A DNA stretch of 32,000 nt, from contig NC_008312.1 of NCBI RefSeq assembly GCF_000014265.1, positions 7,350,001 to 7,382,000 on the forward strand, written 5' to 3'. Within the stretch, counting starts at the first letter, position 1, and every line of letters starts with the position of its first letter. Position numbers and translations under genes: made by a program. The stretch is from Trichodesmium erythraeum IMS101. GTDB lineage: Bacteria; Cyanobacteriota; Cyanobacteriia; Cyanobacteriales; Microcoleaceae. Below the pieces are notes generated by a model. It was given only the letters and a program-made list of their open reading frames with translations, had not been told where the DNA came from and searched no databases. Below, in pieces: positions 1 to 32,000 of this stretch.

Positions 1-3
1 ATA

Positions 4-819
4 ATGTCGGATAAAAAAATCATCACACTCTTAACTGATTTTGGATTAAAAGATGTCTATGTAGGTGTAATGAAGGGTATAATTGCTCAAATTAACCCTC
101 ATTTAAAAGTCATCGACCTGACTCATCAAATTCCTCCTCAAAATTTATTTGCTGCTAGATTTTGTTTGCTAAATGCTTATCCTTATTTTCCTTCAGAAAC
201 AGTTCATCTTGCTGTTGTGGATCCGGGAGTTGGGAGTAGAAGAAAAGCGATCGCTATTCAACTACCCAATGGTTTTTTAGTTGGACCTGACAATGGTATT
301 TTTAGTGGAATTTTGGAAAATTTTGAAATACAAAATATCCAGGTAGTTACCCTTACTAATTCTGAGTATTGGCACACAGATAAACCTAGTGTAACTTTTC
401 ACGGCCGAGATATATTTGCTCCTGTTGCTGCTCATATTAGTAGTGGGGTGAGGTTAGAAAATTTGGGAGAAAAAATTAATCCAGAAAGTTTAGTGAAATT
501 ACCTTTAAATAATATTAATTTCACGGATTCAGGTCTTGCAGGTTGGATTCAGCATATTGACCATTTTGGCAATATAATTACTAATATTTCTAGAAGTTAT
601 ATTATAGAAAAAAATTGGTTCCTTGTTGTTAATAATAATGCGGATTTTTCACCTGGTAAAATCATCTCTAGTGGTTATACTTATGCTGATTGTAAACTAG
701 GGGAGTTAATTGCAATTATTGGCTCTCATGGTTTTGTCGAAATTGCTGCTAATGGTGGTAGTGCTGGGGAGCAACTTAATTTAAAGTATGGGGATAAAGT
801 TGAAGTTCGTTGGTTTTAA
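4..819 (+). CDS. S-adenosyl-L-methionine hydroxide adenosyltransferase family protein (DUF62, chlorinase/fluorinase-like fold)
   Basis: 271-aa ORF with ATG start. N-terminal ITLLTDFGLKDVYVGVMKG, then IDLTHQIPPQN, HLAVVDPGVGS and VGPDNGIFS, which are hallmark motifs of the SAM_HAT/DUF62 family. Confidence 0.85.
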   Translation: MSDKKIITLLTDFGLKDVYVGVMKGIIAQINPHLKVIDLTHQIPPQNLFAARFCLLNAYPYFPSETVHLAVVDPGVGSRRKAIAIQLPNGFLVGPDNGIFSGILENFEIQNIQVVTLTNSEYWHTDKPSVTFHGRDIFAPVAAHISSGVRLENLGEKINPESLVKLPLNNINFTDSGLAGWIQHIDHFGNIITNISRSYIIEKNWFLVVNNNADFSPGKIISSGYTYADCKLGELIAIIGSHGFVEIAANGGSAGEQLNLKYGDKVEVRWF

Positions 820-824
820 GTTAG

Positions 825-2213
825 TCAGGACTTACGCAAAGACACTATATATAGCGCATGACAATTTCGACGGACTTCACTCTTTGTCACGTGCGTTAGC
901 GGAGCTTTGCGTTAGCAATCACCTAACTATTTTTATTCAAAAAACTAATAGTAATTCAAGTCAAATAACCTTCATTTTAATTGAAGAATATTTCAATTTA
1001 TCGGTTAGATATTTTGATAATAATCCATGCTTAACTTGATAAATACTTTTGCCTATTTTCGAGGCAAATCTTTTTAACAAGTTCCACACGCTCCATTGCA
1101 CAAGCAATATGATTTTCTGAATTATTCGCAGACGACACGCTCCACGGGTCCTAAACCTGTTAATTGCTTAATTTCTTGATTGATATCTTCGATTTTCCAT
1201 CAAGTTTGAGATTCAAACTCTACATCTAAAGAGTGATGATTGAGTCAGGTAATTAGTAACAATATATTATGTCCTGTTGGCAGATACACATAATCCAAAA
1301 TATTTTTACCTTTTTGTATCGTGGAAACCCTTTAATTTTAATTATTTTTCCTGATTTTTTTTCTGCTTCATTCCAATTTAAATCTTGAGCTTTTTTGTAT
1401 TTTTCTACACCTCGTGTATCATCAACGCGCGCGATTATTTTTTAAAGGACAGTAGTAAATTTTTCTATCATTATCTATTAATCCCATTAATCTTTGTGTT
1501 ACATACCAGCTATCCATATAATACTGTTTTAAATAGTATTTTCTTATTATTTATGGCCATGCATGTATCATTTCTTCAACACTCTTCTATTTTTGTTTTC
1601 TTGTCAGTATCTGGGTCATAAATCCTATAATCTATAATCCATAATTGTTCATTCCTCGATTAAAATATACACAATTAACTATTCCAAGACCCACGAACTT
1701 CGCAGCTGATAGAACGCAAACAACTTGATATTCATTACCACTATATTGTCGTCGTGTAAGCTCAATATTATATCCATACTTTTTATTAATTACTGTATTA
1801 TCAAAAATTAAATAAGCTTCTGTATCTGAAACAAATTCTTCTTTTTCATGTGCGAAGCAAACATTTTGCCATAAATCTTCTGAATTCAAAGACTAATATC
1901 TTAAATAGCGATTTATTGTATCATGACTAATATTTTCGCTCTGGATTTGCGGCGTAGCGTTATAGTAAAATTTGTGTGAGATTTAAGTAAATATTGACAG
2001 TAGTCAACAAAATTAAAATTCATATTTTTGAACTAATATAATCATGTCATTATCATCTAATAGTTAAAGATTTTTAGCAAGTTAATTTAACCTAATTGTA
2101 ACCTTATTTTCATAGATATTAAAAGTAATATATATCTGAAAAAAAACTAATTATAGTATGGAGAATTTCATGTCAACAGTACCCTATATATATCGTACCT
2201 GCGTAAGTCCTGA
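825..2213 (-). mobile_element. Degraded insertion sequence bounded by imperfect terminal inverted repeats and carrying a decayed DDE transposase
   Basis: TCAGGACTTACGCA at 825-838 is the exact reverse complement of 2200-2213. Similarity continues inward for about 30 bp (atatatatag tract on both sides). The interior holds transposase remnants on the minus strand. The element starts 6 bp after the stop of the upstream gene. Confidence 0.7.
960..1889 (-). pseudogene. DDE transposase pseudogene (IS4/IS701-like superfamily), broken by stops and frameshifts
   Basis: The 1632-1889 ORF reads YLIFDNTVINKKYGYNIELTRRQYSGNEYQVV..GLGIVNCVYFN (the DDE N-region). Further downstream on the minus strand, KIKGFPRYKKVKIFW..., WKIEDINQEIKQLTGLG and IYQVKHGLLSKYL fragments lie in different frames separated by stop codons. 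Confidence 0.65.
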
Positions 2214-2217
2214 TTTC

Positions 2218-2260
2218 AAGAGAATGATGATGTAGTTTTGACAGGTTCAAATACTATGGT
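2218..2260. repeat. 43-bp direct repeat, copy 1 (abuts the IS right end)
   Basis: aagagaatgatgatgtagttttgacaggttcaaatactatggt is identical to 2530-2572. Weaker similarity continues about 20 bp further. Confidence 0.85.
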
Positions 2261-2438
2261 GCTTGAGATTCTTAGGAGGGTTTACCGGAAGTGAGTGAAT
2301 CCTTTGTTAATATAGCCATGATTTCACTGATGTTAAATCGTCTTGTTACTTAAGGTTTTATTTACAGAGATGCTATTAGAAAATTTATTAAGCTTAGAAA
2401 TATAGACGTTGCATATAACCTTTTTACAGGATGGGTAA

Positions 2439-2732
2439 AATATTTCTAATGTTAATATATACCCCCTATCTTTACCGGAATTATTAACTGGTAGTAGAGA
2501 AATAATTCAGGCTACATCTTTTATATTTAAAGAGAATGATGATGTAGTTTTGACAGGTTCAAATACTATGGTAGCTGAGATTGTTGGCAGCACAAATATT
2601 TCGGGAAATATAGATGTATCAACTACCGCTACCTCCCTCCAAGATGAGGGACGTATTGCTACGGTAGCTCAAGTAAATATATTATGCGATCGTGTCTATT
2701 TTATAGGCACACACATCAACACCGAATGTTAA
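2439..2732 (+). pseudogene. Orphan open frame, possibly the 3' remnant of a larger gene disrupted by the IS and duplication
   Basis: Frame is open from 2439 to the stop at 2732 (..LPELLTGSREIIQATSFIFKENDDVVLTGSNTMVAEIVGSTNISGNIDVSTTATSLQDEGR..). No convincing start codon or RBS, and part of it is duplicated at 2218-2260. I do not recognise a family. Confidence 0.2.
2530..2572. repeat. 43-bp direct repeat, copy 2 (inside an orphan open frame)
   Basis: Exact match to 2218-2260. Confidence 0.85.
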
Positions 2733-2882
2733 TTTTTCTGATTTTGTACAGACGCTATTATGCAACCTCCCTACTCCTACTCCCCTACCTTATCCCTTTG
2801 GTGGGAGGGGAGCAATAGTAGATCCCCTGATCAAAGTGCCAAATAGAAAAGTTTTTTAAAAATGATATTGGTTGCCACAGGC

Positions 2883-5186
2883 TCAAAAATGAATTCTAAT
2901 GGGCAGCATCCCTGTATCTAACAATAATACTCGCCCAATAATTCTAGTTTCAAAATACTCCTGTTGTAGCGCATTCAAACAAGCACTCGCTAAATTAGCT
3001 GGCACTGTAGCAAGCAACCCACCAGAAGTTTGCGGGTCAAACAACAGAGGATAAAGAGGATACATACTCGCTTGTTCACGATTTTGAATTGATGCAGACA
3101 TTTGCAAATTTCCCGGATAAAGAGAACTAAAAATACCTTGTTCCAAAGTTTCAGCTACACCTGGCAACACAGGAATAGCTTCCATATCCAATTCCACGCC
3201 CACTCTTTGCCCTTTTAACATTTCCAACAAATGTCCGACTAATCCAAATCCAGTCACATCCGTACAAGCAGTAACACCATACTCTAATAATAACTGTGCA
3301 GCATTCTGATTAGAACCCAACATTGACTTAATAGCACTTTCAATCCAACGCCCCCTTGCCTTCAGACGCATATCTGCAGCAAATAACGTCCCTGTTCCCA
3401 AAGCTTTCGTTAATATCAGCATATCCCCCGGTTGCATCCCTCCCTTGTACAATAGTTTTTTTTGTGACACTAAACCATTACAGGTGAGACCAAAAGCCAG
3501 CTCTTCTCCCTCTGTTGTATGACCACCTATCAGAACAGCACCAGATTGATTCAAAACTTCCGTTGCTCCCAATAACAATTGATATAAAGTATCCTCCTGT
3601 TTACTTGGGGCAGCGTAGGGAATAGTAGCGATCGCTAACCCACTCTGAGCCATTGCCCCCATAGCAAATAAATCACTCAAACAATGATTAGCCGTAATTT
3701 TTCCCAACAAATAGGGGTCATCAAGCAACCCTCGAAAATAATCGATCGTCTGTACCATTACCCTATCCGCTGGTACCCTAATCACTGCAGCATCATCAGG
3801 TGTATCCATACCAATCAAAATATCATCCCTCCTGATTTCCTGTGGAATTTTATGCAGCACATTTTCCAAAACCCTACTAGTAACTTTTGCTCCACAACCA
3901 GCACAGTACATTTGGGAATCTTGTTTTCTGTCTTCTGCCTTCTGCGTTCTGTCTTCCATTTTTAGATTAGAGAATTGAGCCATAAATTTACGGTCAATGC
4001 GGTTTTTCCAACGCCAAAGTAACTTATGAGGACCAAAACCTATTCTGCCACGGGAAGCGATCGCCCGTTCATCACCAGTACCAATTAAAATCAAGAACTT
4101 TTTCTGAGGTATAAATGACTTCAGCAATTTTTTCTTAAGAGCCCGTTGTAGATTTTCAAACAAAGGTTGTCCCTGTCGCACCGCAAACACTCCAGCTTTG
4201 GGGCGAGAATGATTGATTATTGTTGCCACATCTCCGGCCGCAAAGACTTGAGGATGAGAAATTGACTGTAATTTCTCATTAACCAAAACAAAACCTCTGG
4301 TATCTGTTGCCAAACCTGCTTTTTGTAACCAAGGAGAGGCCGATGCTTGAGTCACCCAAAACAGAATATCACACTCTATTTCCAACCCTGAAGCACAACA
4401 AATCATTTTGAGAGTAGAGTATAAAGAATGGAATGTTTTATTTCCCTCTACATTCGTGGGAAGCTCCTGGTCATCACCCCTAACCTCCTCAACACTTTCC
4501 TTTAAATGCAATAGCACACCGCGACTTTTAAGAATTTTCTCAACTTCCTTTCCTACCCAATGATGACGCTGTGGTAATAATCTCTTCCCTCTATGAAATA
4601 GATGCAATTCCAAATTATCAGTAGGTTGTTTAGCATTGCGATAAATCTGATGGAGATGACTTTGAACCGCGAAAGCTAACTCTACCCCCCCAGCACCACC
4701 ACCCACTATTGCGATCCGCGTTTTCTGTGTTGGAGATTTGGAAATCATTGTAGTTATTTTATCCCAATAGGTGAGAAATTTTGATATTGGTTTAACCGCA
4801 ATAGCATATTCTATTGCCCCCGGTACAGTTAAACTAGCGGGAGTGCTACCAATATCAATAGAAAGTAAATCGAAATTTACAGGGGGACGACTAGTGCAAA
4901 GTATCTGATTTTTCTCCAGGTCTAGACCTATAGCGTGGCTTAAAAATATTCTAGCCCCAGCAAATTTGGCGAGGGGGAGTAGATCTATGTGACATTGATC
5001 GAAGTTGTATAAACCTGCCACATATCCTGGTAACATTCCAGAGTAAGGAGTGTGATATACATCTGTGATTAGGGTTAGTCTAACCCCTGGTATAGGGTTC
5101 ATGGCAAATTTTCGGAGAGCGATCGCATGGCTATGACCGCCTCCTATTAGGACTAAATCTGTTTTTGGTGGTATAGGGAATTTCAT
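2883..5186 (-). CDS. selD: Bifunctional pyridine nucleotide-disulfide oxidoreductase (N-terminal-to-SelD family) / selenide, water dikinase SelD
   Basis: 767-aa ORF with ATG start. The N-terminal half has two Rossmann dinucleotide motifs (LIGGGHSH, IVGGGAGGVELA). The C-terminal half has the SelD active-site loop YCAGCGAKV (Cys, not Sec) and an AIR-synthase-like fold (GGHT, DVTGFGL). The domains are joined by a short EDR-rich linker. Confidence 0.9.
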   Translation of the reverse strand: MKFPIPPKTDLVLIGGGHSHAIALRKFAMNPIPGVRLTLITDVYHTPYSGMLPGYVAGLYNFDQCHIDLLPLAKFAGARIFLSHAIGLDLEKNQILCTSRPPVNFDLLSIDIGSTPASLTVPGAIEYAIAVKPISKFLTYWDKITTMISKSPTQKTRIAIVGGGAGGVELAFAVQSHLHQIYRNAKQPTDNLELHLFHRGKRLLPQRHHWVGKEVEKILKSRGVLLHLKESVEEVRGDDQELPTNVEGNKTFHSLYSTLKMICCASGLEIECDILFWVTQASASPWLQKAGLATDTRGFVLVNEKLQSISHPQVFAAGDVATIINHSRPKAGVFAVRQGQPLFENLQRALKKKLLKSFIPQKKFLILIGTGDERAIASRGRIGFGPHKLLWRWKNRIDRKFMAQFSNLKMEDRTQKAEDRKQDSQMYCAGCGAKVTSRVLENVLHKIPQEIRRDDILIGMDTPDDAAVIRVPADRVMVQTIDYFRGLLDDPYLLGKITANHCLSDLFAMGAMAQSGLAIATIPYAAPSKQEDTLYQLLLGATEVLNQSGAVLIGGHTTEGEELAFGLTCNGLVSQKKLLYKGGMQPGDMLILTKALGTGTLFAADMRLKARGRWIESAIKSMLGSNQNAAQLLLEYGVTACTDVTGFGLVGHLLEMLKGQRVGVELDMEAIPVLPGVAETLEQGIFSSLYPGNLQMSASIQNREQASMYPLYPLLFDPQTSGGLLATVPANLASACLNALQQEYFETRIIGRVLLLDTGMLPIRIHF

Positions 5187-5869
5187 TATTATTTATAGTA
5201 TTAAAACATTTTGTTGATTTTCAGAATAGATGATTTGAGCAAATATATTTGAATTTTATCTATTTGAATAATCTGTGTTTATTCATAGCTCATTGCTCAA
5301 TCAAAATTGCAAAATTATATATATTTTTTATGATTATGGCCATACAAAAATTAAGTTCATGTTCTAATAATTAATTATAATAAATTAAGTGAATGAATTG
5401 TAGTGATTGCAATTATTTCTTCCCTGTTAATTTTATATCTGTAGGCTATTCAATACAAGCAAATATATATAATTAATTTGGCATAACTACTTAAAGTTTT
5501 TGTTGATAGTTTTCTCAGAGAAAATAGAGCTTTGTTAAGGTAATTGCCTAACTTCGTTCAAGCTCAATATAGTTTTTTATAATCATTGAGCTGTCAGCTA
5601 TCAGCTAGAAGAAAAAATTAGCCTCCAAGAAGAATTCAAAGTCTGGCAAAGAAAAGATTATCGGCTTAAATTAGTGATTTATTACTTTCAGACATTTTTT
5701 GTAAGCATTTCAACTTTATATTTTTGTGCAGCTAGACCCTTGCCATTGTGCTCAAGCTGACGGCTAAAGTACTAAAAACTTAAGTTTCCTAAGTATTTTA
5801 ATTAACTTAAAAAATAACTTTTAAGTGCTAAAATAAACTAATACTTGACTGAAAATAGAACTGAACTAA

Positions 5870-7288
5870 ATGTTAGATTGGATTTCTGCTAATTTTTCTA
5901 ATTTATTAAAAAATATAGATGCTATCATTTTTTATAGTATAGGAGGAGAGCAAGGCCTACCAATTATTGTACTGTGGCTCATTAGTGGTGCTCTCTTTTT
6001 TACTATCCGAATGCAGTTTATTAATCTTCGCGCCTTTAAACATGCTGTAGATGTTGTTTTGGGCAAATACGATGACAAGAATGAGGAAGGAGAAGTTTCC
6101 CACTTTGAAGCTCTCGCTACTGCCCTATCTGGTACCGTAGGGCTAGGAAATATTGCTGGAGTTGCTATTGCTATTAGTGTAGGAGGACCGGGTGCAGCTT
6201 TTTGGATGACCCTCGCAGGTTTTTTAGGGATGAGTACTAAATTTATTGAGTGTAGCCTAGCTCAAAAATATCGCATTTTTCACCCCAATGGTACAGTTAC
6301 TGGAGGACCAATGTATTACCTGTCAATAGGCTTGGCCGATATAGGGCAAAAAAAATTAGGTCAAATTCTAGCAGTAATGTTCGCATTTTTAAACATTTTG
6401 GCGACATTGGGTAGTTCTAGTATATTTCAGTCTAATCAATCTCAAGTTGTTGTTGCCAATATACTACCATTTGTTGCCGAAAAAACTTGGATCTATGGAT
6501 TGCTTTTAGTATTAATAGTAGGATTAGTAATTATTGGAGGTATCCAACGTATCGCTGCAGTAGCTGCTGCTATAGTACCTGCAATGTGTGGCATCTATTT
6601 TTTGGCAGGTTTATGGGTGATTTTATCTAACTTTACGGCTATTCCTAATGCCTTAGCTAGTATTCTTCACAGTGCTTTTATTCCCCAAGCTATGGTAGGT
6701 GGTTTTGCTGGAGCCTTAGTACAAGGGTTCCGTCGCGCAGCTTTTTCTAATGAAGCAGGGTTGGGAGTGGCAGCGATCGCTCATGCTACAGCCAAAACTG
6801 ATGAACCTATTCGGGAAGGTATTGTCGCATTACTAGAACCATTTATTGATACTATCATCATCTGCAACATCACTGCTTTAGTAGTAATTATTACTGGAGC
6901 TTACAATAATCCAGAATTTGCCAATTTTGGTGGTTCTGAACTAACTTTAGCCGCTTTTGCTTCTGTGATTACCTGGTTTCCTTCTCTTTTGACACTATGT
7001 ATATTTTTATTTGCCTTATCTACTATAATTTCTAGTAGTTATTATGGTCAAGTTTCCTGGCAATATTTATTTGGAGACCGGAGTGTAATTATATATAAAA
7101 TTTTATTCTTAATAAGTATTTTTCTTGGTACAGTTATTCAACCAGAAACAGTAATTAAATTCGCTGACTCTCTAAAAATAGCTCTCGCTTTTCCTAGTTT
7201 ACTTGGGGCTTACTTCCTCTCTAATAAAATCGCCAATGACCTCAAAAATTATATGAAACGTTTACAAACAGGAGAAATAAGTTCATAA
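5870..7288 (+). CDS. Alanine/glycine:cation symporter (AGCS) family transporter, paralog 1
   Basis: 472 aa, ATG start, polytopic. Family motifs GEVSHFEALATALSGTVGLGNIAGVA, FSNEAGLG and DEPIREG. Confidence 0.9.
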   Translation: MLDWISANFSNLLKNIDAIIFYSIGGEQGLPIIVLWLISGALFFTIRMQFINLRAFKHAVDVVLGKYDDKNEEGEVSHFEALATALSGTVGLGNIAGVAIAISVGGPGAAFWMTLAGFLGMSTKFIECSLAQKYRIFHPNGTVTGGPMYYLSIGLADIGQKKLGQILAVMFAFLNILATLGSSSIFQSNQSQVVVANILPFVAEKTWIYGLLLVLIVGLVIIGGIQRIAAVAAAIVPAMCGIYFLAGLWVILSNFTAIPNALASILHSAFIPQAMVGGFAGALVQGFRRAAFSNEAGLGVAAIAHATAKTDEPIREGIVALLEPFIDTIIICNITALVVIITGAYNNPEFANFGGSELTLAAFASVITWFPSLLTLCIFLFALSTIISSSYYGQVSWQYLFGDRSVIIYKILFLISIFLGTVIQPETVIKFADSLKIALAFPSLLGAYFLSNKIANDLKNYMKRLQTGEISS

Positions 7289-7522
7289 AATTAATACTTT
7301 TATTTTTTATTTTTCAGGATGAGTAAATCCTCAAAACAACAAAGGTTTAATACCATTTATTTTTTTTTAATGATAAATATTTTGAGAACATTTTTTTCTA
7401 AAAACGTTTTTAAAATTTTTCCTAATCCTGAAAGTGATTCAATGAAATTGCTAAACAGACAAAATTATACTTTTATGGTATATGTATTTAATTAAGAAAA
7501 TAATTTATTGGTAAAGTTGAAA

Positions 7523-9022
7523 ATGAAAAGACAAACTTGGCTATATATACTCCTATTGATATTAACACCAACTGTTGTTTTAGCAACACAACCAGAACAA
7601 GGAGATAGTCTCATAAACATCATCGATCAAGCTTTTTCGAGTTTTGTAGATGTAATATTTAACATCCTCTTCTTTAGTATCGGTGGTTTTCCTTTAATTA
7701 TTTTATGGCTAATTATTGGCGCATTTTTTTTTACTATTAGGATGCAATTTATTAATATTCGTGCTTTTACACACGCCATTGAGATCCTTAGAGGTAAATA
7801 TGATGATCCCGAAGCTCAAGGAGAAGTTTCACATTTTCAAGCTTTAGCAACAGCATTATCAGGAACAGTAGGATTAGGAAATATCGCTGGTGTAGCTGTA
7901 GCAGTGAGTATGGGGGGAGCTGGTGCTGTCTTCTGGATGACGATCGCTGGTTTTTTTGGGATGACTAGTAAATTTATAGAATGTACCCTGGCTCAAAAAT
8001 ATCGCATTGTTAAACCTGATGGCACTATTTCTGGTGGGCCGATGCGCTACCTATCCGCAGGTTTAGCAGAAATGGGGCAGGGAACCTTAGGCAAAGTTCT
8101 CGCTGTATTATTTTCTATCTTCTGTATTTCTGCTGCTTTTGGTGGTGCTAATATGTTTCAGGCAAACCAGTCTTATGGCGCCGTTTCAAATGTATTACCA
8201 GGTTTACCTAGTTGGGTTTATGGCTTAGTGCTAGTAGTTTTGGTCGGATTAGTTATTATTGGTGGTATTCAGCGTATTGGTATGGTGGCAGGTACTCTTG
8301 TACCTTTAATGTGTCTGCTCTATGTTTTGGCTTGCCTATTTATTCTTCTGGCTAATTTTACCCAAATTCCAGGAGCGATCGCTACTATTATTTCTGGTGC
8401 TTTTGCCCCCCAAGCAGTAGAGGGTGGGATTACTGGTGTAATTATTCAGGGATTTCAACGTTCGGCTTTTTCTAATGAAGCTGGTGTCGGTTCCGCAGCG
8501 ATCGCTCACTCTGCTGCTAGAACTGATGAACCTATTCGTGAAGGCTTAGTCGCCCTGTTAGAACCATTTATTGATACTATTGTGGTTTGCAATATGACCG
8601 CTTTGGTAATTGTTATTACTAAGGTATATAATGCTGAAGAATTCTCTGCTTTGCGGGAAGCAAATAAAGGGGCAGAATTAACTTCTGCAGCTTTTGGTAC
8701 TGTTTTGGCATGGTTTCCAGTTCTATTAGCGATCGCTGTTTTCTGTTTTGCGTTTTCTACCATGATTTCTTGGAGTTACTACGGCGAACGTTGTTGGGAT
8801 TATTTATCTGATGGTAAGGGATTAATTATTTACAAAATATTGTTTTTGATTGCTACTTTTGTCGGTTCAGTATCTAACCCATCCTCTGTAATTAATTTTA
8901 GTGATGCTACTCTACTTTCAATGGCTTTTCCTAATATTTTGGGTGGGTATTTTTTGTGTAGTCCAGTAGCAAAGGATTTGCAAAATTATATGGAGCGTCT
9001 TAGAACAGGAGCCTTGACTTAA
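7523..9022 (+). CDS. Alanine/glycine:cation symporter (AGCS) family transporter, paralog 2, with an N-terminal signal-like extension
   Basis: Same motifs as paralog 1 (GEVSHFQALATALSGTVGLGNIAGVA, FSNEAGVG, DEPIREG). The ORF track begins at TTG 7508; the in-frame ATG at 7523 (MKRQTWLYILLLILTP..) is the more likely start. Confidence 0.9.
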   Translation: MKRQTWLYILLLILTPTVVLATQPEQGDSLINIIDQAFSSFVDVIFNILFFSIGGFPLIILWLIIGAFFFTIRMQFINIRAFTHAIEILRGKYDDPEAQGEVSHFQALATALSGTVGLGNIAGVAVAVSMGGAGAVFWMTIAGFFGMTSKFIECTLAQKYRIVKPDGTISGGPMRYLSAGLAEMGQGTLGKVLAVLFSIFCISAAFGGANMFQANQSYGAVSNVLPGLPSWVYGLVLVVLVGLVIIGGIQRIGMVAGTLVPLMCLLYVLACLFILLANFTQIPGAIATIISGAFAPQAVEGGITGVIIQGFQRSAFSNEAGVGSAAIAHSAARTDEPIREGLVALLEPFIDTIVVCNMTALVIVITKVYNAEEFSALREANKGAELTSAAFGTVLAWFPVLLAIAVFCFAFSTMISWSYYGERCWDYLSDGKGLIIYKILFLIATFVGSVSNPSSVINFSDATLLSMAFPNILGGYFLCSPVAKDLQNYMERLRTGALT

Positions 9023-9115
9023 TCAAACAATAACAGTTTAATATCAAATCCCTTGGCTTCGGAGTAATATAATTCTTTTGATTGTGATACAATAAGTAAG
9101 GGTGTTTTCCTTTTT

Positions 9116-9141
9116 GATGCGACCCAAAGATGCGACCCAAA
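9116..9141. repeat. Perfect 13-bp tandem duplication (gatgcgacccaaa x2)
   Basis: Read directly: 9116-9128 equals 9129-9141. Confidence 0.9.
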
Positions 9142-10769
9142 CACCTTCGGAGAATTTATAGCTATTCCCCCCTCCCCCCAAAATATCAATTATACTTCTT
9201 TAATACTGAATAAAATCATATCCGGATAATTGTAACAAAAAAATAACAACCGTAAGCACCAGTTAATTCCTTCTGATGAGAGCTACAGATCCTCCTGCAA
9301 AAAAAACTCCCAGATTATAGGTTATGAGGCTTGAAAACCAATTTTTCAGTAAAAGTAAGGGGATAAAAATACAAAATTAGATTTTTCCTTTTTTTCCTTC
9401 TATTCGGGAAATCTAATTTCTCAGAATCTTCATCTCACCTAAATTTTATATTAACTTTAATGAAGAAGACTATCCTAAATGACTAGTTTGAACATTATAA
9501 TACATATAACTACCTTCATGGAATAGAGGAGTAGGAAATATGTTAAGAACTACTACATTTGACAAAGACTAATACCATACACTGATTCGATATATTAAAC
9601 AAACTATTCTTCATTGGCTGAAAACTTTTGGGAAATGTTTAGTTTGTTTGATAGTGAGTATATTGTTAGTCCATCTTGCTAAAAACTCTCAGATAAGCTA
9701 ATGATAATTACCGAAAAATTTGTTTTAAAGCGTCGCACACCCATCGGACAACTTTCAATTGTTTAATAACTAGGGTTCAAATACCCCCCTTGTCTCATAA
9801 ATATTGTAGAAAAGAAGAGGTTGGTCTAAATTCTCGGAAGTTGAGAGCAGAACTTAGAAGAGGAAACTTTTAGGTTTTGGATCAATTATATCCCCTAAAA
9901 TCATAAATAGGTAGTGCTAAACAAGTAATGATTAATTGCGGAGCATAGCTTTTACTGACCGTTTTAGCTAGATTCAAGCTAGCACTTAAGTCTTTGGCAC
10001 AACTGAAATTTGAATGGCTAATACTATACTAGATTATAGGCAGAAGCTTATCTGCCCCAATTATCCCCTCTCAGTAAGGGATAGAGTAAGTAATTTTTAT
10101 TCTTTACTTTAACCAGGAAAATTTCTCTCTTCCAGTTCCCTAGCTGTAATTTCAAATGCAGCCAACCCTAATAAATTGATTCACTTACCCATATTGGGAT
10201 CATACAATTTTCATATTCAGGTCAGGGTCTTTTTTCATTCTGATATTATGAGTGCTCAAAGTTGTTAACAATGCACAGAAAGATTCAACGGGTTCAGCGG
10301 GATCTCCCAATATCTATAATAAAACCTATAGACCCTTTTTAGTAACAGTCTCACCTTAGTGGCTTGAGGCTCACAGAAGTCTTAATTACTTGACTATGTG
10401 CGAATGGTAACTTATTAATAATTTGGTTAGGCGGTGGTTTGGTTTGATACCACAAACTACTATGTTTATTAGATTTTACTATAATCTACATAGCTTGATT
10501 AAGTATAACTATATCAATATATATAAACTTATATGAATAAATATTAATAAATTCAACAATAGTTTAACTAGTCCAAAATTGATATAATACTAGAATATTT
10601 ATAAATGCTCCCGACGTTGCTCTTAAGTGACAACGCGGGATAATTAAAATTACAAATGAGAGTGATTTATCCTCACTCCTGTATCAAAAAAAATACTATA
10701 AATTAGCAAATTAGCTTTGATCTAAGGGTGAAATCAATAGATAAAGCCCTGGAATTCCAATCAGGAATA

Positions 10770-11261
10770 TTAAAAACCTAAAGCTGCACGAGTACGAGGT
10801 CCAACAATACCATCTGCCCTTAAGCCAACATCCCGTTGGAATGCTTTAACTGCATACTTAGTCTTATGGCCAAAATAACCAGTTGCACGAGGATGATGAA
10901 AATATCCCATAAGTCCTAGTTGATGTTGCAACTTAGCAACCCTGTGTCCACGGCTACCATGGTGAAGATAATATCCATGACCATGGCGGTGACGACGATA
11001 AGAAGCATGACGATAGTGTGGACGACCATAGCGCCGACCTAAGCCACTACCATAACGATAATTAGGACTACCGCAGCGAGAGTAGCAATTAGCAGCAGCA
11101 GAATCAGCAGTTACGCTAAGAGAACTTAAAATAGTAGCGACTGATAGCAGACCCATCATCCCTAAGCTGGAAAACTTTTTCCAGTCGACTGCTTTCAACG
11201 TGGGTTCAACTATAAAACTTTCTTCGGTGGTAGCTAGATGAGAATATGCTAGTGTTTCCAT
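10770..11261 (-). CDS. Secreted peptidoglycan-binding (PG_binding_1) domain protein with a basic Arg/His/Tyr-rich spacer
   Basis: 163 aa, ATG start. The C-terminus VAKLQHQLGLMGYF...KYAVKAFQRDVGLRADGIVGPRTRAAL matches the PG_binding_1 helical repeat. The N-terminal 57 residues (METLAYSHLA...GMMGLLSVATIL..VTADSAAA) are shared with the neighbouring gene. Confidence 0.75.
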   Translation of the reverse strand: METLAYSHLATTEESFIVEPTLKAVDWKKFSSLGMMGLLSVATILSSLSVTADSAAANCYSRCGSPNYRYGSGLGRRYGRPHYRHASYRRHRHGHGYYLHHGSRGHRVAKLQHQLGLMGYFHHPRATGYFGHKTKYAVKAFQRDVGLRADGIVGPRTRAALGF

Positions 11262-11446
11262 GAATCCTCAACTCCTCTGATGAGTTATATTTGACAATTT
11301 TTTTGTGGGGTGAGCGTGAGCTTCTCGCTTTCAAGTCTTTCGCTTTGCACCAGACTCTACGAGTTTTAAGGACGGGTGCCACACCGCCCTATTTATATAT
11401 TTCTGCACTAAACTACCATATCAGATAGATTTTTAATGCAGAATGT

Positions 11447-11499
11447 TTAAAAAAACTTAAAAAGTCCCAACCAACTCTGTATTTATTTGTGGACTTTTA
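11447..11499 (-). terminator. Possible rho-independent terminator downstream of the Gly/Tyr-rich gene
   Basis: On the minus strand, AAAAGTCC....GGGACTTTT is followed by TAAGTTTTTTT. The stem is short with a long loop, so support is weak. Confidence 0.3.
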
Positions 11500-11509
11500 A
11501 TAAACCAAC

Positions 11510-11908
11510 TTAGTAGCAGCCACCGTAGCCACCGTAGCCACCACCGTAGCCACCATAGCGACTACCATAGCCACGAGAACCACCGTAGTTACCATAATTA
11601 CCATAGGAACGATTGTAGGAACTACTAACAACTTTTTTATAGTAGTGACCAGAATTACGACCATAGTTACCATGGTTACCATAGTTACTACCATAGCCAC
11701 CGTAGTCACCGTAGCCACCATAACCATAACCACCATAAGCAGAAGCAGAATCAGCAGTTACGCCCATTGCTCCGAATACAGTAGCAGCAGACAGTAAACC
11801 CATTGCACCAACGCTAGATAGTTTTTTAAAGTCTACACAAACAGTAAACTCTTGATTCTCTGAATTTTCTGCGCTATAGGCTAAATGGGAAAATGCTAAT
11901 GTTTCCAT
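11510..11908 (-). CDS. Secreted Gly/Tyr-rich low-complexity protein, paralogous leader to the 10770-11261 gene
   Basis: 132 aa, ATG start. The N-terminal module METLAFSHLA...GAMGLLSAATVF..VTADSASA aligns in the same register (residues 1-57) as the neighbour. The remainder is GYG/NYG repeats ending in GGCY. Confidence 0.6.
   Translation of the reverse strand: METLAFSHLAYSAENSENQEFTVCVDFKKLSSVGAMGLLSAATVFGAMGVTADSASAYGGYGYGGYGDYGGYGSNYGNHGNYGRNSGHYYKKVVSSSYNRSYGNYGNYGGSRGYGSRYGGYGGGYGGYGGCY
11513..11737. repeat. Short-period coding repeat (GGYGG-type, about 9-bp units such as ggctacggt)
   Basis: The plus strand reads ccaccgtagccaccgtagccaccaccgtagccaccatagc... The same periodicity creates the spurious alternative-frame ORF 11497-11736. 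Confidence 0.8.
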
Positions 11909-12315
11909 AAATTCCTCTGTTTAGTCAAATTAAATGAACTACTGCAAAACTGGATTTTACCTAACTAATAATTACATCCCAATTCAAAGAAGCCCATAAA
12001 GCAGGACTTTAAATTTAGACATAAAAATTGTATTTAAGGTTCAGCTTATCTACTCCCAGTCTGTGCAAAAACCGGACAGATTGATTGTCAAATTTGCATA
12101 TATGGAGCATCACATTAATTATATAACTTAAAGTAAAGTTGCCAAATCAAACTTTAACTAATTTAAATATTAGCTGGCCTTTACCCAGTAGAATGGACTA
12201 TTATAGGTCACAAAATCTTACTGCAAATTGACTTTAAAATCAATTTAACATGCTCAATCATTAAAAGCAAGTTTTTTTATCTTTAATATAGAAATATAGA
12301 AAACTTTAGAATATT

Positions 12316-14067
12316 TTGAAAAATCAAATTAAGCTTGGTATCCAGAAATCTAGATCTAGTTATTGGAAGCTCTTACCCTACATTTATGAATATTGGCCAA
12401 CTATTGTGAAGGCATTGACCTGCACATTAGTATTTACTATTTTCTGGCCTATTTTAGCTTGGTTAATGGGTGAAATGGCAGGTTATATCGGCAAGGGAGA
12501 TGTCAGAGCAATTATTCAACTTGCAGGGCTAGCAGCTATCATTTTTATGATTAAGGGCGCTGTACAATATGGTCAAGATACTCTGATGGCAAAAGCAGCT
12601 TTAACCATTGCTTTAGACTTGCGCAAACAATTGTATTCTCACTTACAAAAACTTCATATCAGTTACTTTGAAAAATCAAAAACTGGGGATCTTTCCTATC
12701 GAATTACAGAAGATATAGATCGTACTGGGGAAGTTATCAATAAATTTTTTCACCAATTTGTTCCTTGCATTTTACAATTAATAGTTGTATTAGGCTATAT
12801 GGTCTATCTTAACTGGCAATTAACTCTAGCAACTCTGATAATTGCACCTTTGATGGCATTATTAATAGGTTGGTTTGGAGAGTTATTACTTTCTTTTTCT
12901 CGCCAAAGTCAACATCGTATTTCCAATTTATCTGCTCTCATAACTGAAGTATTTAATGGTATTAGAATAGTTCAAACTTTTGCAGCTGAAGAATATCAAA
13001 TTGCTCAATTTTCTGTGGAAGCTGAACAAAACAGACAAGCAAAATATATGGCAGAAAAAGTTAAAGCACTCCAGTTTGTAGTAGTGGGTTTCTTGGAAGC
13101 AATGAGTGTGATTTTTTTATTTTTATTGGGAGGATGGCAAATATCTCAAGGAAATTTAAGTGGAGAAGGCTTTATTAGTTATGTAACAGGTGTTGCTTTG
13201 TTAATTGATCCGATTTCTTTAACAACAAGTAATTATAGTGAATTTAAACAAGGTGAAGCTTCATGCGATAGAGTTTTTGAAATCTTAAGAATTCAACCTA
13301 AAATTATACAAAAAACAGATGCAATTCCTCTTCCTACTGTAGTGGGAAAAGTAGAATATAAAAATGTTTGTTTTTCTTATAATTCTGAAAAGCAAGTTTT
13401 AAAAAATCTGAATTTGTTGGTAAAATCAGGGGAAATAATTGCTTTTGTAGGAGCCTCTGGAGCAGGTAAAACTACACTTATAAACTTGCTTCCTAGGTTT
13501 TATGACCCTCAGTCAGGGGAAATATTAATTGATGAGATAAATATTCAAGATGTTACTCTTATAAGTCTAAGAAGACAAATTGGAATTGTTCCCCAAGAGG
13601 TAACTTTATTTTCTGGAACTATCTTACAAAATATTGCCTTTGGTCAACTAGATTATAATATTTATGCAGTAAAAGAAGCAGCTAAAATTGCTAATGCTCA
13701 TCAGTTTATTACTAAGCTACCGGAAGGTTATCAAACTTGGGTAGGTGAAAGGGGAGTTAATTTATCTGGAGGGCAAAGACAAAGAATAGCGATCGCTCGT
13801 GCAGTATTAGAAAATCCGAGGATATTAATATTAGATGAAGCTACTTCTTCTCTAGACTATGAATCTGAATCTTTAGTTCAAGAAGCCTTAGAAAGATTGA
13901 TGGAAGGGAGAACTGTATTTATTGTTGCTCATAGGTTGACAACTGTACAACGTGCTAATCGAATTTTGGTTATGGAAAATGGTGAAATTGTAGAGTCAGG
14001 TACTCACATAGAATTATTAGAAAAAGGTGAACTTTACACTCGTTTATATCAGAAACAATTTAGTTAA
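12316..14067 (+). CDS. ABC transporter ATP-binding/permease fusion (MsbA/ABCB exporter type)
   Basis: 583 aa. Six-TM N-terminal domain, Walker A GASGAGKTT, signature LSGGQRQRIAIARA, Walker B ILILDEATSSLD. Only a TTG start is available at 12316. No C39 peptidase domain. Confidence 0.9.
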   Translation: MKNQIKLGIQKSRSSYWKLLPYIYEYWPTIVKALTCTLVFTIFWPILAWLMGEMAGYIGKGDVRAIIQLAGLAAIIFMIKGAVQYGQDTLMAKAALTIALDLRKQLYSHLQKLHISYFEKSKTGDLSYRITEDIDRTGEVINKFFHQFVPCILQLIVVLGYMVYLNWQLTLATLIIAPLMALLIGWFGELLLSFSRQSQHRISNLSALITEVFNGIRIVQTFAAEEYQIAQFSVEAEQNRQAKYMAEKVKALQFVVVGFLEAMSVIFLFLLGGWQISQGNLSGEGFISYVTGVALLIDPISLTTSNYSEFKQGEASCDRVFEILRIQPKIIQKTDAIPLPTVVGKVEYKNVCFSYNSEKQVLKNLNLLVKSGEIIAFVGASGAGKTTLINLLPRFYDPQSGEILIDEINIQDVTLISLRRQIGIVPQEVTLFSGTILQNIAFGQLDYNIYAVKEAAKIANAHQFITKLPEGYQTWVGERGVNLSGGQRQRIAIARAVLENPRILILDEATSSLDYESESLVQEALERLMEGRTVFIVAHRLTTVQRANRILVMENGEIVESGTHIELLEKGELYTRLYQKQFS

Positions 14068-14164
14068 TATCTTGAGTTGAATGCTTATAGTTATAGTTAA
14101 GCATTCACCTTTACTAAACTTGTGCTAAAGTTCAGCTATTATAGTAAAATATTTAACTCAAATT

Positions 14165-14189
14165 AAACCGCAAAAAAAATTTTGCGGTA
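14165..14189. terminator. Hairpin between convergent genes, possible bidirectional terminator
   Basis: ACCGCAAAA-aaaa-TTTTGCGGT flanked by A/T runs, located between the ABC exporter (+) and the AEC transporter (-). Confidence 0.3.
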
Positions 14190-14469
14190 AAAAAAACTTT
14201 TTCTACAAAGCCTAATTACTAATTTTAATTGTTGATATAAAATTTGATATAGGATGTGAAAAGCGAGTCCTATTAAAAAAGGAAATATGTTGGTAGTAAT
14301 GAGGTTAATACTAAAGAAAAAAAAGCATTAAAAAGCATTAAATATTAGTAAAAACAAGGATTTAGATTATTCGCATCCAGTGCTTTTTTTCTTAGAAAAA
14401 ACTTAAATATAAATTTACACCTCATTAGAAAACACTATAGCTGACTGGTAAGACATGAATGCTTATACA

Positions 14470-15378
14470 TCAAGATGTTGCCCCAATTGCCCACAAGACT
14501 ATCGGTAAAGTCAAAAAAGATAAAAGCGTTGATATTATCACAACTCTAGAAGTTCGTGTCGCATCCCCACCAAATTCATTAACTATTAAAAAAGAAGCTA
14601 AAGCACTTGGCATAGCACTTTCTAATACTAACACTTGTAAATCAAGCATTTCCAAGTTCATAATTTTACCAACTAAATAAGCAACAAATGCTCCTCCAAA
14701 CAAACGAATTAAACTAGCACCTAACTCATAAGTACCTGGTTGAAAACGATTTTTAGATATTTGTATTCCCATCAATAATAAAGAAATTGGAATTGCAGCT
14801 TCTCTCAAAATATGTAAACCATCATCAAGTTTTAAAGGTAATTCAATATTGAATAAGTTAAGAATTACACCTAAAATCATTCCCCAAATTATCGGTAATT
14901 TAAAAGTAAAAATAATACCAGATCGAAACCCCCCTCCTTTGAGAATGGCAGGCATTGTACTAAACACAATTAAATTCCATGATATTAAATAAATTATAGC
15001 CCTTTCTAACCCAGCTTCTCCTAATGCAAATAAAGCTACAGGTAACCCCATGTTTCCAGAATTAGGTAAAGCTGTAGTCGCCAATAAACTTTTTTGCAGA
15101 GACTCCGAAAAACCTAACCGTCTTCCTATTCCCCAAGGAATTAAACAAAGTAAAATATAAGTTAACCCAAAGGCTATAAATATCCCTATTGCTTCCTCAA
15201 TTCTCATAGTAGTTTGATACATTATATCGGTTAATAATGCAGGAAACAAAACATACAAAGCTAGCTGAGAAAGTGTCTGTTCATCAATGGAAAAATTTTT
15301 GCCAAATATAAAACCAATTAAAACTATACACCCCACTGGAAAAACAGCAGATACAACGGAAAAGAAAATCTCAATCAT
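14470..15378 (-). CDS. AEC (auxin efflux carrier) family transporter
   Basis: Polytopic protein with the typical AEC two-half topology. The ORF track starts at TTG 15399; the in-frame ATG at 15378 (MIEIFFSVVSAVFPV..) is the more likely start. Confidence 0.85.
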   Translation of the reverse strand: MIEIFFSVVSAVFPVGCIVLIGFIFGKNFSIDEQTLSQLALYVLFPALLTDIMYQTTMRIEEAIGIFIAFGLTYILLCLIPWGIGRRLGFSESLQKSLLATTALPNSGNMGLPVALFALGEAGLERAIIYLISWNLIVFSTMPAILKGGGFRSGIIFTFKLPIIWGMILGVILNLFNIELPLKLDDGLHILREAAIPISLLLMGIQISKNRFQPGTYELGASLIRLFGGAFVAYLVGKIMNLEMLDLQVLVLESAMPSALASFLIVNEFGGDATRTSRVVIISTLLSFLTLPIVLWAIGATS

Positions 15379-15442
15379 ACTAAAAAAATTATAAGTCAAT
15401 CATTGTACAAAGTTATTTCCCGGATATTTCTTAGTTTTGAAT

Positions 15443-16729
15443 TTATCTAGACATCTTTTGCACTTCACTAAAAACTCTCATTAAGTTTTTACCCCAAATT
15501 TTTTGAATATCTTTTTCAGTATATCCCCGTGCCATTAATTATTTTGTATTTTGTAATATTGGGTATTTGTGAAACATCATTCATTCCAAATACTCCACCA
15601 TCCCTATCTAAATCTAAAACAATAGCAACATGATTAATACTTATAACTTTTACCATGTAATCTATATGGTCTACTACATCAGCAACAGTGGGTTAATTTT
15701 TCAGATATTTCTTATTAATTTGACAATATTTTTCTTTGAGTACTTTTGTTTGTTCTTGGCTTAGTTTTCCATTTTTAAATGCAGCAAGTTTTTGTTCAAT
15801 TTATTTCATTGCTGTTTTTATTTATGGTATTTCCGGGATTTTTTTAATATAGTCATCAAAAATACAATTTTGTACAACTACATCATTTTATTTGACAATT
15901 TTTAAAATTTAATTACTCATATTTTAGGATTTTTTTTCTAGTTATCTAGCACTAGAATGAGATGCAATTACTGGTGCTTTTATTAACTTAATTAAATCCA
16001 AAAATGTATAATTATAGACATGATAAATATCAACCATGATACCCAAAATATTTATTTCTTTGATAACTTTTTTCCCATGGTAACTTAAGCCATTCCATTT
16101 TTGTTTTTGATATGTAGAAGAATCACCAAGCTCATTATTTTGGGTATGAGTTATTATTTTATATCTAATCCCTTGGTGATAGAAAAATTGAACATTACTA
16201 ATATCTTTACCAATTGGATAAGCATTTTCCATGCCCATAAATATTGCCATTTTTATAATTTTATCTAGCAGTTCAGCATCCTGTGCATTTAAGGCAAGTA
16301 AAATTTAAAAAAAATTGAACTCAACCATCTTTTTTGTTATTTTAATCATTTTAATTACTTCCTCTTTTCTCCGCTGATGTTCTTCTTTATTCCTCTATTT
16401 TTGAATAGTAAATATTGACGTAAATACAGCATATAGGCCACTTTCCTCAATTCGAGTAATATCTGACTGACTAATATCAATTCCTCCAGGTTGATGTCTG
16501 ATATTTGGTTGAAAATCAGGATATAAAAATTGATGATAAAGCAAATCAATATGACCGTTAACTGTTAAAAAAAATCGTGTATTTCTTCAGGAGTTAATAC
16601 TTTTTGTAACTGATATTGACTTACTTTAGGAGATGATAGTAATTGTTTCTTCGAGATAGTACATCCATTTACTGTAAAAGAAAGTAAAACTATTGGCAAT
16701 GATAAGACTAGATTTTTTGATAAGTTCAT
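15443..16729 (-). pseudogene. Membrane dipeptidase (peptidase M19) pseudogene
   Basis: Fragments in different frames on the minus strand: N-terminal lipoprotein-like MNLSKNLVLSLPIVLLSFTVNGC; then GHIDLLYHQF; then GMENAYPIGKD..GIRY.ITHTQNNELGDSS..GLSYHGKKVIKEINILGIMVDI.HV...TFLDLIKLIKAPVIASHSSAR (15942-16250); then a C-terminal ARGYTEKDIQKIWGKNLMRVFSEVQ. All are interrupted by multiple stops and frameshifts. Confidence 0.8.
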
Positions 16730-17170
16730 CTAGATGAAACCTCAAAATTATCATCATGAAAAGGTAGAGTTAAACCAATAATTATTAGTATTATGACACA
16801 TAAAACTTATTTATTATAAGACTGTAATAGTTCAGGAATAGGGAATATTGTAGTCATCAAATATTTCTGATATTATTGCTATTTTAGGAGTACTAAAAAA
16901 ATATAATATCTTGATTTTATAAAAATTCTCCAGTCTAAGGGAACTTTGCCATTATAAAAATCATGAAGGCTTTAAGTGGATAAACTAAATAAATTACACA
17001 TTTATCGAAACTAAAATTAAATTCTTGTGTAAACATCGCGCTTTGTAAATAATTTTATTTAGGTGCTTACCACCCAAAAACTTTGAGATAATTTCTGTAC
17101 TTATTGACATGGATATAAATTCTCTGACCATTAAATCAGGAATTATTTGAGTTGTTAGCATCTATATTGT

Positions 17171-17290
17171 TACTGTATTGAACTGTTTTAACTAAAATAA
17201 TACTTTAGATTTGTTATTGCAGCTAGAAAAAGTTATCTATTAAAAATTTGTGTTTTATAATATTTAATATTAAACAGTTCAGTACAGTGA
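17171..17290. repeat. Pair of ~20-bp inverted repeats separated by ~80 bp of AT-rich DNA
   Basis: tactgtattgaactgttta (17171-17189) versus taaacagttcagtacagtga (17271-17290). They match as reverse complements at about 18 of 20 positions. Confidence 0.5.
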
Positions 17291-17984
17291 TTATTAAATC
17301 AATTGCTTAAACTTACATAGGTAAAAATGTGGGAAACAAATCTAGTTATAATTTTAAGGCTAAATATTTTTTACTAAAAAAAAATTAATTTGATGTTCCA
17401 ATACAAAAATTCTTATAGTACTTCGGTAAAAAATTATAAGTTTTAGGGAATAGAGGACAAAGAATAAGGTACAGGGAATAGGAAATAAAGATACAAGCTT
17501 ACCTCGTACTTACTGAGAAACTCTATAAAGTCAAACTTAATCTTTTTAGAGAAGAGTTTCAAAGTATTAATCGACTATTCTGAATCTAACTCTTTTATTC
17601 TTATAATAATTTCCTCAAGTATGGCTACGCATCATACTCAAAAATGAAATTATATTATATTATTAAGATAAACAGTATAATTTAAGTCTAAATTATTGGT
17701 ATTATATATAGTTTTAACTATCAATATTTTTTCACTGTAATTTTATCAAATTTTACTTTTAAACTTGATAATTATTTTATAATAATAGCTAGATTAATAT
17801 CTTTTATTATACTGCTAAATTCAAAGTCAAGGTAGTACTTGAAAAACTTTATATTGATTAGTAGAAGCACTTACTTTAAAGATAAATAGAGAAAGTCAAT
17901 AATGGATAACATTTAATTGTTTATTTCTCAACTTAAAATTGTCACAGCAGTAGTTACTCAAACAACTTCAAAACAACAAAAAAA

Positions 17985-19020
17985 TATGAATTTTGGTAAA
18001 TGGTTAGGCTTTTTTAGTTTGCTGATTGTTCTATATATATTTTGGGAAATCCGACAACTTTTACTATTAATATTTGCTGCAATAGTTTTGGCAACTGCCT
18101 TAAATAGATTAGTACAAAAATTTAATAGATGGGGTCTTGAAAGAAATTTAGCTGTAATTGCTACTTTAAGTTTAGCTGCATTAATTATGCTGGTATTTTT
18201 GTTACTAATTGTACCACCTTTTATTAGCCAGTTTCAAAAATTAGTTGCCTTAATACCTGATGTTTTTACAGAAGTCCGCTCTCAACTTATCCAGTTATAT
18301 CAACAAAGACCAGATTTATTTCCAGCACCACCTACTGCTACTAATATGCTAGTACAAACACAAAAATTCGGTACTCAGTTATTTAGCAACTTTTTGAAGA
18401 TTTTTTCTAATACTTTTACAGTATTTTTGCAGGTACTTTTAGTATTTGTATTAACAATAATGTTTTTAGTTAATGCTCAAGCTTATCGACGAGTGGGATT
18501 ACTTTTATTTCCTTCTTTTTATCGCCGACGTGCAGATGAAATTATATCAAAGTGTGAAGTAGCTTTAGGGAATTGGTTTGGTGGAATAGTGATTAACTCT
18601 GTTTTTGTAGCGACCTTGAGTGGTATTGGTCTATTACTATTACAAATTGATTTAGTTTTGACTCATGCTTTACTTGCAGGTTTACTCAATTTTATTCCTA
18701 ATATTGGTCCGACTTTGAGTGTAGTTTTTCCTATAATGATTGCTTTTTTGGATACTCCTTGGAAAATAGCTGCAGTAGGAATTTTATATATTATTATTCA
18801 GAATATTGAAAGTTATTGGCTAAGTCCAGTTGTTATGGCAAAACAAGTCTCACTTTTACCTGCTATTACTTTAGGGGCCCAAATTTTCTTCACTACTTTT
18901 TTTGGAATTTTAGGTTTAATTTTGGCTTTGCCTTTAACAGTAGTAGCTAAAACTTGGATTGAGGAAACTTTATTCAAAGATATCTTAGATCCGTGGCAAC
19001 AAACATCTTCTATTTCGTAA
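17985..19020 (+). CDS. AI-2E family transporter (PerM/UPF0118)
   Basis: Polytopic protein with the conserved C-terminal block LNFIPNIGP....NIESYWLSPVVMAKQVSLLPAITL. The ORF track begins at TTG 17917; ATG 17985 (MNFGKWLGFFSLLIV) is the more plausible start. Confidence 0.85.
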
Positions 19021-19773
19021 CATAATTCTAAATGTTCTAATTAATATTTTACCTCTTTATATAGATAGCAAAAATAATCATAATTTTTGATTAATAAACA
19101 AAGTTTCAAGCCTCCGCCTTTTGAGGGGATAAAAAGAATATTTCAAATTTTCAGATTCCGACTCCAGCCGTCGTTACTGATAGCTGATAGAATTAAATAT
19201 TATAAAAATTATCAAAACCAATGCGCAAATTTTTATAATTGGATAAGCTAAATTATTTACCTATTTTTTAATTATGACTTATTAAATACATATTATTGGT
19301 AAGGTTAGGAGCTACGGAGGTATGGATAAACTTGAATGACAGAAGATGTTGTCAAAAATATTTTCTTTCAATTTTTCTATCCTTAAAATCTCAAAATTGA
19401 GGGTTTTGAGTCAACTTGTAGCAAAATATTGTACATTTTTTATACAAAAAAACCCTGAGTAATATTTAAGTAAATGCTTTCAGTTTTTTTCAGGTCACCT
19501 TAATTATTTTCGCTCATAATAATGCTAAGAACTTAGCTAATATAGATATGTAATGAATTTAGCACAACTACTTATCAATTTGAGAAATATTAAAAGTTCC
19601 ACCTAGACTTTTATAAACTTTTTTCTATGCTCAAACAAAAACTTTTGTTACTATGGTTAATCTGAAGTATATCAATTCAATTAACTACACTAAATAGAAA
19701 CTTTATAACATTATCAATAATCAGGTTTCTATTCTCAGCTTCCAAAATCTTTATAACATAACTATTACATTCT

Positions 19774-20706
19774 TTAAAACTGACTATGATTAATAATTAA
19801 CTTACTAATCATTTCACTAACAATCTGATTTCCTTTAATACTTAAATGAATATTATCTCGATACAAACTATCTGGTTCTAATACAGATTTAAAAATTGGT
19901 AATAGATCTAAATATAAAATATTTTCAGCTTGGTTAAATTCCTCTAACAATTTACGAGTTTTAATTTCATAATCACGAGGTCCTGGTTTGCCTACTTCCC
20001 TAAGCAAAGGAGTCATTACCAAGATAAATTTAGTATTGTTTTGATTAGTAATTTCCTGAATTTTTTTGATTGCTGCTAAATTAAAACTAACTTTTTCTTC
20101 TTCTTCCTGAATTTCTGGAATTTTTGCTGTCGGCAATAAATAACGACTAATCACTTCAGTTATTGCAGAAAGAGGTTTTTTGTCTGGATAACTCCGATGA
20201 ACTCCTACCACTAATGAGCTAGGTGCTTTAGCAAATAAATCATCAGTATTAATCAGTAATACTATAGTTTGAGAATTAAATAAACCGAACTTTTCTAAAT
20301 AAGCAAGTTCATTTCTAGGTCCCCAAGAATTAGCTGAAGCATTAAAAACTTCAACAGTTTTATTTTGACCTAATTTTTCATTTAATTGTTTCTCTATAAT
20401 TGCAGAAATTGTGTCATTTTGATCTGTCCACCAACTACCATTCGCTACAGAGTCTCCTAACAAAAGTATTCTCAATGTAATATTTTCTTTTGACTCTTCT
20501 ATCGGGTCAGAACGCATAGAATACTGATTAATTTTTATCCGGTTACCAAAGCGAGTAACACTTTGATTTGGTGTCAAAAGATAACCAATTTTACTATCTA
20601 TATTATAAGTAAGAGGATTACCAAAACCAAAGACTAAGCGGAGTCCTATTTCTAATACCCCCAATAAACAAATTACAATAGCTAAAAATATCAATATACC
20701 TTTCAT
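19774..20706 (-). CDS. Membrane-anchored SGNH/GDSL-type hydrolase
   Basis: 310 aa, ATG start, N-terminal TM helix. Block I LLLGDSVANG (catalytic Ser) and block V DNIHLS (Asp-x-x-His). Confidence 0.75.
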   Translation of the reverse strand: MKGILIFLAIVICLLGVLEIGLRLVFGFGNPLTYNIDSKIGYLLTPNQSVTRFGNRIKINQYSMRSDPIEESKENITLRILLLGDSVANGSWWTDQNDTISAIIEKQLNEKLGQNKTVEVFNASANSWGPRNELAYLEKFGLFNSQTIVLLINTDDLFAKAPSSLVVGVHRSYPDKKPLSAITEVISRYLLPTAKIPEIQEEEEKVSFNLAAIKKIQEITNQNNTKFILVMTPLLREVGKPGPRDYEIKTRKLLEEFNQAENILYLDLLPIFKSVLEPDSLYRDNIHLSIKGNQIVSEMISKLIINHSQF

Positions 20707-21339
20707 TAATCTAAAATTTTTAATAAATTCCGTAAATTATTAGCAATACCCATGAATAACTTGGTGAAAAAATTTATACATATTAATTTTTTTTACCAAC
20801 CTTGATTATTTGAGAATAATTTTGAATAGACGTAAGCATTTAACCCTCAGCTATCAACTATTACTTTTGATTTCAGAGCAAAGCTTTATTAATTGAGCCA
20901 GAATTAAATTTTATTACAAAAACTTACTTCCTTTACCTTAAAGTCTATATTCATTTAAATTCTGCTCAGGACTAATATCTAATAGCTGAATACTTAACAA
21001 TAGACTTTCCTAAGTTAAATAATAATTCAACTCCAAAATGATATGATGATCATAAAATAGAGGGAAAATTTTAAGATAGATGTAGTTGTAATGGGCAAAT
21101 TCCACCTTGGATAAAGATCCTTATTTCAACTATAAGAAACACTCTCCAAATTGACTGCTAGACTAGCAGTGTCAGTTTGTGGAGCAACCATAAGACTCGA
21201 AGAGAAAAAATCTCCGAAAGCAGGTGCTAAAAAAACAGAAACCTAAATCATGAGATTTGGGATACCCACGTTGTGGCAGTTTCGCTACATTGGGAAAACA
21301 TTAAGTTATTGCCAAATAACTGTGGTTTCAGGTAAACCC

Positions 21340-22212
21340 GTGGACTTAAAGCAAATATTTAAAACCAGAAATCCAATAATTGGGGTAGTACATTTACAAC
21401 CTCTGCCCACCTCACCCCTTTGGGGAGGTGACCTTCAAGCTATTATCAGTAGAGCAGAAAGAGAAGCCACAGCCCTTGTCTCAGGAGGTGTAGATGGCAT
21501 TATAGTAGAAAACTTTTTCGATGCTCCTTTTGTTAAAGACCAAGTTGATCCGGCTGTGGTTAGTGCAATGACACTTCTAGTACAAAAGATTATGAACTTG
21601 GTTTCTCTACCTATTGGAATTAACGTTTTGCGTAATGATGGCCAAAGTGCTATGGGTATCGCTTATTGTGTGGAAGCCCAATTTATCCGTGTGAATGTCC
21701 TGACTGGAGTTATGGCCACAGATCAAGGATTGATTGAAGGCATAGCACATCAACTTTTACGTTATCGTCGAGAACTGGGTACTGATGTCAAAATATTGGC
21801 AGATGTTTTAGTCAAACACGCCCTACCTTTGGGTGAGCAAAATCTAACGACAGTCGTTCAAGAAACAATAGAACGTGGTCTCGCTGATGGGGTAATTATT
21901 TCTGGTCGCGCAACAGGAAGCCCTCCTAGTTTGGAAGATTTAGAATTAGCCAGAGCAGCAGCAGCAGGTACCCCAGTCTTTATCGGTAGTGGTGCTAACT
22001 GGGAAAACATTTCTACCTTGATGCAAGCTGCGGATGGGGTTATTGTCTCTAGCTCCCTCAAGCGACATGGTAAAATAGACCAACCAATAGACCCTATCCG
22101 TGTGAGTCAGTTTGTGGAAGCAACTCGCTGGACAATATCAGATAAGGGAAAAGATTATCAGAATTGGGAAGCAGAGACTATCAATTCACCTTCCCCTATC
22201 AAAAAAGTATAA
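21340..22212 (+). CDS. btpA: BtpA/SgcQ family protein (photosystem I biogenesis)
   Basis: IIGVVHLQPLPTSPLWGG, GVDGIIVENFFDAPF, GINVLRNDG and FIRVNVLTGVMATDQGLIEG match BtpA closely. The family N-terminus (MDLxQxF..) aligns with VDLKQIF, so GTG 21340 is the likely start. The longest ORF begins at ATG 21250. Confidence 0.85.
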   Translation: MDLKQIFKTRNPIIGVVHLQPLPTSPLWGGDLQAIISRAEREATALVSGGVDGIIVENFFDAPFVKDQVDPAVVSAMTLLVQKIMNLVSLPIGINVLRNDGQSAMGIAYCVEAQFIRVNVLTGVMATDQGLIEGIAHQLLRYRRELGTDVKILADVLVKHALPLGEQNLTTVVQETIERGLADGVIISGRATGSPPSLEDLELARAAAAGTPVFIGSGANWENISTLMQAADGVIVSSSLKRHGKIDQPIDPIRVSQFVEATRWTISDKGKDYQNWEAETINSPSPIKKV

Positions 22213-22223
22213 GTTTGATGTAC

Positions 22224-22258
22224 TCCACTCACTTGATAGAGTGGATTTTCTCTTTCTT
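22224..22258 (+). terminator. Rho-independent terminator of btpA
   Basis: TCCACTC-acttgata-GAGTGGA is followed by TTTTCTCTTTCTTT, 12 nt after the stop codon. Confidence 0.55.
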
Positions 22259-22661
22259 TAGTTATAATAATTAGTGAAAATCCTAGCTATTTAGCTATAC
22301 TAAACAAGGTCATAATTTAAGGAATATTATTCCTTAAATCATTGACAATTAAGTCTTTCTCAAATTAGGAATTTACAGAATATATACAAACAGGGTTACT
22401 GCTGGAAAAAGCTATAGGAAAACTAATCGTAAATATTCAGAACTAAATAGTATTTATTCTGGAAAAATCTGTAATTACTATTGCTGTTTATTTATTATTT
22501 ATGGTTGATAAACTAGCTACTTATAGGGGTGTAGGATAATTTTCCTAATCTGATGATTGAGGAATGTTTTAAATTCTCTTCCTGCTCACCCCTAATACTA
22601 TATGAATTAGTACACAGCAAGATTAAAAACTGACAAATATTTTTGATTTAATATTTAGTTT

Positions 22662-23090
22662 TTAGTCGTATGAACCAGTATTCAATCTATAGTCACCTTC
22701 ATTATATACATCAGCAGTTTTAGTCACTGTAAAATTTTTCAGATTTGCTTCTAAAAGCTTTTTTTGCTCTTCAGTTAGGCCAGGCATTTCTAGTACATCT
22801 TCTACTTTTTCGTAGGGAGCATTGTCTACTATCTGTGCAGCTATAGTTGGGAACATTCCCCGATATTTCCGAAAGCTTCGTAAAGGACTATTGTTAAGAT
22901 CGAGCTTTTCTCCAATCTCTCCTAATTTCTTGTCTGCATTGTTAACTGTTCTAGATTCTACTGCTAAAATTGACGCTGAAGGCCATGTAGTTAAATTTAA
23001 GTTACCTGCATGAGCTTTGTCAGATGGTACTAATCCCAGACAGCCCAAACATAAACTAAATATTGTCAATAATAGACCGATCTTTTTCAT
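22662..23090 (-). CDS. psbU: Photosystem II 12-kDa extrinsic protein PsbU
   Basis: 142 aa, ATG start, signal peptide. KLDLNNSPLRSFRKYRGMFPTIAAQIVDNAPYEKVEDVLEMPGLTEEQKKLLEANLKNFTV is the characteristic PsbU helix-hairpin-helix region. Confidence 0.9.
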   Translation of the reverse strand: MKKIGLLLTIFSLCLGCLGLVPSDKAHAGNLNLTTWPSASILAVESRTVNNADKKLGEIGEKLDLNNSPLRSFRKYRGMFPTIAAQIVDNAPYEKVEDVLEMPGLTEEQKKLLEANLKNFTVTKTADVYNEGDYRLNTGSYD

Positions 23091-23612
23091 TATTGTATTT
23101 CTCCAAGTCTTGATATCTATAGATAACTTTGCCAGAACCTAGCTTCATTATTGATTTGTGACAAAGTGCAATTATTAATCTATCTATGAAGTAGATTTAC
23201 TGCTATATTAGCTAATAACTAATTACTAATAATTTACTCTACAACACTTAAGTAAACTTTGAGCATTAAACATTGATACAATAATTTTTCTCATTCCAAT
23301 AACTAGGGCTATTTGTGTAAGACAAAGGCGTTACTCCTCCGAGTAAGCCAAAGCTACTCTAACCTCTATCTTTTTGTGACTAACATTAGGGAATGAAATA
23401 GACCTCTTCCAATAAATGTCCCAGGTTATCATTTATAACATCAGATTGGACAAATAATCTATAAGACGTAAAGAGTAAAACTTTTTTAGTGCGGATATTT
23501 TGCCAGCTAAATTTGTACCTCACGGGCCCTGAATGGCAGGTACTATGTATTCTAGTAACCAAGACTTATAAATTAAGCTGAGTCCTTTAGAGTCAGGTTT
23601 TATTATCCATTT

Positions 23613-23750
23613 TAAGAAACCTACAATTATCTACATAAATCTCTGAAGACGCTCGCTTATATCATTTCTCTTCAGTGCTTTTACCTGGTAAAGTAGGAGT
23701 CATCCAGCTCCCCTGGCACATGGTGTCCAACTTAACTCTATTGTTAGATT
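23613..23750. repeat. 138-bp dispersed repeat, copy A (MITE or IS-end-like)
   Basis: Aligns without gaps to 24225-24362 at roughly 75-80% identity. Shared blocks: taagaaacctaYaattatctacataaatct, tatatca, agtgctt.tacct, atccagct, acatgg.gtc.aact. Confidence 0.7.
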
Positions 23751-24013
23751 AACATTTTTCAGTTATACACACTATATTTAGGGTAGCACGATAGTTTTTA
23801 CTAAGCTTATTTAGTGTTTTTATCTAATTTATTATTATTGTTACTTTCAAAATATGTATCTTAGCCCTCACGGAATTAAAAGTACTTCAACACTATTGTT
23901 AGGGCCGTATTTCAAGGATTAATCCTCTTTAGAAAATGTTGATTGTTCCTTAATAATAAGGTGGAAATAATTAACCAAAAATTAGGAGTCTATAATCAAT
24001 AAAAAATTAGATA

Positions 24014-24222
24014 ATGACAAATGATTAAATCTTTAATCATCAAAAATTTAGTCATAGTATCACGTATTTTATATTTGTTAGGGTCAGTTATTTGAAGAAA
24101 AAGAGATATAAAAATTATTAGGGACAGGAGTCAAAAGTGAATATTTCAATGATGATAAAATAGGTAGAGTGATGGATGATATTTATCAATTAGGGTTAAC
24201 AAATTTTTTTGTAATTGACCGT
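24014..24222 (+). pseudogene. N-terminal fragment of an IS1634/IS4-type (DUF4277-containing) transposase, frameshifted and truncated
   Basis: Reads ..IIKNLVIVSRILYLL.. and LLGTGVKSEYFNDDKIGRVMDDIYQLGLTNFF, resembling the DUF4277 N-terminal region of these transposases. There is a stop after codon 4, and the reading is cut off where repeat copy B begins. Confidence 0.4.
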
Positions 24223-24224
24223 TC

Positions 24225-24362
24225 TAAGAAACCTATAATTATCTACATAAATCTATAAAAATACTTGATTATATCAGTTCTATTTAGTGCTTCTACCTAA
24301 TCAGGTAGGTGTTATCCAGCTTTCCTAGTACATGGGGTCGAACTGAATTCCATTTTTAGATT
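24225..24362. repeat. 138-bp dispersed repeat, copy B
   Basis: See copy A. It begins exactly where the transposase fragment loses similarity. Confidence 0.7.
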
Positions 24363-24756
24363 TCAATTAGCATTGTAAGTATCGCTCCACAACTTAAACC
24401 ACAGTTTTCACACTTTAAGAATGCATATTACCCAAATCATAACACCTCAAGCAGGTCAGCAGTTTTTGGGTTTAACCTAAACCAAAAGCTTATGTAAGTC
24501 AATGACAGTGAGAAATTTCATCTTACACTTAAGAGATTTTAAAAGTTATGAAAAAGGGATGAAGTTCGGTGAAGCATAAACCTCAACTTATTTGGATGAC
24601 TGGATACAAAGCTCGTGTTTGAGCAGCAATGTTTTTGGCTGGTTATTTGAGTGTAGTTCAGTTGTGAATCCAAGTAGTATGACTAAAGATAATTAAAGAT
24701 TATCTATGATAATGCTAGATTATAGTCAACAATTACTAGCCCTCTGAAATTTTGTC

Positions 24757-25392
24757 TTAGGCCACAAAAGCAGCCAACAAAAACAGACTATCTACTACAA
24801 TAGTGCTCAATACTGCTGCGCCAAAGGCCCACCAGTGTAAGCTTTTAGACTGCAAAGGTACAAGACCAAAAAACAAAAGAATTCCTACTAACAGAATAAT
24901 CCAAGTTACCCCCCAGGAAGTACGCACTTGAGTTAAAGCATCTTGAAATACTTCTAAAGCCATTTCTGGTTCAACTATCATTAAACTCCGCCAATAAGGA
25001 ATCAGACCAGTTATATAGAAATATCCGTCTGTAACTGCTGTGCCTAGTAGAGAGCCTAAATAAAAACAGTTCCCTACCATTTCTCTATTGTGGCTTAAAC
25101 ACCATAATGCCCAAGGTACAAACATTGCTTCAACTGGTAAATGGAGAAATGGTTCCTGTCGTAGCCAACCCCAGTATATCGAACCTGTGAACCAACTCCA
25201 AGTAAACCCTAGCAATAAATCACCCCATAAATTAGTAGCTCTCTTTTTAAGCAATTTTAAACTTAGCCATAACCAAAAGCCTGTCATAACTAAACTTAAC
25301 CAAGGTAGTTGACGTACCATTGGAGCTTGAAAAAATACTGGCACTGTCACTAGAAATATGGCAGCACTAAACACAGCCCACTTTTGGCTCAT
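24757..25392 (-). CDS. DUF3120 domain-containing membrane protein
   Basis: The pattern VPVFFQAPMVRQLPWLSL....WGDLLLGFTWSWFTGSIYWGWLRQEPFLHLPVEA is typical of the cyanobacterial DUF3120 family. The ORF track begins at TTG 25485; ATG 25392 (MSQKWAVFSAAIF) is the more likely start. Confidence 0.75.
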   Translation of the reverse strand: MSQKWAVFSAAIFLVTVPVFFQAPMVRQLPWLSLVMTGFWLWLSLKLLKKRATNLWGDLLLGFTWSWFTGSIYWGWLRQEPFLHLPVEAMFVPWALWCLSHNREMVGNCFYLGSLLGTAVTDGYFYITGLIPYWRSLMIVEPEMALEVFQDALTQVRTSWGVTWIILLVGILLFFGLVPLQSKSLHWWAFGAAVLSTIVVDSLFLLAAFVA

Positions 25393-26026
25393 TTTAATTT
25401 TTTCTAAAACAAAAGCAAAAAAAATTTTTTCCTGCTTTTCTGGAAAAAAGTTAGTTATTATATCAAAAAAAGCATTATTAAACAAGGTTTTTTTTTATTT
25501 TTTTACTTAACTTTATTTTATTTAAAATATCATGTTTTATCCCCTACTAGGGCATATTTAATACTAATAACATTTTTATCTCTTTTATCCTCATAGGGGG
25601 GATTTTTGAGAAATAGTTAAGAATGGGCCTTTTGCTTGTTGGTTTATAGCAGGTAAGATACCTGTCCTAACTTAATACCTGCTCTACAGTAAGACAATAT
25701 TTGTTCCTGCTCCTGAACAGTGTCAGAAACCGGATTTTTTAAGTTCTAAAAAAAAGATTCCCAGACTCCCTGGCCAAATCTAAGGGAAAATGATGTATTG
25801 AGAAAAAACTGAACTCCAAGGAGGGAAAATGGATGATTTGATATTTGAAAAAATATTGTTCTATTCTTCAAGCTAACCTTCGTCTTCCGAGAAATTAATA
25901 ATTAGCCAGGTATTGTCCATGACTACTGAAGCTATAAAGGCGATCGCTATTTCCCGGAAAATCAGCAGCCAAAATCACTAAAGCCAATGCTATAATCCAC
26001 CTATAATAATAGGAAAATTCTAGTCG

Positions 26027-26965
26027 ATGAAATTTTTCTGTGCATTCATTTTCACTGCTCTAATTTTTATATCTCTAGAAAAAATCGGCCAGTCATGTTG
26101 CCCTAACCCTATAGTTGACTCTGAACAGTTGACTATTTTTCAGGCAGTTATTCTGGGAATGGTACAAGGTGTGACAGAATGTATTCCAGTTAGTAGTACT
26201 GCTCACCTCAAGATTATCCCTGTAGCTCTTGGATGGGGAGACCCTGGTGTGGCTTTTACTGCAGTTATTCAACTAGGTAGTATTGTTTCAATAGTTTGGT
26301 ATTTCTGGAATGACTTGACAAAAATTACATTTGGTGCATACAAGTCCATAATTACATCAGACTACCAGTCACCAGATTTGAAAATGTTGGTCAGTATAGG
26401 GTTGGGTACTATACCAATAGTATTTTTTGGTTTGTTGATCAAAGTATTTATTCCAGATTTTGATAATTCTCGATTGCGAAGTACAGTAGCGATCGCCATA
26501 GCTTCAATAATTATGGCCTTGTTATTAGTTATCGCAGAACGAATTGGTAGCCGGAAACGTAACTTTGAAAAACTAGATATTAGAGATGGTATAGTAATTG
26601 GTCTAGCTCAAGTATTAGCATTAATTCCTGGAGTATCTCGTTCTGGCTCAACTATTACAGGAGGGTTGTTTATAGGATTAGAAAGATCCACAGCAGCACG
26701 GTTTTCTTTTTTACTGGGCCTTCCGGCAATTACTTTAGCAGGTTTAGTTGAATTGAAAACGCTTTTAGATGAAGGGTTTGGAAGTGTGGGTTTAGTAGCA
26801 ACTCTCACTGGAGTTTTTTCTGCTATTATCTTCTCTTATATTGCAATTTCTTGGTTGATGAGATATTTACAAACTCAGGATACCTGGATATTTATTTGGT
26901 ATAGATTAGCCTTTGGGATATTAATTTTAATAGGGATTATTAGTGGTGTAATAGAAAATACATAA
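26027..26965 (+). CDS. uppP: Undecaprenyl-diphosphate phosphatase (UppP/BacA)
   Basis: 312 aa, ATG start. Motifs QGVTECIPVSSTAHL and PGVSRSGSTITGG, with polytopic topology. Confidence 0.9.
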   Translation: MKFFCAFIFTALIFISLEKIGQSCCPNPIVDSEQLTIFQAVILGMVQGVTECIPVSSTAHLKIIPVALGWGDPGVAFTAVIQLGSIVSIVWYFWNDLTKITFGAYKSIITSDYQSPDLKMLVSIGLGTIPIVFFGLLIKVFIPDFDNSRLRSTVAIAIASIIMALLLVIAERIGSRKRNFEKLDIRDGIVIGLAQVLALIPGVSRSGSTITGGLFIGLERSTAARFSFLLGLPAITLAGLVELKTLLDEGFGSVGLVATLTGVFSAIIFSYIAISWLMRYLQTQDTWIFIWYRLAFGILILIGIISGVIENT

Positions 26966-28209
26966 ATAGATCATTTGATATCAAAAATTAAGCTACTCTA
27001 GGCTAATATTTCTAACAATAGGACAGAATATATTGCAACTAATGGGTAATTTAAATCTGTAGTATAGTTTAATCTGAAAGCAGATTAAAAATTGAATTAT
27101 TTTACACTATAATTAAGTGATTAAAGGCAAGCAAAGTCTGTAAATTTCGTCTCAATCAATAAAAATTATATAGTCTGTGTTATATTAGTCTGGAATTTAA
27201 AAAAAAATTAGTACTAAAAATAGAAAAAACTATTGATCAAGTGAAACATAAATTATTCTCAGATTATCTGATAAAGAGTGCAAGAGCGGAAAAAGAACAC
27301 AATAAAATTTAGGGCTATTTCTTTTATATAGGTATTTTTATTACTATTAAATGAATGGAAAAAATATTGAGGCGATCGCTTAAAAATTTATTAATAAAAA
27401 GTAAGTCTTGAAAAACCCAATACGGGAGATTTTCTTGCAACTAATGTTTGAGATATACAAAAATTAACTGAAAAAAAATCCTCTCTAAATATAAATAGGA
27501 ACAATAGCTCTAACAAGGTTTGATAATTCTAAAATATCCGATATAATTAAGCTTGATAATGCCTTTCTAACATCTCCAAAAATAAATGAAGCCTTTGGGA
27601 TTAATAATGGGTTAATATTTACTGGTTGATACCATCAGAAAACAATAACTTAGGCAAACTTTAAAAGGCATGAAAACTGGGGTAAAAAAACAGTAGTGTC
27701 GTCTGACAGATAGACCAAATATACAATAGATCTTTCAATGTTTTCAATCCATTCATGTCTTATATGTTCAGGGGTTAAAACAGATATCTAATTTAACCAA
27801 TTAAAATTGTATTTATCAAAGTTTTTTCCCGTGTTTTTTTTAGGGTTATTATCTAGGAGAAATAATGTTTTTTTTCCAGTTATTTTTGAATCAACTAATC
27901 TTAAATTTAATGGAGTTTTACTCCGACTTAAACCGATTTTATTTGTTTGAAAAGTTTTTTTTCGACCTCACCTAAATCACCTTTTATTTTGAATGTTTTA
28001 GTCATAGCAATTTTTCTTTGTTACCAGTATTAATACTTAATCAATTGCTATTTCTCTCTTATACTATCTATTTACTATATTCTATTTACTATATTTTGAA
28101 GTGGGGAATGGGAGTTATTTCTTATTCAAAACTCAAAAAAATTGTCTGTAGGGATTTAGTGATAAAATCCCTACCTAGAGAACAAAAAAGCTACAAGAAG
28201 CCAAAAAAA

Positions 28210-28687
28210 TTAAGACATTGCTTGAATAATATAGTCAAAATAAGGAGCAGTTTCCTTAGCATCCTCTTCATCAAGTAAAGAAAGACTTGCTTCCTTTAAA
28301 CAACGAATCGACTCTACCATTCCAGGAACCGGTACACCAAGAGAGTTATACATTTCCCGAACACCTATCAAACCAATACTTTCAATAGGATCTTTATCCC
28401 CAGCTAATAGCCCATAAGTAATCAAACGCAGGTACCAACCATAGTCACGAAGACATAAAGCACGTTCGCGTTGACCAAAAGCATTACCACCAGGGGCAAT
28501 AAAATCTGGACGCCTGCGCCATAAGTCCTGACTAGCTTTGTCCACAATTTTTTTTTCATTTTCAGAAAGCAATGTAGCAATTTTAACACGCTGCTCACCT
28601 GTTTTCAAAAAAGTATTTATGGCTTCAAGTTCCCCACTACTGGGGTAACGTAATTCATCATCTGCTTTGAGAATAACTTGACTAACT
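28210..28687 (-). CDS. apcD: Allophycocyanin alpha-B subunit ApcD, exon 2 (codon 3 position 3 through the stop)
   Basis: Translation (V)[97 protein letters not shown]...[12 protein letters not shown] is ApcD-like along its whole length. This frame has no start codon. Joined to 31312-31319 it gives a 161-aa protein. Confidence 0.9.
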
Positions 28688-28691
28688 GTTA

Positions 28692-28726
28692 AACTAAGCC
28701 AGATAAGTCACCCTACCCGACTTGTC
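28692..28726 (-). ncRNA. Group II intron domain VI with branch-point adenosine
   Basis: Minus strand: GAC-AAGUC-GGGUAGG-[GUGA]-CUUAUCU-GGCUU-(A)-GUU. This is a continuous helix with a GNRA tetraloop. The unpaired A at 28695 lies 7 nt from the 3' splice site. Confidence 0.75.
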
Positions 28727-30708
28727 TTCAGAACCGGACATGAAACTTTCGCTTCATCCGGCTCCTCTGTTAGAGGTCCCAATTCAAGGGTACATCCCTG
28801 CTTTAGTGTCAGCATATCGTTAACCCATAAGTAACATTCAGGTAAGTCCTGTGAATTGCCTATTAGATAGCTCTTGTGATTTAAAGCAATGTTAGTCTCG
28901 TGGCAATATTGGTGCAACAATTGTTTATTCCTTAGTATGTTGTCACCACCTTTAAACTTAGGTATTACATAGTTTACCTCTATTAGGTCAGTTACTCTAA
29001 AGGTCAATCCACAAAATGCACATTTATTCTTCTGACTTTTGAATAATTTTGAAGTCTCTGTTTTTACCCCTGAATATTTGCCAACTCTGCTAGTCCAATA
29101 ATTCCAGTCACCATCTAGTGTTAAGTTATTATCTTTTACTTTGATGTCTCCTATGATGGGAACATCAGAGTATTGATTTAGCATATATTCGCCCCGCGGG
29201 AGAATCCAATTTCCATTCTCAATATTCGGGAAATACTCTTGTTTAACCCAGGTGGCTGAATTGTTTGGATGCTGTCTACTTGCGCAACACCATAGTCTCT
29301 TCCACAGAAGCATATCCAGTTTGTTGAATATTTTATTAGTACTTACTTGTGTTGAGAAATAGTTAACCCATCCACTGATAGCTGGATTAAGTTTAGCAAT
29401 TAATCCTTTGACTGGTGCAATTTTGTATGAATCAAATCTTTCTGCCAGTTTCCGGTAATGAGTTTTAATACTTCTAGCGGACAATTTAATCAGGGTTTGA
29501 AATCCAAGTTTTGCTATCTTTGCCTGACCTTGCCTCATTGTGAATCCGAAGAAGTCCAATCCAGGCTTGTTCCCTTTATACTCTTCTAGAGCGTTGGCAA
29601 TTCTGGTCAATTCTTGTTTTAATTCTAATCTTACCTGGTTTAACCATTCCTGCATTACGGTTTTTGCTTGCAGTAGTACTTTGATATCTTCCTGTAGAAT
29701 TACGAACTCATCTACATAGTCTACTAGAATTAGACTTTGACATTTCGATTGCCAGCTCATTTGAGCACCCTTTTTATTTTTCAAATCTAGGGTTTTGGCA
29801 AACTCCATTAGTCTTTTCTCTATACCGTGTAAGGTGATGTTTGCTAGCAGAGGACTCATTACCTCTCCCTGTGCTGTATCCAACTCAACCAACCCACATC
29901 TATTTCCGAGAAGGAAGCTGTCGGGGTAGGTGAATAGGAGCTGTTGGGGTGGGTAGAATTGATTATTGTCTAAAACTCTAGACTTTAAACATTGTTTGAT
30001 TAGTCGTCTGTAGGATGATTTCTTAATTTTTCCTAGCAGTGCATCATGGTTAATTAGATCAAATAGATCAAAACATTTGGATATATCAACATCAAGAAAG
30101 TATTTAGATTTATTCTTGATGCTGGTAAAGATGATTTCAATAGCATCATTGGTTGATCGTCCTAGTCCCAAACCATAACTATTAGGTTCAAAGCGTTTCT
30201 CCCACTCTGGTTCCATACTTAGCTTGACCGAGCCCTGTAATGCTCGGTCGTACATTGTTGGGATGCTTAAGGAAAATTTTGCATTTAACCCTTGCTTTAG
30301 TATTGAGACTCTAGGGTTTAGAATGGCTTTCAGGGAATGTGATTTGAGTAGGTACACAAAATTAAAACGTTGCATTGGTGGTAGATTTTTAATACCATCT
30401 ACCCCGACGGTGTTTTTAACTTGATTATCCTGTCTCACCCATCTAACAGTTAGCAACAAAGGGTAATAACTTTTGGTCAGAAGTTTTTGGTATCTAGGCA
30501 TCTTGCGAATTTTGCCACAGCTGGATGCTCTGTAAATTAACTTTTGCAACTTAAATACATTCTTCATAGCCCGCCTCCAGTCTATGTCTCTCCATTTAAG
30601 AGTTAGATTGATACTAACTTGAGACGGTATATCCTCTGTATCCCATGCCACACTTAAAAATGGTTGAGGGTTTCCTAAGTTTCTTTTTAGTGTTTTAGCT
30701 TTATTCAT
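28708..30708 (-). CDS. Group II intron-encoded protein (RT / maturase X / HNH domains) with substituted catalytic motifs
   Basis: 666-aa open frame. RT blocks: TVGVDGI, IPTMYDRALQ, EPEWEKRFEPNSYGLGLGRS, DVDISKCFD(LFD)LINHDALL, AQGEVMSPLLANITLHG, YVDEFVIL. X-domain block LNPAISGWVNYFS. Zinc-finger/HNH block CAFCG...IEVNYVIP..GGD...LLHQYCHE. The open frame runs on through domain V and stops at the UGA in the domain VI tetraloop. Confidence 0.9.
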   Translation of the reverse strand: MNKAKTLKRNLGNPQPFLSVAWDTEDIPSQVSINLTLKWRDIDWRRAMKNVFKLQKLIYRASSCGKIRKMPRYQKLLTKSYYPLLLTVRWVRQDNQVKNTVGVDGIKNLPPMQRFNFVYLLKSHSLKAILNPRVSILKQGLNAKFSLSIPTMYDRALQGSVKLSMEPEWEKRFEPNSYGLGLGRSTNDAIEIIFTSIKNKSKYFLDVDISKCFDLFDLINHDALLGKIKKSSYRRLIKQCLKSRVLDNNQFYPPQQLLFTYPDSFLLGNRCGLVELDTAQGEVMSPLLANITLHGIEKRLMEFAKTLDLKNKKGAQMSWQSKCQSLILVDYVDEFVILQEDIKVLLQAKTVMQEWLNQVRLELKQELTRIANALEEYKGNKPGLDFFGFTMRQGQAKIAKLGFQTLIKLSARSIKTHYRKLAERFDSYKIAPVKGLIAKLNPAISGWVNYFSTQVSTNKIFNKLDMLLWKRLWCCASRQHPNNSATWVKQEYFPNIENGNWILPRGEYMLNQYSDVPIIGDIKVKDNNLTLDGDWNYWTSRVGKYSGVKTETSKLFKSQKNKCAFCGLTFRVTDLIEVNYVIPKFKGGDNILRNKQLLHQYCHETNIALNHKSYLIGNSQDLPECYLWVNDMLTLKQGCTLELGPLTEEPDEAKVSCPVLKTSRVG
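28731..28764 (-). ncRNA. Group II intron domain V
   Basis: Minus strand: GAGCCGGAUGAAGC-GAAA-GUUUCAUGUCCGGUUC. It has the AGC catalytic triad, a two-helix stem with a 3'-side bulge, and a GAAA tetraloop. Confidence 0.85.
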
Positions 30709-31311
30709 TGCTAATCATTGCTTTACATTACGTCTAACAGTGGGTACGTCTGCTAATCTTGCTTCTTACCCAATCCTGCTCTCTCTAAGACCTACGACTA
30801 ACTGTGTAGATTGACCTTGAATGGCTTCCTAAGTTCTCGACCTATAATTTATTCTTAGGTGTCTTAGAGAGTTTTTCTCGTTCCCTTATGCCTTTATTAC
30901 GACTGATTTAGTGGGGTAAAATCTCCCGGAGGGTTTTATTTGGTTGTTGATAACTCCGAGCATATAAAGTTATCCATAATTCCTCTGACATAATGTCTTT
31001 CACTCCATAGCTACCTTTGGAATGGTCTAATTTAACGAGAGTTTGATTACCTTCCTGTTCGTCCACTTGTCAGTCTCTGCTTGGAGTCTCACTTATTTGG
31101 TAGTTAAAGCTTTGACCCCGTTTAGGCCAGCTTCAGGGATTGATGTTCAGTCTCTACCCTGTGGCCTATGCTGTCAACCTAACAACAAGGCGAGAGGAAT
31201 TACACCTCTAAGATCATAAGAGTTATACACAAGTCGGAGGTTGTCCTCATGTATTGACTTGGGGTGGCCATTTATAGCCTGTTTCATGGTTTAGTGGCCA
31301 ACGAGTCGCAC

Positions 31312-31319
31312 ACACTCAT
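31312..31319 (-). CDS. apcD: apcD exon 1 (ATGAGTGT: Met-Ser-Va..)
   Basis: The minus strand reads aataattATGAGTGT|GTGCGAC. The 8 nt before the intron's GUGCG join exon 2 (A GTT AGT CAA GTT ATT CTC) to give MSVVSQVIL, the canonical ApcD start. Confidence 0.8.
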
Positions 31320-31866
31320 AATTATTGATTTTTTTTAGAGTTATATTTCATTTTGAGTATAGAATATAAATGAGTTTCTAGTCTAATTCTTATTCTTAAC
31401 TTTAAAGTTTCTGTTATACTCTCCGCGACAGGGATAAAGAATGTAACCTCAAAATAATATTAATATTACTCAAAAATTTGCTTGTGCTTTGAAAGCTTTC
31501 CGCGCCCATGGCATAACTTTTTAGTTGTTTTTTTTGAGTAAATATGTTATTTGATTTATTAATTTATTTAGTCTGGTCGTGGGGGAACAGTTACCAAACA
31601 AAAAACGGACGCGCCAGGGAAGTTTAATCAAGCTCTATCCCCTAACTATCTATTCTATCTCTCCTCTCATGGGTTCCCGTGGGTGCAGTGTCTGGTAAAA
31701 CGTCTACTTGTCGCAGGAGTTTCACCTCGGTATAATTCCCCTCAATAAAAATAGCCAGGGAAGATGTAAAAAGCAATTGTTAGAGATAGACTAAAAATAA
31801 TTACTCATGGGGAAAATGAAAAACTTTTAAGATAAGATTGACTTAGTGAAAAGGGATTATTAAAAA

Positions 31867-32000
31867 TTGGTCACATCATTTTGGCAACAAGGTCAGCTAG
31901 TAGAAATAACTATCACGGATTTAACAGATAGTGGTGATGGAGTGGGTCGTTATGATGAAAAAGTGGTATTTGTGCCTAATACAGTTTCTGGCGATCGTCT
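31867..32000 (+). CDS. RlmD/RumA-like 23S rRNA (uracil-C5)-methyltransferase, 5' partial (TRAM domain), runs off the window
   Basis: Open frame from TTG 31867, with a stop immediately upstream: VTSFWQQGQLVEITITDLTDSGDGVGRYDEKVVFVPNTVSGDR. This is the typical N-terminal TRAM-domain pattern of the family. Confidence 0.6.
   Translation, partial: MVTSFWQQGQLVEITITDLTDSGDGVGRYDEKVVFVPNTVSGDR

What the first reader, a model, noticed from the sequence alone, without database searches (positions are those of the whole stretch)
28210..31319. apcD is split after its 8th nucleotide by a sense-oriented group II intron
The ApcD-like frame at 28210-28687 has no start codon. On the same strand 2.6 kb upstream, ATGAGTGT is followed directly by GTGCGAC, the group II 5' consensus GUGYG.

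The 3' side carries three canonical elements:
- a textbook domain V (GAGCCGGAUGAAGC GAAA GUUUCAUGUCCGGUUC)
- a domain VI helix with a GUGA tetraloop and a bulged A 7 nt from the end
- a terminal ...AAC (consensus AY)

Joining 31312-31319 to 28687 downward gives ATG AGT GT|A GTT AGT CAA GTT ATT CTC, which reads MSVVSQVIL. The product is 161 aa, the usual ApcD length and N-terminus.

Bacterial group II introns usually avoid conserved protein-coding genes. Host-gene interruptions are known in a few cyanobacteria (for example Trichodesmium), so this may not be unprecedented. It does make a phycobilisome terminal-emitter gene dependent on RNA splicing. The insertion only 8 nt into the CDS also separates the start codon and RBS from the body of the gene.
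Basis: partly seen in the sequence, partly recalled or inferred. Interest (0 to 1): 0.8.

Follow-up and report, generated by a model that had tools for sequence, protein, structure and literature searches.

The report
Known group II intron splitting apcD

Summary
Observation confirmed and interpretation supported, but already known. The window is Trichodesmium erythraeum IMS101-type DNA.

- **Anatomy (minus strand).** Exon 1 is ATGAGTGT (31319-31312). A 2624-nt group II intron follows (31311-28688). Exon 2 is 28687-28210.
- **RNA evidence.** Rfam places domains V/VI so that they end exactly at 28688.
- **Empty site.** Two public contigs with 100% identical flanks lack exactly these 2624 nt and read ATGAGTGT|AGTTAGTC. 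They encode a 161-aa ApcD with the family N-terminus MSVVSQVI.
- **Comparative test.** Related introns in three other insertion sites show covarying EBS1-IBS1 pairing. The D1-D3 fold has 27 compensated pairs.
- **Prior publication.** Pfreundt et al. 2014 (Sci Rep 4:6187) reported this intron as Tery_4799. They found 337 split RNA-seq reads and northern bands for precursor, intermediates and mature mRNA. It had been predicted earlier in the group II intron database.
- **Modest additions here.** The intron-encoded protein has lost the RT YADD motif (now YVDE) and the HNH catalytic His (DH to NY). Its RT core evolves near neutrally (dN/dS about 0.93). The ribozyme is almost invariant across 12 natural copies. 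IBS1/IBS2 overlap the start codon. Public annotation still gives a wrong 164-aa ApcD that starts inside intron domain VI.

The parts
31320..31324 (-). IBS2 (UAAUU, exon positions -13..-9), immediately upstream of the start codon
   Evidence: Complementary to the EBS2 candidate AAUUA. The same exon offset and alignment columns pair in 3 of 4 related introns.
31312..31319 (-). apcD exon 1: ATGAGTGT (start codon plus 5 nt). IBS1 is GAGUGU at 31317-31312.
   Evidence: Contiguous with exon 2 in L001/L002. The published 5' exon has its own TSS (PMC4143802).
28688..31311 (-). Group II intron, 2624 nt, GUGCGAC...UUUAAC
   Evidence: Exactly this segment is missing from L001/L002, whose flanks are 100% identical. 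Rfam D5/D6 hits. Published as the Tery_4799 intron.
30709..31311 (-). Ribozyme domains I-III and the 5' strand of domain IV (603 nt)
   Evidence: MFE -162 kcal/mol, z=-4.7. The consensus fold with 3 related introns has 163 pairs, 27 of them compensated, against 13.5+/-2.4 in shuffles and 1-6 in slid controls. Only 2 of 603 columns vary among 12 natural copies.
31028..31032 (-). EBS2 candidate (AAUUA, intron nt 280-284)
   Evidence: It lies in one of the few variable patches of an otherwise about 86-90% identical ribozyme alignment.
30958..30963 (-). EBS1 (AUGCUC, intron nt 349-354), in the terminal loop of a domain I hairpin
   Evidence: Pairs 6/6 with IBS1 GAGUGU, including 2 G.U pairs. The homologous loop positions in three related introns pair 6/6 with their own exons and 0-5/6 with the others. 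The flanking stem shows compensatory changes (helix 22).
28708..30708 (-). Intron-encoded protein ORF, 666 aa, identical to ABG53751.1/WP_011614065.1 of T. erythraeum IMS101. It reads through domain V and stops in domain VI.
   Evidence: Pfam RVT_N, RVT_1, GIIM and HNH. Best solved relative is the T.el4h maturase/RT 6ME0_C, E=3e-64. Identity to P0243.
29707..29718 (-). RT motif 5 degenerated: YVDE instead of YADD
   Evidence: The second Asp is D in 103 of 117 homologues, and the preceding R, Y, A and D are each conserved in 113-116 of 117. All 11 full-length natural alleles of the apcD copy have YVDE.
28960..28980 (-). HNH motif degenerated: EVNYVIP instead of EVDHIxP
   Evidence: D-H is conserved in 102 of 117 homologues, and it aligns to the HH of the T.el4h protein.
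30055..30072 (-). 9-nt tandem duplication (TTTGATCTA x2) that inserts LFD into RT motif 3
   Evidence: Absent from the orthologous intron in L006 and from the 663-aa alleles.
28731..28764 (-). Domain V (34 nt, GAAA loop)
   Evidence: RF04357 60.7 bits and RF00029 57.1 bits.
28691..28727 (-). Domain VI, with the bulged branch-point A at 28695. 3' splice site follows AAC at 28688.
   Evidence: RF00029 alignment and sequence.
28210..28687 (-). apcD exon 2 (codon 3, position 3, through the stop codon)
   Evidence: The spliced product is 100% identical to P0001.
28210..28704 (-). Publicly annotated 164-aa 'ApcD' ORF (MWLSLT...), with a non-canonical ATC start inside domain VI. This is an annotation artefact.
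   Evidence: P0003 on the 7,750,108-nt contig. Gene call in L003. Translation check.

Best explanation
This is the apcD (Tery_4799) group II intron of Trichodesmium erythraeum. The gene is transcribed from a promoter upstream of the 8-nt first exon. The 2624-nt intron folds into a six-domain IIB-type ribozyme.

EBS1 (AUGCUC) and EBS2 (AAUUA) in domain I hold the 5' exon through IBS1 (GAGUGU) and IBS2 (UAAUU). The bulged A of domain VI (28695) attacks the 5' splice site. The exons are then ligated to ATG AGT GT|A GTT..., which gives the mRNA for a normal 161-aa allophycocyanin-B alpha subunit.

- **Shown here or published:** the boundaries, the ribozyme elements, the exon pairings, and splicing in vivo.
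- **Inferred:** the intron is now an immobile, host-fixed element. Its encoded protein has lost the RT and endonuclease catalytic residues, and its RT core drifts near neutrally. Splicing therefore relies on the ribozyme, plus either a residual RNA-binding/maturase function of this protein or maturases supplied in trans by the many paralogous introns in the genome.
For: - **RNA models.** Rfam D5/D6 hits end exactly at the 3' splice site.
- **Protein domains.** The IEP has RVT_N, RVT_1, GIIM and HNH, and the spliced product is a full-length Phycobilisome-family protein.
- **Empty site.** L001/L002 have 0 mismatches over 689+6478 nt of flank and lack exactly 31311-28688.
- **N-terminus.** Of 120 homologues, 117 are 161 aa, and 112 begin MSVVSQVI or MTVVSQVI.
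- **Exon pairing.** EBS1/IBS1 pair 6/6 in each of four related introns with four different exons. EBS2/IBS2 pair 5/5 in three of the four.
- **D1-D3 covariation.** 27 compensated pairs, with 0 of 500 shuffles reaching the observed values.
- **Ribozyme constraint.** 2 of 603 columns vary across 12 natural copies, against 22 of 681 upstream and 59 of 920 in IEP codons 128-433.
- **Published splicing.** 337 split reads and a northern blot showing precursor, intermediates and mature mRNA (PMC4143802).
- **IEP decay.** YADD is replaced by YVDE and DH by NY. dN/dS is 0.93, with 24 non-synonymous and 7 synonymous changes. The protein retains only 73-86% of family-invariant residues in every domain, below the minimum of 73 other members in four of the five domains, X included.
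- **Trans-acting maturases.** Their action in T. erythraeum is reported in the literature (Meng et al. 2005, as cited in PMC4143802 and PMC4649490).
Against: - No Rfam D1-D4 model matches at E<=1.
- Subclass assignment (IIB, chloroplast-like) rests only on the nearest solved relative and on the EBS layout. It was not checked against the curated intron database.
- The IEP ORF is still intact in all 11 full-length natural alleles. Its first 127 codons are nearly invariant. Some protein function, probably RNA binding or maturase, may still be selected, and complete loss of RT activity is not demonstrated.
- dN/dS comes from one pairwise comparison with a MAG contig and 31 substitutions.
- Whether L001/L002 are genomic DNA or RNA-derived is unknown.
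Confidence: 0.97

Rival explanations
1. apcD is a pseudogene inactivated by a dead retroelement insertion, and no functional ApcD is made from this locus.
For: The IEP has lost its RT and HNH catalytic residues and drifts near neutrally. The window contains another decayed gene, the M19 peptidase fragments.
Against: The ribozyme is almost invariant across natural copies (2 of 603 columns). The EBS/IBS pairings are intact. The exon 2 reading frame is intact, and the joined exons are 100% identical to a contiguous 161-aa ApcD. Published split reads and northern data show mature mRNA.
Confidence: 0.01
2. The protein is made without splicing, from the annotated 164-aa ORF that starts at ATC 28704 inside intron domain VI (MWLSLTVSQ...).
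For: This is how public annotation calls the gene (P0003).
Against: ATC is a non-canonical start. None of the other 119 close homologues has this N-terminus. The start lies inside the conserved D6 helix. Spliced mRNA is observed. The paper itself states that the annotation lacked the 5' exon and part of the 3' exon.
Confidence: 0.02
3. The intron is still a fully mobile retroelement, with an active RT and endonuclease, that happens to sit in apcD.
For: The 666-aa ORF is intact, with all four domains recognisable. It is intact in 11 natural alleles. YVDE keeps one Asp and has a conservative D to E change.
Against: The exact IEP and the domain I ORF are found only in the apcD context, in every contig read. 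The RT5 and HNH catalytic positions differ from those of more than 100 homologues. dN/dS is 0.93. The protein is the most divergent family member in most domains. A 9-nt duplication sits in RT motif 3.
Confidence: 0.12
4. The intron-less contigs L001/L002 come from genomic DNA of a T. erythraeum strain that lacks the intron, through polymorphism or recent precise loss. On this view they are not assemblies of spliced RNA.
For: The contigs are 15 kb and 4.4 kb, span genes on both strands, and pass through the junction without a break. No Logan contig carrying the complete IEP was returned.
Against: The flanks have 0 mismatches to the intron-containing genome over 7.1 kb. Natural intron-containing copies differ from it at 3-45 sites per 2.6 kb, and all carry the intron. 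An intron-less genome would therefore have to be nested inside an intron-containing clade. The allele occurs only in raw-run (Logan) assemblies and in no deposited genome. Most of the Trichodesmium genome is transcribed (PMC4143802 abstract).
Confidence: 0.3

Closest known systems
Tery_4799 (apcD) group II intron of Trichodesmium erythraeum IMS101 (Pfreundt et al. 2014, Sci Rep 4:6187, Fig. 5 and Table 2; listed earlier in the bacterial group II intron database)
   Same: It is the same object. The IEP is identical to ABG53751.1 of IMS101. [quoted passage not shown]
   Different: Nothing differs in kind. The paper sections I read do not mention the degenerate YADD/HNH motifs, the near-neutral drift of the RT core or the EBS/IBS assignment. 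I did not read its supplement or the intron database entry.
T.el4h group IIB intron and its maturase/RT from Thermosynechococcus (PDB 6ME0/6MEC)
   Same: It is the closest solved relative of the IEP, at E=3e-64 and aligned over residues 34-605, with the same RT-X-D-En order. It is a cyanobacterial intron that uses EBS1/EBS2-type exon recognition.
   Different: T.el4h keeps YADD and the HNH histidines and is an active retroelement. The apcD IEP has YVDE and NY, extra insertions, and a tail that reads through domain V.
Other host-gene introns of T. erythraeum (dnaN, nrdJ, thyX, gvpA, lysozymes), with maturases acting in trans (Meng, Wang and Liu 2005, as cited in PMC4143802 and PMC4649490)
   Same: Same genome and the same unusual habit of interrupting conserved protein-coding genes. 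Splicing has been verified in vivo. Ten of the 17 lack an ORF and need factors supplied in trans.
   Different: The apcD intron still carries a full-length ORF. Dependence on a trans-acting maturase is only inferred here.
Organellar group II introns with degenerate maturases (for example plastid trnK/matK), and phycobiliprotein genes split by group II introns in red-algal plastids (from my own knowledge, not checked here)
   Same: An immobile intron fixed in an essential or photosynthetic gene, a conserved ribozyme, and an IEP that has lost RT/En function. Domain V scores best against plastid D5 models (RF04357, RF04336).
   Different: This is a free-living bacterium. The IEP still has recognisable RT and HNH domains and is at a much earlier stage of decay than matK.

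Membership tests
Group II intron (ribozyme) | 5' end GUGYG | tested here: met
   GUGCGAC at 31311-31305. The first 25 intron nucleotides are nearly identical in three related introns.
Group II intron (ribozyme) | Domain V: a 34-nt hairpin with the catalytic AGC triad, a 2-nt bulge and a GNRA loop | tested here: met
   RF04357 scores 60.7 bits (gathering 53) and RF00029 scores 57.1 bits (gathering 40) at 28767-28688.
Group II intron (ribozyme) | Domain VI with a bulged branch-point A 7-8 nt from the 3' end, and a 3' terminal AY | tested here: met
   The bulged A is at 28695 and the intron ends AAC at 28688. The basal D6 and the terminal GCUUAGUUUAAC are conserved in L005, L009 and L011.
Group II intron (ribozyme) | EBS1/EBS2 in domain I base-pair with IBS1/IBS2 at the end of the 5' exon | tested here: met
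   EBS1 pairs 6/6 in all four introns, each with a different exon. Cross-pairings score 0-5/6. EBS2 pairs 5/5 with exon -13..-9 in three of the four.
Group II intron (ribozyme) | Conserved multi-helix domains I-III | tested here: met
   The consensus fold has 163 pairs with 97.7% of cells paired. 27 pairs are compensated, against 13.5+/-2.4 in shuffles and 1-6 in slid controls. Caveats: only 4 sequences, and the structure was derived from the same alignment.
Group II intron (ribozyme) | Match to a curated D1-D4 covariance model (Rfam group-II-D1D4 families) | tested here: not met
   No such family matched at E<=1 in 28600-31400. I read this as a gap in model coverage for this lineage, because the comparative fold is supported.
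Group II intron (ribozyme) | Precise excision and exon ligation in vivo | not testable with these tools
   Published: 337 split reads and a northern blot (PMC4143802). Consistent here with the exact empty-site contigs L001/L002, whose origin as RNA or DNA is unknown.
Subgroup IIB / chloroplast-like lineage | IIB-type D1 features (a stem-less EBS2, EBS3 in the coordination loop, epsilon'/lambda motifs) and an IEP of the CL clade | tested here: inconclusive
   The nearest solved IEP is T.el4h and D5 scores best on plastid D5 models. EBS2 lies in an internal loop about 70 nt 5' of EBS1. IBS3 is A in all four related introns whose 3' junction was read, so EBS3 shows no covariation. No curated class assignment was available.
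Mobile group II intron IEP (RT-maturase-endonuclease) | Domain order RT0/RT, X (maturase), D, En (HNH) | tested here: met
   Pfam RVT_N 39-118, RVT_1 138-390, GIIM 414-493 and HNH 563-605.
Mobile group II intron IEP (RT-maturase-endonuclease) | RT catalytic motif YADD | tested here: not met
   The motif is YVDE at residues 331-334. The second Asp is D in 103 of 117 homologues, and the preceding R, Y, A and D are each conserved in 113-116 of 117. All 11 natural alleles have YVDE.
Mobile group II intron IEP (RT-maturase-endonuclease) | HNH catalytic His (EVDHI motif) | tested here: not met
   The motif is EVNYVIP at residues 577-583. D-H is conserved in 102 of 117 homologues and aligns to the HH of 6ME0_C.
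Allophycocyanin-B alpha subunit (ApcD) | Full-length phycobiliprotein globin fold, about 161 aa, the conserved N-terminus and the chromophore Cys (ALCLRD) | tested here: met
   PF00502 scores 216 bits over 6-160 of 155 profile positions. Identity to ApcD of Okeania, Dapis and other Trichodesmium is 93-94%. Sources name these proteins 'allophycocyanin subunit alpha-B'. The Cys in ...[10 protein letters not shown]... is seen directly in the sequence.

The most novel reading that the evidence does not exclude
The apcD intron may be a bacterial snapshot of intron domestication. The ribozyme and the first 127 codons of the ORF are almost frozen. The RT core of the encoded protein has lost YADD and the HNH His. 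It drifts at or above the intergenic rate, with dN/dS about 0.93. The element would then be immobile, and its splicing would depend on a residual RNA-binding/maturase function or on paralogous maturases supplied in trans. This is the organelle-like condition arising in a free-living cyanobacterium.

A corollary follows from the fact that IBS2 and IBS1 (31324-31312) cover the AUG. Ribosome loading and 5'-exon recognition on the pre-mRNA could be mutually exclusive, which would offer a point of regulation.
Probability: 0.4. Interest if true: 0.35.

Novelty: already known. Interest (0 to 1): 0.15.

Why it matters
Group II introns inside conserved bacterial protein-coding genes are rare. Trichodesmium is the best-known exception, and apcD is its published showcase example, so the finding adds no new biology.

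It still has three uses:
- It shows that a tool-free reading can recover a correct intron and exon structure.
- It shows that public annotation still carries a wrong ApcD N-terminus.
- The apcD intron may be a convenient system for asking how a mobile intron becomes a host-dependent one. Its ribozyme is frozen and its IEP is decaying.

Tried and rejected
1. **Rfam permissive search.** An E-value-mode search of 28600-31400 for D1-D4 families returned only D5/D6 models.
2. **First EBS1 guess.** I first took ACAUU at intron nt 316-320. I rejected it because the homologous segment in relatives is a closed GAAA-capped hairpin. The true EBS1 has two G.U pairs, and my first filter of at most one G.U missed it.
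3. **Genome-contig scan with the IEP.** It returned a single relative, L005. The source genome itself did not appear in that collection.
4. **Metagenome-contig scan.** I used a degenerate pattern covering both the spliced and unspliced 5' junction. It gave 0 hits.
5. **P0148 lookup.** This paralogous IEP of IMS101 has no record.
6. **Literature search for the two SRA run numbers.** It found no papers. A lookup of the domain I ORF found 62 blocks, but the short Logan contigs were not among those read. Whether L001/L002 are RNA or DNA therefore stays open.
7. **Promoter and terminator scan of 28000-32000.** Promoter-like sites are not above chance (11 found, 11.6 expected) and there are no terminator-like sites. 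I make no promoter claim.
8. **'Only RT and En decay while the maturase X domain is preserved'.** This is not supported. The X domain retains 82% of family-invariant residues, similar to RT at 79%. Polymorphism in X (5 of 80 columns) is not significantly lower than in RT (24 of 263 columns).
9. **L009.** It could not be used for D1-D3 because it is a twintron whose outer 5' part lies outside the locus.


Full report
**What the window is.** The neighbouring genes are those of a cyanobacterial chromosome. They include SAM hydroxide adenosyltransferase, a SelD-like fusion, two Na:Ala symporters, an ABC exporter, BtpA, PsbU, DUF3120 and BacA. GC content is about 33%, with long non-coding stretches. 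The intron-encoded protein is residue-for-residue identical to ABG53751.1/WP_011614065.1 of Trichodesmium erythraeum IMS101, and also to that of strain GBRTRLIN201. The locally annotated ApcD (P0003) sits on a 7,750,108-nt contig. That contig length also carries a protein that its source names as T. erythraeum IMS101.

**Checking the observation.**
- ATGAGTGT at 31319-31312, followed directly by GTGCGAC.
- A 34-nt domain V at 28764-28731.
- Domain VI at 28727-28691, with a GUGA loop and a bulged A at 28695.
- An intron end of AAC at 28688.
- An ApcD reading frame from 28687 to the stop at 28210 that has no conventional start at its N-terminus.

Rfam confirms the RNA part well above chance. RF00029 scores 57.1 bits (gathering 40) over 28766-28688 and ends exactly on the predicted 3' splice site. 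RF04357, a plastid D5 model, scores 60.7 bits. The 666-aa ORF at 30708-28708 has RVT_N, RVT_1, GIIM and HNH domains. The joined exons give a 161-aa protein with an end-to-end Phycobilisome match of 216 bits. Of the 120 closest homologues, 117 are 161 aa long, and 112 begin MSVVSQVI or MTVVSQVI.

**Independent boundary test.** A protein 100% identical to the predicted spliced product exists as a contiguous gene (P0001) on two public contigs, L001 and L002, in the same synteny. At the DNA level these contigs match the window with 0 mismatches over 689 nt upstream and 6478 nt downstream. They lack exactly 31311-28688 and read ...AATAATTATGAGTGT|AGTTAGTCAAG....

No Rfam D1-D4 family matches even at E<=1, so I tested the fold comparatively. 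The IEP belongs to a large family in Trichodesmium, Okeania and Dapis. I retrieved related introns from three other insertion sites: a Maf-like gene in Trichodesmium MAG_R04 (L005), an Okeania locus (L010) and a Dapis locus (L011).

Their D1-D3 regions are 86-90% identical to the apcD intron, except for two short patches. The first patch lies in the terminal loop of a hairpin. In each intron it is complementary to the last six nucleotides of that intron's own 5' exon:

| Intron | EBS1 | IBS1 |
|---|---|---|
| apcD | AUGCUC | GAGUGU |
| maf (L005) | CAUUAU | AUAAUG |
| Okeania (L010) | UUUGCG | CGUGAA |
| Dapis (L011) | GGUUAC | GUAAUU |

Each pairs 6/6 with its own exon and 0-5/6 with the others. 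The second patch pairs 5/5 with exon positions -13..-9 in three of the four, which identifies EBS2/IBS2. In apcD this is AAUUA at 31032-31028 pairing with UAAUU at 31324-31320.

The RNAalifold consensus has a multi-branched D1 followed by D2 and D3. It contains 163 pairs with 97.7% of cells paired. 27 pairs are kept through changes on both sides, against 13.5+/-2.4 in column shuffles (0 of 500 reach the observed value) and 1-6 when partners are slid by 1-3 columns. There are three caveats. Only four sequences were used. The structure was derived from the same alignment. One predicted helix, between the 5' GUGC and a D4 segment, is probably spurious. The single-sequence fold is also more stable than shuffles (z=-4.7).

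**Literature.** This exact intron is published. Pfreundt et al. [quoted passage not shown] It is the example in their Fig. 5. [quoted passage not shown] A northern blot shows precursor, splicing intermediates and mature mRNA. The authors note that the annotation lacked the 5' exon and part of the 3' exon. The follow-up paper (PMC4649490) places it among 17 introns that splice in vivo. Ten of those lack an ORF and presumably depend on trans-encoded maturases.

**Mechanism.**
- **Shown.** The boundaries, D5/D6, EBS1/2-IBS1/2, the conserved D1-D3 and in vivo splicing (published) are established. The intron therefore acts as a conventional branching group II ribozyme that restores codon 3 (GT|A), giving MSVVSQVIL....
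- **Seen directly in the sequence.** IBS2 and IBS1 (31324-31312) span the AUG. Translating the unspliced RNA from that AUG would give only an 11-residue peptide, MSVCDSLATKP.
- **Inferred.** The element is probably no longer mobile.

The evidence for immobility is as follows. In an alignment of 118 family members, the apcD copy has DYVDEF where 103-116 of the others have RYADDF. It has EVNYVIP where 102 have EVDHIxP, and the same substitutions appear against the T.el4h protein of PDB 6ME0. The IMS101 allele also carries a 9-nt tandem duplication in RT motif 3. The protein retains only 73-86% of positions that are at least 95% conserved in the family. That is below the minimum of 73 other full-length members in four of the five recognised domains (RT0, RT, X and the linker), X included. 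In the En domain one other member retains less.

Against an orthologous apcD intron in another Trichodesmium MAG (L006, 98.2% identical), there are 0 of 603 substitutions in the ribozyme. There are 31 substitutions plus an in-frame 9-nt indel in 1294 nt of ORF. Of these, 24 are non-synonymous and 7 synonymous, giving dN/dS of 0.93. Derived changes occur in both lineages at positions invariant in 117 homologues.

Twelve natural copies (Tara and other ocean metagenomes, and MAGs) all sit in apcD. Variable columns are distributed as follows:

| Region | Variable columns |
|---|---|
| Ribozyme D1-D3 | 2 of 603 |
| ORF codons 1-127 | 2 of 381 |
| ORF codons 128-433 | 59 of 920 |
| Upstream intergenic | 22 of 681 |

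The ORF remains open in all 11 full-length alleles, and all of them have YVDE and NY. I therefore infer loss of polymerase and endonuclease function. A residual RNA-binding or maturase role remains possible. Alternatively, splicing may rely on paralogous maturases, as documented for ORF-less introns of this organism. A specific 'X domain preserved' pattern is not supported.

**Distribution.** The intron is confined to the T. erythraeum clade. ApcD genes of other Trichodesmium lineages (P0015, P0022, P0035; L007 and L008), Okeania, Dapis and Hydrocoleum are contiguous. No second close apcD copy on the 7.75-Mb contig appeared among the 120 best hits.

**Open point.** L001/L002 could be genomic DNA of an intron-less strain, or assemblies of RNA-seq runs that captured the spliced mRNA. 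Their flanks are identical to IMS101, whereas every natural intron-containing copy differs at several sites. The allele is also seen only in raw-run assemblies. I therefore favour an RNA origin, at roughly 70:30. Neither the literature nor the look-ups could settle it.

**Verdict.** Novelty is 'already known' and interest is low. The residual points of interest are the decaying IEP beside a frozen ribozyme, the overlap of the exon-binding sites with the start codon, and the persistent mis-annotation of ApcD as a 164-aa protein starting at ATC 28704 inside domain VI.

Noticed in passing
window 28210-28704 (-): Public annotation (P0003, 'allophycocyanin subunit alpha-B', 164 aa, MWLSLT...) starts ApcD at a non-canonical ATC inside intron domain VI. 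The true 161-aa MSVVSQ... product is absent from deposited genomes of this clade.
   Followed up: yes
window 28708-28770 (-): The IEP ORF does not stop before domain V. It reads through D5 (...EEPDEAKVSCPVL...) and ends at a TGA in D6. The same read-through occurs in L009 and, by tblastn, in L005. In the Dapis relative L011 the ORF stops just before D5.
   Followed up: partly
window 29408-30327 versus 30328-31311 (-); loci L006, L012-L021: Among 12 natural copies, IEP codons 128-433 are more variable (59 of 920 columns) than the upstream intergenic DNA (22 of 681, p=0.004). The ribozyme and the first 127 codons are nearly invariant. Alleles P0248 and P0249 look like mosaics of two haplotypes. 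The cause is unresolved: relaxed constraint, recombination or MAG chimerism.
   Followed up: partly
L009:1237-1500 (GCA_049647275.1, Microcoleaceae MAG): Twintron. A second group II intron, with its own IEP and a D5 at L009:1404, is inserted just upstream of the IEP start codon of an intron of the same family as the apcD intron.
   Followed up: no
L005:1905-4436 (Trichodesmium sp. MAG_R04): A related intron (ribozyme about 90% identical) splits a Maf-like gene. It has a perfect EBS1-IBS1 match but no EBS2-IBS2 match. Its IEP keeps YADD, but the ORF is broken after 508 aa.
   Followed up: partly
window 15516-16250 (-): Fragments of a Peptidase_M19 (membrane dipeptidase) gene lie in 27-29% GC DNA. 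One 102-aa ORF covers profile positions 105-206 of 319. This is probably a decayed pseudogene.
   Followed up: no
window 10770-11261 and 11510-11908 (-): Two adjacent paralogous small ORFs share the N-terminus METLA[FY]SHLA and a hydrophobic segment. One ends in a PG_binding_1 domain. The other ends in a Gly/Tyr-rich tail encoded by 9-nt periodic repeats (GYG units) and has no Pfam match.
   Followed up: no
window 825-854/2184-2213; 2213-2278/2525-2590; 23602-23750/24214-24362: Repeats in long non-coding stretches. There is a 30-nt inverted pair 1.3 kb apart, a 66-nt direct repeat (89% identical) and a 149-nt direct repeat (79% identical). They may be remnants of mobile elements or repeated ncRNA loci, which are typical of this genome.
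   Followed up: no
window 5870-7288 and 7508-9022 (+); 2883-5186 (-): There are tandem paralogous Na:alanine symporter genes, about 73% identical over 300 nt. There is also a 767-aa fusion of a pyridine-nucleotide-disulphide oxidoreductase with AIRS/AIRS_C (SelD-like) domains.
   Followed up: no

What the first reader, a model, noticed from the sequence alone, without database searches (positions are those of the whole stretch)
28708..30708. Intron-encoded protein stays open for 666 codons but its RT and HNH catalytic motifs are substituted, suggesting a maturase-only immobilised intron
Several positions differ from the group II IEP consensus:
- RT motif 5 YADD reads YVDE (29707-29718).
- SYGFRPGRS reads SYGLGLGRS.
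- GTPQGG reads TAQGEV.
- RPLGIPT reads FSLSIPT.
- A perfect 9-bp tandem duplication (tagatcaaa x2, 30055-30072) inserts three residues into the CFDxINH motif.
- The HNH block EVHH reads EVNY (28969-28980), losing the general-base histidine.

The X/maturase block (LNPAISGWVNYFS) and the zinc-finger cysteines remain. The frame is uninterrupted in a locus where several neighbouring genes are riddled with stops.

This pattern would be expected if mobility functions have decayed while splicing assistance remains under selection because apcD depends on it. Organellar MatK/MatR evolved in an analogous way.
Basis: partly seen in the sequence, partly recalled or inferred. Interest (0 to 1): 0.75.

Follow-up and report, generated by a model that had tools for sequence, protein, structure and literature searches.

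The report
Eroding maturase gene in Trichodesmium apcD intron
This is the already-known, actively spliced group II intron in the apcD gene of Trichodesmium erythraeum; its internal protein has lost the residues needed to copy and cut DNA and is drifting in every domain, including the splicing-helper domain, yet has stayed free of stop codons longer than chance would allow.

Summary
The window comes from Trichodesmium erythraeum IMS101. A 2,624-nt group II intron (31311..28688, minus strand) splits apcD after 8 coding bases.

About 85-95% of 108 paralogs keep the canonical residues, as does the mobile T.el4h protein. The intron occupies only the apcD site, and only in the T. erythraeum clade. 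Loss of autonomous mobility is therefore well supported.

The "maturase-only, X domain spared" reading is only partly supported.
- **Recent evolution:** across 12 natural alleles the ribozyme and exon 2 are nearly invariant (1/603 and 0/478 sites). The ORF varies as much as intergenic DNA (45/1830 sites), with 37 nonsynonymous and 10 synonymous variants (dN/dS about 1.0, 95% range 0.5-2.2).
- **Domain X is not spared:** deeply conserved residues are lost at 26% in X and 24% in RT. Seven of 12 conserved Lys/Arg in X are gone.
- **Long-term openness is not chance:** about 8 stop codons would be expected under neutrality (P about 3e-4).

The best reading is a weakly constrained residual splicing cofactor, on the path to the ORF-less, trans-assisted introns of the same genome. 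The intron and its splicing were published in 2014. Eroded-but-open proteins recur in this family.

The parts
31312..31319 (-). apcD exon 1 (ATGAGTGT; Met-Ser-Va...)
   Evidence: Joining it to exon 2 gives [18 protein letters not shown]..., a full 161-aa ApcD. Contigs L011 and L012 carry exactly this junction.
28688..31311 (-). Group II intron, 2,624 nt. Starts GTGCGAC and ends ...TTTAAC.
   Evidence: Rfam Intron_gpII at 57.1 bits and a D5 model at 60.7 bits. Precisely absent from L011/L012. In-vivo splicing is reported in PMC4143802.
30709..31311 (-). 5' ribozyme part (domains I-III and the 5' side of domain IV)
   Evidence: 1 segregating site in 603 nt across 12 alleles, against 45 in 1830 for the ORF (Fisher P=4e-5). 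About 82% identical to the paralogous introns in L010 and L001.
30949..30981 (-). Candidate exon-binding sites: EBS2 AATTAT (30981-30976), and a hairpin whose loop holds EBS1 ATGCTCG (30963-30957)
   Evidence: Complementary to exon-1 ATAATT and TGAGTGT, the latter with two G-U pairs. The homologous loop in L010 is complementary to its own exon 1. Inferred, not tested.
28708..30708 (-). Intron-encoded protein ORF, 666 codons plus stop (Tery IEP, ABG53751.1 / WP_011614065)
   Evidence: Pfam RVT_N 75 bits, RVT_1 78, GIIM 63, HNH 30.5.
29539..30297 (-). RT domain (Pfam RVT_1, residues 138-390) with eroded motifs RT2, RT2a, RT3, RT4 and RT5
   Evidence: 78 bits, against about 155 bits in intact paralogs.
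30055..30072 (-). 9-bp tandem duplication (FDL-FDL) inside RT3
   Evidence: Absent from the 663-aa alleles and from all 108 paralogs.
29881..29952 (-). Insertion of about 24 codons between RT3 and RT4
   Evidence: Gap in 103-107 of 108 paralogs and in T.el4h.
29707..29718 (-). RT5 YVDE (consensus YADD)
   Evidence: In paralogs this position is D in 94 of 108.
29230..29469 (-). Domain X / maturase (Pfam GIIM, residues 414-493)
   Evidence: 63 bits, against 77-87 in paralogs. 9 of 35 deeply conserved residues are lost.
28894..29022 (-). HNH endonuclease domain. CAFCG and LLHQYCH are kept; EVDH has become EVNY (28969-28980).
28731..28764 (-). Domain V: 34 nt, GAAA loop, 2-nt bulge. Lies inside the 3' end of the ORF.
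   Evidence: Rfam, fold, coordinates. Reading through D5 is a family trait.
28691..28727 (-). Domain VI, with a bulged branch-point A at 28695 (8th nucleotide from the 3' end). The ORF stop codon lies in its distal loop.
   Evidence: Fold of 28772..28688: -37.6 kcal/mol, z=-6.8.
28210..28687 (-). apcD exon 2
   Evidence: Pfam Phycobilisome, 183 bits. 0 of 478 sites vary among alleles.

Best explanation
A chloroplast-like (IIB-type) group II intron inserted after the 8th coding base of apcD in the Trichodesmium erythraeum lineage. It has since been inherited vertically at that one site.

The ribozyme is intact, under strong purifying selection, and splices in vivo.

The intron-encoded protein can no longer act as a reverse transcriptase or as an HNH nuclease:
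- RT2, RT2a, RT3, RT4 and RT5 are all hit.
- There is an in-frame insertion and an in-frame duplication.
- The HNH D-H has become N-Y.

The intron therefore cannot move on its own.

The protein is eroding in all domains at close to the neutral amino-acid rate. However, nonsense and frameshift mutations have been kept out for longer than chance allows, at least through domain X.

The most likely reading is a weakly constrained, residual cis-acting splicing cofactor, or one only recently released from that role. It would be an intermediate between a mobile retroelement and the ORF-less, trans-assisted introns that already make up 10 of the 17 spliced introns in this genome.

Shown here: the anatomy, the motif losses, the single site, ribozyme conservation, dN/dS near 1, and the improbability of the open frame. 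Inferred: loss of enzymatic activity, and any remaining maturase role.
For: **Identity and anatomy**
- Window identified as T. erythraeum IMS101; domains, boundaries and ribozyme features.
- Splicing: 337 split reads plus a northern blot (PMC4143802).
- Contigs 100% identical to IMS101 carry a precise intron deletion.

**Motif losses are derived**
-.

**Single site, derived insertion**
- Orthologues occur only in apcD, with conserved synteny.
- apcD is intronless in Trichodesmium MAG_R04 at the syntenic locus, and in Okeania, Dapis and Hydrocoleum.
- There are no relatives between 67% and 93% identity.

**Selection pattern**
- Segregating sites: ribozyme 1/603, exon 2 0/478, ORF 45/1830, upstream intergenic 16/681.
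- ORF variants: 37 nonsynonymous, 10 synonymous, 0 stops. dN/dS is about 1.0, with 95% limits of about 0.5-2.2.
- Flanking genes run at 0.07-0.35.

**Erosion**
- 42 of 189 outgroup-polarised conserved residues are lost. The paralog median is 4 and the maximum 30.
- All four Pfam domain scores are reduced.

**Openness of the frame**
- The elapsed neutral distance is at least 0.074 substitutions per site. That predicts about 8 stops in the whole ORF (P=3e-4) and about 6 in codons 1-500 (P=2e-3).
- Losses are non-random: acidic 0/19, Lys/Arg 13/30. This argues against a pure pseudogene.

**Family context**
- Eroded IEPs recur. One in a dnaN intron is still open, and one in a maf intron is truncated after domain X.
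- Trans-maturase help for ORF-less introns in this genome is documented (PMC4649490).
Against: - Recent dN/dS cannot be told apart from 1, even in domain X (6 nonsynonymous, 0 synonymous).
- Allelic differences fall preferentially on conserved columns (23 of 32).
- X has lost most of its conserved basic residues.
- These three points fit a protein with no remaining function at least as well.
- The stop-codon argument assumes that the ancestor carried the family consensus at the polarised sites, and it uses a simple mutation model.
- No expression, proteomic or biochemical data for the protein were found.
- The IMS101 chromosome could not be scanned directly for extra or ORF-less copies. The genome collection returned nothing from T. 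erythraeum.
Confidence: 0.55

Rival explanations
1. The ORF is already functionless, a pseudogene that has not yet acquired a stop. The intron splices autocatalytically or with a trans-acting maturase from an intact paralogous intron protein in the same genome.
For: - dN/dS is about 1.0 over the whole ORF and in domain X.
- The ORF varies as much as intergenic DNA.
- Erosion is equal across domains, and the basic residues of X are lost.
- Intact paralogs exist in IMS101, for example P0028 at 61% identity with all motifs canonical.
- 10 of 17 spliced introns in IMS101 lack an ORF, and trans assistance has been shown heterologously (PMC4649490).
Against: - Given at least 0.074 neutral substitutions per site elapsed, about 8 stop codons are expected and none is seen (P about 3e-4).
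- Both indels are in frame.
- All 12 alleles are open.
- Residue losses are non-random, with 0 of 19 acidic residues lost.
Confidence: 0.3
2. The strict MatK-like model proposed by the first reader. Mobility domains decay freely, while domain X stays under domain-specific purifying selection because apcD expression depends on this maturase.
For: - The X signature LNPAISGWVNYFS is kept.
- GIIM keeps about 75% of the paralog score, against 50% for RVT_1.
- Other eroded paralogs also keep this motif, and their truncations fall after X.
- Openness of codons 1-500 is significant, while that of 501-666 is not.
Against: - X loses deeply conserved residues as fast as RT: 26% versus 24%, Fisher P=1.
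- 7 of 12 conserved Lys/Arg in X are lost, and its net charge is the lowest in the family.
- Recent X variants are 6 nonsynonymous and 0 synonymous. They hit L440, R478 and K483.
Confidence: 0.15
3. The frame is kept open because translation of the long domain IV insert matters, not the protein it makes. For example, ribosomes might shield the 2-kb RNA upstream of D5/D6 and exon 2 from nucleases, or might time ribozyme folding.
For: - The unusual combination of dN/dS near 1 with strong avoidance of stops.
- The ORF runs through D5 into D6.
Against: - Paralogous introns with truncated or absent ORFs persist in host genes, and ORF-less ones splice (PMC4143802).
- There is no direct evidence for this mechanism. 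It is pure inference.
Confidence: 0.07
4. The protein is still an active RT/endonuclease, and the intron is still mobile.
For: - All four Pfam domains score above their thresholds.
- The RT3 Asp and the first RT5 Asp are kept.
Against: - There are simultaneous hits in RT2, RT2a, RT3, RT4 and RT5, plus two insertions.
- The HNH general-base His is replaced by Tyr.
- There is only one genomic site and no near-identical copies in the searched data.
Confidence: 0.03

Closest known systems
O.i.I2 of Oceanobacillus iheyensis (radC intron). The 2015 review PMC4424553 cites it as the only known bacterial intron with a degenerate but open IEP.
   Same: - A bacterial group II intron in a host gene.
- The IEP lacks YADD and other RT motifs, yet has no stop codons.
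- A maturase role is inferred from the open frame.
   Different: - A different class (ML versus chloroplast-like, with an HNH domain).
- A different phylum and host gene.
- Here population data show dN/dS near 1 and domain X eroding too.
MatK (plant chloroplast trnK intron) and MatR (plant mitochondrial nad1 intron 4)
   Same: - RT-derived proteins that have lost RT catalytic motifs.
- They sit in vertically inherited, immobile introns of needed genes.
   Different: - According to the review, MatK keeps a clearly conserved domain X, has lost alignability of RT0-4, and serves several introns.
- The Trichodesmium protein is still alignable throughout, is much younger, and its X is not preferentially conserved.
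ORF-less T. erythraeum introns (dnaN, nrdJ, thyX and others) spliced with trans-acting intron proteins (Meng et al. 2005, as cited in PMC4143802 and PMC4649490)
   Same: - The same genome and the same habit of sitting in housekeeping genes.
- This is the probable end-state of the decay seen here.
- It supplies a plausible source of trans help.
   Different: - Those introns have lost the ORF altogether.
- The apcD intron still carries a full-length open frame.
T.el4h intron protein of Thermosynechococcus (PDB 6ME0 chain C), an active and mobile IIB intron RT
   Same: - The closest solved relative (E=3e-64).
- The same RT0-RT7 / X / D / HNH architecture.
   Different: - T.el4h has RPLGIPT, GTPQGG, YADD and EIHH, and it is mobile (PMC2882425).
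- The apcD protein has all of these substituted.
Eroded paralogs in the same Trichodesmium/Okeania IEP family, for example P0099 in a dnaN intron (L016-L018) and the maf intron of Trichodesmium MAG_R04 (L010)
   Same: - Dead or damaged RT5, RT4 or RT2 motifs.
- Residence in housekeeping genes.
- The X motif is retained.
   Different: - The apcD protein is the most eroded full-length member: 67 of 300 conserved columns lost, against at most 44 elsewhere.
- Several of the others are truncated after X.

Membership tests
Group II intron ribozyme | 5' GUGYG start and 3' AY end | tested here: met
   The intron starts GTGCG at 31311 and ends ...AAC at 28688.
Group II intron ribozyme | Domain V: a 34-nt hairpin with a 2-nt bulge and a GNRA loop | tested here: met
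   Rfam D5 model at 60.7 bits and Intron_gpII at 57.1 bits. The fold shows the bulged hairpin with a GAAA loop.
Group II intron ribozyme | Domain VI with a bulged branch-point adenosine 7-8 nt from the 3' splice site | tested here: met
   A single bulged A at 28695, the 8th nucleotide from the 3' end.
Group II intron ribozyme | Exact excision that joins the exons in frame | tested here: met
   The spliced ORF gives a full 161-aa ApcD. L011 and L012 carry the exact junction. The published split reads and northern blot agree (PMC4143802).
Group II intron ribozyme | EBS1/EBS2 to IBS1/IBS2 pairing | tested here: inconclusive
   Candidates were found: AATTAT with ATAATT, and ATGCTCG with TGAGTGT (two G-U pairs). 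The homologous loop in L010 supports the assignment. No full domain I structure was modelled.
Group II intron-encoded RT/maturase/endonuclease (active, mobile form) | Domain order RT0-7, X, D, HNH | tested here: met
   Pfam RVT_N, RVT_1, GIIM and HNH all score above their cut-offs. The protein aligns with 6ME0_C over residues 34-605.
Group II intron-encoded RT/maturase/endonuclease (active, mobile form) | RT active site (RT3 Asp plus RT5 YxDD) and dNTP/template motifs RT2, RT2a and RT4 | tested here: not met
   YVDE, AQGE, FSLSIPT and SYGLGLGRS, plus a 3-aa duplication in RT3 and a roughly 24-aa insertion.
Group II intron-encoded RT/maturase/endonuclease (active, mobile form) | The catalytic His of the HNH motif | tested here: not met
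   EVDH has become EVNY. 91 of 108 paralogs keep D-H.
Group II intron-encoded RT/maturase/endonuclease (active, mobile form) | Several near-identical copies, or occupied and empty homing sites | tested here: not met
   Only the apcD site was seen, in 12 loci. No relatives fall between 67% and 93% identity. The IMS101 chromosome itself could not be scanned.
Degenerate maturase-only IEP (MatK / MatR / O.i.I2 type) | RT catalytic motifs lost while the ORF stays open | tested here: met
   All 12 alleles are open. P(open by chance) is about 3e-4.
Degenerate maturase-only IEP (MatK / MatR / O.i.I2 type) | Domain X preferentially conserved, under purifying selection | tested here: inconclusive
   - The X motif and the GIIM score are relatively better kept.
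- But X loses 26% of deeply conserved residues against 24% in RT, and recent X variants are 6 nonsynonymous to 0 synonymous.
- The overall dN/dS lower bound is about 0.5.
Degenerate maturase-only IEP (MatK / MatR / O.i.I2 type) | The host gene needs the intron to be spliced | tested here: met
   The intron splits codon 3 of apcD. Exon 2 is invariant among alleles, and dN/dS against MAG_R04 is 0.12.
Degenerate maturase-only IEP (MatK / MatR / O.i.I2 type) | Demonstrated maturase (splicing-promoting) activity | not testable with these tools
   This needs splicing assays with and without the protein.

The most novel reading that the evidence does not exclude
The frame is held open by selection that acts on something other than the conserved protein sequence. 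One option is that translation through domain IV into D5/D6 is needed for the stability or folding of the apcD pre-mRNA. Another is that the protein is being directionally disarmed: conserved Lys/Arg are lost steadily, 13 of 30, while conserved acidic residues are lost 0 of 19. The product would then be a harmless, weakly binding scaffold. Either way, this would be a bacterial snapshot of how a retroelement protein is domesticated or discarded once its intron becomes a fixed part of a host gene.
Probability: 0.12. Interest if true: 0.7.

Novelty: new member of a known kind. Interest (0 to 1): 0.42.

Why it matters
Group II introns are the presumed ancestors of spliceosomal introns. The step from a selfish mobile element to a fixed, host-dependent intron is known mainly from organelles.

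A 2015 review listed one bacterial intron protein that is degenerate yet still open. The Trichodesmium apcD intron is a second case, and it has natural allelic series. Relatives in dnaN and maf show that the process is repeated within one genus.

The population data make the process measurable. The ribozyme is frozen, and the protein drifts at about the neutral rate, yet stop codons are excluded.

The practical value is modest. The public apcD annotations are truncated or start in the wrong place. The intron and its splicing were already published.

Tried and rejected
- **Genome collection scan with the IEP.** It returned only one paralogous locus, L010, in maf of Trichodesmium MAG_R04. Nothing came back from T. 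erythraeum itself, so copy number in IMS101 could not be measured directly.
- **Two metagenome-collection scans.** One used an EBS-region DNA pattern and one used the IEP protein. Both found nothing.
- **Look-up of the intact IMS101 paralog P0028.** There was no record. The domain IVa comparison with a candidate trans-maturase intron could not be made.
- **Possible broken alleles.** P0125 (158 aa) and P0126 (523 aa) are contig-end truncations.
- **L001.** It first looked like a second insertion site. Its 5' 900 nt belong to a paralogous intron, preceded by another intron's D5, and it is a single metagenome scaffold. This is most likely an assembly chimera.
- **The C-terminal extension through D5.** I considered it as a stop-loss. 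Rejected, because many paralogs, including intact ones, end at the same ...KVSRPVLKTSRVG.
- **A plastid origin.** The low G+C suggested it. Rejected, because the gene content and exact protein matches identify T. erythraeum IMS101.
- **Rfam E-value scan.** It gave no domain I-IV family hit, so the class assignment rests on IEP similarity to T.el4h only.
- **Literature search for the two SRA runs behind L011/L012.** It found nothing, so whether they derive from RNA or DNA is inferred.
- **First stop-codon simulation.** It timed out and was replaced by an analytic estimate.
Full report
**What the locus is**

The window is from Trichodesmium erythraeum IMS101. Six window proteins are exact matches to IMS101 entries. 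The 666-aa ORF is ABG53751.1/WP_011614065 ("Group II intron, maturase-specific"), and the 132-aa phycobilisome ORF is ABG53750.1.

On the minus strand, apcD starts at 31319 with ATGAGTGT. A group II intron runs from 31311 (GTGCGAC...) to 28688 (...TTTAAC), 2,624 nt. Exon 2 runs from 28687 to 28210. Joining the exons gives a complete 161-aa Apc[19 protein letters not shown]....

The ribozyme features are canonical:
- Rfam finds D5/D6 (60.7 and 57.1 bits).
- D5 (28764-28731) folds as a bulged hairpin with a GAAA loop.
- D6 (28727-28691) carries one bulged A at 28695, eight nucleotides from the 3' end.

The ORF (30708-28708) lies in domain IV and reads through D5 into the D6 loop. This overlap is a trait of the whole protein family, not a stop-loss specific to this copy.

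**What was already published**

Pfreundt et al. [quoted passage not shown] They show 337 split reads and a northern blot with precursor, intermediates and mature mRNA.

Independently, two Logan contigs (L011, L012) are 100% identical to the window over 689 and 5,478/3,132 nt of flank. They lack exactly 31311..28688. They are most simply RNA-derived assemblies of the spliced message, although I could not verify the library type.

**Checking the observation**

Alignment with the solved, mobile T.el4h intron protein (6ME0_C, E=3e-64) puts them opposite these canonical motifs:

| Canonical motif | This protein |
|---|---|
| RPLGIPT | FSLSIPT |
| NSYGFRQGR | SYGLGLGRS |
| CFD-NISH | CFDLFDLINH |
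| GTPQGG | DTAQGE |
| YADDFVV | YVDEFVI |
| EIHHILP | EVNYVIP |

I add a roughly 24-residue insertion just before RT4 (29952-29881).

I aligned 108 paralogs of 59-67% identity from Okeania, Trichodesmium, Dapis and Hydrocoleum.
- The canonical residue is present in about 85-95% at each of these positions.
- 92 of 108 keep the RT3 Asp plus YxDD.
- 91 keep D-H in the HNH motif.

The family consensus at the HNH motif is EVDH rather than EVHH.

The changes are therefore derived in this lineage.

**Orthologues and age**

The 90%-identity cluster has 38 members from T. erythraeum strains and MAGs. I recovered DNA for eleven more alleles (L001-L009, L014, L015). All lie in the same TRAM-methyltransferase / apcD / uppP / DUF3120 context.

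Between 93% and 67% identity there is nothing in 5.8 billion proteins.

apcD is uninterrupted (161 aa) in Trichodesmium MAG_R04 at the syntenic locus (L013), and in Okeania, Dapis and Hydrocoleum. By parsimony the intron entered apcD on the T. erythraeum branch. Synonymous divergence between the two Trichodesmium clades is 0.335, or about 0.17 per lineage. This bounds the residence time.

No second site was seen. However, the IMS101 chromosome itself could not be scanned.

**Selection, recent**

Segregating sites across the 12 alleles:

| Region | Segregating sites |
|---|---|
| Upstream intergenic | 16/681 |
| 5' ribozyme | 1/603 |
| ORF codons 1-610 | 45/1830 |
| ORF tail plus D5/D6 | 2/191 |
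| apcD exon 2 | 0/478 |

The ribozyme and the exon are each significantly less variable than the ORF (Fisher P about 4e-5). The ORF is as variable as intergenic DNA.

ORF variants are 37 nonsynonymous, 10 synonymous and 0 nonsense. With 1,569 nonsynonymous and 420 synonymous sites, this gives dN/dS of about 1.0, with 95% limits of roughly 0.5-2.2.

Flanking genes in the same genome pairs give 0.07-0.35. The exception is uppP, which rests on very few changes.

Domain X shows 6 nonsynonymous and 0 synonymous differences. They hit L440, R478 and K483, which are conserved in more than 98% of paralogs.

The two allele classes have each lost different consensus residues. The 9-bp duplication exists only in the 666-aa class. 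Erosion is therefore ongoing.

**Selection, long term**

I took columns that are at least 90% conserved in paralogs and identical in the T.el4h outgroup (189 columns).
- The apcD protein has lost 42 of them (22%).
- The median paralog has lost 4, and the worst 30.
- By domain: RT0 15%, RT 24%, X 26%, D 25%, En 13%.

X is therefore not spared.

Pfam scores fall in all four domains:

| Pfam domain | apcD IEP (bits) | Intact paralogs (bits) |
|---|---|---|
| RVT_1 | 78 | about 155 |
| RVT_N | 75 | about 110 |
| GIIM | 63 | 77-87 |
| HNH | 30 | 47-51 |

GIIM falls least.

The 33 losses shared by both allele classes imply at least 0.074 neutral substitutions per site elapsed. About 5.6% of random substitutions in this ORF create a stop. 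On that basis:
- About 8 stops are expected over the whole ORF (P=3e-4).
- About 6 are expected in codons 1-500 (P=2e-3).
- About 2 are expected in codons 501-666 (P=0.13).

Both indels are in frame.

So nonsense mutations have been excluded, at least through domain X, even though amino-acid constraint is weak.

The losses are also non-random:
- Lys/Arg 13/30 lost.
- Gly/Pro 12/30 lost.
- Acidic residues 0/19 lost.
- In X, 7 of 12 conserved basic residues are gone. Its net charge is +12 against a family median of +20.

I have no firm explanation for this charge trend.

**Family context**

Sixteen of the 108 paralogs also lack an intact RT active site. All of them keep the X signature LNPxIxGWxNYFS, and several are truncated just after X.
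- One, P0099 (YADH, D-Y), sits in a dnaN intron on Tara contigs.
- The maf intron of Trichodesmium MAG_R04 (L010) has a 508-aa truncated protein with a damaged RT4.
- Its ribozyme is about 82% identical to the apcD ribozyme, while the proteins are 54% identical.

In IMS101, 10 of 17 spliced introns have no ORF, and trans-acting maturase help has been shown heterologously (PMC4649490). In Thermosynechococcus, driver proteins splice and mobilise ORF-less relatives (PMC2882425).

**Interpretation**

Loss of reverse transcriptase and endonuclease function, and therefore of autonomous mobility, is well supported by sequence. It remains an inference until assayed.

That step says a maturase is preserved by selection because apcD needs it.
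- The open frame is unlikely to be an accident.
- The X motif survives.
- But X erodes as fast as RT.
- Recent evolution looks neutral.
- Helpers exist in trans.

I therefore favour a weakly constrained residual splicing cofactor, or one just released from that role. It would be an intermediate on the way to the ORF-less state (confidence 0.55). A functionless ORF is the main rival (0.3).

**Novelty**

The intron and its splicing are known. Degenerate-but-open intron proteins are a known kind: MatK, MatR, and in bacteria O.i.I2, which Zimmerly and Semper 2015 called the only known bacterial example (PMC4424553).

I found no paper describing the erosion of this particular protein.

It is a new member of a known kind. 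The useful extra is that natural alleles quantify the decay.

Noticed in passing
L011 4042-4527 and L012 1296-1781 (Logan SRR15346328, SRR3181813): These contigs are 100% identical to the IMS101 window on both sides but lack the intron precisely. They are probably assemblies of spliced RNA. If the libraries are DNA, an intron-less apcD allele exists in IMS101 cultures.
   Followed up: partly
L001 1-900 (ENA WILS17-1 scaffold_6551): The scaffold carries the apcD IEP and exon 2. Its 5' 900 nt come from a paralogous intron (about 80% identical in domain I), preceded by another intron's D5. This is likely an assembly chimera between related introns. A real recombinant is not excluded.
   Followed up: partly
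L016 361-2205, L017, L018 (Tara and other marine metagenomes): Paralog P0099 (614 aa; RT5 YADH, HNH D-Y; 37 of 300 conserved columns lost) is still open. It sits in an intron of dnaN, so this is a second eroded-but-open intron protein in an essential gene.
   Followed up: partly
L010 3405-5940 (Trichodesmium sp. MAG_R04): A paralogous intron interrupts a Maf-like gene. Its protein is cut to 508 aa after domain X, and RT2 and RT4 are damaged (KPSLSIQT, GTIKGW). It has an insertion at the same place as the apcD protein's insertion.
   Followed up: partly
window 28708-30708 (protein level): Erosion is charge-biased. 13 of 30 deeply conserved Lys/Arg are lost, but 0 of 19 conserved Asp/Glu. The IMS101 allele has lost about 5 more consensus Lys/Arg than the 663-aa allele. 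This is unexplained; it could be directional selection or a strand-specific A->G mutation bias.
   Followed up: partly
window about 15400-16500, minus strand: Fragments of a peptidase-M19-like membrane dipeptidase (…APVIASHSSAR*…, …VADVVDHIDYMVKVISINHVAIVLDLDRDGG…) are interrupted by several stops. This is a pseudogene. The family was assigned by eye from the six-frame translation, with no profile search.
   Followed up: partly
window 28210-28608 and MAG annotations (L002 5996-6490): Public annotations of apcD are wrong at the 5' end. IMS101 has a 132-aa ORF from an internal TTG. MAGs have a 164-aa ORF that starts inside intron domain VI. The 8-nt exon 1 is missing from both.
   Followed up: yes
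window 30908-31066, minus strand (also L002 3643-3801): A 52-aa ORF inside ribozyme domain I is called as a gene in several MAGs. It is almost certainly spurious.
   Followed up: no
window 26027-26965 (uppP): uppP shows 7.5 nonsynonymous against 1.5 synonymous differences between T. erythraeum-clade alleles, unlike the other flanking genes. The counts are small and this was not pursued.
   Followed up: no
window 10770-11261 and 11510-11908, minus strand: Two adjacent small ORFs share the N-terminus METLA(Y/F)SHLA.... They have Gly/Tyr/Arg/His-rich low-complexity bodies, and one ends in what looks by eye like a peptidoglycan-binding motif. Function is unknown.
   Followed up: no
window 5870-7288 and 7508-9022, plus strand: Tandem paralogous alanine:cation symporter genes.
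   Followed up: no
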